Shown here one piece after another: positions 1-64,000 of a stretch of 64,000 nt of DNA. The notes under the pieces were generated by a model. That model searched no databases, was not told where the DNA came from, and was given only the letters and a program-made list of their open reading frames with translations. The DNA lies in assembly GCA_050949565.1 (NCBI GenBank), contig JBMNFY010000001.1, positions 192,001 through 256,000 of the forward strand, written 5' to 3'. How positions within the stretch are numbered: the first letter of the stretch is position 1; every line of letters begins with the position of its first letter. Both the position numbers and the translations under genes were made by a program. The DNA is from Kiritimatiellia bacterium. Its GTDB lineage: Bacteria; Verrucomicrobiota; Kiritimatiellia; RFP12; UBA1067.

Positions 1-1573
1 CTGAGAGCTCGCCGTTGACGCGGTAGGGGCTCATTTCCGGTTTGAGGGACATTGTGTAGGCGTCCAAGCAGAGCGCGTCCTCCTCGGGGCGCACCAAAAA
101 TTGAATGTGCGTGATCCCCTTGCGGTTACAGGCTTGAAGGTCCGGACGAATGCCGGTCACCATGGTCGGCGGGGTCAGATGGGTGTAGATCAGGCTCTTG
201 CTTTGCTTGGGATTTCCGATGCCATCATTCAGCAAATCCCAGTTGAGCGCGTCCATGCGGCCTTCGGGGTGGCAACTCGCACAACTCTGCCAGTGCTGGA
301 AGCACATGGTCCCGTCGTTCCACAACATCTCGCCGCGCCGCACGCGATCCTTGCTGAGATCGACCGGTGCGCCCAGCGCGATCGTCGTCGGCTCTGCAGA
401 CGCGTCGTTCAGCGGCAGGACTGCCAGAGTGTCTGCGAAATAGAGCGCCGTATAAACGGTGTTGCCGACCACCATCACGCCGCGGGGGCCGTCGCCGTCT
501 AGTTTCACGCGGCGGCGCACGGAAACGAGGAACGAGAGATCGTTCGGCACGTCGGCCGCTGATTTCGTCACTTCGGTGACTTTCTCGTTGCGTGCCGCCT
601 TGTCTAGGCGCGCATGGAATTCAGTGCGGTCGATCACGCTCAGTTCGCGTGTGCCGGCGTGCGCCACCACCAAATGCTTGCCATCTGGAGAGACTGTCAC
701 GCCCCAGGGGTTCGCTGCGCCAAGATCCACATCGTCCAGAAGCGCCGTGTTGATGTACGCGCCTGTTTCGCCGTTAAAGACGCTGAGCCCCGCCGTATTC
801 ATCCAGCCGCGCTCAAGCTGGGTTGTTGGGAGCTGATAGCGTCCAAAGGTGTGGGTGACATAGATCTGTTTGCCGTCCGGCGACGCGCCGACGCCGCGCA
901 CGCCGGTTGATCCGTTGGGCAGCATCACATGCTTCACGGCGTAGTCCGCCGAGGTATCGATTACCGTGACCGACGCCGCGACGACCGCATTGGTGGCGCG
1001 GCAGAGTGGCAGCATGTTCGCCACAAACAGCAGACGGCCGCCCGCGCCGAGTACCGCTGCTGTCGGCTCGCGTAGCACCGGCACCGTCGCCCTAACGCTC
1101 AACGTGCGAGCGTCGAATACCCTGACGCAGGAGTCGAAACGGCAGGGCACGTAAAGCGTGGAGCCATCAGGGCTCACCACTGGCGCGAGCGGCGTGTGGC
1201 CGGCTGCCGCCTGCACGGCCGGCGTGCCGCCCGCCGTGAACTTCTGCACGAACCCTCCGGCCCCGCCGCCGGTCACGAAAACCGTTCCGTCCGGTGCTAC
1301 GGCAACGCCGCTCGGATCTGCTGATCTTGCCTCGCCGCCACCGAAGATTGAAGACCAAAAACCGCGCGGTCGCTCCGTTTCATTCTTAAGCAGCCATTCG
1401 CCCGCAATCTTGGCGTTTCCGAGGTCCAGCACCAGCAGGCGACCGCCGGTTGCTGACGTCACGTAGGCCCGCTTGCCGTCCGGCGTCATCGCCAGGCATT
1501 CGGGCGAGACATACGAAGCCGCCTCCACACACACTGCGGCACCGATCACCATCACCGCCACTACTCGCTTCAT
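1..1573 (-). CDS. Secreted YVTN/YncE-type beta-propeller protein with c-type cytochrome domain (runs off left edge; partial)
   Basis: Manually translated (absent from ORF track because no stop in window): MKRVVAVMVIGAAVCVEA signal peptide; SPDGKRAYVT, SPDGSTLYV and SPDGKQIYV propeller repeats; heme motif QSCASCH followed by DALNWDLLNDG. Confidence 0.85.
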   Translation of the reverse strand, partial: MKRVVAVMVIGAAVCVEAASYVSPECLAMTPDGKRAYVTSATGGRLLVLDLGNAKIAGEWLLKNETERPRGFWSSIFGGGEARSADPSGVAVAPDGTVFVTGGGAGGFVQKFTAGGTPAVQAAAGHTPLAPVVSPDGSTLYVPCRFDSCVRVFDARTLSVRATVPVLREPTAAVLGAGGRLLFVANMLPLCRATNAVVAASVTVIDTSADYAVKHVMLPNGSTGVRGVGASPDGKQIYVTHTFGRYQLPTTQLERGWMNTAGLSVFNGETGAYINTALLDDVDLGAANPWGVTVSPDGKHLVVAHAGTRELSVIDRTEFHARLDKAARNEKVTEVTKSAADVPNDLSFLVSVRRRVKLDGDGPRGVMVVGNTVYTALYFADTLAVLPLNDASAEPTTIALGAPVDLSKDRVRRGEMLWNDGTMCFQHWQSCASCHPEGRMDALNWDLLNDGIGNPKQSKSLIYTHLTPPTMVTGIRPDLQACNRKGITHIQFLVRPEEDALCLDAYTMSLKPEMSPYRVNGELS

Positions 1574-1679
1574 TCCGTCTCCTCAGTCCTCCGGTAGCTC
1601 ACTGCCTCCGGCATCTCGTTCCCGTTCGTTTACCGGCCCACACCAACCGAACCGTTCGGCGGCGCGAAGCGCCTGACAA

Positions 1680-2489
1680 CTAGATATCCCGTCCCACTAC
1701 CTGGGCAATCGCCCGCAACTCTTTAACCAAGTTGTAATACAGCTCTGGCGTTATGCTCTGGTCTCCGTCGCACAACGCACAATCCGGGCAGGGGTGAACC
1801 TCCATGATCACGCCATCCGCACCGCAGGCCACCGCCGCGCGGGCCATGGGGGGCACCAGCGACGCTTTGCCCGTGCCGTGGCTCGGATCCGCAATCACCG
1901 GCAACCAAGTCTGCTCTTTCAATAGCGGCACGGCGCTTAGATCAAGCGTGAATCGCGTCGCGGTCTCGAAGGTGCGGACACCGCGCTCACAGAGCACCAC
2001 ATGCCGTCCGCCCGCGCTCAAGACATACTCTGCCGCGTACAGATACTCTTGGATCGTGGCACTCATGCCGCGTTTGAGCAACACCGGCTTGCCGCTGGCG
2101 CCGGCATCGCGCAGCAGGACAGAGTTGTGCATATTGCGCGAGCCGATCTGCAGCATATCCGCTACTGCCGCGACGGTCGGCAACTGTGAGGATTCCAGAA
2201 CTTCAGTCACGACCGGCAATCCGGTGCGTTCGCGCGCTTCCGCCAGAATCTCAAGGCCCTCTTCGCACAGGCCTTGAAAAGCGTAGGGCGAGGAACGCGG
2301 CTTGAAAGCCCCGCCTCGCAACATCACCGCCCCCGCCTCCTTCACAGCACAGGCGATTTCAATCATCTGCGTCCGGTCCTCCACTGTGCAAGGACCGGCA
2401 ATCAGCACCAATCGCTGACCACCAAAAACGACATCGCCCACCGTCACGGTGGCGGTTGCGGCTCCCTGAGTATCTTTATCAATCATCAT
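1680..2489 (-). CDS. aroF: 3-deoxy-7-phosphoheptulonate (DAHP) synthase, type I-beta
   Basis: [34 protein letters not shown] and CDGDQS motifs. Confidence 0.93.
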
Positions 2490-2581
2490 AACATGCTACC
2501 ATCTGCTAACGCGTCAGCACCCGGCGCCGCTTCGTTTCCCCCGAACGCGCCGCAAGGGAGCGCTTCTGCTCATTAGGGCTT

Positions 2582-2666
2582 AGTATAACGCAACCTTGGT
2601 TATCCATGCAAGTGCGTGATTGCACTCAAAAAACGATTGCGTGTGGCGGAGTGGAATCGGTATAGT
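2582..2666. promoter_or_regulatory. Divergent sigma70-like promoters for aroF (-) and lysA (+)
   Basis: Minus: TTGCAT-N18-TATACT (2611-2582); plus: TTGCGT-N18-TATAGT (2637-2666). Confidence 0.5.
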
Positions 2667-2704
2667 GCACCCCTTCTCTTTTGTCTCGTGTTGGAGTGAT
2701 GAAG

Positions 2705-3973
2705 ATGGCCGATAAAACCTTGCCGTTCACGTTAGAGTTTCTTGAGGAAATAACCGCGACCCATCCCACGCCGTTCCATCTCTATGATGAGCGCGGCATC
2801 CGCGACAATGCGCGCCGTTTGAAAGCCGCGTTCGCGTGGAATCCCGGCTTTCGCGAATATTTCGCCGTGAAGGCGTGCCCCAACCCGTTCTTCATGAAGC
2901 TGTTGAAGGCGGAGGGGTTCGGCATGGATTGCAGCTCACTGCCTGAACTGCTGCTCTCGGAACGGGTCGGCGTGACCGGCGAGTCGATCATGTTCACCTC
3001 GAACAACACGCCAGCCGAGGAGTTTGTCAAAGCCAAGGAACTGGGCGCGATCATCAATCTCGACGATCTGTCGCACATCCCGTTTCTCGAAGCATGCGCC
3101 GGACTGCCGGAGTTAGTCTGCTTCCGCTACAATCCGGGCCCCCTCAAAGGCGGCAATGCGATCATCGGCAATCCCGAGCAGGCCAAGTATGGCTTCACGC
3201 GCGAACAGCTTTTCGAGGGCTATCGCACACTGAAGGCCAAAGGCGTGCGGCGTTTCGGTCTGCACACGATGGTGGCTTCGAATGAGTTGAACCCGCAGTA
3301 CTTTATCGACACAGCGGAGATCCTTTTCGATCTGGCAGTCGAAATCTCGCGCGAGGTGGGGATCACTTTTGAGTTTATCAACATTGGTGGCGGCATCGGT
3401 ATCCCGTACCGTCCCGAGCAGGAACCGGTGAACCTCGAGCGTGTCGGCGAGGGCGTGCGGCAGGCCTATGCGTCGCGCCTGATCGGGAAGGGGCATCCGG
3501 AACTCAACCTCTACATGGAGTGCGGACGCATGGTGACCGGTCCGTACGGTTATCTGGTCTCGCGCGTGCGCCACATCAAGAAAACCTACAAGATTTTCGT
3601 CGGACTTGACGCCTGCATGGCGAACCTGATGCGCCCCGCGCTGTACGGTGCCTATCACCACATCACCGTTCCGGCCAAGGCCGGAATGCCGTGCGACACC
3701 GTCTGCGATGTAACCGGCTCGCTGTGCGAGAACAACGATAAGTTCGCCATCGACCGCGCCCTACCGGAGCTGGTCCCCGGTGATCTCGTGGTGATCCACG
3801 ACGCCGGCGCACACGGCCATGCGATGGGCTTCCAGTACAACGGCAAGCTGCGCTCGGCGGAACTCCTGCTACGCGAGGACGGCAGCGTCGTGCAGATCCG
3901 CCGCGCCGAGACCCCCGAAGACTACTTCGCGACACTCGACTTTGCCGCAGTCAGTGCGATTCAGTTTGATTAA
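2705..3973 (+). CDS. lysA: Diaminopimelate decarboxylase
   Basis: YFAVKA PLP lysine, NIGGG, ECGR, RPALYGAYH, GSLCENND, YNGKLR; start chosen at ATG 2705. Confidence 0.93.
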   Translation: MADKTLPFTLEFLEEITATHPTPFHLYDERGIRDNARRLKAAFAWNPGFREYFAVKACPNPFFMKLLKAEGFGMDCSSLPELLLSERVGVTGESIMFTSNNTPAEEFVKAKELGAIINLDDLSHIPFLEACAGLPELVCFRYNPGPLKGGNAIIGNPEQAKYGFTREQLFEGYRTLKAKGVRRFGLHTMVASNELNPQYFIDTAEILFDLAVEISREVGITFEFINIGGGIGIPYRPEQEPVNLERVGEGVRQAYASRLIGKGHPELNLYMECGRMVTGPYGYLVSRVRHIKKTYKIFVGLDACMANLMRPALYGAYHHITVPAKAGMPCDTVCDVTGSLCENNDKFAIDRALPELVPGDLVVIHDAGAHGHAMGFQYNGKLRSAELLLREDGSVVQIRRAETPEDYFATLDFAAVSAIQFD

Positions 3974-3990
3974 CTGAATCGTACTGAGCG

Positions 3991-4332
3991 GATTTAGGAG
4001 TTAGCATTTAGGATTTAGGAGTATTCTTGCACGGTTGCGGGCTGCGGGGCAACCTCTCTTATTGTGTAAAAACGGGCGCGCAGACGGGCACCGGGCGCGC
4101 GCGGGGCGTGCAATGGCGGGGTGTGCAATGGCGGGGTGTGCGGGAATGGCTCCCCAAAAGCGCTCAAATGCTGCAAACGTTCACGGGCAGGGCACGGCTG
4201 CGCGGTGCAAGGTTTTAACCTCGTCTTTGTGACCACTGGGTGGTCACAAAAATTGGTCAAGTGGAAAAATCCTAACTCCCAAACTCCTAAATCCTCCTTC
4301 GGGTGCGCTTCAACGCCGTTGAAACGCACCCG
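3991..4332. repeat. Mosaic intergenic repeat block between convergent lysA and lpdA
   Basis: TTAGGAG/T heptamers 3991-4022; 15-bp tandem repeat 4101-4141; palindrome TTTGTGACCAC-TGG-GTGGTCACAAA 4226-4250; inverted heptamers plus hairpin CGGGTGCG..TTCAAC..GTTGAA..CGCACCCG 4267-4332. Confidence 0.85.
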
Positions 4333-4336
4333 TCGG

Positions 4337-5722
4337 TTAGCGTTTAGGCAGGTGGATGCAGGCGTTGTGGAATGCGTGCGCCGCTTCCATCCACGCCTCG
4401 GACATCGTCGGATGTGAGTGGATGGTGTTGCCGATCTCGTCAACCGTCAGTTCGTTGCGGATCGCGAGGGCGGCTTCGGCGATCAGTTCCGTCGCATGCG
4501 CGCCGACGACCTGCGCGCCCAACACCTGACCGGTAACGGGGTCGCAGACCCACTTGACGAAGCCATCAGTCACGCCGGCGGCCATGGCTTTGCCCAAGGC
4601 CACGAAGGGGAAAACCGCGGTCTTGACGTCGCGCCCGAGCTTTTGCGCTTGGGTCTCTGAAAGCCCGGCCAGCCCGATTTCGGGCGACGTGAAAATGCAG
4701 GAGGGGCAGATCTTTTCGACGGTCGACTTCATGCCGGCGGCCGCTTCTGCGGCGACGACACCCTGCTGGGTCGCGGCATGGGCGAGTTGGATCGAACCGG
4801 TCACCAGATCGCCGACCGCAAAGATCGAAGCTACGTTGGTGCGCCCCTGCTTGTCCACCGGGATCGTGCCGCGCTCATCAACGTTGACGCCGGCGCGGGC
4901 GAGATCCAGCGCGGCGGTGTTGGGACGCCGCCCGACAGCCACAAGCAACAGGTCGCCGGTGACGGTCTGATCTTTGTACGTGCCACTGACCTCGCCGTTC
5001 TTGACGACGATGTCGGTGAGCGGAGCACCGGTAAGGAAGGTGACGCCCAGTGCTTCCATGCGCTTGCGCAGCACACGCCGCACATCGCGGTCGAGCACCA
5101 TGATGATGTCTTCGAGCATCTCGACCACTGTGACCTTTGTGCCGAGCGCGGCCGCCATGCAGGCGAACTCACAGCCGATCACGCCGCCGCCCAGAATCAG
5201 GAGCCGTTCCGGCAACGCCTTGAGGTCGAGAAACGCGCGGCTATCCATCACCCGCTTGTCCTTCGGCAGGAAGCCCGGCATGGCGGAGTCGCTACCGGCC
5301 GCGATGATGATCGTGGCGGCGCTGAGCCAACGCGTGGCGCCGTCCGGCTGAACCACGGAGATCCGGTTCGGCCCCTCGAAGCGGGCCGCACCGGTCATCG
5401 CTTCGACCCCGTTGGACTTGAGCAGTCCTTGTATGCCGCCGCTCAGGCGCTTGACGACGTCGTTCTTGCGCTCGGTCATCACGGCGTAGTCGAACGTGAC
5501 GCCTTTTGCGGTAACGCCGAACGCCTCAGAGTGCGCGGCGTGGTGAAAGCGCTCAGCCGACGCGATCAACGTCTTAGTCGGGATACAGCCCCAGTTGAGG
5601 CAGGTGCCGCCGAATGCCTCTTTTTCAACAATCGCCGTCTTCTTACCAAGTTGCGCGGCACGGATAGCGGCGGGATAACCGCCCGGGCCGGCACCGATTA
5701 CGATCACATCAAAGTCGAACAT
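4337..5722 (-). CDS. lpdA: Dihydrolipoyl dehydrogenase (E3)
   Basis: GAGPGG, GGTCLNWGCIPTK redox disulfide, GGGVIGCE, HSHPTMSE. Confidence 0.97.
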   Translation of the reverse strand: MFDFDVIVIGAGPGGYPAAIRAAQLGKKTAIVEKEAFGGTCLNWGCIPTKTLIASAERFHHAAHSEAFGVTAKGVTFDYAVMTERKNDVVKRLSGGIQGLLKSNGVEAMTGAARFEGPNRISVVQPDGATRWLSAATIIIAAGSDSAMPGFLPKDKRVMDSRAFLDLKALPERLLILGGGVIGCEFACMAAALGTKVTVVEMLEDIIMVLDRDVRRVLRKRMEALGVTFLTGAPLTDIVVKNGEVSGTYKDQTVTGDLLLVAVGRRPNTAALDLARAGVNVDERGTIPVDKQGRTNVASIFAVGDLVTGSIQLAHAATQQGVVAAEAAAGMKSTVEKICPSCIFTSPEIGLAGLSETQAQKLGRDVKTAVFPFVALGKAMAAGVTDGFVKWVCDPVTGQVLGAQVVGAHATELIAEAALAIRNELTVDEIGNTIHSHPTMSEAWMEAAHAFHNACIHLPKR

Positions 5723-5765
5723 AGGGAGTTAGAATTTAGGAGTTAGGAGTTAGGATTTAGGGGTT
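5723..5765. repeat. Heptamer tandem array (TTAGGAG/TTAGGAT) abutting the lpdA start codon
   Basis: agggagttagaatttaggagttaggagttaggatttaggggtt. Confidence 0.9.
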
Positions 5766-5782
5766 GGAAATCCAATCGCGTG

Positions 5783-7178
5783 CTACACGAGTGCTTTCCA
5801 CAGCTCGACATTTTCGAGCTTCGACCGGATGGCATTGACGAACTGTGCGCCCACCGAGCCATCCACGATGCGGTGATCCACAGAGAGGGTCATCGCCATC
5901 ATCGTGCGGATTTTGATTTCGCCATTTACCACGGCGGGCACCTGACGCCCAGTGGAGACCGCCAGGATGCCGGCTTCGCCGGGATTGATAATGGCGGTGA
6001 ACTGATCGACATTCATCATGCCCATGTTCGAGACCGTGAACGAACTGCCCACCATCTCGTCCGGCAGGAGCTTGCCGTGTCCGCGCTTTTTCGGCGAGCG
6101 CCTTGGCCTGCGCGTTTAGCTCGGCGAGCGTCAGGGTCTGTGCGGCACGGATCACCGGCACGACCAGACCGTTGTCCACGCTCACCGCCATGCCGAGGTC
6201 CACGTCGCCGCGCCAGGAAACGGTCACGCCGTCCGTGACGGAGTTGACGACCGGGAACTCCTCCAACGACAGGATCACCGCCTCCAGGACGAAATCGTTG
6301 ACGCTGTAGGAGCGTCCCTGCGCCTTGAGGTCGGCACGGAAGGCCATGAGGTCGGTGATGTCGGCCTTGACCGTCACATAAAAGTGCGGGATCGTCTGCT
6401 TGCTCTCCACCAAGCGGCGCGCGATGATTTGGCGCATGCGCGAGAGCGTAACCGGTTTGCGGCGCTGGGCGCGCTCGATATCCTCGACCATGATACGGCC
6501 GCCGTCGCCAGAACCACGCACGCTCAGGATGTCGATCTCATGTTCAGCGGCGAGACGCTTGGCCGCCGGCGTGATGCGCAGAGCGTCATAGTTCGCCGCG
6601 CTCAGGAAAGCCAACACGTCTTTTTCTACGATGCGTCCGTTCGGGCCGGTGCCCTTGATACGCGCGGGATCGATGCAGGCGGCGCGGGCGCAGGCGCGGG
6701 CACGCGGCGAGATCACCAGACGCTTGGCCGGTGTCGGCGCGGGCGCGGGCTGGACAGCCGGTTTGGCCGACGGCTGCGGTGCGGGCGTCGCTGCTGGCGC
6801 GGGAGCAACCGGTGCCGGCGCAGGCGCGGCGGCAGGAGCTACTGGCGCGGGGCTTGCTGCTGGCGCCTCGGGAGCTGCCGCTGCGGGCGCGGGTGCTGGC
6901 GCGGCTTCGGGGGCAGGCGGCTGGTCCGGCACTTTCTCGCCGGCGGCACCGATAAAGCCGACGACGGTGTTCACGGGGACGGTGATGCCCTCGCGCACAT
7001 AAATCTTCAGCAATACGCCCTCAAAAAAGCTTTCGACCTCCAGGTTCGCCTTGTCGGTTTCGATCTCAAAAAGGATGTCGCCTTTCGCTACCGCGTCGCC
7101 CTCTTTTTTGAGCCATTTGACGATCGCGCCTTCCTCCATGGTCTGCCCGAGTTTCGGAAAAATCACTGCCTGAGCCAT
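5783..7178 (-). CDS. pdhC: Dihydrolipoamide acetyltransferase (E2) with a +1 frameshift near 6078-6081 (sequence error or pseudogene)
   Basis: Lipoyl domain EIETDKA, Pro/Ala linker, two E3-binding domains, IPHFY; C-terminal part (SFTVSNMG...LSVDHRIVDG) lies in another frame ending at 5783. Confidence 0.9.
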
Positions 7179-7249
7179 AATCACTCCAAATGGTAAGGTG
7201 ACGGCAAGCCCGCACCTGACGCGCGCGGAACTGCCAACAAATGCCCACC

Positions 7250-7278
7250 AGTATACCGAGCCTGACCGCACTTGTCAT
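7250..7278 (-). promoter_or_regulatory. Putative sigma70 promoter of pdhC-lpdA
   Basis: ATGACA-N17-TATACT on minus strand. Confidence 0.45.
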
Positions 7279-7486
7279 TGACAAAAATGAACAAAAAACG
7301 TCAAAACCGAAAAAAATAAATCACAGCCTCTCTCGCCTTCCAATTGCGTTTTTTATCACACGAAGGCGCGACGGTCACAAACTGGATACGATTGTTCCGT
7401 CCGATATGTCCGACAAGAACGTGGTGGCGGGTTGGTAATGTGAGGGGACCTGCGTTAAAAAAAGACACCAGAAGAATCCACCTCAT

Positions 7487-7631
7487 TTCCACACCTTGAG
7501 AGGTGTGGAAGTAGAATCCGAGAGAGGAAGCAGTCTGATAATAATGTAAGTGTCTGGTATTTAAATGGTTATGCCTGTTAAACGGCAGTTTTCCATTTCC
7601 CAAAATTCCACACCTTGAAAGGTGTGGAATT
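7487..7631. repeat. Two copies of palindrome TTCCACACCTTGA(G/A)AGGTGTGGAA
   Basis: 7487-7510 and 7604-7631 in an AT-rich spacer. Confidence 0.9.
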
Positions 7632-7697
7632 AGCGCCCAAGAGAAAAGAGGGCCGATGACGAGCGGTACGAGCCGTCGTCGGCCTTCGTGCCTTCAT

Positions 7698-8171
7698 TTA
7701 ATTTCCTAGGGTCAAGATTCGCAGTTGAATCCCCAAAAATATGACGAAAAACACAATGCCAGCGGGTATTGCCACACCGTTATGAAATCCCAATGCAGAA
7801 AAATTACAACGGCGCGAATCATGCAAAATGCGACGTTTCATTTTGACGGCCCATCGCATCGATGTCCCTCTGGCGTCAAGTTTTGTCGACGATGTTTCCG
7901 TCTGGATCGCGACAGTATATGTCGAACACCCCCCTCCTGATATCCGTGAATCGATAATGACGTTTTTTATTTCCGTCCTTGGAATGCTGATCTCCCCCGT
8001 TTTTCTCATCCCCCACCAATCGTATCGCGTTAGGTTCAAAGCAGTCTGCCCGCCACGCATTTTTTCGACCGAGAAAGTCCCCCCGCTCAATAAAGCTAAC
8101 GACAGCGCCAAAATCACCCATTTGGCGTAACAGTTGAAGCGTCTCGACACGGTTGCGGTTTTCAATGACAT
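7698..8171 (-). CDS. Hypothetical membrane protein (two TM segments), lower GC
   Basis: 157-aa ORF 6 bp downstream of the 849-aa gene; hydrophobic N- and C-terminal stretches; downstream hairpin 7648-7687. Confidence 0.6.
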   Translation of the reverse strand: MSLKTATVSRRFNCYAKWVILALSLALLSGGTFSVEKMRGGQTALNLTRYDWWGMRKTGEISIPRTEIKNVIIDSRISGGGCSTYTVAIQTETSSTKLDARGTSMRWAVKMKRRILHDSRRCNFSALGFHNGVAIPAGIVFFVIFLGIQLRILTLGN

Positions 8172-8177
8172 TTCGTC

Positions 8178-10727
8178 TCACCGCCGGATCGCCAACTCGC
8201 GGATGCCGAAGGCGGGCAGCGTCAGCGACTCGCTGCCGCAGCGGACCGTACATGGCGTCTCGCCGAGGTTGTTCACGACTGCGCGGCACTCGCCCTGGCT
8301 GACCCGGAAGGCCGTAACGCGCGCAGACGGCGCGTCGAGCGCAAACAGGCCCTGCTGCGCAGGCCATTCGCCGTTGCCCGGCCGGACGCGGAACAGCGGT
8401 ACGCCAGTGCGGAGTCGGTACGCAATCGCGGCCACTTCCACAGTGGGGCATAACACAAGGCTGAAGCGATACTCGTATCCGCCCAGAAACGGGTCGCCGC
8501 CCGAGCTGATTACGTGCTTGGCGTAACCACTGGGAAGAATCTTGCACTCCGGTCGTTTGTCCGCCCGGCCCTGAAGAGAGGCCCCCAGATTCGCTGCCAC
8601 GACGCCGTCCTGTGGCGCGACGCGGAACGACTGGTTTCCGCCCAACGCCACCACGGCGAAGGCTGCATCATCGGAAGCGATGGAGGCGAAGCGCTGCACT
8701 GCGATGAATGACGGCTCGGGATTAGCGTGCTCGATTGTTGCATAAGGGATGTCGTAGCGGACACGGCCGGGCCAACCGCGGAACTCTAGCAGCAAGCCTG
8801 CCGGGTCATACTTGCCCATTCCGATCCGGCGCGGCATGTCGACTTGGACGCCGGCAGTCATCTCGAAGCGGTCCGGCCGAAGACCGATAACCAGCCTGAT
8901 CCACACGGCCCAAGCCAGTTCGGTGAAGACCTCAAGCTCGGGACCGAACGGTGTTTCCCGCACGCGAGTCGTCGCGCGCGTCCAGTCCGGCCGCACCTCT
9001 TCCGTCGTTGCTGCACCCGAAGGATCGCTGAGCTTAAAGGGCGCGACCGTGATCTCGATCTGGCGTGAGCCCTCGGCTACAATCAAGCGTCCTTCCGTCA
9101 GTGCCGCGCACTTGCCGTCAGCCGACACGTCGCGGCCTGCCCGCCACTCTGCGGCCGGTTGCGCATCTGGCCTCTCCCGCAATCCTAATAAACGGTAGCC
9201 GTATGCGGGAAGTTCGACCCGCGCGGAGGCGGTCCACTGCCCCGCGCGGCAGGCAACATCCCCCGGAAGCGGCGAACCGTCCGCAGCTACGAGCGCTAAC
9301 GGACCGTCGACTGCGAACGAAATATCCGCCGTGCGGGAGGGCGCGGGATTCAGCGCGAGCACATAGCCCGCACAGCCCGCCGCAGGCTGGCTGAGGCGCG
9401 CCGCCACCTGTTGTGCGAAGCGCGCCAGCACCTCGTTCGAATAGGCGCGGGAGGTGTCCAGCACGGTCTCCCGGTGCAGCGTGCGCGGCGTCCAAGGAAA
9501 CCAGCCGCTGGAGTCTGAATTCAGGCCGATCAGCGCATGGTGCCAGGCGCGCGAGAGCACGGTCGGTTCGCCGCCGGGGGCCAGGCAAAGGGCTTCGGTC
9601 TCTGGAAATTCGCCGACCTCTTCGAAGTACGCGTCCCACGGGTTGTCGGGCGGTGTCGTCCACGCCTGTTTTAGCGGCACGTCCACCGGCCCGATCCGGT
9701 GAAGAGCGGCCGCGGCATGGGCGAACCCCGCGGCGCGCAGGGCGTCCAGCGCTTTCACGGCATGCCCGTGCCAGTTCATGTCCATCGGGCGCGCGGTCCA
9801 GCGCGAAAAGCTGGGGCTGGGCTCGCGGTCCTCCCGCGCCTGGCCGAACGGATGGGGTGCCGCGCACGTGACGTGGATGCCGACCTCCTGCGTGTACCGC
9901 TCGACCGTGGTCCAACGGATGATTTTACCTTTTTGCGCCAGCCGTGCGATCTCGGCGACGTAGGCGGCGATGTCACCGAGCTGCTCGAAATCGCCACCGG
10001 CCATGATGAAGCTACCGTCGGCATGCGAGTCGTAATACGCCTCGAGCTGACCGAGCCGGATTGAGCGAAGATCGAGGGGAAAGACATCCACCGCGCTGCC
10101 GTCGATCCCCTGCACGCGCCGCGGTCTGTCCCAACCGTCGGGCATGACGATCAGCCGTCGGACGCCGATCTGGTTCATGATATGCGGCATTTGAGGATGA
10201 AACACAATCTCTTGGGGAAAGAAGGTCGCACAATCGGACTGCAGTTCCCGGCGCATCAGTTCCATGCTGACGCGGCTTGCGACCAGATCGGACTCTTCGT
10301 CCGACGCGAGCGCGTGGCTCGCGGCGTACTGGCACCCCGCCATAACGACCTGTCGGCGGTCCACCAGCGGCTTCAGTTCCTCCAAAAACCAGGGCGCATA
10401 GCGTTTCAGGCTGAGCAGCGTCAGTCCCGGGAAATCGATATGAGCCGTCACCTCTGGATAGGCTTTGAGGGCGCGCAGGCCTGTGGCGTAGATGCTTGGA
10501 AACTTCTCGCGGATCTCCTGCTTAGTGTAGCGGTCATAGCACATGTTGCCGTGCAGCAGAAATGAGATATAAACGGTTTTTTGCTTTGAAGGCTCCGGCA
10601 CGGGCACCGCTGACGGCGGGAGGCCGACGGCCGCGAGCCCCGCCACCCCCTGCAACATGCGCCTTCTAGAAAGACACCCATACGTCTGGAAAAACCCCTG
10701 ACTCCGCGACTGTTCAAGCATGGCCAT
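8178..10727 (-). CDS. Tat-exported GH38/GH57-like (alpha-mannosidase-type) protein
   Basis: SRRRMLQG twin-Arg leader; N-terminal FLLHGN...FFPQEI barrel, middle helical region HHALIGLNSD, LPAYGYR and LPAFGIREL beta-sandwich motifs typical of GH38 architecture. Confidence 0.6.
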   Translation of the reverse strand: MAMLEQSRSQGFFQTYGCLSRRRMLQGVAGLAAVGLPPSAVPVPEPSKQKTVYISFLLHGNMCYDRYTKQEIREKFPSIYATGLRALKAYPEVTAHIDFPGLTLLSLKRYAPWFLEELKPLVDRRQVVMAGCQYAASHALASDEESDLVASRVSMELMRRELQSDCATFFPQEIVFHPQMPHIMNQIGVRRLIVMPDGWDRPRRVQGIDGSAVDVFPLDLRSIRLGQLEAYYDSHADGSFIMAGGDFEQLGDIAAYVAEIARLAQKGKIIRWTTVERYTQEVGIHVTCAAPHPFGQAREDREPSPSFSRWTARPMDMNWHGHAVKALDALRAAGFAHAAAALHRIGPVDVPLKQAWTTPPDNPWDAYFEEVGEFPETEALCLAPGGEPTVLSRAWHHALIGLNSDSSGWFPWTPRTLHRETVLDTSRAYSNEVLARFAQQVAARLSQPAAGCAGYVLALNPAPSRTADISFAVDGPLALVAADGSPLPGDVACRAGQWTASARVELPAYGYRLLGLRERPDAQPAAEWRAGRDVSADGKCAALTEGRLIVAEGSRQIEITVAPFKLSDPSGAATTEEVRPDWTRATTRVRETPFGPELEVFTELAWAVWIRLVIGLRPDRFEMTAGVQVDMPRRIGMGKYDPAGLLLEFRGWPGRVRYDIPYATIEHANPEPSFIAVQRFASIASDDAAFAVVALGGNQSFRVAPQDGVVAANLGASLQGRADKRPECKILPSGYAKHVISSGGDPFLGGYEYRFSLVLCPTVEVAAIAYRLRTGVPLFRVRPGNGEWPAQQGLFALDAPSARVTAFRVSQGECRAVVNNLGETPCTVRCGSESLTLPAFGIRELAIRR

Positions 10728-11049
10728 CTCCTCCTGTTTTTAAGTCCTATCGCCCCCGGTTCCAGCGATACGCTACTGTCTGGTGGCGGTACCCCGTGAC
10801 AGCACGACAACGGTAGAAGCGCAGGACAAACGATCGTGTTGCATGGGGGAATGGTGGCACAGAGGCGCTCTGGGGTCAAGTGGTCAAAAAGTATTCCGAA
10901 AGGTTGATGCGGTGACTCGTGGTTAGTGACGAGTGGTATGAAAAAACGGGGCGTCACTTTACTTTAATTGTGATTGGCGTTGAGATTGGCCGAGCAATCG
11001 CATAAAATGAAAATCTGATTCGTCTTTATCGACAAACGAGAGGACAAGT

Positions 11050-12135
11050 GTGTCAACGGAAATACGGCATTCCGATACTGAAGCGCATGCCCCGACATGG
11101 TGGGTGCGCGATCATGAGGGCGGACGGTACGGACCGGTTGCATTTGAGGTTTTGAAAAGCTGGGTGCGTGATGGTCGCATCGGCCCGGCGAATGAAATCT
11201 CGCGGGATGGTGTCGAGTGGTCGCCCGCGACGGCTGAGCCTGCCTTGGAGATGGAGTGGGTCGTTGAGGTGGAGAACGGGCAGTTTTATGGCCCTATCCA
11301 CCGTGACGCGGTGCGGGGGCTGATCAATGAAGGGGCGATTGCGCAGCATGCGGTGCTGTTCCGTCGCACTGCACTCGACGCGCGCGATGCAGAGGCGGAG
11401 TGTCTGCGCTTGGCGGAGGCGTTGCAACAGGCACAGGCGCATGCGCAGCAACAGGAGGAGCTGTGCCATCGCACCGCGCTTGATGTGCGCGAGGCGAAAG
11501 CGGAGTGTCTGCGCTTGGCGGAGGCGTTGCAACAGGCACAGGCGCATGCGCAGCAACAGGAGGAGCTGTGCCGTCAGGCCCAACAGCGTGCGGCGGAGGG
11601 CGAGGCTGAGCGTGTGTCGCTCAGCGAGATGTATGCCGCGTGGTTGAAAGAAGCGGAGGCGTTGCTGGCTCAGACGCGTGCCGAATCAGAGGCGGCATTG
11701 CAACAGGCGCTTGCCGATGTGGCAGACTGGACAGACCGGTACCGTCAGGCCGAGGCTGACTTCGAGCGTTCGCGTGCGGATGCGCGGGAGTGGCGGACGC
11801 GGCTGCGGGCCGCAGAAGAGGCGTGTCAGACGGCCCAGCGCGAGCGGGCTGACTGGCAGGCTGAAGCACAGCGGGCGCTGGCGGAGGTCGAGGAGCTTCG
11901 GCGGGCGGCTGATGCGCGGCCCGTATCGGATACGGTGATTGATGTTGAGGTGCTCCCTCCCGAAAGGCCGGATGAGGCGCGGTATTCTGAGCGTCCCTCT
12001 GAACCGTCGGCGGCGGCGGGCGCCTTCGGCGAGAGATTAAACGGCCTTTCGCTGGCGGAACTTGAATGGCAGGCGCAACGCGAGTTGGAACGGCTCGGGG
12101 CGCGGGGCCAAGCGCTTTTTGCAAAAAATCGCTAG
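11050..12135 (+). CDS. Tandem GYF_2-like domains plus long coiled coil
   Basis: WWVRD..RYGPV...W and WVVEVENGQFYGPI repeats; E/A/Q/R-rich heptad region; RBS GAGGA upstream. Confidence 0.75.
   Translation: MSTEIRHSDTEAHAPTWWVRDHEGGRYGPVAFEVLKSWVRDGRIGPANEISRDGVEWSPATAEPALEMEWVVEVENGQFYGPIHRDAVRGLINEGAIAQHAVLFRRTALDARDAEAECLRLAEALQQAQAHAQQQEELCHRTALDVREAKAECLRLAEALQQAQAHAQQQEELCRQAQQRAAEGEAERVSLSEMYAAWLKEAEALLAQTRAESEAALQQALADVADWTDRYRQAEADFERSRADAREWRTRLRAAEEACQTAQRERADWQAEAQRALAEVEELRRAADARPVSDTVIDVEVLPPERPDEARYSERPSEPSAAAGAFGERLNGLSLAELEWQAQRELERLGARGQALFAKNR
11395..11572 (+). repeat. Exact 73-bp duplication (105-bp period) in the coiled coil
   Basis: 11395-11467 = 11500-11572 (AECLRLAEALQQAQAHAQQQEELC twice). 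Confidence 0.95.
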
Positions 12136-12167
12136 ACGTGACGCATGAAGAATGAGACAGTTTTCAG

Positions 12168-13790
12168 GTGGCTACTATGACGGAACAAAAGAATGGACAT
12201 GACGACAACCGCCAGTGGTTTCTCCGCATCAACGGTGAAACGGTCTTTGGCCCTGTCGCGACGCAGGGGCTGATCGTCTGGGCCGAGCAGGGCCGGATCT
12301 TGCCCGGGCATGAGGTGTCTCTAGATCGTAAGGAATGGGTGCCGGCGGTTTCGGTGGATCTGCTGGATATGCGCTGGTTCGTGGACGATGGCGATGGTGA
12401 GTTGCGCGGGCCGCTCAATCGGCTGGCTGCTGAGGCATTGATCAAAAGCGGCAAGGTTTCGGCGACCGCGCAGGTCGTCGCGGCTGAGGACGTGGATACA
12501 GACACGGAGTCGGCAGACGCAGTACCCGGCGATGAGAAGCGACCGCGCGACGCCATGCCGGAGGAGGTTTTGCAGCGCCGCGTTCATGAGTTGGAAACGA
12601 TTGTCAGCGAGCAGCGCGACCGGTTGTCGAAGCTGTCGGATGCCAATGCTCTGGAGACGATCCAGCATGAGCGCGAGGTGCTGTCCACGCTGCTGAAAGA
12701 GGCTGAGGCCCAGAAAGAGGAGCTGATCCGCAACGCTGAGAAGGACACCAAAGCCAATGAGCGCAAGTTAGAACAATTGCGACAGCAGATCAAGCGGCTC
12801 GAACAGCAGCTCGAGGAGGCGGTTGGCATGACACCGCAGATTGAAGCGTTGACGGCGGATTTGGCACAGGCCGAGGAGCGTGTCAAGACGGCGGAAGCCG
12901 CGCGTGCGGAGGCCGATGCGCGGGCCCGCACGAGTGAGACGGAGTGGGAAGAAGAGCGTATGCGGGTGAAGACGCTTGGCCAGAAACTTGAAGAAGCCGA
13001 GGCGCGTGTCAAAGCCGCCGAGAAGGCGCGTGCGGAGGCCGAGGAGCGCGCGTGTGCTGGCGAGGCCTTCTTGGCCGAGGTGCTTAACGATGCCAACGCG
13101 CGCGACATAGCCTATCAGGAGAAGATCACCGAACTGGAGAAGTTGTGCTCGCAACCGCCCGAGGAGACCGCGCGTTTCTATGCGGATCAGGCGGCCGTTT
13201 ATGAGTTGATCAACGCTGAAGTGACGGAGCTGGCGGCGGCATTGGAGCGTGAAAAGACGCAGGCCGAGCAGCTCAAAAACTGGAGCACGCAGCGTCAGCA
13301 GTCGCTGATGGAACGCCGCCAAAAACTGTTGCGGCATCTGGGCGGAAGCCCGGACGACATGACACGGCGCACCGTGCGCGAACTGCCTTCGGATCCGCAG
13401 GTTGCTCGTTTGCGGGCTGACCTTGAAAATATGCGTGTGATGCATCAGCGCGAGATGCGGCTGGCCGAGACCAAGGAGCGCGAACTACGAGATAAAGTGC
13501 AACTGCTTGAAACAGAGGGCACGCGCCTGCATGCGCAGATCATTGAGGGTGAGAAGCGCGTACGGCAGATCGAGGAACTTGAGGAGCAGTTGCGGCAGCG
13601 TGATCACGATATGGCGGCCGAGCGGAAAAGCCGCGAAGAGGAACGCGAGCAGTTTGAGGCTAATCAGCGGGCATTTTTGGCACGGATCGAAACCTTGGAG
13701 CGAGCCGCAAAGTCGAATACGCCGGAGGGCCTGCAGTCGGCCGAAGCACGCAATGTTAAGCTCGCCTCTTGGATGCGCTTGAAGAGCTGA
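12168..13790 (+). CDS. Tandem GYF_2-like domains plus long coiled coil (paralogue-like)
   Basis: WFLRINGETVFGPV...W and WFVDDGDGELRGPL; about 400-aa coiled coil; start could be 12177. Confidence 0.78.
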   Translation: MATMTEQKNGHDDNRQWFLRINGETVFGPVATQGLIVWAEQGRILPGHEVSLDRKEWVPAVSVDLLDMRWFVDDGDGELRGPLNRLAAEALIKSGKVSATAQVVAAEDVDTDTESADAVPGDEKRPRDAMPEEVLQRRVHELETIVSEQRDRLSKLSDANALETIQHEREVLSTLLKEAEAQKEELIRNAEKDTKANERKLEQLRQQIKRLEQQLEEAVGMTPQIEALTADLAQAEERVKTAEAARAEADARARTSETEWEEERMRVKTLGQKLEEAEARVKAAEKARAEAEERACAGEAFLAEVLNDANARDIAYQEKITELEKLCSQPPEETARFYADQAAVYELINAEVTELAAALEREKTQAEQLKNWSTQRQQSLMERRQKLLRHLGGSPDDMTRRTVRELPSDPQVARLRADLENMRVMHQREMRLAETKERELRDKVQLLETEGTRLHAQIIEGEKRVRQIEELEEQLRQRDHDMAAERKSREEEREQFEANQRAFLARIETLERAAKSNTPEGLQSAEARNVKLASWMRLKS

Positions 13791-13813
13791 ATCGGGCAAA
13801 GGGAGATGCGAGG

Positions 13814-14443
13814 ATGAGTGTCGGGCAGATTCAGGAGGCGCTGATCAAGGGACGCGCACCCGAGGTGGTGAGCCTCGTGACGGCGGCGATTGAGCAGGGG
13901 GTGGCTGCGTCGGTTTTGTTGAATGATGGGCTCTGTGCCGGCATGACGGTGATCGGCGAGAAGTTCAAGAAAAACGAGGTGTTCGTACCGCAGGTGTTGC
14001 TGGCCGCGCGCGCGATGAAACAGGCAACCGAGGTTTTGAAGCCGCATCTGGTGGCGGCCGGCGTGACGCCTTTCGCGACAGCGGTGATAGGAACGATCAA
14101 AGGCGACCTCCACGACATCGGCAAGAATCTGGTGGGCATGATGCTGGAAGGCGCCGGTTTCAAAGTGGTGGATGCTGGAATCAGCGTGGCACCGGAGAAG
14201 TTTGTATCTCTGGCGCAGGAACACGACGCCAAGATCGTCGGGGTTTCGGCATTGCTGACAACCACGATGGTGTCGATGCGCAGCGTCGTGGAGGCGGTGC
14301 GCGCGGCTGGTCTGTCAGCCAAGGTCATCATCGGCGGTGCGCCGGTGACGCAGGCGTTCTGCGATGAGATCGAGGCGGATGGCTACTCGCCGGATGCAGC
14401 TTCAGCCGCTGAATTAGCGAAACGGCTGGTTGGGGTTCAGTAG
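13814..14443 (+). CDS. Corrinoid (cobalamin-binding) protein, MtaC/MetH cap plus B12-binding domain
   Basis: GDLHDIGKNLV (DxHxxG), SALLTTT, IIGGAPV. Confidence 0.92.
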   Translation: MSVGQIQEALIKGRAPEVVSLVTAAIEQGVAASVLLNDGLCAGMTVIGEKFKKNEVFVPQVLLAARAMKQATEVLKPHLVAAGVTPFATAVIGTIKGDLHDIGKNLVGMMLEGAGFKVVDAGISVAPEKFVSLAQEHDAKIVGVSALLTTTMVSMRSVVEAVRAAGLSAKVIIGGAPVTQAFCDEIEADGYSPDAASAAELAKRLVGVQ

Positions 14444-14479
14444 TGCCTTATCGGTCGATAAGGCCCAGAAACCAAGATG

Positions 14480-17400
14480 TCACGGCAACAGCACCTGCCG
14501 CCACAATGCATCCAGCCGCTTGGGCGAGACCGGCGCGGGGGTGCGTAACTCCTGCGCGAAAAGCGAGACGCGCAATTCCTCGATCTGCCAGCGGTATTCG
14601 GTCAACTGGACGGGATCGTGGCGCGGCGGCTCATCGAGCGCGATGAAGTCCGTGTAGCGCTGCCAGAGCGGTTGCAGGTCGTTGAGTTTACGTAAGTCGC
14701 CTTGCGGATTGCCCTGCGCCCGCTGGATACGTATGCGGCAGGCCTCGAGATAGCGCGGCAGATGCTGGAGCCGGGCGGACAGGATTGATTCCGCAAATCC
14801 CGGGAAAATCAGCCATGCCAACTGTTCGGTCAGGTCTTCCTGAGTTTCGGTCGGTAGCGTGGCCGCCAGTAGATCGCGCTCTACGTCGCGGGCGGCGTGC
14901 AGGATTGCAACTGTCAACCGCGTGCGCGCGAGATGTACGCCATGCAGACGCCCGCGTTCGGCGGCGAGACGCTCCTGAAAGGTCTCGGCGTCGCGGATCG
15001 GTGGACGGCCCTCGGTGAACGTCTCGCGCAACGCGGCACGGCCGAGTTCCTTCCCTAGGGATTCGGCGCTCATGTCGAGTTGCTTAAGATATGCGGCGAC
15101 ATCGAACGGTAACGACGGCGGTTGCGTCACGCGCTTCCACTCTTTGCCGAGTGCGATTGCGATCAGGCGGCATACGCCTTTGTCGTGAGCGGCGGCGGCT
15201 TCGGCGGACGTTGCGAACAAGCGCAGCGATGCGGTGTCGCCAGCATTGACCAAGGCCGGATAGTGAATGAGCGACCAGCCCGCCTTGCCCGCGTCGATTT
15301 GCGCGGGCAGCGCGCCGAAATCCCATTGCGTCAGGCCGTCCTTTTGCCAACGCAGGTCTGGCGTCCGCACGGTGGCGCTCGCGCCCTCGTTGCGCGGCGC
15401 GAAGAGCTTGACCAGCAGGGCGATGTTGCGCCCGCTGCCCAGTTCGCGCCCCGTCTCATCCTGAACCACGAATCGCATGCGCAGGTGATCGGGAACCGCA
15501 TCTTCATTCCAATAGTCAGTCGGCACACGGATGTTGCGCGCGGTGTACAGCGCATCCGAAAAGGCCTCGTTCAACGAGCCCTGTCCGGGTTGGAGATAAC
15601 TGCGGCACATGCTCAGCGTCTCGTCAATCGGCTGCAGCAGACGGCGGTAACGGGTCGGCAGGACGTGTATCATCCAGCGCAGTTTTTCATCCAGCAATCC
15701 GGGCACCAGCCACTCGCTGCGCCATGCCGCGACCAGCGGTAGGATGGCAGCCGGCACGGTGCAGGTGATGCCGTCGTCCGTTTCGCCGGGCGCGTTGCGA
15801 TAGGTCAGGGCTAGGCGGTTGCCGGAGAGCGTGACGGCATCCGGATACATCTGCGAGAGGTCGCGAACGGGCGGCAGATCCGCTTCGGTCATGGTCAGCG
15901 TGTTGGCCGCATCCGCATGTTCGCGCAGCCAGCGGCGCAGGTCAGCGGCACTGCACAGCTCCGGCGGCAGGCGGGTGTCGTAGAAAGCAAAGGCGGTTTC
16001 TGGATCAAAGAGCGCACCGTGCTGGCGCGTCTTTTCTTCGGCGTCGAGCAAGGTACGGATACGCGCGAGATTGTCCCTGAGGAAGGGCGGCACCGGCTTG
16101 GGGAAGGCACCGGCGATCAGCCCCTCGCGGATAAAGATCGCGCGCGCTTCGGCCGGTTCAATACGGCTGTAGTCGCGAGTGCGGCCTTCGACCAGCACAA
16201 GCCCGAAAAGGGTGACGCGCTCCCGGACGCGTACGAAGCCGCGCCGCTCATCCCAGGATGGGGAGTGGTAGCTGGACTTACAGAACCGTTTGGCGATGGG
16301 TTCAATCCACGACGGATCAATACACGCGGCGGTTCGCGCGAAGAGGCGCGAGGTTTCAACCAGTTCGCCCGCCAGAATCCAATCGCGCGAAAGCACGTTG
16401 GGACGTCGGCTAGCAGTGGATGGTTTCGTGCGGTCGGGCAGGGCCGGTTTCGCCTCTTTAAGTTTGGCGAGACCCGAGCCGGGGAAGATTGAGAAGCGGA
16501 TCCCGCGCGCACCGCGATAGTCGCCGATCTCGGGATCGCGTTTGCCGAGATTGCCCAGCAGGCCGGTCAGCAGGGCGCGGTGAAGGCCGTTGTCGCCGCC
16601 GGATGCGGATGTGACGTCGAGTTGCAACTCGGTGCAGAGGCGTTCGAGCTGGCCGCGCAGATCGATCCAGTCGCGCATGCGCGGGTAGGAAAGGAAGTTG
16701 TCTTTGCAGAGACGGCGCGCGCGTGATTGTGAGGCACCGGCGGTCTGTTCGTGATACCAGCGCCAGAGGCGGAGGGTGGCGGCGAAGTCAGAGAGCGGCG
16801 TGAGGAAGCGTGCGTGGAGTTTGTCGGCCTCGGCCTGTTTCTCGATGGGCCGGCGGCGCGGATCATCGCACTCCATCGCGGCCACGACGATCAGGGCGTC
16901 GGCTAGAACCTTTTCGTGGTGCGCCGCGAAGAGAATGCGGGCCAGAGCCGGATCGAGCGGCAGCCGCGCGAGCCGTCGACCGAGCGCCGAGAGGGTAGGG
17001 GGGACGGAGTCGCTGACCTCAGCATCGGATGTTGGGGACGGTGGGCTTTCTAGGGCACCGAGGAGATCGAGTTGGCGGTAGCCGTCGCGGATCATCGCGG
17101 GCGACGGCGGATCGATGAAGGGGAACGATTCGATATCGCCCAGCGCAAGGTCGAGCATGGTGAGGATCACACCGGACAGACTGGAGCGCACAATCTCAGG
17201 CGGGGTGAACGGATCGCGTTTGCGGAAATCATCTTCGTCGTACAGACGGATGCAGATGCCGGGCGCGAGGCGTCCGCAGCGGCCTTGGCGCTGGTTGGCG
17301 CTGGCTTGCGAGATCGGTTCGATCTGGAGACGCTGCACCTGCGTACGCGCGTTGTAACGGCTAAGGCGCGCCAGTCCGGAGTCGATCACGTAGCGGATGC

Positions 17401-18274
17401 CGGGCAGGGTCACCGAAGTTTCGGCCACGTTGGTGGAGAGGATGATGCGGCGGTTGGATGAGAGACGGAAAGCGCGCTGCTGTTCGCCAGCGGGCAGCGA
17501 GGCGAGCAGCGGGATAATTTCGGTGTTCGGCAGACGCCGACCGGTGAGCGTTTCGGCGGCATCACGGATATCGCGTTCACCGGGCAGGAAAACCAAAATG
17601 TCGCCCGGGCCTTCAGCCATCAGCTTATCGCATGCGTTGGCGATCTGCCGGGGCAGGTCGGGGTCGTCCGCCTCATCGGGCGGACGCCAGCGCGTTTCGA
17701 TCGGATAGAGCCGGCCGGGAACGGAGAGGATGGGGGCGTTGTTAAAAAATTCAGAGAAGCGCTGCACGTCCAGCGTGGCGGAGCTGATAATCAGTTTGAG
17801 GTCGCGGCGGCGCGCGAGCACACGCTTGAGAATGCCGAGCAGGAAGTCGATGTTCAGCGAGCGCTCGTGCGCTTCGTCGATGATCAACGTGTCATAGGCG
17901 CGGAAGAGCCGGTCGCGCCGCGTCTCCGCCAGCAGGATGCCGTCGGTCATGAACTTGATCACGCTGTCGCGCGACAGCTTCTTGTCGAAGCGGTGCTGGT
18001 AGCCGACAACCCCGCCGGGGGTTTGGCCGAACTCTTCGGCCACGCGGTGCGCCATCGCCAGGGCTGCGAGGCGTCGCGGTTGGGTGCAGCCGATGAGCCC
18101 GCGCTGTCCGCGTCCGGCCGCGAGCGCGATTTTAGGAAGCTGGGTGGTTTTCCCTGAACCGGTGTCGCCGCAGACGATGATGACCGGGTGATTGCGCAGC
18201 GCTGTCGTGATCTCCGCCGCATGTGCGGAGATCGGCAGTTCGGGAGGGAAGCGGATGTCTGGACGTATGCTCAA
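14480..18274 (-). CDS. hrpA: ATP-dependent RNA helicase HrpA
   Basis: GDTGSGKTTQLP, DEAH, SAT, QRQGRCGR, C-terminal EELRVSLFAQEL. Confidence 0.96.
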   Translation of the reverse strand: MSIRPDIRFPPELPISAHAAEITTALRNHPVIIVCGDTGSGKTTQLPKIALAAGRGQRGLIGCTQPRRLAALAMAHRVAEEFGQTPGGVVGYQHRFDKKLSRDSVIKFMTDGILLAETRRDRLFRAYDTLIIDEAHERSLNIDFLLGILKRVLARRRDLKLIISSATLDVQRFSEFFNNAPILSVPGRLYPIETRWRPPDEADDPDLPRQIANACDKLMAEGPGDILVFLPGERDIRDAAETLTGRRLPNTEIIPLLASLPAGEQQRAFRLSSNRRIILSTNVAETSVTLPGIRYVIDSGLARLSRYNARTQVQRLQIEPISQASANQRQGRCGRLAPGICIRLYDEDDFRKRDPFTPPEIVRSSLSGVILTMLDLALGDIESFPFIDPPSPAMIRDGYRQLDLLGALESPPSPTSDAEVSDSVPPTLSALGRRLARLPLDPALARILFAAHHEKVLADALIVVAAMECDDPRRRPIEKQAEADKLHARFLTPLSDFAATLRLWRWYHEQTAGASQSRARRLCKDNFLSYPRMRDWIDLRGQLERLCTELQLDVTSASGGDNGLHRALLTGLLGNLGKRDPEIGDYRGARGIRFSIFPGSGLAKLKEAKPALPDRTKPSTASRRPNVLSRDWILAGELVETSRLFARTAACIDPSWIEPIAKRFCKSSYHSPSWDERRGFVRVRERVTLFGLVLVEGRTRDYSRIEPAEARAIFIREGLIAGAFPKPVPPFLRDNLARIRTLLDAEEKTRQHGALFDPETAFAFYDTRLPPELCSAADLRRWLREHADAANTLTMTEADLPPVRDLSQMYPDAVTLSGNRLALTYRNAPGETDDGITCTVPAAILPLVAAWRSEWLVPGLLDEKLRWMIHVLPTRYRRLLQPIDETLSMCRSYLQPGQGSLNEAFSDALYTARNIRVPTDYWNEDAVPDHLRMRFVVQDETGRELGSGRNIALLVKLFAPRNEGASATVRTPDLRWQKDGLTQWDFGALPAQIDAGKAGWSLIHYPALVNAGDTASLRLFATSAEAAAAHDKGVCRLIAIALGKEWKRVTQPPSLPFDVAAYLKQLDMSAESLGKELGRAALRETFTEGRPPIRDAETFQERLAAERGRLHGVHLARTRLTVAILHAARDVERDLLAATLPTETQEDLTEQLAWLIFPGFAESILSARLQHLPRYLEACRIRIQRAQGNPQGDLRKLNDLQPLWQRYTDFIALDEPPRHDPVQLTEYRWQIEELRVSLFAQELRTPAPVSPKRLDALWRQVLLP

Positions 18275-18334
18275 TCGCGTGACGTCGGGGCGGGTCCGAA
18301 AGAAGAAGCGGGCCTAGTATTCGGCACTGTGCCG

Positions 18335-19750
18335 CTACTCCTTGTTTTTCCCCCGCAACTCCTTGAGTTGTGTCACGCCAGCCGCCACAATCATATCGCC
18401 CGCAGGGGCGGCGAACCAAGAGGAAAGACCTTCGTAGCCTCCTTCTTGATGGGCTTGTGTGCTAGGGAAATAGCCGTGGCTGCCGTTTGTGAGACACGAG
18501 ATGATCGTTGTTGCGAACGGCGACTGCGCCTTGATCGCACGGCCGATGTCGACGTACGGCTCGCCGGGGATACCTGCAAACGCGAGCGCGTCGCCGATCA
18601 CCAGTGTGCTGATGAGAATCTCCCTGCTGTCGGGACCGTCTTTCAGTGCCCGTGCACGTCCCCCCGGACTTGTGAGCGTCGTGAGTTCCATGCCCTTGAG
18701 CGGGATTTCATTCTTACGTCCCGCGTCAAAGAGTTCGATCCACTTGATTTCGTCGGCACTGGGACGGTTTGTCGGCAACGGGTGCGCCTTCACTATGCCG
18801 CGCACCGGACCGGAGGGCACATCTTCGCAAATATCCCACACGGAGATCGCCGCCCCGGCGACAGCGCGTCCCATGAATGTTGCGATTGCCTTGGGGTTTG
18901 TCCCGTTTCCCCGCGCCGCGTAGAGCGCCTGGCGCGCCGGTGGCGGAAGACGCATGTGATGGTTCACGTCGCCCTGTGCGCCGTTGAGGAAGAGGCACTT
19001 CACGCCGCCACCGATAGCACTCTCAAACGTCTGGCGCACGGCGCCCGGCCAGTCGGCGGAGTACTTTGTGCCGCCGACCGTGTCGGGGTGCGTGCCGAAG
19101 TTGATAATGGCGATATCCGGCGCGCCCTTCCGCTTGAAGCGGACGACGCGAAGCGACTCGTCCGGTGTGCCGATCGCCGCCACGACATCGGGGTTCGAGG
19201 TCCCTGGATTCGTGCGCGAGGAGCCGTCTTTCATGCGATAACGCCGGATGAAGGAAACGCCCTTGCATTCGGTCTGTCCGATCGAAATCGTCGCCGGTGC
19301 GCGGTCGGCGAGCGCGGCACGCCCGGCATCGGCGAGCTTGGCGACACGCAGTTCGGCATAGGAGGTAACAAGCTGATTCTCCTCCGGCGTGTAGCTTCCC
19401 CTCGGCATGTCGGCGACACCGGTATGCGTATGCGTGGAGTGGACATAGATGCGGTCGCGCGGTACGCCCGTCGCCGCCGTGATGGCGGGGAACGCCTTCT
19501 CGAAGAACGGACCGGTGAGGTGCAGGTCATCAACGGAATAGATCAGCGCGTCATTTGTACCGTCCGAGACGGCAACGCACTCCACGCACAGCGGATCAAG
19601 CACGCCGTCGCCGATGCGCTTGCTGAAGTATCCGGGCATTGGAAGCCCGGGGGGCGGCGTGATGTCCAGCCGCGCGAAGCCAGCCGAGAACTCAGCCCGC
19701 AGCAGCGGGACCGCGAGAGACACCAGAACGATACTGATCAGCTTTTTCAT
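18335..19750 (-). CDS. Secreted neutral/alkaline ceramidase-like hydrolase
   Basis: Signal peptide MKKLISIV..., DITPP, STHTHTG, NFGTHPD, NGAQGD, IPGEPY, GYFP. Confidence 0.75.
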   Translation of the reverse strand: MKKLISIVLVSLAVPLLRAEFSAGFARLDITPPPGLPMPGYFSKRIGDGVLDPLCVECVAVSDGTNDALIYSVDDLHLTGPFFEKAFPAITAATGVPRDRIYVHSTHTHTGVADMPRGSYTPEENQLVTSYAELRVAKLADAGRAALADRAPATISIGQTECKGVSFIRRYRMKDGSSRTNPGTSNPDVVAAIGTPDESLRVVRFKRKGAPDIAIINFGTHPDTVGGTKYSADWPGAVRQTFESAIGGGVKCLFLNGAQGDVNHHMRLPPPARQALYAARGNGTNPKAIATFMGRAVAGAAISVWDICEDVPSGPVRGIVKAHPLPTNRPSADEIKWIELFDAGRKNEIPLKGMELTTLTSPGGRARALKDGPDSREILISTLVIGDALAFAGIPGEPYVDIGRAIKAQSPFATTIISCLTNGSHGYFPSTQAHQEGGYEGLSSWFAAPAGDMIVAAGVTQLKELRGKNKE

Positions 19751-19913
19751 TTTCACCTTTCCTCCGAGGCAACTGCAAAGCCCCCTGTTACTCTTTTCTC
19801 GCCGCATTGTAGCACGATAGGACGATTACAACACTACCAAATAAGCCTCTCCCACGGTTTTCTCCGTTGTCATGCCGACTAGAATAGGTATACTGGTTAC
19901 CGGTTGGTTAAAC

Positions 19914-20014
19914 GAGGCTCTTGCAAAACCCCTTGTTTATAGGTGTGGCACGGGCATCTTGCCCGTGTTTCATGGGCGGGACGCCCATGTCACGAGGGGT
20001 TTGGCAAGAGGCTC
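19914..20014. repeat. MITE-like unit: GAGGCTCTTGCAAAAC ends enclosing a GTGGCACGGGCATCTTGCCCGTG REP pair
   Basis: Terminal inverted repeats plus internal hairpins; related copies at 22994-23075, 33889-33962, 50630-50679 and 56469-56519. Confidence 0.85.
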
Positions 20015-20038
20015 AAACATCATTGATGAGGAAATCCC

Positions 20039-21139
20039 ATGTCAACGTTGACCATCAAACCCGCTGGCAGTTGCCGTTTCGATGAAATCTCTTTAGGCGA
20101 GATCATGTTGCGCCTTGATCCGGGCGATTCACGCATCAAGAACGCGCGTTCGTTCACAGTGTGGGAGGGGGGCGGTGAATACAATGTGGCGCGCGGTCTG
20201 CGCAAGTGCTTCGGTCTTCAGACCGCTGTGGTGACGGCGTTGCCCGAAAATGACATCGGGCACTTGGTCGAGGATTTTGTGATGCAGGGTGGTGTGGACA
20301 CTTCGCTCATCAAGTGGGTGCCATTTGACGGGATTGGTGCGGCCACGCGTGTCGGGCTCAATTTCACAGAGCGCGGTTTCGGTCTGCGCGGCGCGCTGGG
20401 CGTCAGTGATCGCGGCCATTCGGCGGCATCGCAGTTGAAGCCGGGCGATATCGATTGGGAATATGTCTTCGGCACGTTGGGCGCGCGCTGGTTCCATACC
20501 GGCGGCATTTACGCGGCACTGTCAGAAACGACACCGCTTGTGCTTGAGGAGGCGATGGCGGCGGCGCGCAAGCACGGCACGATCATCTCGTATGATCTGA
20601 ACTACCGCCCTTCGCTCTGGAAGGCGTTCGGCGGTCAAGAGGCGTGCCGCAAAGTCAATCGCCGACTGGCCAAGTATGTGGATGTCATGATCGGCAACGA
20701 GGAGGATTATACGGCTTGCCTCGGTCTGGCGGTGGAGGGCGTGGACGCCAATCTGAGCGCCTTGCCGATCGACGGCTTCAAGCGCATGATCGAACGCGCC
20801 TTGAAGGAGTTTCCCAACTTCAAGGTTGCGGCGACCACGCTGCGCACGGTCAAGAGTGCTTCGGTAAACGACTGGAGCGCGATCTGCTGGTATGACGGCT
20901 CTTTCCATCAGGCGATGGAGATGAAAGACCTCTGGATTTACGACCGCGTGGGCGGCGGCGACAGTTTCGCTTCGGGATTGATCTACGGTCTCCTGACCTT
21001 CAACGACGCGCAGAAGGCGGTCAATTACGGCTGCGCCCACGGTGCACTGGCGATGACCACGCCCGGCGACACCTCGATGGCATCGAAGGCAGAGGTCGAA
21101 AAAGTCGTGGCGGGCGGCAGCGCGCGCGTGGTACGCTGA
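20039..21139 (+). CDS. kdgK: PfkB sugar kinase, likely 2-dehydro-3-deoxygluconokinase
   Basis: GEIMLRL, GGGEYNVA, DLNYRPSLW, DRVGGGDSF. Confidence 0.85.
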   Translation: MSTLTIKPAGSCRFDEISLGEIMLRLDPGDSRIKNARSFTVWEGGGEYNVARGLRKCFGLQTAVVTALPENDIGHLVEDFVMQGGVDTSLIKWVPFDGIGAATRVGLNFTERGFGLRGALGVSDRGHSAASQLKPGDIDWEYVFGTLGARWFHTGGIYAALSETTPLVLEEAMAAARKHGTIISYDLNYRPSLWKAFGGQEACRKVNRRLAKYVDVMIGNEEDYTACLGLAVEGVDANLSALPIDGFKRMIERALKEFPNFKVAATTLRTVKSASVNDWSAICWYDGSFHQAMEMKDLWIYDRVGGGDSFASGLIYGLLTFNDAQKAVNYGCAHGALAMTTPGDTSMASKAEVEKVVAGGSARVVR

Positions 21140-21147
21140 TGGGCGCG

Positions 21148-21680
21148 CGGGTGCGATTCAACGTCGTTGAATGCGCACCCGAAGGAGAATTTAGGATTTA
21201 GGATTTAGGAGTTGTCCCTTGCCCCGCCTCGCAAGTCTGACGAAGAGATTTGGAGTGCGTGCGGCAAGCGGGTATTCCGCGCGACGCCGCTTTTTGGTTT
21301 TTCATCCACAGATGGGCACAGATTAACACAGATTTTTTGGGGAGGCACTGCTCGGTTTTTTGGAACCACAGAGAGCACAGAGAACACAGAGGTTTTTTGG
21401 GGGGCGTATGAACAACGAAACACAGTGCTGTGCCTTTTCGAGTATTTCGTGGTAGGAATTTTGGATTGTGGGCTTCACCCGCGCCAGTTTTTTGTCTAAC
21501 GTTCAACGCTCAATTTTCAAGTGGCGCGGCTCGCGAAGCGCCGGGAGGGTCAAGCGTCTGCTTGACCGGCCGCGCTGCGCGCGGCGAAAACTCCGTAAGT
21601 CTGGCAAATAAATCTGGTGCGCGCGGCAAGCGGGTTTCCGCGCGACGCCGCTTTTTGGTTTATCCGCAGATGGAAGATTG
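21148..21680. repeat. Mosaic repeat block (hairpin plus heptamers, two REP-A copies, 9-mer triplets, linker)
   Basis: 21148-21212 is the same module as 4267-4332; GCGGCAAGCGGGTATTCCGCGCGACGCCGCTTTTTG-type copies at 21261 and 21623 (third at 61872); CACAGAT and CACAGAG 9-mer triplets 21304-21392. Confidence 0.85.
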
Positions 21681-21684
21681 GCGC

Positions 21685-21713
21685 TTGCATGACGGAGGCG
21701 CTTAGGCTATAGT
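21685..21713 (+). promoter_or_regulatory. Putative sigma70 promoter of trpB
   Basis: TTGCAT-N17-TATAGT. Confidence 0.55.
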
Positions 21714-21766
21714 CTGTATCTCCATAGAGAAACAAGCGTGTTAGGCGCGGAAGGATCGGAGTTGAT

Positions 21767-22972
21767 ATGTCAAACGTTACAAATGGAATAGGGCCGGACG
21801 AAAAAGGTTTTTTTGGCAAGTACGGTGGGGCATTTTTACCGCCTGAATTGGAGGCGGCTTTCGCGGAGATCGTCGAGGCGTATCACCGCATCGCTAACGA
21901 TGCGACGTTCATCAGCGAACTGCGTTTAATCCGTAAACACTTTCAAGGACGGCCGACGCCGGTGTTCCACGCGCGCAGGCTCTCGCTGGCGAACGGCGGT
22001 GCGCACATCTATCTCAAGCGTGAAGACCTGAACCATACGGGTGCGCACAAGATCAATCACTGTATGGGCGAGGGGTTGCTGGCCAAGTATATGGGCAAGC
22101 GGCGGGTGATCGCCGAGACTGGCGCGGGCCAGCACGGTGTGGCGCTGGCGACAGCGGCGGCGTACTTCGGTCTGGAGTGCGAGATTCACATGGGCGAGGT
22201 GGACATCGCCAAGCAGGCACCGAATGTCAGCCGTATGCGGATGCTTGGGGCCAAGGTGGTTCCAGTCACGCACGGACTCAAGACGCTGAAAGAGGCGGTC
22301 GACTCGGCATTCGAAGCCTATCTGGCCGATTACAAGAACTCGATCTACTGCATCGGGTCGGTCGTGGGGCCGCATCCGTTCCCGATGATGGTGCGTGATT
22401 TCCAGAAGGTGGTGGGCATCGAAGCGCGCGAGCAGTTTATTGAGATGACCGGGAACCTGCCCGATGCGGTCTGCGCGTGCGTGGGCGGCGGTTCTAACTC
22501 GATGGGAATTTTCCACGGCTTTCTGAAAGACCCGACGGCGCTTTACGGTGTCGAACCGCTTGGGCGCGGTCCGAATCTCGGCGACCACGCAGCGACGATG
22601 AGTTACGGCCACGAGGGTATCCTTCACGGATTTAGGTGCTATCTGCTGCAAAACGAGGATGGCTCGCCCGCCCCGGTCTACTCCTGCGCAAGCGGTTTGG
22701 ATTATCCGGGTGTGGGGCCGGAGCACTGTCACTTTAAAGATACGGGGCGCGTGCAGTACGTGACCTGTTCCGACGATGAGTGCCGCGACGCCTTTTTTAA
22801 GCTGTGCAGGATGGAGGGGATCATTCCGGCGATTGAAAGCGCGCATGCGGTTGCTTTTGCGCTGGCCAAGGCACGTGAGATGGAGCGCGGCGCGATTCTC
22901 GTCAACCTCAGCGGACGCGGTGACAAGGATCTCGACTATGTGATTGAAAACTGGGGCGTCGGCGAGGACTGA
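21767..22972 (+). CDS. trpB: Tryptophan synthase beta subunit (stand-alone)
   Basis: [47 protein letters not shown]. Confidence 0.95.
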
Positions 22973-22993
22973 GGATTGTTCAGCCGACGGCTC

Positions 22994-23075
22994 TTCATGG
23001 GCGAGACGCCCATGTCACGATGTGTGGCACGGGCATCCTGCCCGTGTGTTTTCATGGGCGGGACGCCCATGCCAC
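22994..23075. repeat. REP-like palindrome cluster between convergent trpB and ettA
   Basis: CATGGGCG(A/G)GACGCCCATG twice around GTGGCACGGGCATCCTGCCCGTG. Confidence 0.9.
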
Positions 23076-23088
23076 CCACAAAGGCGCC

Positions 23089-24792
23089 TCAGCCGTGCTT
23101 CAGCGGACGGAAGCGCACGCGCGTCGGGCGGTCTGCCGCATCGCCCAGTAGCTTGCGGCGGTGCTCGTGGTAGTCGGCGTAGTTGCCCTCGAACCACGTC
23201 ACTTTGCAATCGCCTTCGAAGGCCAGGATGTGCGTGGCGATACGGTCGAGGAACCAGCGGTCGTGGCTGATCACCATCACGCAGCCGCCGAAGTCTGCGA
23301 GGCCCTCCTCCAGCGAGCGCAGGGTGGCTACGTCGAGGTCGTTCGATGGCTCGTCCAGCAGCAGCAGGTTGCCGCCGCTGCGCAGCAACTTGGCGAGGTG
23401 TACGCGGTTGCGTTCGCCACCTGACAGCACGCCCACACGCTTTTGCTGCTCCGCGCCTCTGAAGTTGAAGCGGCTGCAGTAAGCGCGGCCGTTCATGCGT
23501 GCGACCGGCGCGGCTCCAGTGCCCTCGCTACGGCCCAGCGTTACGAACTCTTCGCCGCCGGTGATCTCTTCGTAGACCGTGTTGTCGGGGTTCAGATCGT
23601 CGCGAAGCTGATCCACGTAGGAAAGCTGCACGGAGGGGCCGACCGTCAGCGTGCCGGAGAGGGGCTGAAGCTGACCAGTAATCAACTTGAAGAGGGTGGT
23701 CTTGCCGGCGCCGTTACCGCCGATGACGCCGACAATGCCGCCGCGCGGCAGATCGAAGCTCATGTTCTCGAAGAGCAGGTTGTCGCCGAAGCCCATCGAC
23801 ACCTCGTCGGCCTTGACCACCAGATCGCCCAGACGCGGGCCCGCCGGGATCTGGATACGCAGGTCGTCCTCGCGCGTGCTGACCTGCTGTGCTGCCAGCT
23901 CTTCGTAACGGCGCACGCGCGCCTGATTCTTGGCGCGCCGTCCCGAGGGATTGGTACGCACCCACGCGAGTTCGTTTTCAATCAGCTTCCGGCGCGACTC
24001 GGCCTGCTTGGCTTCGCGCAACATAGCCTCTTGTTTTTGTTGCAGCCACGCTTCATAGTTGCCCTTGTAGGGATAGGTGCGACCGTTGTCGAGTTCGAGG
24101 ATCCATTCGGTGACGTTGCTCAAAAAGTAGCGGTCGTGCGTCACGACGATCAGGGTGCCCTTGAATCCCTTGAGGTAGGTCTCCAGCCATGCGACCGATT
24201 CGGCATCGAGATGGTTGGTGGGTTCGTCGAGCAACAACACGTCGGGGTTGGAGATCAGCAGGCGGCAAAGCGCTACGCGGCGGCGTTCACCGCCGGAGAG
24301 CGGCGCAACCGGCGCATCGGACGGCGGCAGACGCAACGCTTCCATGGCCATCTCGATCTGATGGTCAAGATTCCACAGGTCGTTCATGTCGATGGTGTCT
24401 TGCAGGCGTCCCAGTTCGTCGTTCAACTTCTCGGACTCGTCGTCGCTGAGATCACTGCCGAGCAACTCGCAGATTTCGTCGTAACGCGCCAGGATCGCCT
24501 TCGAGCCGGCCACGCCCTCCTCGACGCATTGCATGACCGTTTTGCTCGTGTCCAACTCGGGTTCCTGGGGGAGGAAGCCGATCTTGGTGTTTTTCGCGAT
24601 TTGGCACTCGCCCATGAACTCGGTATCGAGGCCAGCCAGGATTTTCAGCAACGAAGATTTGCCCGAGCCGTTGGCACCGATTACGCCGATGTGCGCGCCG
24701 TGAAAGAAGGAGAGATTGACATCCTCAAGGATGGTCTTCTTCTCGTGTTGCTTGGTAACGTTGATGAGAGAGAATACGTATTCGCCGGCCAT
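23089..24792 (-). CDS. ettA: Energy-dependent translational throttle protein (ABC-F)
   Basis: Two ABC domains (GANGSGKS, LSGGERRR, DEPTNHLD; GGNGAGKT, LSGGERNR), ATHILAFEG. Confidence 0.95.
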   Translation of the reverse strand: MAGEYVFSLINVTKQHEKKTILEDVNLSFFHGAHIGVIGANGSGKSSLLKILAGLDTEFMGECQIAKNTKIGFLPQEPELDTSKTVMQCVEEGVAGSKAILARYDEICELLGSDLSDDESEKLNDELGRLQDTIDMNDLWNLDHQIEMAMEALRLPPSDAPVAPLSGGERRRVALCRLLISNPDVLLLDEPTNHLDAESVAWLETYLKGFKGTLIVVTHDRYFLSNVTEWILELDNGRTYPYKGNYEAWLQQKQEAMLREAKQAESRRKLIENELAWVRTNPSGRRAKNQARVRRYEELAAQQVSTREDDLRIQIPAGPRLGDLVVKADEVSMGFGDNLLFENMSFDLPRGGIVGVIGGNGAGKTTLFKLITGQLQPLSGTLTVGPSVQLSYVDQLRDDLNPDNTVYEEITGGEEFVTLGRSEGTGAAPVARMNGRAYCSRFNFRGAEQQKRVGVLSGGERNRVHLAKLLRSGGNLLLLDEPSNDLDVATLRSLEEGLADFGGCVMVISHDRWFLDRIATHILAFEGDCKVTWFEGNYADYHEHRRKLLGDAADRPTRVRFRPLKHG

Positions 24793-24922
24793 AGGGGAGT
24801 TAGGAGTTAGGATTTAGGAGTTAGGAGTTAGGAGTTTTCGACTTCAGCGTTCAGAGTTCGACGTTCAGCGTTCAGAGTTAAAAAACTTTTAACGCTCAAC
24901 GTTCAACTTTTAACGCTCAAGT
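24793..24922. repeat. Three consecutive heptamer arrays (TTAGGAG; TTCAGCG/TTCAGAG; TTCAACG/CTCAACG)
   Basis: Read directly; first array abuts the ettA ATG. Confidence 0.9.
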
Positions 24923-24949
24923 TATGGGCAAGGAATTGGGGATTGGAAA

Positions 24950-27295
24950 TTATTTGGACGGCTTGGGTGCCAGCGATGTCAGCAGGTGCAGCTTGAAGGC
25001 GCAGTCAGAACGGAACGCGGGAATGGGGATCGCGAGTTGTTTGTCCTTGCTGCGTACATCGAAGCGGCGGACCACCTGTCCTTTTTCCGTTTCGTAAAAT
25101 TCGACGCGATAAAGTCCCGGCGTGAATCCATCCAGTGACACGGTCAAGTGTTCGCCTTTGGGCGGTTCTTCACCTTCCCGCGCGAAACGGACGGGATAGA
25201 TATAGCCGCGCGCCGTATCCGGCGAGGCCGTACACACTGCCTTAAAGCGGGCGGCGGCATTCTTTTCAGCCTTGGCGTCGGCGCTTAGCGTGGCGTCGAT
25301 CATCTGCGACGCCGGATTGCGCGGATCGACACCCTCCATGAAGGCGCAGATCGGCGGGTAACGCGTATAGAGATTGTTCTCGTCAATCACCTGCCACCAC
25401 CAGAACATCGGGATACCTGCCATCGGCACACAGGCGCCGGACCAGATGGCGGCGTGTTGCTCGATCATCAAATTCTCCAGCCCGGTGGCCATGGCCGATC
25501 CGCCGAACTCGGTGATCAGGATCGGCTTGTTGTAGGGCGCGCCGGCCTTGGCGGTGCCGACGACCAGATCAACGATGTACTCCGGCGTGTCGGGGTGACG
25601 GTTGTTATAGGCATCAAGCGGATTGAAATCCATCTCCGCCATTTCACAGAGCACGGGATTCAGCAACCGGTAGTCGTTGGAGACGTGGACCGAGACCAAA
25701 TGACCGTAGGCATCAATGCTTTTCATGTACGCGCCGAGGACGCGGCACCATTCGACGACAGTGGGTTCAAAGTGGGTCTTGTGATGGGTTTCGTGTCCGG
25801 TCAGGTTGATCTCGCTACAGAGCTCATATCCGAACACGATCGGCGACCACCCCCAACGGGCGTGCGTGTAGCGGCAGAAACGGCGCTGCATCTCAATGGC
25901 GCGTGCGTCGTTGAAAAACTCCAGCGGCGCTTCCAGCCAGCCTCCCGGCGTCACTTTGTTGTAGGGGTGCAGATGCCACTCTGGATCGCTCCATGTGCTG
26001 ATGCGCCCGTGGTAATTGAGCACCAGATTGATGTAGATGCGGTGGTGCATGGCCAGATCGAGCACGCGGTCTAACTCCCACGCATTCCCCATGTGGTAGT
26101 CGTTGGCACCATGATATCCGCTGATCCCTTCGGTCCACTCGAGCCCCAGCGACCATGCGCTCATCCAGACCTCGGCCATGTTCTCGCCGGACTCTTGCAT
26201 GCGTTTGAAGTAACGGCGGTAGGCGGTTGGGCCTTCCTCTTTGCGCAGAACCCAGGGAAACTTGTCATCCATGCGCGCATCGGTCGCCGAGCGCGTGTTG
26301 TGCCCGATTGGATAGAAGAGTGTCCCGTCATCAAACTCGAAATAGCGGCGGTCGGTGTGTGAGACACGCACGAAACGCAGGGCGTCAGCCGCGGCCGGCG
26401 CTGCGTTGAAATGCAGGGCATTGGTGGCGACGGTGTGCCCGAACGCGTCGCGCGCGTAGAGCGTGACCGTGTAGGCGCCCGGTTCGCGCGGGCAATAGCG
26501 CAACCGCCACTCGGGTAGCCCGTCGGGCTCGACCGGTTGGCCGACCTCATCCTCGAGGCGATAGTGGGAGAGGTAGTAGAACGCATGGATCGTGTTGGTC
26601 ACGCCGGACGGGGTGACGATCTGCGCGCCGGCATCGATTTCCGTGGGGTCAAACGGATTGGCATAGCGGTCGGGCAGAGTGAAACCAGCCTCGAACAGGG
26701 CATAGGCGCGCGGCGTGCGGCTCAGGGGCCGGACCTTCGTAATCTGCGGAGCGCCGGCGGGTGGCTGCACGTCGAGTATTGCCGAAATCAGCGTGCACGT
26801 GCCGGTAAAGGCGGCGTCTGCGAAGACACGGAATCCGACAGATTGCGGATTTAATCGGACCCGGTGGTGCCAGCCCACGGAGTGCCCCGGCGTCTGCCAT
26901 CCCTCCGCGCCCGGCTGGAAGGGGATGGTCAGTTCGTTGGTGACGCCGGGTTTGAGGTGACCGGCGACCACATGCTGGTGCCAGAAATCATCGCGGTCCT
27001 TGAGCCAGACCAGTGCGCCGGAGTAGGGCGGCGCACCCTCCGGCCACACAAGGCTGATCCGCAATGCGACAGAAGAGAGCCACTGGGTCGGACTGGCGGT
27101 TGACAGCGAAAAGTTGTGCTCCCCAGGGAACGTTACGGTTTGCTCGCAAGGCAAGTTCAGCGCTGAACCGTCGCTTCCGGAAAGGGTCAGCGGGACGGAT
27201 TCAGCAGCCCGACAGCACAGGCTACAGGCCAAGAGGGTCAACCCCCAAAAAAAGGTGCGCTTACTAACCCGGCCACACATAGTCTTGCGTTTCAT
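24950..27295 (-). CDS. Secreted DUF5060-like plus GH5-like TIM-barrel protein
   Basis: Signal peptide, YANPFDP..., WRLRYCP, FYPIGHN, ARWGWSP..YELCSEI, PILITEFG, FWWW. Confidence 0.75.
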   Translation of the reverse strand: MKRKTMCGRVSKRTFFWGLTLLACSLCCRAAESVPLTLSGSDGSALNLPCEQTVTFPGEHNFSLSTASPTQWLSSVALRISLVWPEGAPPYSGALVWLKDRDDFWHQHVVAGHLKPGVTNELTIPFQPGAEGWQTPGHSVGWHHRVRLNPQSVGFRVFADAAFTGTCTLISAILDVQPPAGAPQITKVRPLSRTPRAYALFEAGFTLPDRYANPFDPTEIDAGAQIVTPSGVTNTIHAFYYLSHYRLEDEVGQPVEPDGLPEWRLRYCPREPGAYTVTLYARDAFGHTVATNALHFNAAPAAADALRFVRVSHTDRRYFEFDDGTLFYPIGHNTRSATDARMDDKFPWVLRKEEGPTAYRRYFKRMQESGENMAEVWMSAWSLGLEWTEGISGYHGANDYHMGNAWELDRVLDLAMHHRIYINLVLNYHGRISTWSDPEWHLHPYNKVTPGGWLEAPLEFFNDARAIEMQRRFCRYTHARWGWSPIVFGYELCSEINLTGHETHHKTHFEPTVVEWCRVLGAYMKSIDAYGHLVSVHVSNDYRLLNPVLCEMAEMDFNPLDAYNNRHPDTPEYIVDLVVGTAKAGAPYNKPILITEFGGSAMATGLENLMIEQHAAIWSGACVPMAGIPMFWWWQVIDENNLYTRYPPICAFMEGVDPRNPASQMIDATLSADAKAEKNAAARFKAVCTASPDTARGYIYPVRFAREGEEPPKGEHLTVSLDGFTPGLYRVEFYETEKGQVVRRFDVRSKDKQLAIPIPAFRSDCAFKLHLLTSLAPKPSK

Positions 27296-27356
27296 ATGGA
27301 CCCTACAAAACTCACTGCTCTCCTTTTCATCCTATGGTGGAACAAGTGAGACAAAA

Positions 27357-28259
27357 TCACGCCTGCCCCCGCGTGGCATCCATGACACCGCGGAAATAAC
27401 CGATCGATTCGGCGATGCCCAACAGAGGGTCGGACATATCCTTTTCGTATTCCAGACTGCACACGCCGCTATACTTGACCTTGCGCAGGGCGCGCACAAA
27501 CGCCACCAGATCGATCTTACCGCGCGGCAGTTCGATCCCCCGCCCTTTCTTGGTGGCCTCGGTCACATTCTTGATGTGGATGTCGTGGATGCGGTCGGCA
27601 TACTTCAGCATGGCCTGGACGGGATCTTTGCCGTCGCGGAGCTGGTGGCCGATATCAAAGCAGAGCCCCACGCGCACGTCCATATCCTTGATGATCTCCA
27701 TCCCGCTTTCCGCAGTGGGGAACAGTTCCGGCATATCAGGGCCGTGATTGTGGATCGCGTACTTGATATCGTACTCTTTGACCTTCTCATTGATGAGCGC
27801 AAGCAGTTCGGGCGAAGCGACGCGTTTCTTTTCGACCATCTTGAACGGGACACCGACCAGCGTCTTGACGCCTACGCGTTTCGCATAGGCGAAAGCCTCG
27901 TTGACCGCCGCTTCGCTCCCCATGTAGATCGGCCCCACGCCATATCCGGTGACGCCGGAACGCTTGCAGGTCTCGTGGAAGGCTGCGATCTCCTCATCCG
28001 TGCTCTTCAACGGCAGGTGGAAATCCTTGATGCACAGATAGTGGACATCGACGCGCTTCATCATTTCAAGCGTCTGATCCAGTTTGAACTTGTGGAAGGT
28101 GTACCCCGCGATGCCGAGGCGGAAAGTGTCCTGCGGGTTGCCGGTTGTTGTATCCGCCGACGTCTGCGCGTGAACGCGGTTCGCCAACAGTGTCGGCGTA
28201 CTGGCCGCCGCCGCCAAACCAAGACTCGCCTGCTTGAAAAATGAACGCCGAGTTGTCAT
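27357..28259 (-). CDS. Tat-exported sugar phosphate isomerase/epimerase (IolE-like TIM barrel)
   Basis: TRRSFFK leader, AIHNHG, FDIGH, IHIKN, SLEYE. Confidence 0.85.
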   Translation of the reverse strand: MTTRRSFFKQASLGLAAAASTPTLLANRVHAQTSADTTTGNPQDTFRLGIAGYTFHKFKLDQTLEMMKRVDVHYLCIKDFHLPLKSTDEEIAAFHETCKRSGVTGYGVGPIYMGSEAAVNEAFAYAKRVGVKTLVGVPFKMVEKKRVASPELLALINEKVKEYDIKYAIHNHGPDMPELFPTAESGMEIIKDMDVRVGLCFDIGHQLRDGKDPVQAMLKYADRIHDIHIKNVTEATKKGRGIELPRGKIDLVAFVRALRKVKYSGVCSLEYEKDMSDPLLGIAESIGYFRGVMDATRGQA

Positions 28260-28338
28260 CTTGAACCTCCCGTGTTGTCTGAGCGCTAAAAGCGACATCG
28301 CGCAAACTTTCCCCGGCGCGAATCGCGTACCTAAAAAA

Positions 28339-28412
28339 TGGAGCGGGCGATGGGAATCGAACCCACGTAAGAAGCTTGGGAAGCTCCTATTCTACCATTG
28401 AATTACGCCCGC
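28339..28412 (-). tRNA. tRNA-Gly(CCC)
   Basis: GCGGGCG acceptor, anticodon arm GGAGC-TTCCCAA-GCTTC, GGTTCGATTCC, encoded CCA. Confidence 0.97.
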
Positions 28413-28472
28413 CAAAAGAATGGTGCCACTGTATCAAAAATTCACAGGCGGTCAAAGGCGATTTTTTTGAAA

Positions 28473-29156
28473 TTAGTCAACAAATCCGTTGGGTTCATTG
28501 CTGGCGTTGAGATCCGGCACACAGGCATGGCAGGTCCATGTGCCGTCCGGCGCTTCAAGCAACGCCGCGCCGTGCAAAAACCCGATCCAGTTTTCCGCAG
28601 TGTAGGTACGGATCTTGAGCCCCGTCAGAAATGAGGCGATGAAGATGTCGTGGCTGATAAAAATGGCGAGTTGCGCCGTTGTGTGACGACGCAGCCACTC
28701 TGCGAATTGCTCAGTGGCCGGGCCGATCGGCCTTGAGTAGGGGGCAATGCCGTTACGCAGATAATCGAGCATGAATTCCATATAGCCGCGCTGTCGCATC
28801 TCTTCCTGGACCGCGTAGTGATCCTCATAATAAAAGCCGAGCACGCCGAGCGGTTCGGCGTCGATGATGGGCGCGTCCGGCAAGTTCATCCCCTCGGCTA
28901 TGTAACGTGCGGTAAGTTGGCAGCGCACCATGGGGCTCGCGAAAAACTGGACGTCGCTGATACCGGTCAAGGGCACCCCTGCTGCGTGCGCCGCCTTGAT
29001 GCCGCGTGGTGTCAGGCCGAGCGTACGCCCGAACTCCTTGTCATCGGATCGGATCGGGGGTCGTTCAGCGTGGCGCAGTAGTAGTGCGACACGGTGACCT
29101 TGATCGATCCTGATGCGGACCTGCGGGATATCGAGTGTTTCTAGGGATGTCTTCAC
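28473..29156 (-). CDS. Histidine phosphatase family protein
   Basis: LLRHAE, ASPMVRCQLTA, ISHD. Confidence 0.85.
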   Translation of the reverse strand: MKTSLETLDIPQVRIRIDQGHRVALLLRHAERPPIRSDDKEFGRTLGLTPRGIKAAHAAGVPLTGISDVQFFASPMVRCQLTARYIAEGMNLPDAPIIDAEPLGVLGFYYEDHYAVQEEMRQRGYMEFMLDYLRNGIAPYSRPIGPATEQFAEWLRRHTTAQLAIFISHDIFIASFLTGLKIRTYTAENWIGFLHGAALLEAPDGTWTCHACVPDLNASNEPNGFVD

Positions 29157-29303
29157 GGGGGCGCAGTGTAGCAGGAATGTGCGCTATTTTCAAATGGCGC
29201 ATATGGTTTCTGACATGCCGAGTACAAGGATTGAACCGAATTTTAAATCGAATACGCTTGCCACTTGGAGGCGTAATCGTATAAAGTACGGCTCGTTTTC
29301 TCC

Positions 29304-29387
29304 GCTCGGGTGGTGGAATGGCAGACACGTATGTTTGAGGGACATATGCCGAGAGGTGTGGGGGTTCGAGTCCCCCCCCGAGCACCA
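29304..29387 (+). tRNA. tRNA-Leu(GAG)
   Basis: GCTCGGG acceptor, TATGT-TTGAGGG-ACATA anticodon arm, long variable arm, GGTTCGAGTCC, CCA. Confidence 0.97.
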
Positions 29388-29397
29388 TATTGATTTG

Positions 29398-29441
29398 AGG
29401 CCCGTTTTTGCTGGCAGGTTACAGCGAGAACGGGCTTTTTT
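29398..29441 (+). terminator. Intrinsic terminator after tRNA-Leu
   Basis: AGGCCCGTTTTTGCTG...CAGCGAGAACGGGCTT followed by T-run. Confidence 0.7.
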
Positions 29442-29467
29442 ATTGAGGACAGCAAGCCCTCTCGTCC

Positions 29468-30157
29468 TCATCGCGCGAGCCATCCGCCGTCGACGGGAAT
29501 GATTGCTCCGTGCACGTAGTTGGATAGGTGGGAGGCGAGGAATACCGCCGCGCCGCCGATGTCCGAAGCCTCGCCCCAGCGTCCGGCCGGGATGCGATCG
29601 AGGATCTGGCGGGAACGAACCGGATCGGCGCGGAGCGCCGCCGTGTTGTCGGTCGCGATGTAGCCCGGCGCGATGCCGTTCACGTTCACGCCCTTCGGCG
29701 CCCATTCGTTCGCGAGCGCCTTCACGAGCTGTCCTACGCCGCCCTTCGAGGCCGCGTAGCCCGGTACCGTGATGCCGCCCTGGAACGTGAGGAGTGAGCA
29801 GATGAAGATGATTTTGCCGTTACCGCGCGCGATCATGTCCTTGCCGAATTCGCGGGCGAGGATGAACTGCGCGTTTAGATTCACGTTCATCACCTTGTCC
29901 CACCACTCGTCCGGATGCTCTGCCGCCGGTTTGCGCAGGATCGTCCCCGCGTTGTTCACGAGGATGTCAATTACCGGATGCGCTTTCTTCGTCTTCTCGA
30001 TGAAGGCGTAGACGGCCGCACGGTCCGACAGATCGCACTCCGCCGAACAGGTGGTGATTACCTCGGCGCCTTCGGCTTTGAGCGCCTCGGCGATTCCCTT
30101 CCCGATGCCGCGGTTTCCGCCCGTCACGAGCGCCACTTTCCCTTTTAGCATGTCCAT
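29468..30157 (-). CDS. kduD: SDR oxidoreductase, 2-dehydro-3-deoxy-D-gluconate 5-dehydrogenase-like
   Basis: TGGNRGIG, NNAG, LLTFQGGITVPGYAASK, ANEWA, IAPGYIATDNT, VDGGWLAR. Confidence 0.88.
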   Translation of the reverse strand: MDMLKGKVALVTGGNRGIGKGIAEALKAEGAEVITTCSAECDLSDRAAVYAFIEKTKKAHPVIDILVNNAGTILRKPAAEHPDEWWDKVMNVNLNAQFILAREFGKDMIARGNGKIIFICSLLTFQGGITVPGYAASKGGVGQLVKALANEWAPKGVNVNGIAPGYIATDNTAALRADPVRSRQILDRIPAGRWGEASDIGGAAVFLASHLSNYVHGAIIPVDGGWLAR

Positions 30158-30377
30158 TTGCTATTGTCCTTTCCCACATCCACATCCGCGGTCTTTTTTC
30201 GAGCTTCCAGAGCCACCGCCGACATAGTATACTTCCGCTTCTTCATAGGACAGATTCTATCGGATTTAACCGTGAATGTTAGGTGTAAAGTTGTTAACAT
30301 GCGAGTAGGGTTCACGTTATGACGGTTGGCTATGTGGAGTCGGCCTTTATGGTTTTTGGACCGAGGGCGGCGAGGCA

Positions 30378-33134
30378 ATGAGGTGGGTAGCAGTTTGCTG
30401 GACGATGTTGTGCGCGGTGGCGGTGGTGTCTGACGCACATGCGGCGAAGGGAGTGGGCGTGGATATTCCGTATCATTCAACCGTTCTGGAAAACGGTCTG
30501 ACTGTCATCGTACATGAAGATCACAAGGCGCCTATCGTGGCCGTGAATGTCTGGTACCATGTGGGTTCCAAGGACGAACGTCCCGGACGCACCGGCTTCG
30601 CCCACCTCTTCGAACATCTGATGTTCAACGGCAGCGAGCACTTCAACGACGATTGGTTCAAGGCGATGGAGCGGGTCGGTGCCACCGGCATGAACGGCAC
30701 CACAGGGCAGGATCGAACCAACTACTTTCAAGAGGTGCCGCGCGATGCGCTGGCCTTCGCGCTCTGGATGGAGTCGGACCGCATGGGCCACCTGCTCGGC
30801 GCACTGACGCAGGAGCGGCTGGACGAGCAGCGCGGCGTGGTGCTGAATGAGAAACGCCAAGGCGACAACCAGCCGTACCGCATCGCTTGGCGGTTGATCA
30901 CACAGAACACCTGGCCCGCCGGCCACCCTTATTCGTGGGAGGTGATCGGTTCCGAAGAGGATCTGAAAGCCGCCACGCTTGAAGATACGCATGCGTGGTT
31001 CAAAGAGTTCTACGGTCCCGCCAATGCGGTGCTGGTGATTGCGGGCGATGTTGATACGCATGAGGCAGTGGAACTGGCACGACGCGCGTTCGGCGACATT
31101 CCGCCGGGGCCGCCGGTGCAGCGCCACAAGGCGTATGTCGCGAAGCGGAGCGGTACGCAGCGCATGACCGCGCAGGATCGCGTACCGCAGGCACGGCTCC
31201 ACAAGGTTTGGAACATTCCGCCGTACGGCACGACCGAAGGCAATCTGCTCAGCGTGGCGGCGGGCGTTTTGGCGGAAGGCAAGACATCGCGCCTCTACCG
31301 TCGTCTGGTTCACGACGAGCAACTGGCGACGGATGTGAACGCTTGGGCGAGCCTGAATGAGATCGCGGGTCAGTTCATGATCATCGCCACCGTCCGTTCC
31401 GGCGTGTCGGTGGACGCGGTTGAACAGGCCATCGACGAGGAGGTGGCGCGCTTGCTTAAAGAGGGACCGGAAGAGGACGAACTGCAACGGGTCAAAGCCG
31501 GCTTCGAGGCGGATTTCGTGCGCGGCTGCGAGCGGGTGGGCGGGTTCGGCGGCAAATCGGATGTGTTGGCGCGCAACGCTGTGCTGACCGGCGATCCGGC
31601 GTATTACAAGACGGTGCTGCGCGAAACGCTTGACGCGACGCCCACGGCGGTGCGCGACACCGCGCGCGCTTGGTTGTCGGATGGCGCGTTCGTGCTCACC
31701 GTCGAGCCGTTCCCCGATTATCGCGCGTCGGCCAACGGCATGGACCGCTCTGCTGTGCCGTTTCCGACATTGAAGCCGCAACCGCAGTTGCCGGCGTTCC
31801 AACGGGCGACACTCGCCAACGGGTTGCGCGTGGTGCTGGCCGAGCGACAGGAAACACCGCTGGTTCAGATGGCGTTGCTGGTGCCCTCCGGTTTTGCGGC
31901 GGATCGCGGCGGCGTGGCCGGTACGGCGAGTCTGGCGGCAGCGATGCTTGACGAGGGTACGCGGAGCCGCGACGCGCTGGCGCTCAGCGCAGAACTCGAT
32001 GCGCTGGGGGCGCGTCTCAATACGGGATGCGGGCCGGACACGATCACGGTGTCGCTCAATACGCTGACACGCCATCTGGACAAGGCGGTCGAACTCTTTG
32101 CCGACGTGGTGGTGAATCCGACCTTTCCCGAGAGCGATTTCAAACGTCTGCAGCAGCAACGGCTGGCGGCGATCCAACGTGAAAAAAGCGACCCGAACGG
32201 CGTGGCGTTGCGCGTGCTGCCGCGCTTGGTGTTCGGAGAGGGACATCCGTATGCCGCGCCGCTCAGCGGGAACGGCGACGAGGCGGGCGTGGCCGCGCTC
32301 ACGCGCGACGACCTGCAACGCTTTTATGCGCGCTGGTTCCGTCCCGAGCAGACCACATTGACGGTGGCCGGTGCGGTCACGCTCGAAGAGTTGCTGCCGA
32401 TTCTGGAACGTCGTTTCGGCGCGTGGCGGGCGGTGTCTAAAGATAGCGGCGCCCTGCCGTTTGAGGGATTGGACGCATCGGCGCACGTCGCTAAGCGCAC
32501 GTCGATCCTTTACGTGATCGACCGTCCTGACGCCGCGCAGTCGGTGATTGTGGCGGGATGTCCGGCGGCAGCGAAACGCGAGGCGGACGAGGCGGCCATT
32601 CAGGTGATGAACACAATTTTGGGCGGCTCCTTCACGAGCCGTATCAACATGAACCTGCGCGAGGATAAGCACTGGAGTTACGGGGCGCGCACGTCGCTGC
32701 TTGATATGAGGGGCGAGCGGGCTTTCCTGTGTTCGACGTCCGTGCAGGCCGACAAAACGGCGGAGGCGTTGCGCGAGTTGAAGCAGGAGGTGCTTGGGAT
32801 GCAGGCGGAGCGGCCACCGACGGACGCCGAGGTGGAGAAGGCAGTCACCGATCTCACGCTGCGATTGGGCGGACAGTGGGAGACGCTGAGCGCCGTTGGC
32901 GATGTGATGCAGCAGGTGGTTCGGCTGGGACTTTCCGAAAGCTATTTTCGTGGGTACGCGGAGGCGCTGCGCGGCGTGACCGTGCCGGATGTCTGGGCGG
33001 CGGCAGCGCATGTGGCGCGTGCCGAGTCGCTGGTATGGTTGGTGGTGGGCGACCGTGCGCGGCTGTTGCCGGAGCTTGAAGCGCTGGGATGGGGGCCGGT
33101 GACGATGCTGGACGCCGAAATGAGTCAACCATGA
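30378..33134 (+). CDS. Secreted M16 (pitrilysin-like) zinc peptidase, fused two-domain form
   Basis: GFAHLFEH inverted zinc motif; second half RATLANGL...SRINMNLREDKHWSYG. Confidence 0.95.
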   Translation: MRWVAVCWTMLCAVAVVSDAHAAKGVGVDIPYHSTVLENGLTVIVHEDHKAPIVAVNVWYHVGSKDERPGRTGFAHLFEHLMFNGSEHFNDDWFKAMERVGATGMNGTTGQDRTNYFQEVPRDALAFALWMESDRMGHLLGALTQERLDEQRGVVLNEKRQGDNQPYRIAWRLITQNTWPAGHPYSWEVIGSEEDLKAATLEDTHAWFKEFYGPANAVLVIAGDVDTHEAVELARRAFGDIPPGPPVQRHKAYVAKRSGTQRMTAQDRVPQARLHKVWNIPPYGTTEGNLLSVAAGVLAEGKTSRLYRRLVHDEQLATDVNAWASLNEIAGQFMIIATVRSGVSVDAVEQAIDEEVARLLKEGPEEDELQRVKAGFEADFVRGCERVGGFGGKSDVLARNAVLTGDPAYYKTVLRETLDATPTAVRDTARAWLSDGAFVLTVEPFPDYRASANGMDRSAVPFPTLKPQPQLPAFQRATLANGLRVVLAERQETPLVQMALLVPSGFAADRGGVAGTASLAAAMLDEGTRSRDALALSAELDALGARLNTGCGPDTITVSLNTLTRHLDKAVELFADVVVNPTFPESDFKRLQQQRLAAIQREKSDPNGVALRVLPRLVFGEGHPYAAPLSGNGDEAGVAALTRDDLQRFYARWFRPEQTTLTVAGAVTLEELLPILERRFGAWRAVSKDSGALPFEGLDASAHVAKRTSILYVIDRPDAAQSVIVAGCPAAAKREADEAAIQVMNTILGGSFTSRINMNLREDKHWSYGARTSLLDMRGERAFLCSTSVQADKTAEALRELKQEVLGMQAERPPTDAEVEKAVTDLTLRLGGQWETLSAVGDVMQQVVRLGLSESYFRGYAEALRGVTVPDVWAAAAHVARAESLVWLVVGDRARLLPELEALGWGPVTMLDAEMSQP

Positions 33135-33174
33135 AACACATGAAACTTCATGAAATAATGTGGTGGTGTGCCCT

Positions 33175-33867
33175 ATGCGAACTCTGGTGATTGATCGTTC
33201 CTCTGGTCACCCCAGTATGGCGGTGTTTGAGGATAACGTGTGTGTGTGCGAAAAGGTATGGGACGGCGAACCGTCCCGCGCCCCCGCATGGATGGCGGAG
33301 CTTGCCGATGTGATCGCCGCGCACGGATGGAACGGTGCGTCCTTTGATGAGTTCGTGTGCGGGCTCGGCCCCGGTTCGTTTTCGGGCATCCGCGCCTGCC
33401 TCGCCGCGTTGCAGGGGCTGGCGCTGCCGGACGGCAGACCGGTCTATGGGATCGCCAGCGCGGCGGCGGTGGCGTTGGGTCAGGCCGAAGGCGAGGAGCG
33501 CGTGACGGTGGTGGGCGATGCACGGCGCAACCGGCTTTGGTGCGTCACGTATGAGGTGCAGCCCGCCGCTGCACAGGTGCGCATGCCGGGCGGTGGATTG
33601 CCGACGCATACGGCGGAAGATTTTCGGTTGGTGCCGTCCGAAGCGCTTGGAAGCGTGGTACCGGATGCGGCCCGTATCGTGTCGCCGGATTGGGAGCGGC
33701 TGGCGTCGGTGTTGCGTGCGACGTTTGCGGAGGATCGGTTAGTGGCGCGCACGGTGTATCCTATTGCGGTGGATCTGGGACGACTGACGCTGGCGATGCC
33801 GGCGAGCCGTGTGCGCGAGCCGTTGCCGATCTATCTACATCCGGCGGTGGCCGCCGCAGCGAGGTGA
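33175..33867 (+). CDS. tsaB: tRNA t6A biosynthesis protein TsaB
   Basis: LVIDRS, GLGPGSFSGIR, DARR, PLPIYL. Confidence 0.9.
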   Translation: MRTLVIDRSSGHPSMAVFEDNVCVCEKVWDGEPSRAPAWMAELADVIAAHGWNGASFDEFVCGLGPGSFSGIRACLAALQGLALPDGRPVYGIASAAAVALGQAEGEERVTVVGDARRNRLWCVTYEVQPAAAQVRMPGGGLPTHTAEDFRLVPSEALGSVVPDAARIVSPDWERLASVLRATFAEDRLVARTVYPIAVDLGRLTLAMPASRVREPLPIYLHPAVAAAAR

Positions 33868-33888
33868 TGGGATGAGGAGTTGGTTGAT

Positions 33889-33962
33889 GAGGCTCTTGCA
33901 AAAACCCTCGTGGCATGGGCGTCCCGCCCATGAAACACGGGCAAGATGCCCGTGCCACACCT
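33889..33962. repeat. Copy of the 19914 MITE/REP unit (inverted, one end only)
   Basis: GAGGCTCTTGCAAAAACCCTCGTGGCATGGGCGTCCCGCCCATGAAACACGGGCAAGATGCCCGTGCCACAC. Confidence 0.85.
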
Positions 33963-34036
33963 GTTCCCGACTTGCCTTCCCCGTCTTCACCGGAAACGCA
34001 CGATCTTCGCATACTCCTGCCACTCGCCGATTGCTC

Positions 34037-35758
34037 ATGCGGACGGCATTGATGGTGTGTTTTGCTGGGTGGTGTGCGTGTTTGGCGTCTGGTGAGACTG
34101 TATACCGCCGCAGCATGGAGCGGGTGGCGAGCATGGATCCGGCCAATGCGGCGTCGATCTATGCGGCGCGTTCGTCGCAGCTCGTGTACGAGACGTTGCT
34201 GGAGTACGACTACCGCGCGCGTCCGTACCGGTTGATCCCCGGTCTGGCGGCGGCACTGCCGGAGGTGCAGTCGAACGGATTGGTCTATGTGGTGCGGCTT
34301 GATCCTGAGGCGCGTTTTCAGCCGGACGCCTGCTTCGGGCTGGATGCGGACGGGCGCGCGCGGGGGCGGGCGGTCACGGCGGATGACGTGGTGTTTTCGT
34401 TGAAACGGCTGGGGGATCGGCGCGTGGCGTCGCCCGGCGAGTGGCTGGTGCTTGATACGATCCGCGGCATGCGGGCGTTCGCGGAGGCGTCGATGGGCGG
34501 CGCGGCCACGGATTACGCGCGTCCGGTGAGCGGGCTGGAGGCGCTCGACGCGCAGACGGTGCGCATCACGTTGACGCGGCCGGCGCATCAGTTTGTCTGG
34601 TACCTCGCGATGTGTTTCACGGCGGTCGTGCCGCGCGAGGCGGTCGAGCAGTACGGTGCGACGTTCGGCAGTCACGCGGTGGGCAGCGGACCGTACCGGC
34701 TGGCCGAGTGGCGGCGCAACCACCAGATGGTCTTCGCGCGTGATCCGGCGTGGCGCGGCTGGCGCAAGGGGCCTGCGGCGCTGGTGCCGGGGGCGGACGA
34801 GGTGCCCTTTGACCGGGTAGTCTATTCGGTGGTCGACGATGTGTCGACGCAGTGGCTCTGCTTTTTGGCCGGCGAGTTGGATTTCTTGGGCGAGGTCTCG
34901 CGTGACAATTGGGATGTGGTGATCGACGGTGCGGGCGGTCTGAGCGAGCCGCTGAAGCAACGCGGCATCACGCTCTACTCCATGCCCACGCTTGAGGTCG
35001 CCTACATCGGCATCAACATGGAAGACCCCGTGCTGGGCTCAAACCGCGCGTTGCGCCAAGCACTCAACTGCGCGTTTGACAGCGCGGCGTGGGTGCGGTT
35101 TTTCAATCACCGCACGATCGTGTGCGACGGCCCCGTGCCGCCGGGCACCGATGGACGTTTGGAGACCCCGTTCCCGTACGCATACGATCCGGAGCGCGCG
35201 CGGGCGCTGCTGCGCGAGGCGGGGTATCCGGACGGCATCGATCCGCAGACCGGCAAACGACTGGAATTGACCGTGGACTTGGGGCGCACCTCGCAGGATG
35301 CGCGTGAGTCGACAGAGCTGCTGGCTTCGTTTTACGGGCGCGTGGGCATTTCGCTGAAGGCGCAATATCACAACTGGCCCACGTTTCTGCGGCGCGTCTC
35401 CGAACGCCAGAGCCAGATGTTCCGTATCGGTTGGGTAGGGGACTATCCAGACGCGGAAAACTTCCTGCAGCTTTTTTACGGGCGCAATGTATCGCCGGGA
35501 CCCAACCGCTGTAATTACGCCAATCCGCGTTTTGACCAGTTGTACGAAGCCGCTTGCGCGGCACAAGACGAGGCAACGCGCAACCGTTACTGGGCCGAGG
35601 CGCAAGAGCTGGTGCGCGAAGATTGCCCGTGGGTTTTTCTACACTTTCAAAAGGCCTACAGCCTTAGCCACGCCAGAGTGCGGAACTACATGCCGTCCGA
35701 TTTTCCTTACGGAACGGAAAAATATCTGCGGACACCGGTAGCGGGCGATGGGCGTTGA
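34037..35758 (+). CDS. ABC transporter substrate-binding protein, family 5 (OppA/DppA-like)
   Basis: SMDPA, VTADDVVFSLKR, VGSGPYRL, LRQALN, GWVGDYPDAENFL; longer ORF call runs through a repeat. Confidence 0.9.
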   Translation: MRTALMVCFAGWCACLASGETVYRRSMERVASMDPANAASIYAARSSQLVYETLLEYDYRARPYRLIPGLAAALPEVQSNGLVYVVRLDPEARFQPDACFGLDADGRARGRAVTADDVVFSLKRLGDRRVASPGEWLVLDTIRGMRAFAEASMGGAATDYARPVSGLEALDAQTVRITLTRPAHQFVWYLAMCFTAVVPREAVEQYGATFGSHAVGSGPYRLAEWRRNHQMVFARDPAWRGWRKGPAALVPGADEVPFDRVVYSVVDDVSTQWLCFLAGELDFLGEVSRDNWDVVIDGAGGLSEPLKQRGITLYSMPTLEVAYIGINMEDPVLGSNRALRQALNCAFDSAAWVRFFNHRTIVCDGPVPPGTDGRLETPFPYAYDPERARALLREAGYPDGIDPQTGKRLELTVDLGRTSQDARESTELLASFYGRVGISLKAQYHNWPTFLRRVSERQSQMFRIGWVGDYPDAENFLQLFYGRNVSPGPNRCNYANPRFDQLYEAACAAQDEATRNRYWAEAQELVREDCPWVFLHFQKAYSLSHARVRNYMPSDFPYGTEKYLRTPVAGDGR

Positions 35759-35794
35759 TTGATTTTTTCAGTTGTATAAAAGAGGAGAAAAAAG

Positions 35795-38700
35795 ATGCGC
35801 GGAAAGTGGCTTGGATTAGCGGTAGGACTCGTGGGGGGCGTGTGTGCCGCATGGGCGGAAGTGCCGTTGCGTGAGGACGCGCAAGGGACGCTATTCGGGA
35901 CGGATCGTTTTGCGGTGCGGATTGACGCGCGGAACGGTTGGATAGCTGAAGTGCTGTGCGACGGCCAGCCGGTCGTGACGGCACCGGCGACCGCGCAGGC
36001 CTATGACATCCGCCAAGACGGGGCGTGGGTCACTGGCAGCGGTCAGGCGATTGAGCGGCTTGGCGTTGAGCGCGTGTCGCCCGACACGATCCGCTGTCGG
36101 ACGCGGGCGGGCACGTGGACGGTTGACGCCCTCCTCCAACTCGATCCTGAACGACGCAGCGTGCGCCGCTGGTTCGATGTGACGTGGCATGGCGCGTCGG
36201 CCACGAAGATCAAGTCCTTCTGGATACGCGGTGGCGTGTTGCCGCTTGCGGAGGACGGACGTTATCTGCTCCCCGCGCAGTATCCGCCGCGCAGCGTCGC
36301 GGCCGCTGAGTTGACGGCTGACCGCCGCACCGGCAGTTGGCGCAGTCCGTATGTGGTGATCGGCGAAAATGGCCGCGGCTGGTCGGTGATGTGGGCGCTG
36401 GATGAATTACAACCCTATGCCGACCGCGGCAGTACAGGCGTGGAGGAGGGACGCGGCGAGATCCGTATCACGCAATCTTTCAACATGCAGGGGCATGTAC
36501 GCAACGGCGTGACGCAACGGGTGGGCGACTCGTGGCTCTGGGTGCAGCCGAACGATGCAGAGACGGCGCTGCGGCGTCTGCCCGAGTGGTTCGCCGCAGT
36601 TGGTCAGATGCCGCCGGAGGGGCGACCGGAGTGGCTCAAGCGCGTGATTCTCTACTCGTTTCATCCGGGTGGCACGATCGGCTCGAACTGCCGCGATCTC
36701 GGCGGCTTTCCTGCTGCCACTGCCTTGCTGCCGCATATCGACGGCTTGGGCTGCAATGCGATCTGGTTGATGCCGCTTGAGGATAAATCGATTTACTGGC
36801 CGCGTGACTACTACAAGTTGCAAGAGGGGATTGGCACACCCGATGACTTCAAGGCGTTCACGGCGCGTGCCCGTTCGCTTGGGATGCGCGTCTGGCAGGA
36901 TTGCGTACCACACGGCGGTTGCAATGAGTATCCGCGCGCCAAAGAGCATCCTGAGTGGTTGGCGCAGAACGAGGACGGCTCGACGCTCCATTACTGGTGC
37001 TTTGATTTCAACTGGCCGACTTGGATCGACTACATGCGCGGTGTGGTCTCCTTTTATATGCGTGAATACGGATTGGACGGATTCCGCATCGACGCATGCG
37101 GCGGTAGCAAAATCCCGAACTGGAATCCAGACATCCCGTATGCACGGGCCAGCCACGCACAGGCGCAGGGGGGATTCGCCATGCAGCGTGCCTTGCGCGA
37201 GGAGGTACGCAAGGTCAGGCCGGATGGCGCGAATCTGGCCGAGGTCGGCGCGAGCGTGCATGGTGCGGTCAGCGATTCCACCTACGATTTTGAACTCTGC
37301 TACCATGTGCTGCATGATTTCCGGCGCTCACCGGCCGACGTGTTTGTGCCGCGCTTGCGCCGCTGGCTGCATGAACAGCAATACGCCGAGGTGCCGGACT
37401 TGGTACGCATGCGTCATGTGGAGAGCCATGACAGCCTGCGCTCCGGTTTATGGTACGGCGCGGATGCGCAACGTGCGCTGGTGGCGTTGATCAGTTGGAT
37501 ACATGGCATCCCAATGGTCTATCACGAGATGGAGGACGGCCATTATGAAGCGTACCGCCGCATCTTTCATGTGCGGCGGCATGTGCCGGAGTTGAACACC
37601 GGAACGGCGGACTATTTGAGCGTGACCGCGCCGGACGGTGTGTTCGCGTGTCTGCGGAGCGGGGAGCGGTCCGCACGCACCGATGCGGCGTGGCATGATG
37701 AGTATGCTTGGGACACGCGGCCGAACGCTGCGGCGCGCGCGTCGGTGGTGCTGGTGAATCTGAACGGGACGGCGGTGACGGGTAGGGTGTCGGTGCCGAA
37801 GGCGAGCTTGCCTGCTGCGTTGCGGGATGCGGCATGGGCTCGGGATTTGATGAGTGGCGAGCGCGTGGCTTTGCATGAGGGTGTCTGCGAGGTGTCGCTG
37901 TCGGCGTTCGGGTACACGGTTCTGCGGTTGGAGAGCGCGACGTTGCCGTCGTGTACGCCGGTGCCGGAGGAGGCGGTGTCGAAGCCTGCCGTGGTCGCGC
38001 GCGCGGATGGCGCGACGCTGCGGGTCGGTCCGTTGGTGGCCGATGCCAAAACGGGATGGGCGTGTGCCTGGCGTACCGGATGGCGGCGCGAGACGCCGCT
38101 GGGCATGGACGTGGCGTTGCCTGCCGGTTGGGGCGCCAAGGCTGTGGCACCTGCCCGGTTGAACACCGTGACGGACGGCGTGGACGCCGAGTATGTGTGG
38201 CAGGGGAACACGCTGACGGTGCAGCAGCGTGAGGCGGATGACGGTGTAGAAATCAAGGCCGCGTGGCCGGATGGCGCACCGGTCGATGCGGCGTTGGTGA
38301 TCACGCTCGACGAGGCGCGCGCCTGGTATGCAGATACGGCAGAGGGACGTTTCGAGAGTCCGTTCCGTGTGCGGCATCCGGACATGACGATGCTGGGTGT
38401 TGTCGGCTCGATCTACCGCTTGCCGCAGGGCGGTGCCGTGCTGTGGGACTCGCGTCGCCACCCCTTCGGCTTGGATGGCGCGCATGCCCGCGTAGGGGTT
38501 CGGTTGCCTGATGGGCGCGATCTTGCGCTGACCTTTGATCCTGCGCGGTTGCCGGCTTCGGTACGGTTGTTGGAGCGCGTGGGCGAGCGGCACGGCTTGA
38601 ACGTGGCCGTGGTGTGGCGCGGTGACGAGCACGGCGTGACGTCAGGCGTGGATGAGGTGCGTTTCCATATCCGCTCCGCGCGCGAGCGTGAGGCGGTGTC

Positions 38701-40009
38701 GCCGGGCAGCGGCGATCCGCGCTTGATCGCGGTTGGCGGCGGTTGGCAGTTCGAAAACGCGCACTACCGCGCGCGGCTCAGTCGTGCCGGTACGCTAACC
38801 GGACTCTGGCGGCGTAACGGCGATGCGTGGCAGACGATCGTGCAGAAAGACGGCCTGTACACCGACAAAGGCTTCGCAGAAGACCGCAAGTACATCGCGC
38901 AGGAAAATGACGTGGAGGCTAGCGTGCGCATTGAGCCAGCGGGGGCGGACGGGATACGCCTGCGGGTCACGGGCGAGATGCGGGGCTTCGGACGGTTCGA
39001 GAAGTTGGGACATCCGGTGCGCTTCAACAGCGTCTTCGCGTTGGGGGAGGGGCCCGCGTTCCGCCGGTTCACGGCGTTTCAAAGTTCTGCGGCTACAGGT
39101 CGTGCCTTTCTTTCGCAGCGCACCGCCTTTGAAGGTGCGGCGCGCGCGGTCTTCAGCGATGCGGCGGGCGTTATCCTGTCACGCGATGCATACACCGCCA
39201 AAGCACGCACCTGCGAAACGGCGAAGGCGAAAGATCCGTCGCGGTTGCCCACCGATATCCGCATCGCGTGCGCGGACGGCGTGACAGTGCGTCTGGCGGA
39301 CCTGAGATGGACCGGCGCGCGACCGGGCAACGTGTTCCTGCACGGTCAGGATCTGCATCTGGCGTGGCTGGATGGGGACACGGGCACGGCGGGGCCGGAC
39401 ATTTGGCACGGGGTTTCGATGAGCGTCTCGTGTGAAGAGGACGCGGTCGCCACGCCGGATGATGCGGCGCAAAGCATTGCGGCGGTTGCCGCTCCGGTCG
39501 GTTGGGTGCGGGATGGCAGTTTCGATGGGTACGGGGCTAGTGGCGGGGCGTTGCGGCTGGTGCGGTCGGGGCTCGACTGGCCGTCGGAGCGGGCTGCGGC
39601 GCAGGTGAGTTGGCGTCTGCCGGAGGGCGCTGAGATTGTGCGTGAAGGGGGCAATCCATGTGCACGCGTCGATGGCGATGGGGCCTCCTATCGGTTGATT
39701 CATCAGACGCTGGCGACGCGGGCGCTTACGCCGGGAACCGCTTTACGGCTCACCGCCCGCATGCGCGGCGAGGAGGTTCAGAAGGGTGACGTCGAGTGGA
39801 AGACCGCCTGCCTGCGCTGGTGTGTGCAGACCGAGGGGCGTACGAATTATCAGACGGTCAGTTTGCCGGTGGGGGACAGCGCGTGGCGCGAGTACAGTGT
39901 GACGGTCACATTGCCGCAACAGTTCAGTAGTGTGGCGATAGAGGCCGGTCTCAATGGTAACCGAGGCCGGGTCTGGATCGACGACGTACGGGTTACGGAA
40001 GAGAAATAA
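35795..40009 (+). CDS. Large secreted modular protein with GH13 (alpha-amylase) catalytic domain and C-terminal CBM-like domain
   Basis: NAIWLMP, YWPRDY, DCVPH, DGFRIDA, LAEV, VESHD; C-terminal DGSFD...VWIDDVRV. Confidence 0.8.
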   Translation: MRGKWLGLAVGLVGGVCAAWAEVPLREDAQGTLFGTDRFAVRIDARNGWIAEVLCDGQPVVTAPATAQAYDIRQDGAWVTGSGQAIERLGVERVSPDTIRCRTRAGTWTVDALLQLDPERRSVRRWFDVTWHGASATKIKSFWIRGGVLPLAEDGRYLLPAQYPPRSVAAAELTADRRTGSWRSPYVVIGENGRGWSVMWALDELQPYADRGSTGVEEGRGEIRITQSFNMQGHVRNGVTQRVGDSWLWVQPNDAETALRRLPEWFAAVGQMPPEGRPEWLKRVILYSFHPGGTIGSNCRDLGGFPAATALLPHIDGLGCNAIWLMPLEDKSIYWPRDYYKLQEGIGTPDDFKAFTARARSLGMRVWQDCVPHGGCNEYPRAKEHPEWLAQNEDGSTLHYWCFDFNWPTWIDYMRGVVSFYMREYGLDGFRIDACGGSKIPNWNPDIPYARASHAQAQGGFAMQRALREEVRKVRPDGANLAEVGASVHGAVSDSTYDFELCYHVLHDFRRSPADVFVPRLRRWLHEQQYAEVPDLVRMRHVESHDSLRSGLWYGADAQRALVALISWIHGIPMVYHEMEDGHYEAYRRIFHVRRHVPELNTGTADYLSVTAPDGVFACLRSGERSARTDAAWHDEYAWDTRPNAAARASVVLVNLNGTAVTGRVSVPKASLPAALRDAAWARDLMSGERVALHEGVCEVSLSAFGYTVLRLESATLPSCTPVPEEAVSKPAVVARADGATLRVGPLVADAKTGWACAWRTGWRRETPLGMDVALPAGWGAKAVAPARLNTVTDGVDAEYVWQGNTLTVQQREADDGVEIKAAWPDGAPVDAALVITLDEARAWYADTAEGRFESPFRVRHPDMTMLGVVGSIYRLPQGGAVLWDSRRHPFGLDGAHARVGVRLPDGRDLALTFDPARLPASVRLLERVGERHGLNVAVVWRGDEHGVTSGVDEVRFHIRSAREREAVSPGSGDPRLIAVGGGWQFENAHYRARLSRAGTLTGLWRRNGDAWQTIVQKDGLYTDKGFAEDRKYIAQENDVEASVRIEPAGADGIRLRVTGEMRGFGRFEKLGHPVRFNSVFALGEGPAFRRFTAFQSSAATGRAFLSQRTAFEGAARAVFSDAAGVILSRDAYTAKARTCETAKAKDPSRLPTDIRIACADGVTVRLADLRWTGARPGNVFLHGQDLHLAWLDGDTGTAGPDIWHGVSMSVSCEEDAVATPDDAAQSIAAVAAPVGWVRDGSFDGYGASGGALRLVRSGLDWPSERAAAQVSWRLPEGAEIVREGGNPCARVDGDGASYRLIHQTLATRALTPGTALRLTARMRGEEVQKGDVEWKTACLRWCVQTEGRTNYQTVSLPVGDSAWREYSVTVTLPQQFSSVAIEAGLNGNRGRVWIDDVRVTEEK

Positions 40010-40010
40010 A

Positions 40011-40048
40011 ACAGCGAGGCCGATCCCGGATAGGATCGGCCTCGCTGT
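40011..40048. terminator. Perfect 16-bp hairpin between convergent genes
   Basis: ACAGCGAGGCCGATCC-CGGATA-GGATCGGCCTCGCTGT. Confidence 0.8.
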
Positions 40049-40071
40049 CAGATCAAATCATGCGGGTGAGA

Positions 40072-40446
40072 TTACCAGCGGGTCTCACGGGATTCGCGAC
40101 GCTCGCCACCACGCTCGCCGCCACGACCGCCGCCACCGCGACCGCCACGGAAGCCACCGCCACCGCCGCCACCGAAACCGCCACCGCCGCGGCGTTCTTC
40201 GCGCGGCTTCGGCTGCGACTCATTCACGCGCAACGGGCGACCGTCCAACTCCTGACCGTTCAGGGCGTCGATCGCCGCCTGGGCTTGGGCGCGGTCAGGC
40301 ATCTCGACGAAGCCGAAACCCTTGGAGCGGCCCGTCATGCGGTCGGAAACGACGCGCGCGGAAGCAACCTCGCCGTATGCGGCAAACGCGTTCCGCAGGG
40401 ACTCATCATTCGTCGAATAGGCAAGATTGCCAACATAGATGTCCAT
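40072..40446 (-). CDS. RRM RNA-binding protein with Gly/Arg-rich tail
   Basis: RNP2 IYVGNL, RNP1 SKGFGFVEM. Confidence 0.96.
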   Translation of the reverse strand: MDIYVGNLAYSTNDESLRNAFAAYGEVASARVVSDRMTGRSKGFGFVEMPDRAQAQAAIDALNGQELDGRPLRVNESQPKPREERRGGGGFGGGGGGGFRGGRGGGGRGGERGGERRESRETRW

Positions 40447-41015
40447 GTCTCTGTCCTTCTCTCTCTACTTCACTCATGCCATGTTTGTTCATTGTCCGGC
40501 AGAACCGATTCCCATGGCCAAAACCGATCCCGTAGGCAACCTGCCTATCCTGCGCGGTTCACAGATGTAAACCTACGACAGTCCCAAATGTGGTTTCCGT
40601 TGGAATGCTGGAAGAGTCAGAAGGACGCGAGAACGCTGAACCGCACGAGAGAGGCTGGCGTCATGACGAACCCAGGCTTTCTAGCCTCCACACTTCAAAA
40701 AGTCACCTGCCGCCCTGTTTCAGGCGTTTCCTCCATCACGACGAACTGAGCCCCGGAACCCTGCGCTCCGGGATAATGAAAAAATCAGCCGTTCTGCAAT
40801 CAACACCGCTAGTATTGTCTTTTTTGTGACGCGATGTCAATACTCCGAAAAAATTATTTTTGTCCCCTTACCACGTACGTTCATGAAAACATGAGAAGAG
40901 AGAGTCACCGTGAACGTGAATCGCTAAGCCGAGCTAAAAAAACGGAAGCGGTTGTCAATGCGTGGCGAGTGTGGGATACTGAGCAGAAATTCTTTAAAAA
41001 AGAAAGGGGTGCTCA

Positions 41016-43322
41016 ATGACGATGACACGGCGTTTGGTGGCAGGTTTCATGATGGCGGGGTTGATTGTGGCGTGTACCGTGTACGGCGCGGGAACGCCGC
41101 TGCCGGACGAGGCCGGTAAAAAGGCCCCACTGGGATGCGAGCCGTTCCCTAGCCGGTTGTATCAGTTTGTGTGGCGCAACTGGACCGTGGTGCCGCAGAC
41201 GAAGCTGGCCGAGGTCGTGGGCACGACGCCTGAAAATGTGGCGCAGGTTGCGACCTCGATGGGGCTGCCGCCGCAGGACGCGATCTTGCCGGCGTGGCAG
41301 GACAAGGGCTACATCACCGTGGTGCGGCGTAACTGGCATCTGCTGCCCTATGACCAGCTTCTGACGCTTACCGGTTTCACGCGCGAGCAGTTGCGCTATG
41401 CGCTGATGGAGGATGACTTCCTCTTCATCAAACTGGGTAGCGTCAAACCCGCCTGTCCGCCGCTGCGCTACACGCCGCCTTCCGAGGCTGAGCGCGCGGC
41501 TGCCGAACAACTCGCCGCCTGGCTGCGCGAGGAGGGCGTTGCGGATAGTCTGCGCCAGCCTGAAGAGCCGCGCTTCGCCTTTATTGATCGCCTCTCGCGA
41601 CCTGATCCGGCCATCGTGGTCGCGCCGTCATCGGACAGTTCGCCTTTCGGTCTGCGTTTTATTTTCTCGTATTTTGCCGAGTATGGCGACCCGCTTTTCG
41701 ATACCGAAGTTGCCTCCTATCCTGAGGGACTTTTGCAGCGTCTGGCGGCGGCTGGCGTGAATGGCGTATGGGTCCATACCGTGCTGCGCACGCTGGCGAA
41801 AGATCCCGCCTTCCCGGAGTTCGGCGAGGGGTGTGAGCGGCGGATTGCGGGATTGCGTAAGCTGGTGGCGCGCGCCGAAAAGTACGGCTTGAAGATCTAT
41901 CTCTACATGAACGAACCGCGTACGATGCACCACTCATTTTTTGAGGCGCGACCGGAACGCGCCGCCATGCGCGGGGTCGCCGCCGCCGGTGACACCGCGC
42001 GGCTTTGCACGTCGCACCCGGAGGTGCGGCGCTGGATGTCCGATGCCGTAGCTTCCGTGTTTACCCAAGTGCCGGGGCTGGGCGGCGTCTTTACCATTAC
42101 CGCTTCGGAAAACCCTACCAGTTGCGCTTCACATCGGCAGCAGGCGCAGTGCGAGCGTTGTAAAGAGCGGTCGTATGCCGAGATCATTGCCGAGGTGAAC
42201 GCGACGATCGCGCAGGGTGTGGCACGCGGCAACCCTGATGCCAAGGTTCTGGTGTGGGATTGGAGCTGGGATGACACGCAAGTCGGCGAGATCATCGCGC
42301 GCCTACCCAAGAACTGCTGGTTGCAGTCGGTCAGCGAATGGTCGCTGCCGATTACCCGGGGCGGCGTCGCATCCACGGTCGGCGAATACTCCATCTCCTC
42401 CGTTGGGCCGGGGCCGCGTGCCAAGAAGCATTGGTCGCTGGCGCGCGCGGCGGGACTGAAAACATCGGCGAAGGTGCAGGTCGGCGCGACGTGGGAGTTC
42501 TGTTCTATCCCGTATCTGCCGACGCTCGACTTGGTGGCCGAACACGCATGCAATCTGGCCTCGGCTGGCGTGGACGGCGTGATGCTGAGTTGGAGCTTGG
42601 GGTGTTACCCTTCGCCCAATCTGGAGGTCTTTCAGGCTTTCACCAAGGAAACGGATGCGATCGGTCCGGTGTTGGACCGTGTGGCTGTCCGACGGTACGG
42701 CGCTGATGCCGCGCCGCTCGTGCGGCAGGCCTGGACCGCATTTTCGCAGGGCTTCCGCGAGTACCCTTATCACATCGGCACGGTCTACAACGGCCCGCAG
42801 CACATGGGGCCAGCCAACCCGCTCTATCTCAAGCCCACCGGTTATCGGGCCACCATGGTCGGCATTCCGTATGATGATCTCACGCGGTGGCGGTCGGTGT
42901 ATCCGGCTGAGGTCTGGATCGCGCAGATGGATAAGGTGCGTGCCGGTTTCGCGCACGGATGCGGGTTGTGGGGCAGTCTGTTGCCGCAGGTACAGGAGGC
43001 CGCGCGCGCCGAAGCCGGACGTGAGTTAGGACTCTTCCGCGCTGCGGAATTGCACTTCGCCGCTTGCGTCAACCAAGCGCGCTTTGTCGCTGCGCGCGAC
43101 CGCTTGCAGGCCGCCACGACCGATCCCGAACGCGCCATCTGCCGAGGCGAAATGCGGGCTGCCGCGCGTGCTGAGTTGGCGGTCGCCAAGCAGCTCCTGC
43201 CGTTTGTCAAGGCCGACTCGCGGATCGGGTACGAGTCTTCAAACCACTACTTCTACATTCCGCAAGACCTGCTGGAAAAGGTACTTTGCTGCCGACAGGT
43301 GCTGACGGAGGTGCAGCCTTAA
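41016..43322 (+). CDS. Secreted hypothetical protein, probable glycoside hydrolase-like barrel
   Basis: Signal peptide; GVNGVWV, IYLYMNEP, ITASEN, WDWSW motifs. Confidence 0.6.
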   Translation: MTMTRRLVAGFMMAGLIVACTVYGAGTPLPDEAGKKAPLGCEPFPSRLYQFVWRNWTVVPQTKLAEVVGTTPENVAQVATSMGLPPQDAILPAWQDKGYITVVRRNWHLLPYDQLLTLTGFTREQLRYALMEDDFLFIKLGSVKPACPPLRYTPPSEAERAAAEQLAAWLREEGVADSLRQPEEPRFAFIDRLSRPDPAIVVAPSSDSSPFGLRFIFSYFAEYGDPLFDTEVASYPEGLLQRLAAAGVNGVWVHTVLRTLAKDPAFPEFGEGCERRIAGLRKLVARAEKYGLKIYLYMNEPRTMHHSFFEARPERAAMRGVAAAGDTARLCTSHPEVRRWMSDAVASVFTQVPGLGGVFTITASENPTSCASHRQQAQCERCKERSYAEIIAEVNATIAQGVARGNPDAKVLVWDWSWDDTQVGEIIARLPKNCWLQSVSEWSLPITRGGVASTVGEYSISSVGPGPRAKKHWSLARAAGLKTSAKVQVGATWEFCSIPYLPTLDLVAEHACNLASAGVDGVMLSWSLGCYPSPNLEVFQAFTKETDAIGPVLDRVAVRRYGADAAPLVRQAWTAFSQGFREYPYHIGTVYNGPQHMGPANPLYLKPTGYRATMVGIPYDDLTRWRSVYPAEVWIAQMDKVRAGFAHGCGLWGSLLPQVQEAARAEAGRELGLFRAAELHFAACVNQARFVAARDRLQAATTDPERAICRGEMRAAARAELAVAKQLLPFVKADSRIGYESSNHYFYIPQDLLEKVLCCRQVLTEVQP

Positions 43323-43341
43323 CTTCCTTGAGACTGCACCA

Positions 43342-43376
43342 TAGGGTTAGGGGTTAAAATTTAGGATTTAGGAGTT
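43342..43376. repeat. Heptamer array (TTAGGG/TTAGGA)
   Basis: tagggttaggggttaaaatttaggatttaggagtt. Confidence 0.75.
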
Positions 43377-43455
43377 GTGGTACGAATGAACTGTTGCGTG
43401 CAATCGCGCACGTTCTGTCTTGTCGTGGAGCAATATTGATGCGATAATAGCGAAA

Positions 43456-44355
43456 ATGAAGGTGCTCTTCCTGTTTATCGATGGCGTCGGCCTACGCAGG
43501 CCCGCGACCGACAATCCGGTGCATGCGGGGATCTGTCCGGCCCTCTGCCAACTCATTGAACAGCACTCGGTCACGATTGACGCTTGTCTCGGTATCGATG
43601 GATTGCCTCAGAGTGCCACGGGGCAGGCTACGATGTTCACGGGGGTCAACGCTTCGCAGGTCATGGGGCGCCACTGTGAGGGTTTTCCGGGGCCCACCCT
43701 GCGGAAACTGATCGAAGAGGGCAATCTCTTTATGGAACTGACACAGAAGGGGTTGCGCTGCCGGTTTGCTGACGCATATCTGATCGATAGCGTTGATGAC
43801 TTAAGGGCCCGCCGTTTCAAATCCGTCACTACGGTGATGGCGCTGACGCAGCCAGAAACGATCTCGGTTCAAGATGATCTGCTGGCCAATCGTGCGGTTT
43901 CGCACGATATCACGCGCCTCAGTTTTCGGGAAAAGGGATATGCTGTCCCGTCGGTGACGTCCCAGCAGGCTGCCGAGCATCTGATTCAGGTGGCGCTGGC
44001 GCACGACTTTACGCTTTTTGAGTTCTTTCTGACCGATCTGGCCGGACACTCCCGAAATTACGACCTCGCCTGCGAGACCCTCAAGACGCTTGATCTGTTT
44101 CTGGATACGGTGGTCAAACTGAGCAAGACAACCGGCCTGCTTTTGATTCTGACCAGCGATCACGGCAATATCGAGGAGATGGGGAGCCGTGGCCATACGC
44201 GTAACCCGGTGCCGCTCGCGGTGGTAGGTCCGGGCGCGGATGGACTCAAGGCTAACGCCAGCAGCCTCATGGATATCACGCCGCGCATTACGCGACTGAT
44301 GGTGCCGGGCTATACACCGCCCTCGCGCACCGTGCAGACGGTGCCGTGGGCGTGA
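43456..44355 (+). CDS. Alkaline-phosphatase-superfamily metalloenzyme (iPGM/phosphopentomutase-like)
   Basis: FIDGVG, PQSATGQ, DLAGH, TSDHGN, HTRNPVP. Confidence 0.88.
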   Translation: MKVLFLFIDGVGLRRPATDNPVHAGICPALCQLIEQHSVTIDACLGIDGLPQSATGQATMFTGVNASQVMGRHCEGFPGPTLRKLIEEGNLFMELTQKGLRCRFADAYLIDSVDDLRARRFKSVTTVMALTQPETISVQDDLLANRAVSHDITRLSFREKGYAVPSVTSQQAAEHLIQVALAHDFTLFEFFLTDLAGHSRNYDLACETLKTLDLFLDTVVKLSKTTGLLLILTSDHGNIEEMGSRGHTRNPVPLAVVGPGADGLKANASSLMDITPRITRLMVPGYTPPSRTVQTVPWA

Positions 44356-44379
44356 GAGCGAGAGGCGTTGCGGTCGTCG

Positions 44380-45579
44380 TTAGGCCGTCTGCTGGCGCGT
44401 GGTTTGAGTCAGCGCCACCCAGAGGATGTAGAGCAGCGCCGCGAACGGCACGATGAAGCCGACGATCTGGTTTTTGTTCGCGAGATCCACGACCCATCCC
44501 ATGATTGGGGGCAGGATGGCACCACCCGCGATCGCGGAAATCATCAGTCCGGAAATTTCGTTGGAGCGTTCGGGCAGGGCGTCAACCGTGATGGAGAAGA
44601 TCAGCGGGAAGATGTTGGCGAAGCCCAGTGCCGTCACCACGATGCCGATGTATGTCAGGCTCTTGACGCCGCTGAAGACAGCCGCGATTCCGATGAGCGA
44701 CAGCACGGCGGTCAACTTCAGGAAGAGCGCCGGTTGCAACACGCGCAGGATGGCTGCGCCCGCGAAGCGCCCCACCAGGATGGGCAGGAAGAACAGCGAC
44801 CAACTCACCCAGAGACTGTTTTCAAGAACCAGGCCGAACCGCTCTTTCAACAACAGCGGCACGCCGGAGTTGAAGCACACCTCGGCTCCGACGTAAAAGA
44901 AGATGCCGAGCACCATCGTCAGCACAAAACGGTTTTTAGTGAAGAGTGTGAAGCAGGAGCGTAGCGTCGCCGGCTGACGCTGCTCGTCGCGCTCATCGGT
45001 CAACTGCAGGGGCAGGCAGGCGCACAGCGCGATGACCAGCGTCGCTGCGAAAATCGGGTATTGGATCGACCACGACAAGCCCAAGGGTTTCGCCACCAGC
45101 GGCAGCAGCAGGAAACCCATGGATGAGCCCACGGCTTTGACAGATTGTGCCAAGGACAGGTTACTCGAAAACTTGCCCGGAGGCGAGACGTCACGCATCA
45201 CGGGGTTACCGCAGACTTGCAGAATTGTCGCGCCCGCGCACAATAGCAGGATGGAAGCCAGTATGACGTAAAATTTCGTCAGGTCGCCTGCGGCGATCTC
45301 CACCTGCCGACCGTACATGCCGGCTAAGATCGGCAACAGGGCGCCTGCTAGGGCGACCACCAGTCCGAGTATCAAAACGAACTTCTTTCCCTTGCGGTCC
45401 TGGACGATGCCCATCGGGACGGAGAGCAGACCGAACATCAGGAATCCGGTCAGGGGTACCAGTTGTGCCGTCAAATTGGAAACATTGAAGGTCTCTTTGA
45501 CCAAGGTGACCAGAGGCCCCACAACATCCCCGAAGCCCATTGCCAGAAAAACCAAAAACACCGGCCATGCACGTTTCAT
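44380..45579 (-). CDS. MFS sugar transporter (FucP/glucose-galactose type)
   Basis: About 12 TM, LQVCGNP, FFYVGAEV, IAGGAILP. Confidence 0.9.
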   Translation of the reverse strand: MKRAWPVFLVFLAMGFGDVVGPLVTLVKETFNVSNLTAQLVPLTGFLMFGLLSVPMGIVQDRKGKKFVLILGLVVALAGALLPILAGMYGRQVEIAAGDLTKFYVILASILLLCAGATILQVCGNPVMRDVSPPGKFSSNLSLAQSVKAVGSSMGFLLLPLVAKPLGLSWSIQYPIFAATLVIALCACLPLQLTDERDEQRQPATLRSCFTLFTKNRFVLTMVLGIFFYVGAEVCFNSGVPLLLKERFGLVLENSLWVSWSLFFLPILVGRFAGAAILRVLQPALFLKLTAVLSLIGIAAVFSGVKSLTYIGIVVTALGFANIFPLIFSITVDALPERSNEISGLMISAIAGGAILPPIMGWVVDLANKNQIVGFIVPFAALLYILWVALTQTTRQQTA

Positions 45580-45641
45580 TTGCTTCTCCCTGAGTTGCAT
45601 TCAGCGGCCGCCTATCGGCTGCCTTACGCCCAACAGTATAC

Positions 45642-45675
45642 AAAAAAACCTCCCGGCGTACACCAGGAGGTTTTT
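45642..45675 (-). terminator. Intrinsic terminator after the XRE gene
   Basis: AAAAACCTCCCGG...CCAGGAGGTTTTT with T7 on minus strand. Confidence 0.75.
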
Positions 45676-45699
45676 GGCCCGCACTTCGGCGGGGTCGTT

Positions 45700-46875
45700 T
45701 TAGGTGTCGAACCGCACGCCGGACTGCCGGAGCACGCGTTTTATTGCGTTGACCGGCTTCATGTCTTTGCCGGCTTTCTGTTCTGCCACAAGTAGCAGGT
45801 CACCGATCCGGCCGTTCATGATGCAAGGCGGACGGTTGCCGCCCGGCTCAGCAGCGGACCCCTTCTCCGCCTGAAACGCTTCCAGTTCATCCTCGAAGAG
45901 GAACGCGTGCGGGTCATGTTTCTGCTTGTCACTCCGACTCAGGCCGAGTTCCTGCAACCGCATTGCAAGGCACCGGGCAGAGACACCGTAGCGCTTCTTC
46001 ATGCGCAACAGCAGGTCGAACGTCCAGTTCTCTGGTGCTATACCCGTCTGCAGAACCGTCCTGCGGAGCGAGGTGGCAGGCAGGAGGAAGTTCAACATAA
46101 AGCAGTATGCGAACTCCTTTTCGTTCAACGTGTCAGCCTCTACGCTTGCTTGCGCATTTTGTTTGCGCACGTACCAGAAGACTCGCCCGAGTTCAAGGGT
46201 TGCGCGAATCATCTGCACTTCGGGCTGTTTCTTGAGGTTGCTGTTAATGAAGACGAAGCCATTCTGGTTGAACGGGTCGTAGCCGCTGAATGTCGTGCAT
46301 CCTTCAGGCATGTTCATGAAGACGACGCGCAGTCCGGCATTTTCGAACAATTCCAGATAATCGGTCAGCATGGCATTGCCGATGCCGAGCCCCTGCCGCA
46401 CGTAGGCGGCAACCTGTTTGGCACCGTCGTCGTCGGCCGTGAAGGGGATGCTCAGCGAGAAGTCCAGACGGGGCGCCACACCTGCCAGCTTTTCGAGTTT
46501 GGGGAGCGCTTCCGCCACTGTCTGACAGATGATATGTGTCGCTTTCAGTGCCTCCGCATTTGGACACGACGCCACGTTTACAGGCGGCAGAACGACAGCG
46601 GCCTGTGCATCCGTTGGCGTTGCGCTGTCATCCCACACATCCTTCTCCTGGAACAGGTCATCGATCCGCACATTCAATCGTTTGGCCAGACGATAAAGCA
46701 CGCGCCCTGACGGCAGATGCTTACCCTTTTCAATCCAGCCGAGCGGTCCCGCTCTGATACCAATGTCTGTTGCCAACTTGATTTGAGTGATACCCTGGAG
46801 CTCACGTAATTTGCGGATCCGCGAGCCCACCCTCACCGCAATTTCATGCTCAGCGTAAGTTTTTTGTTTGCCCAT
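45700..46875 (-). CDS. XRE-family HTH fused to an ImmA/IrrE-like domain with degenerate HExxH
   Basis: N-terminal HTH (GSRIRKLRE..TQIKLA..IEKG); VRQGLG, VFINS, LELGR, FLLP, YGVS...RLQELG. Confidence 0.85.
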   Translation of the reverse strand: MGKQKTYAEHEIAVRVGSRIRKLRELQGITQIKLATDIGIRAGPLGWIEKGKHLPSGRVLYRLAKRLNVRIDDLFQEKDVWDDSATPTDAQAAVVLPPVNVASCPNAEALKATHIICQTVAEALPKLEKLAGVAPRLDFSLSIPFTADDDGAKQVAAYVRQGLGIGNAMLTDYLELFENAGLRVVFMNMPEGCTTFSGYDPFNQNGFVFINSNLKKQPEVQMIRATLELGRVFWYVRKQNAQASVEADTLNEKEFAYCFMLNFLLPATSLRRTVLQTGIAPENWTFDLLLRMKKRYGVSARCLAMRLQELGLSRSDKQKHDPHAFLFEDELEAFQAEKGSAAEPGGNRPPCIMNGRIGDLLLVAEQKAGKDMKPVNAIKRVLRQSGVRFDT

Positions 46876-47129
46876 AGTTCATTCCTTGTGTTGAGGTCCA
46901 TTCTTTTCAATAGGGAAAACACTCTTGCAAGATCCGCAAGGAGCGCTCAACGTCAATACAATTCCCAAATAAAAGATGAACCACCATTATGCCTTATTGT
47001 GTGCAGATAAACAAGCCGAAAAACAATTCATTCGTTAGGCAATATCTCGTTTTAGGGGGTATTCGAGGACCTTTAAAAGTGAAATGTCATACGTTTTCGT
47101 GTATGCGAAGGGAGAGGAATAGCGAATAA

Positions 47130-48482
47130 CTAAACTCCACGCGTGGCATGGTCACGTCCCCGGCGGTATTCCGGAGCGTAGATCGCCGAATCGCGGACCA
47201 CGCATCCGCCGCGTCCCACGACATCCTTCATGATTTGCGAACACATGGAGCAGGTGACGCAGCATTTGTCCGGGGTCATTTTCCCGTGCTCCAGAATGTC
47301 GCGCGGCGCATCGGGATATGCAAACGCGGAGCGTCCGAAGCCGACCAGATCGCACCAGCCTTCACGGATCATTCCGGCCGCGACCTGCGGTGCCAAATGC
47401 CGCAACCAAGAGAGAGCGGCGGTGATGACCGGTGCGCCGTGCGCTGCGTGGCGTACCGAGCGCACGGTCTCTTGAAAGCGCACGACTCCGCGCAGGGGAT
47501 CTTCGGGCGGCGGCGGACATCCGACAAGCGCACGGTCATGCGGCCGGTTCAGGTGGGGCTGAAACCGGGGATATCCCATTGAAATGTTGTGGAGCGGCAC
47601 GCCGCAGGCGGTGAGTTCGCTGATCAGCCGCAGAGGCTCCGCGAGGTCCGCTTGCCAGGGGCCTTCGTGTTCCGCGACTCCCCAGCCGTACGGATAGGCG
47701 GAGGGTTCGAGGACGGTCAGGCGTGAGGCTACCCATGTGTTGGGATTGAGCGTCTGGCGCATGGCCGCTATACACGCCTTCAGGAAGCGTGTGCGATTCT
47801 CATACGATCCGCCGAAGCGTCCCTCGCGCTGGCGCGCGCCGAGCAGTTCGGCCACGAGATAACCGTGTACGGCCTTCATGTCGACGCCGTCGAATCCGGC
47901 ACGCTCGGCCAGTTGGGCGGTTGTTGTGAACGCATCAAGCAACCGGTCGAGCGCGTCATCGCTGATCGGTTCGCAGACCGGCATTTCAGGCATGGCTTGT
48001 TCGAGAAGCGGATTCCGTTGCGCCACGATCGGCGCGGGTTTCCCTTGCGGTCGGCTATAGCGGCCGCTGTGGGTCAACTGCAAGAGCAGCGTCACCTCGC
48101 CACAACCTGTTTCATGCGCCGCGCGGCGCGTCTCCTCAACCAGTCGTTGCCAGACAGCGAGATTGCGCTCAGTGAGCATGAGTTGGCGCGGTCCGGAGCG
48201 TCCCTCCGGCACGACCGAGACCGATTCAAACCAGATCAGCGCACTACCACCGGCCGCGTAACGGCGATAACGGCGGAAGGTCAGCTCTCCCGGTGTGCCG
48301 TCGTCATCACAAGCGTCCACACCCTCCATCGGTTGCACCACAAAACGGTTCGCCAGTTTGCGGCCCGCGACTTCCAGCGGTGTCCCCAATGGCGACAGGT
48401 CATCGCTCCAAGGCAACGCAGCGCCGATACGCGCCAGTTCCGCCTCCAGGTCTTCCCGCGTTTTCAAATCGAATCGTTTCAT
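47130..48482 (-). CDS. NADH:flavin oxidoreductase (Old Yellow Enzyme family)
   Basis: NRFVVQPMEG, QLTHSGR, GFDGVDMKAVHGYL, FGGSYENRTRF, C-terminal CVTCSMC. Confidence 0.92.
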   Translation of the reverse strand: MKRFDLKTREDLEAELARIGAALPWSDDLSPLGTPLEVAGRKLANRFVVQPMEGVDACDDDGTPGELTFRRYRRYAAGGSALIWFESVSVVPEGRSGPRQLMLTERNLAVWQRLVEETRRAAHETGCGEVTLLLQLTHSGRYSRPQGKPAPIVAQRNPLLEQAMPEMPVCEPISDDALDRLLDAFTTTAQLAERAGFDGVDMKAVHGYLVAELLGARQREGRFGGSYENRTRFLKACIAAMRQTLNPNTWVASRLTVLEPSAYPYGWGVAEHEGPWQADLAEPLRLISELTACGVPLHNISMGYPRFQPHLNRPHDRALVGCPPPPEDPLRGVVRFQETVRSVRHAAHGAPVITAALSWLRHLAPQVAAGMIREGWCDLVGFGRSAFAYPDAPRDILEHGKMTPDKCCVTCSMCSQIMKDVVGRGGCVVRDSAIYAPEYRRGRDHATRGV

Positions 48483-48522
48483 GTGTCTACCCTCGTTTCT
48501 TGTAGGGACTTGATTACGTAAC

Positions 48523-49431
48523 TCATACCAATCGTTTTCTTGCTGGACGCACCTCGTATAAGGCGCTGTCTTCCTGAACCATGGCGAGTGTCTCCGTTGA
48601 AGCTTTTTCAAACCGTAATTCGGCCGTCGTGAAGAAATCTTCGGTTTCGGCTTTCAGGTATTGCGCCGCCATGCGACAGTACTCAGGATCGATTTCAACG
48701 CCGATGCTGTTTCTCTCGCTCCGCAAAGCAGCCACCATTGTTGTTCCTGAACCGCAGAAAGGATCAAGAACCGTGTCGCCAACAAACGAAAACATGCGCA
48801 CGAGTCGTGTGGCCAACTCGAGCGGATAGGGCGCGGGGTGCTTCTTGGTTGAAGCGCCGCCTATATTCCATATCTGCTGGAACCAGCGGTCAAACGACTC
48901 CTTATCAATTCTGCTTGCATCACGTTGCTCTTTCGTGGGTTGCCGATAGCCCCCTGGTTTCCGCTGCATCAAAATGAACTCCATATCGTTCTTGATGATT
49001 GCGTTCGGCTCGTAAGGCTTGCCAAGGAATTTTGAGCCGTTTTCGACTTCATAGGAGGCGTTCGCGATCTTGTGCCAGATGATTGGGTTCAGATTGTCGA
49101 ATCCGATCCGACGACAGATGACACAGATGTCAGCATGAAGAGGGAAAACGAGATGTCGACCGAATTTTTTCCGGGCGACACACACGTCGCCGACGACGCA
49201 GACCAGACGCCCGCCAGGAATTAGGATGCGGTAAACGTGCCGCCACACCTTTTCCAACTCGAACAGAAATGCCTCATAATCCGGAATGTGCCCCAGTTGG
49301 TCTGGGTTTTCGTTGTAGCGCTTCAGATTCCAGTATGGCGGCGAGGTCACTACCAGATGAACTGATGAATCGTCGAGGAATGCCAATTCTCTGGCATCTC
49401 CTTTAACAAGTCTGTGAACGGTTTTTTTCAT
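48523..49431 (-). CDS. Type II DNA methyltransferase, beta class (probably N4-cytosine)
   Basis: VTSPPY precedes HPAPYP and LDPFCGSGTT. Confidence 0.92.
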   Translation of the reverse strand: MKKTVHRLVKGDARELAFLDDSSVHLVVTSPPYWNLKRYNENPDQLGHIPDYEAFLFELEKVWRHVYRILIPGGRLVCVVGDVCVARKKFGRHLVFPLHADICVICRRIGFDNLNPIIWHKIANASYEVENGSKFLGKPYEPNAIIKNDMEFILMQRKPGGYRQPTKEQRDASRIDKESFDRWFQQIWNIGGASTKKHPAPYPLELATRLVRMFSFVGDTVLDPFCGSGTTMVAALRSERNSIGVEIDPEYCRMAAQYLKAETEDFFTTAELRFEKASTETLAMVQEDSALYEVRPARKRLV

Positions 49432-49435
49432 GAGT

Positions 49436-50166
49436 TCAAGCAAAGGCCGTGACGTGCGCTGTAAGGGTTTTTGCAAAGCGCTCGACACTCAGATCTTCTG
49501 CGGGAATCGCGAAACGTCCGTGAATGCCGTCGTCTTTGGTGGAAGAGATGAACGCTGCTGCAGTGTAGTGTCGCTCCAGAACGAGCTTACGGCAGAAGAT
49601 TTCGTAACGGCGCATGTATGATGCACCGACGAATTCAGGAAACACCGAGAAGTGCGGCTCCTTGACCTTGACGGGACGGTTGGATGAGGGGCTGTCCTCC
49701 AGCATGAAAAGTACCCCAGAAATGGCTGAGGACTGTCGAGATAGGCACGTTCTCGATAAGCAGTCCACAGATCGAGAGCGCTTCCCATGGCCTCTTCGGT
49801 TCGATTATTGAAATTATTGCCAAAAGATGGACCGACCTGCGACTTGGCTTCAATGGCTACTAGCAATGTCTTATCGCGAACGACGAGCAGATCCCATTCC
49901 TTTGTGGGACGGAAAAAACCCGGCAGTTCAACAGCCTTCTTTCTGAATATGAAACGCTCAGGAATTCCGGCTTGGACGATCAATTCTGCGAAGAGATCGA
50001 TGAAGCCGTCCATTTGTGCGCCGCCGGTTACGGCGCTACGGGCGCCCTGGTCCGCCTTGCCCGCCTGACGTTGTCGGTCATGCTGGCCGATCCGCGTATT
50101 CCAGTAGTGTGCCACCGCCACACCTGTGCGTTCGATCAAGCTATTGAATATACTACCCGAGTTCAC
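49436..50166 (-). pseudogene. XhoI/PaeR7I-family restriction endonuclease split by a 1-bp deletion at 49707-49710
   Basis: GARSAVTGGAQMDGF, LPGFFRPTKEWD, IEAKSQVGPSFGNNFNNRTEEA; C-terminal LED...PHF...SYMRRY in another frame. Confidence 0.85.
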
Positions 50167-50231
50167 AGGCACAGTGTACCAAATTTTTTCCCTCCTTCAA
50201 CTTCTCTGCGATATTCGGTTTTGGCAGGTTG

Positions 50232-50738
50232 CATGACATGGACAACTAACGGACAGGTGTTTTGAATATGCATCATGGCAAGGTGGCTCCGCGCACGCGC
50301 GGAGAGAAAGCGGTGCCGCGACCCGCGACAGCGCGGTTCTTGTCACCGCACCAAATTTTCCGCCGCGCCACGCGCGGCATGACAATCATGACAAAGGGAC
50401 CATGACAAAGAGACAGGTATTTAGACAATTAATGTTTACGCGGCTTTTCGCAAGTTCTGCCCGTTCGACTGCTCCTTTTAGGTTAAGTAGGGCGGGACGT
50501 CTCGGACCGCCCCACACACGCCTTGCGCACGGTTCGCTTTCGGCGGTTCGAGACGTCCCGCCGTACTTTGCGCTACACCAACCAGTCATCCGTCTCGCGG
50601 AGCACCGGGAGGGACGAGCGTCTGCTCGTCCGGGCGGCGTTCCACGCCGCCACACGGGCAGGATGCCCGTGCCACACAGCTCGGCACCAGTCTTGTGCAA
50701 CAAAGGGACAGGTATTTAGATTACCCCTAACCGATTAC
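50232..50738. repeat. Mosaic block: three GACAGGT(A)TTT motifs interleaved with four REP-like families
   Basis: Motifs 50241-50265, 50401-50425 and 50700-50720; REP-B 50287-50379; GTAG-REP inverted pair 50485-50568; GGACGAGC..GCTCGTCC about 50611-50631; REP-E 50630-50679; CTAACCGATTAC 50727-50738. Confidence 0.85.
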
Positions 50739-50782
50739 CTATTGTGTTGACTGACAAATAACGCAACTGATATTTTCAACGC

Positions 50783-51775
50783 ATGAAAAACAAAGGGATG
50801 GATAACAAGACAAGTTGCTCCGTGCTTGGAAGGCGCGGGTTCCTCAAATCGGCGCTCTCTTGCGGTGCGCTCGCCGCTGTTTCGCGTCTGCCTGCGTTGG
50901 CGGACGATCCGGCCATATTTCCGGATCGCGGGCGATTCGAGCGCCTCAGTATCGCCAAGGTGCATGTGGACGCTGGCGCGCGGTCGCCGTTTTCGGTGCT
51001 GCACATCTCTGACACCCATTTTACGGACGCTTATCCCCATGAGGACAAGTGGAAGCAGCAGCTCAAGAAGGCACGCACCCAGACTTTCGGCGGACGTCAG
51101 GAAGAGGCGTTCAGCGATTCGATCGCATGGGCAAAGGCCAACTGCGACTACCTGCTCCACACAGGGGATCTCATCGACTGGCTTTCGCAAAAGAATCTCG
51201 ATCTGGTGAAGCAGTACTTTGGTGAAAACATGTTCGGTGCCGTCGGCAATCACGAGTATTCGCCCTATATGTGGCTTGACCGTGAGGCGAACGCCAACAC
51301 CTCCCGTACGGATATCCGCGCCGAGCTTAAGAAATACTTCCCGTTCGACATCCCGTTTGCTTCGCAGGAGATCAACGGTGTCAACTTCGTGTCGATCGAT
51401 GACTCGGACGCACGCGTGACACCGGAGCAGGTGGAGCGGTTCAAGAAGGAGGTCGACAAGGGGCTCCCGATCGTCATCATCAAGCATATACCCTTCTATA
51501 CCGACTACATCTGGCGTCAGAACGCCAAGTTCTGGAAGTACGGATCGAAGTTCCGTTCTGCGGCTGCGCCCGATTTCACCGGTGACGCGCTGACGCAGCG
51601 GAATGATCCGACCACGCGCGATTTCATTGCGTATCTCAAAACGGTTCCGCAGCTCAAGGCGATTCTCGCGGGGCATCTGCATATCACGGTGCAGGATCGT
51701 TTCTCGCCCACGGCCATGGAATACGTGGTCGGCGGCAACTTCCTCTTCCACGGCCAAGAGGTCACGTTCTCGTAA
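50783..51775 (+). CDS. Tat-exported calcineurin-like metallophosphoesterase
   Basis: RRGFLK leader; SDTH, TGDL, GNHE, HIP, GHLH. Confidence 0.9.
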   Translation: MKNKGMDNKTSCSVLGRRGFLKSALSCGALAAVSRLPALADDPAIFPDRGRFERLSIAKVHVDAGARSPFSVLHISDTHFTDAYPHEDKWKQQLKKARTQTFGGRQEEAFSDSIAWAKANCDYLLHTGDLIDWLSQKNLDLVKQYFGENMFGAVGNHEYSPYMWLDREANANTSRTDIRAELKKYFPFDIPFASQEINGVNFVSIDDSDARVTPEQVERFKKEVDKGLPIVIIKHIPFYTDYIWRQNAKFWKYGSKFRSAAAPDFTGDALTQRNDPTTRDFIAYLKTVPQLKAILAGHLHITVQDRFSPTAMEYVVGGNFLFHGQEVTFS

Positions 51776-51783
51776 GGAGAGTC

Positions 51784-52257
51784 ATGGACATACCTGTTAC
51801 CACTGCCATCCGTGCGTTGCGCGCGGGGAATGCAGCATTCACGCCTTGCGTGTACGACTACGTGGAGCACGGCGGCACCGACCGTGCCGCTCATGAACTC
51901 GGGGTCGGAGAACACGAGACGGTCAAGACCATTGTGATGGAAACGGATGCCAAAAAACCGTTCATTGTGCTGATGCACGGTGATCGGGAAATCTCGACGA
52001 AGCAGATGGCGCGCCTGCTGGGCGTGAAATCGGTTGCGCCCTGTTCGCCTGAAAGTGCCACGCGGCACACGGGGTATCTGGTAGGGGGGATCAGTCCTTT
52101 CGGCACACGGAAGCAGTTGCCGGTCTACGCCGAGGAGTCGCTTTTCGACCTGCCGCATCTCTACATCAACGGCGGCCGGCGCGGCCTGCTTGTGCAAATC
52201 GCGCCGGACGTGTTGGACCAGTTGCTCCACCCGCAACGGGTTCAGGTGGCGATCTGA
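51784..52257 (+). CDS. ybaK: Cys-tRNA(Pro) deacylase
   Basis: VKTIV, TGYLVGGISPFG, YINGGRRG. Confidence 0.92.
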   Translation: MDIPVTTAIRALRAGNAAFTPCVYDYVEHGGTDRAAHELGVGEHETVKTIVMETDAKKPFIVLMHGDREISTKQMARLLGVKSVAPCSPESATRHTGYLVGGISPFGTRKQLPVYAEESLFDLPHLYINGGRRGLLVQIAPDVLDQLLHPQRVQVAI

Positions 52258-52266
52258 TGTGGGCGG

Positions 52267-54669
52267 TTACCGCAGGATGAATATCATGCCGTCGTTATAG
52301 ACGAGATCGAGCGACTTGCCGTCCGCGGACCACTCCGCGCGCCACTTGCTGCCCTGCGGACGCGTGTAGGAGGGCGGATTCACCAGCACACCGGTCGCCG
52401 CCACGCGGATGAGGGGACGCGTCCGTTCGGTCCGTGTCGAGCCGAGTTCGTCCACATCCGTCACCACGAGCCTCGTGTTGGGCGCGAACCGCAGCGTGGC
52501 GCCGTCCTCCACGGTGAGCGGCACGCCCGCATCAACGTCCACCTTCCGCACCGTCCAGGTGGTGTTCGTCACCTGCACCTCGCCGTTCCGGATCGTCGGC
52601 AGCCCCGTCAGCGACGGGAACGTGACCGGCGTGTAGGGCAGGACATCGTTCGCGTCGAATACCGTGCCGGGCGCGAACTTCACCGCGCCTTCAAACGTGG
52701 GGCGGCACAGCGCGGGATCGAGCAGCGAGCGGTCGAGCTCGGGGCGCAGGAACGAACCGTCGCCCGGATCCTGCAGCTTCACGTAGAAGGAGTGGTTCGT
52801 CACGGACCGCGCCAGCCAGTCGATGCCGATGCCGAAGTTCGCCGTCCAGCCAAGGTCCGTGTTGGCTGCCGGTCCCTTGTCGTTGTTGTAGGCATTGTAC
52901 ATCGACACGAAAATCGGCTGCCAGCCCGCCGTGAGCGTGACGGCCGGCCCCACGTACATGCGACTCCAGCCCACGGTTCGTCCGGTCAAGTCGTCCGTGT
53001 TGTCCTTCATCTTCACGACCGTCTCTCCGCCGATGTCCACGCGCACAAACCGGGTGATGGACGAGGCGAAGTTGCAGACCACGGGCGTCCCCGCCTCGCC
53101 CGGAATGTTGATGTAGCCCTTATAGGCGAAGTAGTTCTTGTATTTGCTGTTGTTTTGTCCCGGATTCTCCCCCTCGTGGTAGTACGGCCAGGCCTTGTAG
53201 GCATATCCCACGCCGGTCGGGTCGATGCCCCAGTAGGTGCCCGAGGGATTCGCCGCTCCCAGATCATAGCCGCCGTTGTGATGGTACCAGTGGAGTCCGG
53301 AAGGGGTGGACGGCATCTGCGTGGCGAACCGGACGATGCCACCCTGAACGTCGGCATCGCCGAGGATCCGGGCTGGGCCGAAGAACGACAGCGTCCCCGC
53401 CCCCGTCTTGACGAGGGACTTGAAGGAACTGCTCTTGACGGCGGGGAGGTTCGACACCACCACACGACCATGTGCGACCAGGTCAGGGTAGGTCAGCACC
53501 GCGGGGGTGTGCGGCGTATACATTGGGAAGTTGCCCTCCGTCAACGTCAGCAAAACGGCATTCGTCAAGGCGAGCGGCCCGCCCTCCACGGGGATCGCAC
53601 CGTTGGCCAGAACGGAGAAGCCGCCCTTGACGTCCGCATCGCCGACGCCCGTGGTGACGCCCGAGGCCGAGGCGCCGCCGGCAAAATCGTTCTGGCCATT
53701 CGCCAACTGGAGCCAACCGCCCTGCCCGCCATAGAAGCCACCCGGCCCCGAAATCTTGCCCGCGAGCGTAATGCCGCGAAGGCTGGTTGGTGAATCCAGA
53801 ATGTCGTTCTTGATCATCCCGCCGAGCGTGATCGGCCCCGCCCAGATATTCCGCCCGGAGGTTGAACCCAAAGTGAATTGCTCGCTGTTGGACGAATAGA
53901 AGGCCCCGTTTCCGAGAAACTCGAGCGTGCAATTCATGGCGGGGGTTGATTTCCACAGGCTCACCGTTCCTCCGGAACAAATCGTAACCCTGTTTGTCGC
54001 ATCGCCGCCGATGCCCGATCCATCCTGATAGGAGATCGCGCCCTTGAGCAGATCAATGTCGCCCATCTTCTGCACCGTCGACGCCACGATGTAGAACCAG
54101 CCTTGGTTGCACTGGACGGAGAGCTTGTGGTGGTTCATGTCGAACGGGTAGGCGAATCGGATGTGCATGTTCTTCTCCAGCACGAACAGCGCATCGCCCG
54201 TCAGCGTCAGATACTTGGCGATGTTGGGGCAATCGGTCATGTTGTGGATGGCGCCGAGCCCACCGTAGCCATTCCCCTCCACGTAGAAGTGTTCCGTCAA
54301 TCCAAACGCGGGCGGAAGATTTCCGCTATTGTCGGACGTTCGATAGTTCTCCAGCGTGCCCGCGTCCGACACGTAGGTGGCGCCGTCCGCCGTGCCGAAC
54401 GCCCCAAGCTCCCGCACGCGGAAGATGCCGTTCGTGACGTAGATGGTCCCCGTATAGTTCGTCAGCATGCCGCCCGGTTCGAGGATGCCGCCGCCCGAGA
54501 GCACGAAGTCGTTCGCGCCGATAGCCGTCACGTCATTCTCCGTGAGGGCGTAGGTCTCGCCTTCCGGCACGGTCAGCACGTACCGTCCATCCACAATCTC
54601 GCTCGTCGGCGCGGCCCAAAGGGCCATGCCTGCAAGCGCGAACACCACCACCGCGACACTCTGTTTCAT
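52267..54669 (-). CDS. Secreted beta-helix/passenger-repeat protein with PA14-like domain
   Basis: Signal peptide; G/N/T-rich repeats, LVKTGAGTL passenger repeat, YKGYINIP...LTAGWQPI; ends NDGMIFILR. Confidence 0.75.
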   Translation of the reverse strand: MKQSVAVVVFALAGMALWAAPTSEIVDGRYVLTVPEGETYALTENDVTAIGANDFVLSGGGILEPGGMLTNYTGTIYVTNGIFRVRELGAFGTADGATYVSDAGTLENYRTSDNSGNLPPAFGLTEHFYVEGNGYGGLGAIHNMTDCPNIAKYLTLTGDALFVLEKNMHIRFAYPFDMNHHKLSVQCNQGWFYIVASTVQKMGDIDLLKGAISYQDGSGIGGDATNRVTICSGGTVSLWKSTPAMNCTLEFLGNGAFYSSNSEQFTLGSTSGRNIWAGPITLGGMIKNDILDSPTSLRGITLAGKISGPGGFYGGQGGWLQLANGQNDFAGGASASGVTTGVGDADVKGGFSVLANGAIPVEGGPLALTNAVLLTLTEGNFPMYTPHTPAVLTYPDLVAHGRVVVSNLPAVKSSSFKSLVKTGAGTLSFFGPARILGDADVQGGIVRFATQMPSTPSGLHWYHHNGGYDLGAANPSGTYWGIDPTGVGYAYKAWPYYHEGENPGQNNSKYKNYFAYKGYINIPGEAGTPVVCNFASSITRFVRVDIGGETVVKMKDNTDDLTGRTVGWSRMYVGPAVTLTAGWQPIFVSMYNAYNNDKGPAANTDLGWTANFGIGIDWLARSVTNHSFYVKLQDPGDGSFLRPELDRSLLDPALCRPTFEGAVKFAPGTVFDANDVLPYTPVTFPSLTGLPTIRNGEVQVTNTTWTVRKVDVDAGVPLTVEDGATLRFAPNTRLVVTDVDELGSTRTERTRPLIRVAATGVLVNPPSYTRPQGSKWRAEWSADGKSLDLVYNDGMIFILR

Positions 54670-54852
54670 GTTTCCACTCCTTATCCCAGTCAAGCCGATT
54701 CAACGTCTTCCTGCAACGCCCGCCAACTATTAACCCGTGCAACACCCGCTGCGCAACCTAGTCTGGCAAGTACTCTCTTGTGATCGATTAGTGTTACAGC
54801 ATTTTCAGTTCGGCTTGTGAAGCGGGATGTGAAAAGTTCAAGTTTCGTTGAA

Positions 54853-54942
54853 GTGGCCCTTCAGGCCACGGAATGTTGGCATCATGACCCAGGGCTGCGC
54901 TTCGCTTGCCCTGGGCTAGGGTGAAGCCGCCCCTTCGGGGCT
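54853..54942. repeat. REP-like multi-hairpin element downstream of fic
   Basis: GTGGCCCTTCAGGCCAC; CCCAGGGC..GCCCTGGG; GCCCCTTCGGGGC. Confidence 0.75.
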
Positions 54943-54994
54943 TTGGCACCGCATGCCCGGCGTCGCGCCCGCGAAACAGGGGCAGTGTACGCGA

Positions 54995-56155
54995 TTACAG
55001 CCCAGCCAATTCGTTCATGATTTCGATATACTTCGTATAACAGAACAGGCGGTTGCGTTTCTGGCCGGTCAGTTCCTCAACGATCCCCAACTGTCCCAGA
55101 CGGTCGAGCGCGTTGTTGACCGTGGCCGGGGTGATGCCGGTCTTCTCGACCAGCGAGCCCGATGTGGCGATGGGATGCTCCATCAGCGCCCGGTGGATTC
55201 GCAGGGCCGAGGCCGCTGCTCGCCCCAAGCGATTGATCTTGTCACGATCTTGATTCGACTGGTCAAGAAGCTTCTGGGCCGTTTCCACAGCTTGGGTGGC
55301 GGTGACGATAACCGCCTCGGCAAAGAAGTCGAGCCAGGCCTCCCAGTCGCCGGTCGTGCGGACATGGCTAAGGAGTTCATAGTAGCGCTGACGATGCGTC
55401 TTGAAATAGAGGCTCAGATAAAGTATCGGTGTCTGCAACACCCCCTGATCGCATAGCAACAGCACAATCAGTAGACGTCCCAAACGACCATTGCCATCCA
55501 AAAAGGGATGGATCGTCTCGAACTGCACATGCGCCAGCGCCGCCTTAAGCAACACCGGGGTCGGACCGGGCTGGTCGTGCAGAAAGAGTTCCAACCTACT
55601 CATGCACGCTGGCACCTCTTCGGGCGGAGGCGGAACGAAGACCGCGTTGCCCGGACGCGTGCCGCCGATCCAATTCTGGCTGCGACGGAACTCGCCCGGG
55701 GTCTGGTCGCTGCCCCGGCCCCCGGCCAACAGAACACCGTGGACCTCGCGGAACAAGCGCAGAGACAGCGGCAACCCCTCCTCCAGCAGACGCAAACCAT
55801 GATTTAGGGCGGCGACATAATGACTGACCTCCCTCACGTCATCCAGCGGCACGCCCGGCTTTTGATCCAGTTCGAACAACAACAGATCTGCCAGCGACGA
55901 CTGCGTCCCTTCGATCATGGACGAAAGCACCGCTTCCTGACGGACGTACATGTGGAGGAAGAGCGAGGTGTCCGGCAACAGGGTCGAAACACTGTCCAAC
56001 CGCCCGAGCGCCAGCAACGCCTGATCGAATTTGCCGCGCAGTTCCGGTGTCCACTCGATAGGTGGACGCGGCGGCAACGGCGCTGGCACGAAGGCCTGAA
56101 TCTTCTCGCCCGCCGTCGATATTGTCACGTATCTGCCTTGGAGTCCTCGTCTCAT
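54995..56155 (-). CDS. Fic family protein (class II-type inhibitory helix) with C-terminal HTH
   Basis: HPFLDGNGRLGR; N-terminal SSMIEG motif; C-terminal TGITPATVNNALDRL...RNRLF. Confidence 0.93.
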   Translation of the reverse strand: MRRGLQGRYVTISTAGEKIQAFVPAPLPPRPPIEWTPELRGKFDQALLALGRLDSVSTLLPDTSLFLHMYVRQEAVLSSMIEGTQSSLADLLLFELDQKPGVPLDDVREVSHYVAALNHGLRLLEEGLPLSLRLFREVHGVLLAGGRGSDQTPGEFRRSQNWIGGTRPGNAVFVPPPPEEVPACMSRLELFLHDQPGPTPVLLKAALAHVQFETIHPFLDGNGRLGRLLIVLLLCDQGVLQTPILYLSLYFKTHRQRYYELLSHVRTTGDWEAWLDFFAEAVIVTATQAVETAQKLLDQSNQDRDKINRLGRAAASALRIHRALMEHPIATSGSLVEKTGITPATVNNALDRLGQLGIVEELTGQKRNRLFCYTKYIEIMNELAGL

Positions 56156-56315
56156 TCCGTCTGCTTCGAACCTAAAATAAGCTTTTTCTTATTTTACTTT
56201 AAACGCGCATCCTAAAATAACGAGACTGAAAGGGAAAAGCAAGCGGGATTTCAAAAGGGCGCCAAAGGCGCGACAGGTAAATTGAAGTATTTTGAGATTT
56301 GGGATTTGCGCTGCC

Positions 56316-56711
56316 TCTCACAGAGGGCACAGAGTTTTTTTGGGGGGAAAAGCACAGTTGTTTCACGCGAAGGTGCGAAGACGCGAAGGTTGGAGGGCGA
56401 GTGTCCCCACGAGCCGCCTTCTGCTGTGCGGAAGGATGGTTTCAGGATCCATTGCTGAGCGCTGGGAGTCCCGGCGGCGTTTCACGCCGCCACACGGGCA
56501 AGATGCCCGTGCCACACAGTCCGGCGGCGCATGCACCGCCCACTTGAGCGTTGACAGTCCGGCGGCTCGTGGGGACACCCGCCCTCCAGTGCTGCGGTCG
56601 GGGCTCCCGGCAGCGGTCACGCCGCATCCATCAAAACCTCTGCGCCTCCGCGTCTCTGCGTTAAACAAACCCGAGCAATGCCCCCCAAAAAAACGCTGTG
56701 CCCTCTGCGTT
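56316..56711. repeat. Nested inverted-repeat stack between fic and tonB
   Basis: Three concentric inverted pairs around a REP-E core (see findings). Confidence 0.85.
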
Positions 56712-57660
56712 ACCGTTCGCGCAGGCGGAACACGAGAGTCAGGCGCGCGGTTGACTCCACAGGACGGCCGCCGCGCATGGCCGGAGTGAAACGCGCCTGG
56801 GCGGCGGCGCGCTCGGCGGCGCGGTCCAGCGCGGGGAAGCCGCTGGAAGTGACCAGCGTGACATCACTCGCGCGGCCGCTGGCGGCGACATTCACGTCCA
56901 GCACCACGGTGCCTTCCTCGCCGCGCTGCCGCGCGCCGAGCGGATAGACCGGACGGATCGCATGATCCAGCGAGGGTTGCGCATCGACACGTCCGGCGGC
57001 GCCGCCATCGCCGATCGCGCCGTCGCTAGCCACAGAAGGCGGAGGTGGCGGCGTGGGTTCGGGTTCCGCTGCGGGCGGCTGCGGGGCGGGCGGCTGCGGG
57101 GCGGGTTGCGGCTTGGGCGGCGCAGGTGGTGGCTCGGGCGGAGGTGGCGGCGGTTCCGGCGGTGGCTCCGGTTGCGGCTCGGGCGGCGGCGGTTCGGGTT
57201 CGGGTAGGGGTGTTGGCTCGACTTTCGGCTCGACTATCGGTTCAGGCTCCGGCTCGGGCTCGGGTTCGGGCTCGGGTTCGGGCATGGGCTCTGGTTCAGG
57301 TTCAGGCTCTGGCTCAGGCTCTGGCTCGGGTTCTGGTTCGGGCATGGGCTCTGGTTCAGGTTCAGGCTCTGGCTCAGGCTCTGGCTCGGGTTCTGGTTCG
57401 GGCATGGGCTCTGGTTCAGGCTCTGGCTCGGGTTCGGGGAGTGGCGGCACCTCTGGCTGGGCGGGCGCGGCGGGCGCTCCGGGTGTAGCCGCTTCGATCT
57501 CTGAGAGGGTCAGTTGGACTGAGGTGACCTGCAGTTCGGGCGCGGTGTCAGCGTATTCTTCGGCGCGCTGGATCGCGGCATGGCCCAGCAGTAGCATGCC
57601 CAGCAGGTGCAAGGCTACCGAGAGCGTGAAGCTGATGAGATGGTCATAAGAAAAGGTCAT
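56710..57660 (-). CDS. tonB: Energy transducer TonB with expanded (EP)n linker
   Basis: SVALH TM motif, EP repeats, [14 protein letters not shown]...[11 protein letters not shown]. Confidence 0.95.
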
Positions 57661-58097
57661 TCGTCTGGAGGGGCGGCGCGGCCGGCGGTCGGCGTACGGG
57701 CTTCGCCGCTGACCTGAAACGTAACCTGTTCCACGCCGCCATTCTTGAGTTTGCCGAGGAGCTCAATGCCGGTACCGAGTGTGGCGGCACGATCGGCGCT
57801 GATGAGCACCGGGACGGGGTTTTCGCGCCAGCGCGTGATCGTCGCGAGCACGAGGTCGTCGAACGACATCGGCTCTTTGTTCAGCGCCAACGTATCGTCG
57901 GCCGATAACGTGATGACGAGCTTCTCGCCCTTGAGCAGGGGACCGTCCGCTGACGGCAGGTCCACCTTGAGACCGCGGTGCACGGACATCGAGAAGACCG
58001 CGTAGACAAAGACCACGAGAATCAGGAACATGATATCCATCAGGGAAATCATCTCCATGCGGGCCTTGCGGTCCTCATACCCTGATTTCAGTCGCAT
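57657..58097 (-). CDS. exbD: Biopolymer transporter ExbD
   Basis: [20 protein letters not shown]; RBS AAGGAG. Confidence 0.92.
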
Positions 58098-58133
58098 GGT
58101 GTTCTCCTTGGGGCGCACGGCCCGGTGTCGCGG

Positions 58134-58850
58134 TCATTGCGGCGTCGCGTCGGATTTCGCGAGCCCGGTGTTGTAGGCCAGTTCAAAGCGGTGTGTCACC
58201 TGTTCGAGTTCCGTCGTGCGGCGCTTGATCTGCGACACAAAGAAGTTGAACGGGAAGAGGCAACAGATCGCCACCACCAAGCCTGCGGCGGTGGTGATGA
58301 GCGCCTCGGCGATACCGGCCGTGGCGCCGGTAGGGTTCTCTACGCCGGTGGCACTCAGCACGTTGAAGGTGTTGATGATGCCGGTGACTGTGCCGAGGAT
58401 GCCGAGCATCGGGGCTACGGTAATGGCGGTGTCAAGCACGGAGAAGCCACGGCGCAGGCGATCCAGTTCAAGTTGCGAGGCGGCCACAAGCGTCTCTTGG
58501 AAACCGGCTTCACGGTTTTCCAGCGCACTACCGAAGATACGGCAGATCGGCGAATCGGCCGCGCGTGCGACTGCGAGTGCCTCGTCGAAACGGCCGTCGC
58601 GTGTCAGGTCGAGAATCTCCTTTTGGCGGTTGCGGAAATAGAAGTTAGCGGCGTTGTATTTCCAGAAGGCGAAGAAGCGTTCGATGGCCACGGCTAGGGC
58701 GATGAGCGAGCAAATCAGGATCGGCCACATCACCGGGCCGCCACGGTCAAACATGACGAGGGCGGCGTCGAAGAGGCCTTGGGCGGCCTCGGGAGCATTC
58801 TGTGCGAGAAAAACCGAACCATGAAACACATGAAACTTCATAAAAACCAT
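58134..58850 (-). CDS. exbB: MotA/TolQ/ExbB proton channel protein
   Basis: GGPVMWPI, APMLGILGTVTGII, GIAEALITTAAGL; start uncertain (AAGGAAGG before 58850). Confidence 0.92.
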   Translation of the reverse strand: MVFMKFHVFHGSVFLAQNAPEAAQGLFDAALVMFDRGGPVMWPILICSLIALAVAIERFFAFWKYNAANFYFRNRQKEILDLTRDGRFDEALAVARAADSPICRIFGSALENREAGFQETLVAASQLELDRLRRGFSVLDTAITVAPMLGILGTVTGIINTFNVLSATGVENPTGATAGIAEALITTAAGLVVAICCLFPFNFFVSQIKRRTTELEQVTHRFELAYNTGLAKSDATPQ

Positions 58851-59021
58851 GCCTTCCTTTTCGTGTATTCCGTGTATTTCGTGGTAAAAAACCCGAGCAC
58901 TGCCTTCCAAAAAACCTTAGTGCCCTTTGTGCCTTCGTGTGAGGAAACAATCTGTTTTTTTATCGCGCCTGTTGAGCCGTAAGGTACTAACCCGTATAAA
59001 CGCGAAGCGCGCGCCGACGGT

Positions 59022-60002
59022 TCACATGACCTTCATTTTCGGCAGATCCTGAATATCCACGTAGCCCACCAACAGGCCATTGGCATCGACCACGGGCAGG
59101 TCATCAATCTTATACTTTTCAAAAACGCGCAGCACATCCACGGCGTAGGCGTCGTCCGTCACCGAGATCGGCCGTTTCGTCATCACGGCTTCGATGGGAC
59201 GGTGCAGGATCTCCTGTCCTTCAGAGAGCAGGCGTCGTAGGTCGCCGTCCGTGAAGATGCCAGCCAGCCGCCCGTCGGCGTGGGCGACCAGCGCGGCACC
59301 GCTCTTGGCAGTGGTCATGGCCATGATGCCGTCCATGACCGTGGCGGAAAGCGCCACGCGAGCCATGTGCTCGCCAGTGCGCATGATGTCGCACACGCGC
59401 AACACCAGTGCGCGGCCGATCGCACCGGCGGGGTGCAGGCGGGCGTAGCGCTCCTTATTGAAGTGGCGGGCTTCAATCAGAACCATGGCGAGCGCGTCGC
59501 CCACCGCCAGCGTGGCGGTCGTGCTGGTGGTCGGTGCCATGCCGAAGGGGCAGGCTTCTTGTCCGATACAGACGTGGAGCACGACATCGCTCAGGTGGGC
59601 GAGGGTGCTGTCGGGGTTGCCCACCATGCCGATCACGCGGATGCCGAGGCGGCGCACAGCCGGGATCAGCTTGATGACTTCATCGGACTCGCCCGAAAAA
59701 CTGAGGGCCAGCAGGACGTCCTGCTCAGCGATCATGCCAAGGTCGCCGTGCATCGCCTGGATCGGGTTCATGACCACGCTGGTCGATCCGGTGCTGGCCA
59801 GCGTGGCGGAGAGTTTCTCCGCGATGTGCAGGTTTTTGCCGACGCCGGTCACGACGATCTTGCCGCCGTTTCCGAGGGTTTCGAGAATCAGGTTCACTGT
59901 GGCGACAAAGCCTTCGCCCAGCGCGGCCTGTGCGCGGCGCAGCCCTTCGATCTCGACATCAAGGACTTGCCGGGCGCGTGACAGGATTGCAGTGTTGTCC
60001 AT
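59022..60002 (-). CDS. kdsD: Arabinose-5-phosphate isomerase (KpsF/GutQ; SIS plus 2 CBS)
   Basis: TGVGK, ASTGS, HGDLG, EACPFGMAPTTST, HPAGAIG, FTDGDLRR. Confidence 0.93.
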   Translation of the reverse strand: MDNTAILSRARQVLDVEIEGLRRAQAALGEGFVATVNLILETLGNGGKIVVTGVGKNLHIAEKLSATLASTGSTSVVMNPIQAMHGDLGMIAEQDVLLALSFSGESDEVIKLIPAVRRLGIRVIGMVGNPDSTLAHLSDVVLHVCIGQEACPFGMAPTTSTTATLAVGDALAMVLIEARHFNKERYARLHPAGAIGRALVLRVCDIMRTGEHMARVALSATVMDGIMAMTTAKSGAALVAHADGRLAGIFTDGDLRRLLSEGQEILHRPIEAVMTKRPISVTDDAYAVDVLRVFEKYKIDDLPVVDANGLLVGYVDIQDLPKMKVM

Positions 60003-60110
60003 AAATCAACTGTAGGTTTTTCGGTTCTGGCGGCACCGTTCGACGTGAGTCTCCGCCTATGAGTGTTGTGTCCAGTGTAGCGTATAAAGGCGGGTTCGCA
60101 ACAGGTCTTT

Positions 60111-60722
60111 TCAGACATCGATGCCCAGCATGACGAGCGGAACTGATGGGACACCGCGACCCTGCCTGACGATATTGTAAAACTCGCCTTCGTAGTAAGC
60201 CACACCAGAACTCATATGTTTTTGGAGTGACTTCATAGGTAAAATTTCGATGCCGACGTCAATTTGATCGCGGACAAAGAAGGCAAGGTGCTTGACAAAA
60301 AGATCATATGCCACAAACGAATATTTGCCGAATTGTACCTCAACGGCCACACGATCCTTCACGAAATCGGTCTGATTGTAGCTGAGTATTGGCTCCTCGC
60401 CCGCCTCTTCAATTTCCTTCTTCTGCTCTTTGGCCGACATGGTAAGTGTCTTCCGAATTAGCTTCTCGCTTCGTGTCACCCAATAACTGATTCTGCTCTC
60501 CTTCCAGCCCTTGGCTGACAGGAAATGCTTGAACTCCTTGTTCATGCCAATCGGACTGAACAGCAACTCCCCTCTCATTCTTTTCTCTTTCGACACCTTG
60601 GTCCTACACTTTTCAGCGTCAACCGTCGCAACGACATCTTGTATCTCCCTCCACAGTGCCGGTTTGTGAACGAGTAGAAACTCAAGCCCATTGAGATGGG
60701 AATAGGTTTCGACAATTCTCAT
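60111..60722 (-). CDS. BglII/BstYI-family type II restriction endonuclease
   Basis: YSHLNG, NQTDFVKDRVAVEVQFGKY, DVGIEILP; overlaps MTase stop (ATGA). Confidence 0.9.
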   Translation of the reverse strand: MRIVETYSHLNGLEFLLVHKPALWREIQDVVATVDAEKCRTKVSKEKRMRGELLFSPIGMNKEFKHFLSAKGWKESRISYWVTRSEKLIRKTLTMSAKEQKKEIEEAGEEPILSYNQTDFVKDRVAVEVQFGKYSFVAYDLFVKHLAFFVRDQIDVGIEILPMKSLQKHMSSGVAYYEGEFYNIVRQGRGVPSVPLVMLGIDV

Positions 60723-61687
60723 TTGGCGGCGTACCTTTCTCGTTTGCTCTTCTTCTCCAAGAGCATCATCTGAGTAACATCGACGGGCTTTTTAGGCTTT
60801 TCCCATGGCGCGATGGTGAGGCTATTTCCGGCTTTGACCGGATCATAAACTGCTTTGTGCATCGGACGCGTTCTGAGGGTACCAGCGAGTTCCGCCTTGA
60901 TCCTTTCCTTAGCGAGGCTCACATATTTCGGGACCACCTCAGCTCCGGCTCCCCGACGTCCGTGACGTACAGCCGCGATAACTGTTGTTCCTGATCCGAG
61001 AAACGGATCAAAGACCCAATCTTCCGGCTTCGTCATCGAAAGAACCAAACGTTCGATCAGTTCAACGGGAAACTGACATGGATGTTCGGTCTTTTCCACA
61101 TGGTTGCTCTTTACGTTGGGAATAATCCAAAGATCACCGGGGTTTTTCCCCAACGGGTTACAGGAGTATTCCCCCGCCTTTGGACCTTTGAAGTATTTTT
61201 TTCCAGGGTACTTTTGAGGAACCCGCACAGGGTCCAGATCGAAAAAATATCTTTCCGACTTAGTAAACCACATGATGGTTTCGTACCGACCAGAAAAACG
61301 TTTGGAACAATGCAACCCGTGCTCGAAATGCCAAATTATCCGATTGCGCATCCGCAGGCCAAGTTTCGTGAAAACTGGATAGAGCATGGTGTCCAGGGGG
61401 ATGATGGCACCCCTATCGACATAATTTCCCACCTGCCAGCAGATACTACCGCGCGGGGAGAGACACCGAACACACTCCTGGATGACTTCGGCTTGCTGAT
61501 CAATGTATTTGTCGAGTTTGAGCCGCTTTTCGTACTCTTTGCCGATGTTGTAGGGCGGTGACGTGACAATCAGACCAAAAATCCCGTCCGGGCAACTACG
61601 CAATAGGTCAAGGCAGTCGCCAAGGAACACGACGGCTCGTTCGTTCGGGTCAAAGTTATCAACTACGTTCTGCGTTCTCTCAAACAT
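60719..61687 (-). CDS. Type II DNA methyltransferase, beta class (M.BglII-like, probably N4-C)
   Basis: VTSPPY, NPLGKNPGDLW, HPCQFP, DPFLGSGTT. Confidence 0.93.
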   Translation of the reverse strand: MFERTQNVVDNFDPNERAVVFLGDCLDLLRSCPDGIFGLIVTSPPYNIGKEYEKRLKLDKYIDQQAEVIQECVRCLSPRGSICWQVGNYVDRGAIIPLDTMLYPVFTKLGLRMRNRIIWHFEHGLHCSKRFSGRYETIMWFTKSERYFFDLDPVRVPQKYPGKKYFKGPKAGEYSCNPLGKNPGDLWIIPNVKSNHVEKTEHPCQFPVELIERLVLSMTKPEDWVFDPFLGSGTTVIAAVRHGRRGAGAEVVPKYVSLAKERIKAELAGTLRTRPMHKAVYDPVKAGNSLTIAPWEKPKKPVDVTQMMLLEKKSKRERYAAK

Positions 61688-62007
61688 GGGGATAGGATAC
61701 CGGATCGGCGATGGCGGGTCAATTCGCCAAACGATGTATCAGACAACTAAAGGACAGGTATTTAGTGCTCAAAAACCCTGCCTTAGTAATCGGTTAGTGA
61801 CGGGGGGCAGCGAGCCGAGCGCGTGGTTTGTACCCATTTCGGCACTCATAAGGCAGACGAAAAAATCTGCGGCGGCAAGCGGTATTCCGCGCGACGCCGC
61901 TTTTTGCGCAGGGATGCGGTGGTTGGGTGGTGCGCAAAAGCGATGCCGCGAGGCACACTCGTCCAAAACACTCGTCGAAACACTTCGTCGCTGGTGCAAT
62001 CGACTAA

Positions 62008-62948
62008 GGGCTTATCCGCAAATAATTGTTTCATTTCCCAGCGTTTCCTGATAAAATTCCCGCCAACCAACCACATCAGGAGGACAATCAGATGGCGAGA
62101 ATACGCACTTGGGAGATTAGTGACGAGTTTTGGGCTCTGGTCGAGCCACTGCTGCCGGAGACGCGCAGAGATCCATCCCGTACGTACAAGCGGAAGCCCG
62201 GCGGCGGCAGGAAGACGGTCTATAGCGACCGGCTTTACTTCGAGGCGATTGTCTACGTTCTTCGCAACGGGCTCATCTGGAACGCGCTTCCCCGTGAAAA
62301 GTTCGGGGGATTGGGCAGTTCGGCAGTGCACAAGCGCTTTCAGGAGTGGGCCAGGGCGGGATTTTTCTTGGCGATCTGGCGCAAGGGGCTTGCCGAATAC
62401 GATGAGCTTGAAGGTATCGCCTGGGAGTGGCAATCTGCCGACAGCACTAACAATAAAGCGCCGCTGGCACGCGAATCCGTAGGGCCTAACCCAACGGACA
62501 AGGGGAAAAAAAGGTGCCAAGCGCCACGTTCTCGCCGACGGGCGTGGCGTCCCGCTGTCGATCGCCGTAACCGGAGCCAACGTGCATGACAGCAAGGAAA
62601 TTGACGCGCTTCTCGCCGCCAAGGTTGTGCGGCAGCCCGAGTCTGGCGGCGAAGGCGTGATCGAAAACCTCTGTCTTGATGCAGCATATACAGGCAAAGG
62701 CGATATCGTGGCCGCGTGGGGATATATTCCACACATTAGCCCGCGAAACAAAGAGGCTGCAGAAATCAAACGCAATCCAGAGTTCAAGGCGCGAAGATGG
62801 GTCGTAGAGGCAAACCATTCATGGACGAACCGCTTTCGGAAGATCGATAAGCGGTACGAGAAGACCGACCTTTCATGTTACGCGCTCCTACATCTGGCTG
62901 CGGGCATGATTACCCTCAACAAGGTGATGGTTATTTACGGATAAGTCC
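62008..62948 (+). mobile_element. Complete IS5-family insertion sequence (941 bp)
   Basis: 18-bp TIRs GGGCTTATCCGCAAATAA / TTATTTACGGATAAGTCC (2 mismatches); TAA duplication at 62005-62007 and 62949-62951. Confidence 0.92.
62092..62944 (+). CDS. IS5 transposase in two ORFs joined by a +1 shift at G4A7 (62502-62512)
   Basis: ISDEFW..EPLLP, YVLRNGLIWNALP, ADS; then GAKRHVLADGRGVPL, LDAAY, RWVVE, RYEK. Confidence 0.9.
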
Positions 62949-63314
62949 TAAGAGTGGAGACTACGAGTGTAAAGACTAAGAGTGGGGACAAAGTGTGTCT
63001 CCGCGCACAGCGCGGAAGGAAAGCGGTGCCGCGACCCGCGCACAGCGCGGCTCTTGTCACCGCATTCCAAATTTTTCCGCCGCGCCATGCGCGGCACAAC
63101 CTTCATGCGCCCGCGCAGCGCGAAATCATGGTCAATCATGTCCCAAAAACGCAACCCAACTCCCACCCAGAAACGCATTGTCTTCGCACACCCCTGTCAC
63201 TAACCGATTACGATTACTCTGTCGATTACTCTTGCCCGAGCGGTGCCGAAAAGACTAGAATGGAATCAATGGAGTTTAACCTGTGGCTAATCAGGCGACT
63301 GAAAGGAGGCGGAC

Positions 63315-63701
63315 ATGAGAAGTTTTGGTATCCAGACAAGCGCTCGCAGTCAGTGCATTAACATCACCGATCGAGTCCAGGAGGCGGTTCAGGCCCTAGG
63401 CATCACCGATGGTGTCATAACGGTCTTCACGCCTCACACGACCTGCGCGGTGACCATCAACGAGAACGCGGACCCTCATGTGATGGGCGACATCCTGATG
63501 CAGCTTGAGGCTCTCGCGCCTTGGGAGAATGCAGCCTACAAGCACGACGGCGGAAATACCGCCGCGCATATGAAAGCCTCGCTGGTCGGCTCTTCCGTAC
63601 AGGTCATCGTTGTGAGCGGCAGCTTGCAACTCGGCATGTGGCAGGGCATTTTCCTCTGCGAGTTCGACGGCCCCCGCATCCGGCACGTATGGGTGCAGTG
63701 A
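63315..63701 (+). CDS. yjbQ: YjbQ/UPF0047 family protein
   Basis: HTTCAVTINENADP, AAHMKASL, LGMWQGIFLCEFDGPR. Confidence 0.92.
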   Translation: MRSFGIQTSARSQCINITDRVQEAVQALGITDGVITVFTPHTTCAVTINENADPHVMGDILMQLEALAPWENAAYKHDGGNTAAHMKASLVGSSVQVIVVSGSLQLGMWQGIFLCEFDGPRIRHVWVQ

Positions 63702-63708
63702 CGCGCAG

Positions 63709-64000
63709 TCACGGCCCGAAGGCGATGCCGAGTGATGAGCCGGTGGCGACGATGTGCTTCGCCGCCGCGGCGTACTCCTCGGCGCCTTTCAGGTGTTCGA
63801 TCATCAGCGGCGGCGGTTCCGGCAGGGCTGCGAGCCGCCGCAGGAAGGTGGCGTAATCAAGCACGCCGGTTCCGGGGCGTACCTCCCGGAAGTGGACGTT
63901 CATCTCGATCTCCCACGCCAGATCCTTGGCGTGGCAGCTTACGATCCACGGCCCCAGCAGGTCAAAGCAGGCATTGAGCAGGTCGGTGTTGCGGTAGATC
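63709..64000 (-). CDS. Sugar phosphate isomerase/epimerase, C-terminal part (partial)
   Basis: Reads IYRNTDLLNACFDLLGPWIVSCHAKD...PGTGVLDY...LMIEH. Confidence 0.8.
   Translation of the reverse strand, partial: IYRNTDLLNACFDLLGPWIVSCHAKDLAWEIEMNVHFREVRPGTGVLDYATFLRRLAALPEPPPLMIEHLKGAEEYAAAAKHIVATGSSLGIAFGP

Follow-up and report, generated by a model that had tools for sequence, protein, structure and literature searches.

Stacked head-and-triplet repeat units in Kiritimatiellia genomes and their relation to GxxExxY gene cassettes

Arrays of short repeat units were found in the intergenic DNA of a Kiritimatiellia bacterium (genome G000, assembly of 4.66 Mb). All units start with one conserved head, which is followed by a triplet of words of different types. 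Word types of the arrays recur as the arms that bracket GxxExxY genes, and in one of these cassettes a head-like leader lies on the gene side of the arm. The head is frequent in very few genomes, and the modules of the arrays turn over between close relatives. The window, in which the arrays were first noted, is a stretch of 64,000 nt (G000:C1:192001-256000), and coordinates given without a contig refer to it.

With a probability of about 0.6, the arrays are a lineage-restricted family of gene-less half-cassettes, each with the shared head and one of many word arms, which are stacked and are shuffled via the head and the A-runs. On the pyrimidine-rich strand, a unit consists of the head (with an A-run of typically A5-7), a body of three ~9-nt words and a short A-rich tail. 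The bodies would be the arms found in inverted pairs around small genes for GxxExxY (PD-(D/E)XK-like) nucleases. Units accumulate head-to-tail in intergenic DNA, often enclosed between other repeat elements, and the arrays are often capped by a hairpin tail ending in CTAA. Since the same head of ~25-30 nt and the A-runs are common to all units, whatever their words, they could act as portable homology for exchange. Recombination, gene conversion or microhomology-mediated copying would then add further copies of units or remove units, and would exchange or replace them between arrays. The arrays themselves are probably selfish or neutral, without a host function.

Arrays in the window

An earlier note on this DNA had described a conserved linker at three loci, each time between two same-orientation triplets of ~9-nt words. 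All three linkers were confirmed, namely CCGAGCAGTGCCTCCCCAAAAAA at locus 1 (21355-21333, minus strand), CCGAGCAATGCCCCCCAAAAAAA at locus 2 (56671-56693) and CCGAGCACTGCCTTCCAAAAAA at locus 3 (58893-58914). Each linker is flanked by about three words of 8-10 nt per side, and the word types differ between the two sides. At locus 1, TCTGTG words are followed by ATCTGTG..GGAT words. At locus 2, TCTGCG words are followed by a degenerate GCTGTG/TCTGCG pair, which runs into the stop codon of ORF 56710-57660 (minus strand). At locus 3, TTCGTGTA words are followed by TTAGTG/TTTGTG/TTCGTG words. The motif CCGAGCNNTGCC was matched four times in the window compared to 0.42 matches expected, and none of 100 dinucleotide shuffles reached four. 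The parts of the arrays are listed in Table 1.

Table 1. Parts of the three arrays and associated repeat elements in the window.
Feature	Position	Strand	Description
Decayed hairpin-type element	21408..21453 (bounds approximate)	-	Inverted word arm, core-like CAGCACTG, forward word arm
Degenerate head, first unit of array 1	21391..21407	-	ACGCC-C4-A6-CC; left half CCGAGC missing
TCTGTG-type triplet, array 1	21364..21390	-	Three 9-nt words ending GGTT; type recurs genome-wide
Head of second unit, array 1	21333..21355	-	Core CCGAGCAGTGCC, pyrimidine run TCCCC, A6
ATCTGTG..GGAT-type triplet, array 1	21303..21332	-	Three 10-nt words; AAAAACC next (21296-21302)
TCTGCG-type triplet, array 2	56639..56669	+	8-nt words and A-rich tail AAACAAA
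Head of second unit, array 2	56670..56693	+	C-CCGAGCAATGCC-C4-A7
Degenerate module, array 2	56695..56721	+	GCTGTGCCC, TCTGCGTTA, CCGTTCGCG; last part overlaps stop codon and 3' end of ORF 56710-57660 (minus)
Inverted TTCATG-type word module (58816-58841) between two AAAAACC copies	58809..58848	+	33-nt in-frame insertion
Unit with truncated head, array 3	58849..58892	+	ATGCCTTCC, TTCGTGTA/TTCCGTGTA-type triplet, A6 tail
Head of next unit, array 3	58893..58914	+	CCGAGCACTGCC-TTCC-A6
TTAGTG/TTTGTG/TTCGTG-type triplet and conserved array-capping tail	58915..58990	+	Tail of AAACAA..T-run..hairpin..GAGCCGTAAGGTACTAA
Fourth core match CCGAGCGGTGCC	63236..63247	+	Adjoins GATTAC-word / CCCCTGTCACTAACCGATTAC repeat, not a 9-mer triplet

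First units of arrays often have a degenerate head only, and this was the case at all three window loci. A fuller copy of the decayed hairpin-type element beside array 1, with the same layout, was found on contig C17. The 33-nt insertion beside array 3 (58816-58848) lies at the start of the minus-strand gene 58134-58850, within the first few codons, and keeps its frame. It was present in G000 and G002 and absent from G001, G003, G004, G005 and G006, in which a single AAAAACC is followed by the start codon. This was the only clean insertion of a single module, and the 7-nt direct repeat AAAAACC at both of its sides would equally be produced by microhomology copying.

Anatomy of the head and the unit

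A search of G000 with the pattern CGAGCNNTGCC-N1-7-AAAAA gave 95 matches, with overlapping A-run variants counted separately, compared to 0 matches for a reversed control pattern. A looser regular expression gave 112 matches, about 10 of which were spurious by eye; 35 of the 112 were copies within three tandem satellites on contigs C17 and C15. After removal of identical contexts, 57 distinct contexts in 51 arrays were left. The consensus of 97 aligned junctions reads A-rich tail, CC-[G/C]AGC-[A/C]N-TGCC, 1-6 pyrimidines, A4-8 (mode 6), usually CC, and then the first word. Within the core, conserved flanks surround the variable dinucleotide [A/C]N. Such conservation would be unexpected from plain decay of a leader and would suit a recognition site. 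The variable dinucleotide showed no clear pattern with the type of the upstream or downstream word, except for the combination of TTCGCG with AG/TGCT.

An array is a head-to-tail stack of units made of a head and a triplet. The units are 55-75 nt in size and non-coding, and all word-triplet units of an array have the same orientation; the TTCATG-type module alone is usually inverted within arrays. The constancy of the linker was well described in the earlier note, whereas its status as a separate joint was not upheld, and the linker is better regarded as the 5' head of each module. The head was assigned to the downstream body because the core, pyrimidine run, A-run and words change together in two slot swaps. 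In both swaps the sequence upstream of the core, as far as the preceding A-run and CCC, stays orthologous.

The ends were analyzed for those 31 arrays that have two or more typed modules and a core inside the array. No core was found after the last module in 21 of these. In the remaining ten, which have a complete or degenerate trailing core, the core led into another unit (two arrays) or another repeat body (three arrays) or had a degenerate right half (five arrays). Heptamer tracts, 8-mer words and a hairpin / CCCCTGTCAC element were the repeat bodies seen after trailing cores. The unit phase is weakened by the TTCGCG-type body: in almost every case the core variant GAGCAGTGCT comes after it, irrespective of the sequence further on, and this core thus seems to move together with the body upstream of it. 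The exception was interpreted as a composite that includes a hairpin element beginning with this core.

A split-core model, in which the unit ends inside the core as in abutted transposon ends, was not supported. The left half of the core stood alone at only 5 of the 31 array ends, and all five could be read as degenerate full cores. No constraint on the spacing between core and words was seen, since the distance was 11-17 nt with an sd of 1.8, and the variances of the parts added up to about the variance of the sum (3.16). Array 3 is crossed by an open frame (ORF 58779-58982), which composition alone explains. The length of pyrimidine run and A-run together, 4-13 nt, followed no multiple-of-three rule, which also counts against protein coding. 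A conserved start codon in the core (GGC-ATG-GCT in cassette sense) was rejected, since the dinucleotide giving ATG was present in only 21 of the 97 cores. Folding of six strands from the three window arrays was no better than that of shuffled sequences, with z values from -1.75 to +0.42. At the gathering score, Rfam matches in the window were confined to two tRNAs, and no array was matched. A structured RNA or hairpin was rejected on these two results. The units of head and triplet have no TIRs and are not classical MITEs of the DDE type.

Relation to GxxExxY cassettes

Seven matches to PF13366 (GxxExxY) were found in G000, corresponding to six genes, one of which is split. None of the seven is located on contig C1, in agreement with the earlier remark that the window has no GxxExxY gene. 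The association of word triplets with GxxExxY genes, which the earlier note had mentioned, was borne out in the genome, as inverted word triplets bracket all six genes. The outer ends of these triplets read AACC... and ...GGTT. TTCATG, TTCCGTG and TCTGCG are among the cassette word types of G000, and all three are also found in arrays; a TTCGTG-type cassette is present in G004. Cassette genes with TCTGTG, TTGGCG, ATCTGTG..GGAT or TTCGCG words were not found in G000, G002, G004 and G092. Nine genes for four-helix-bundle proteins (PF05635) were over the cut-off in G000, and by eye these are bracketed by inverted tracts of 7-8 nt.

A TCTGCG-type cassette on contig C197 of G004 bears directly on the origin of the head. 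Its left arm is followed by T6-GGGGCATTGCTAAGG, a leader of ~20 nt and then the gene, and T6-GGGGCATTGCTAAGG is the reverse complement of a head in cassette sense. In the orthologous cassette of G000, located on C15, the gene is immediately preceded by arm+GGCATTGCTACGG units in tandem. On its 3' side are about 25 right-arm units joined by a different linker, compared to two in G004. A head-like leader was absent from the other five GxxExxY genes and from the nine four-helix-bundle genes of G000. A hairpin-type gene-less MITE, with an inverted arm, a CAGAGCCATGCC core in the loop and a forward arm, was found in six places, in five of them with the full inverted arm. Judged from these sequences, the head would correspond to the gene-side (inner) flank of a cassette arm, the leader being seen in one cassette family (TCTGCG). 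A unit would accordingly represent a gene-less half-cassette, consisting of one arm and its inner flank.

Exchange and turnover of modules

The earlier proposal of a constant joint with exchangeable periodic modules was supported by the combinations of word types. Eight word types allow 64 ordered pairings, and about 30 of these were present at the 63 junctions kept (72 typed junctions minus nine dropped as spurious by eye). Orthologous slots also hold different types. At the slot on C6, the ATCTGTG-type in G002 stands against the TCTGTG-type in G000, and at C17:612k the TTCGTG-type in G004 stands against the TCTGTG-type in G000. Slippage is impossible as the source of such differences, because relatives that are otherwise near-identical differ in the word type of a given slot; the earlier note had excluded slippage as well. 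Slippage-like steps do occur in word copy number and homopolymer lengths, and some arrays (L097, L104) are conserved except for one word copy or homopolymer lengths. As an account of the arrays, however, a chance resemblance or plain slippage of a simple repeat is extremely improbable, and both are refuted by the match counts in the window and the genome and by the slot swaps.

Larger differences were also found. At C17:489.4k, G004 has exactly two extra units (115 nt) compared to G000, bounded by repeated CCTTCGTGTG and located between flanks that are 98-99% identical. Whole arrays were replaced between flanks of 94-99% identity (L056 is one of the examples), and turnover as a whole was seen between relatives with flanks 85-99% identical. 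At locus 3 (58815-58992), G001, G003, G005 and G006 have a spacer of 64-73 nt with a GC hairpin and no module, compared to ~179 nt in G000; the array of G002 is the same as that of G000, and G004 has different modules. At locus 1, the spacer of G006 is 25 nt compared to ~540 nt in G000. G002 is without ~300 nt at this locus, including the head, and one ATCTGTG..GGAT-type word remains. The strain differences are unpolarised as to gain or loss, and as the assemblies of G002 and G004 consist of 330-340 contigs, some of the array differences could be assembly errors.

Orthologous spacers had been suggested in the earlier note as a place to look for gain or loss of modules. Such differences were found in G000, G002 and G004, whereas the flanks were constant in G092. 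In this genome the head belongs to one fixed composite repeat in 12 of the 13 loci read, as in an ordinary MITE; this was not so in G000, G002 and G004.

A dedicated recombination or insertion mechanism, as had been proposed from the three window loci, was not supported. The boundaries of indels and swaps, resolved down to repeat length, are all located within repeats, for which ordinary exchange driven by homology, or copying at microhomologies, is a sufficient explanation. The loose spacing between head and words, the lack of a replication-strand bias and the lack of an enzyme tied to the motif give a dedicated mechanism no support either. Exchange through the common head is enough to explain the data.

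A more specific form of such a mechanism was nevertheless weighed, in which the units are site-specific micro-cassettes. In this view the head would serve for attachment or cleavage, the crossover would take place at the variable dinucleotide, and units would be added, removed and swapped at the head. A word-reading GxxExxY nuclease together with repair, or some recombinase, would be the candidate enzyme, and the array would be an integron-like array of binding sites. The single orientation, the constant joint and the free combination of types are in favour of this explanation, as are the core flanks conserved around [A/C]N. Strain differences that come as whole units fit it too, and the patchy occurrence, in one sub-lineage of a genus and one species of another, is what an active, spreading system might look like. 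On the other hand, the motif could be linked to no enzyme, and GxxExxY genes occur in four same-genus genomes with 0-1 pattern matches. The core-to-word distance varies without compensation between the runs. Split cores are rare at array ends, most arrays have no core after the last module, the observed boundaries are explained by homology, and the fixed composite of G092 holds nearly all heads read there. On this balance, site-specific micro-cassettes are doubtful, and homology-driven exchange of half-cassettes is preferred.

The capping tail and its carrier element

The capping tail of array 3 caps at least 9 of the 31 arrays. It is the right end of a MITE of ~200 nt, and all seven near-identical copies of this element in G006 sit after CTAA. 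The carrier MITE has hairpins near both ends. A 168-nt relative of the carrier, with the head inside, is present in G004 where G000 has an empty site. The array caps are explained by this hairpin-ended carrier element. Seven matches to PF01797 were found in G000, none of them on the contig of the window.

MITEs derived from IS200/IS605 elements are termed PATEs. The repeat units might be remnants of such non-autonomous elements, mobilized by a Y1 HUH transposase. The joint would in that case have arisen where an element inserted in tandem at its own target, with a right end next to a left end. This would fit the hairpin-ended origin of the cap, the filled site in G004 compared to the empty site in G000, and the PF01797 matches. 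Subterminal secondary structures, as carried by the ends of IS200/IS605 elements according to part of PMC6006769, would fit as well. The cap element of array 3 resembles IS200/IS605-derived MITEs in its hairpins, one close to each end, and in the constant 4-nt sequence (CTAA) at its target. It differs from them in that the head-and-triplet units inside the carrier are without hairpins and no transposase is tied to the element. Remnants of this kind explain the carrier, but not the internal units, the heads of which are unsplit at array ends and show no strand bias relative to replication. The 115-nt difference of two units at C17:489.4k, which is without carrier ends, speaks against them too. 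Transposon remnants are therefore quite improbable as the source of the units, and the half-cassette reading is retained for what lies inside the caps.

Orientation and neighbouring genes

On C17, 11 arrays were found on the plus strand and 10 on the minus strand over 1.64 Mb of uniform GC skew. The arrays have therefore no replication-strand bias on this contig, which counts against a lagging-strand, single-strand mechanism. Relative to genes, the purine-rich strand was the sense strand in 17 cases compared to 5 between co-directional gene pairs, and at the level of modules the count was 97 compared to 62; the counts are not independent, and they rest on crude, GC3-based gene calls covering 77.5% of the genome. 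This bias might reflect selection or a function. Read in cassette sense, each of the three window arrays faces the 5' end of the gene that follows.

Contigs from RNA libraries passed through two of the arrays. One contig (X1 record 4, 56615-57144, no differences) spans the head of array 2 (56670..56693), and another (X3 record 29, 57550-58936, one difference) spans the head of array 3 (58893..58914). The contigs through arrays 2 and 3 are contiguous with the neighbouring genes. As Logan contigs they give no strand, start or level, could stem from library DNA, and are uninformative for uncovered parts; the assembled sequence is supported by their span. Joints of RNA contigs at the arrays had short sides of 20-34 nt and probably derive from other repeat copies.

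These observations bear on a further alternative, a domesticated regulatory spacer. The head and A/T-runs would be kept for their effect on adjacent genes, either as an outward leader or promoter that stems from the cassette or as A-tracts phased for DNA bending. The orientation bias towards co-directional genes is unexplained by the direction of replication, and the facing of the window arrays, the contigs running into adjacent genes and the head upstream of the gene in one cassette would all be in line with such a role. The bias is modest, however, and comes from dependent counts, and the contigs carry the limits given above. No sigma-70-like hexamer spacing was seen in the head, as judged by eye. 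Furthermore, orthologous spacers of relatives work without any module, and close relatives show wholesale replacement of arrays. A regulatory spacer is accordingly an unlikely explanation, compared to arrays of half-cassettes without a host function.

Distribution of the head

The head was frequent in only 4 of the 161 genomes searched, with 95 matches in G000, 46 in G004, 36 in G092 and 13 in G002, the last of which is 56% complete. G092 belongs to another genus of the same family as G000. Four matches were found in G128, and 0-1 in G001, G003, G005, G006, G009 and G016. Of the 151 genomes that represent the order, all others had 0-2 matches, similar to the control. Four genomes of the same genus that are without the head still carry GxxExxY genes, with 2-4 matches each. 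In a scan of one genome per species, 31 stretches with the exact pattern were found, 13 of them in three records labelled Kiritimatiellia or Verrucomicrobia. The remaining 18 were singletons in unrelated taxa, very similar to the ~17 expected by chance from our own arithmetic.

Comparison with known repeat systems

Integron cassette arrays consist of cassettes bounded by attC sites. The arrays described here resemble them in their exchangeable units of the same orientation and their conserved joint. They differ in that the units are non-coding and of 55-75 nt, and no attC-like imperfect palindrome was seen.

Composite intergenic repeats with named linker motifs exist as the BIMEs of E. coli. 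In the abstract of PMC2817692, REP units are palindromic, alternate in orientation and are regularly spaced, with conserved linkers. Compared to this description, the arrays are similar as composite, abundant and species-specific intergenic repeats with short units of several types and conserved joining sequences. They are unlike REPs and BIMEs in that the units of head and word triplet are direct, non-folding and of one orientation. REPs go with RAYT (HUH) genes, whereas the words found here go with GxxExxY genes.

REPINs, the tandem REPIN clusters of Pseudomonas fluorescens and RAYTs are the subject of PMC3116915 and PMC3337134. As outlined in their abstracts, REPINs are non-autonomous short repeats thought to depend on a low- or single-copy nuclease or transposase gene flanked by repeats, and in this respect the arrays are similar. 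A hairpin form, with inverted arm, core and arm, exists here too. By the same abstracts, REPINs differ from the arrays, which are stacks of direct half-elements with one head for eight or more word types; the associated gene family is PD-(D/E)XK-like and not HUH, and mobility of single units is only a candidate here. BIMEs and REPINs are the closest described systems, and going by the abstracts they are set apart by unit structure, orientation and associated gene family.

Nothing on repeats linked to GxxExxY genes was found in full-text searches, nothing on mobility under PDDEXK_3 and related names, and nothing relevant on repeats of Kiritimatiellia. The array family appears to be a form of mosaic junk DNA that has not been described, and there is no indication of new machinery. 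What is new is the conserved head common to different word types, its link to a cassette leader, the narrow range, and the swaps at the level of units in orthologous slots.

GxxExxY proteins form a large orphan family, and the arrays offer a compact natural experiment on it, with eight or more word types behind one head and with units that differ between strains whose flanks reach 98-99% identity. Provided that the words are read by the nuclease, the arrays would tell which DNA it should bind and where exchange happens. If the micro-cassette explanation were true, the genome would possess a rapidly evolving, integron-like collection of docking sites for several families of nuclease-gene cassettes. 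Within this lineage intergenic DNA is filled by the arrays, which take the place of terminators and extend into the starts of coding sequences, the insertion at 58816-58848 being an example. Short-read assemblies are broken by the arrays as well, which matters for the annotation or binning of these digester bacteria.

Gene cassettes and insertions at repeat modules

Inverted modules of TTCATG-type words (in the arrays, modules of about three words of about 9 nt form the body that follows the conserved head of each unit) seem to be places where gene cassettes are gained and lost. At locus L146 in the source genome, G000, a segment of 906 nt was found to encode a MazE-like antitoxin, which matches PF04014 at 27.5 bits, and a PemK/MazF-like toxin, which matches PF02452 at 95.1 bits. 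The orthologous site in the relative G002 comprises only 77 nt. A module of the same word type was also found inside a coding start of the window, where the gene at 58134-58850 carries an in-frame insertion of 33 nt, corresponding to 11 codons and consisting of the module and a second AAAAACC copy, directly after its first three codons. Comparison of orthologs showed that the insertion is present in G000 and G002 and absent from G001, G003, G004, G005 and G006.

Spacer variation was also observed at locus 1. A GC hairpin element, AAAAAGCGGCGTCGCGCGGAA..CCGCTTGCCGC, is present in two copies in G000 and one copy in G002, and the stretch of about 300 nt separating both copies in G000, linker (head) included, is absent from G002. 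In G004 the orthologous locus L027 (window about 21140-21420) contains about 3.2 kb extra in the spacer. The portion of this insert that was read ends in an ORF, the C-terminus of which appeared PIN/VapC-like by eye.

Repeat features of the window and of the source genome (positions without a contig prefix are window positions)
Feature	Location	Strand	Remarks
TCCTAAA heptamer tract	21205-21235	minus	adjoins array 1
GC hairpin element, ~35 nt	21265-21300; 21620-21660		ATCTG[C/T]GGAT word ahead of element
TTCATG-type word module, 26 nt, and second AAAAACC copy	58809-58850		in minus-strand gene
Fourth core (head) match and different repeat family	63190-63260		CCCCTGTCACTAACCGATTAC, then GATTAC-type words
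L146 segment	C11:78299-79205		bounded by two direct copies of inverted TTCATG module
Satellite, unit ~128 nt, ~14 copies	C17:119-1783		tandem; head-containing, multi-module
Satellite, unit ~120 nt, ~17 copies	C17:453472-455392		tandem; head-containing, multi-module
Satellite, unit ~623 nt, ~4 copies	C15:26971-28840		tandem; head-containing, multi-module

Satellites, duplicated arrays and adjoining repeat families

Heads also occur within three tandem satellites of the source genome. Near-identical arrays, flanks included, were observed on the contig pairs C12/C16, C14/C15 and C5/C18, and the assembly may therefore contain duplicated regions or two strain variants.

At other sites of the genome, genes of the four-helix-bundle family (PF05635) have inverted arms made of heptamer tracts of the TCCTAAA kind. 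The CCCCTGTCACTAACCGATTAC/GATTAC-word family was also found after heads at several array ends.
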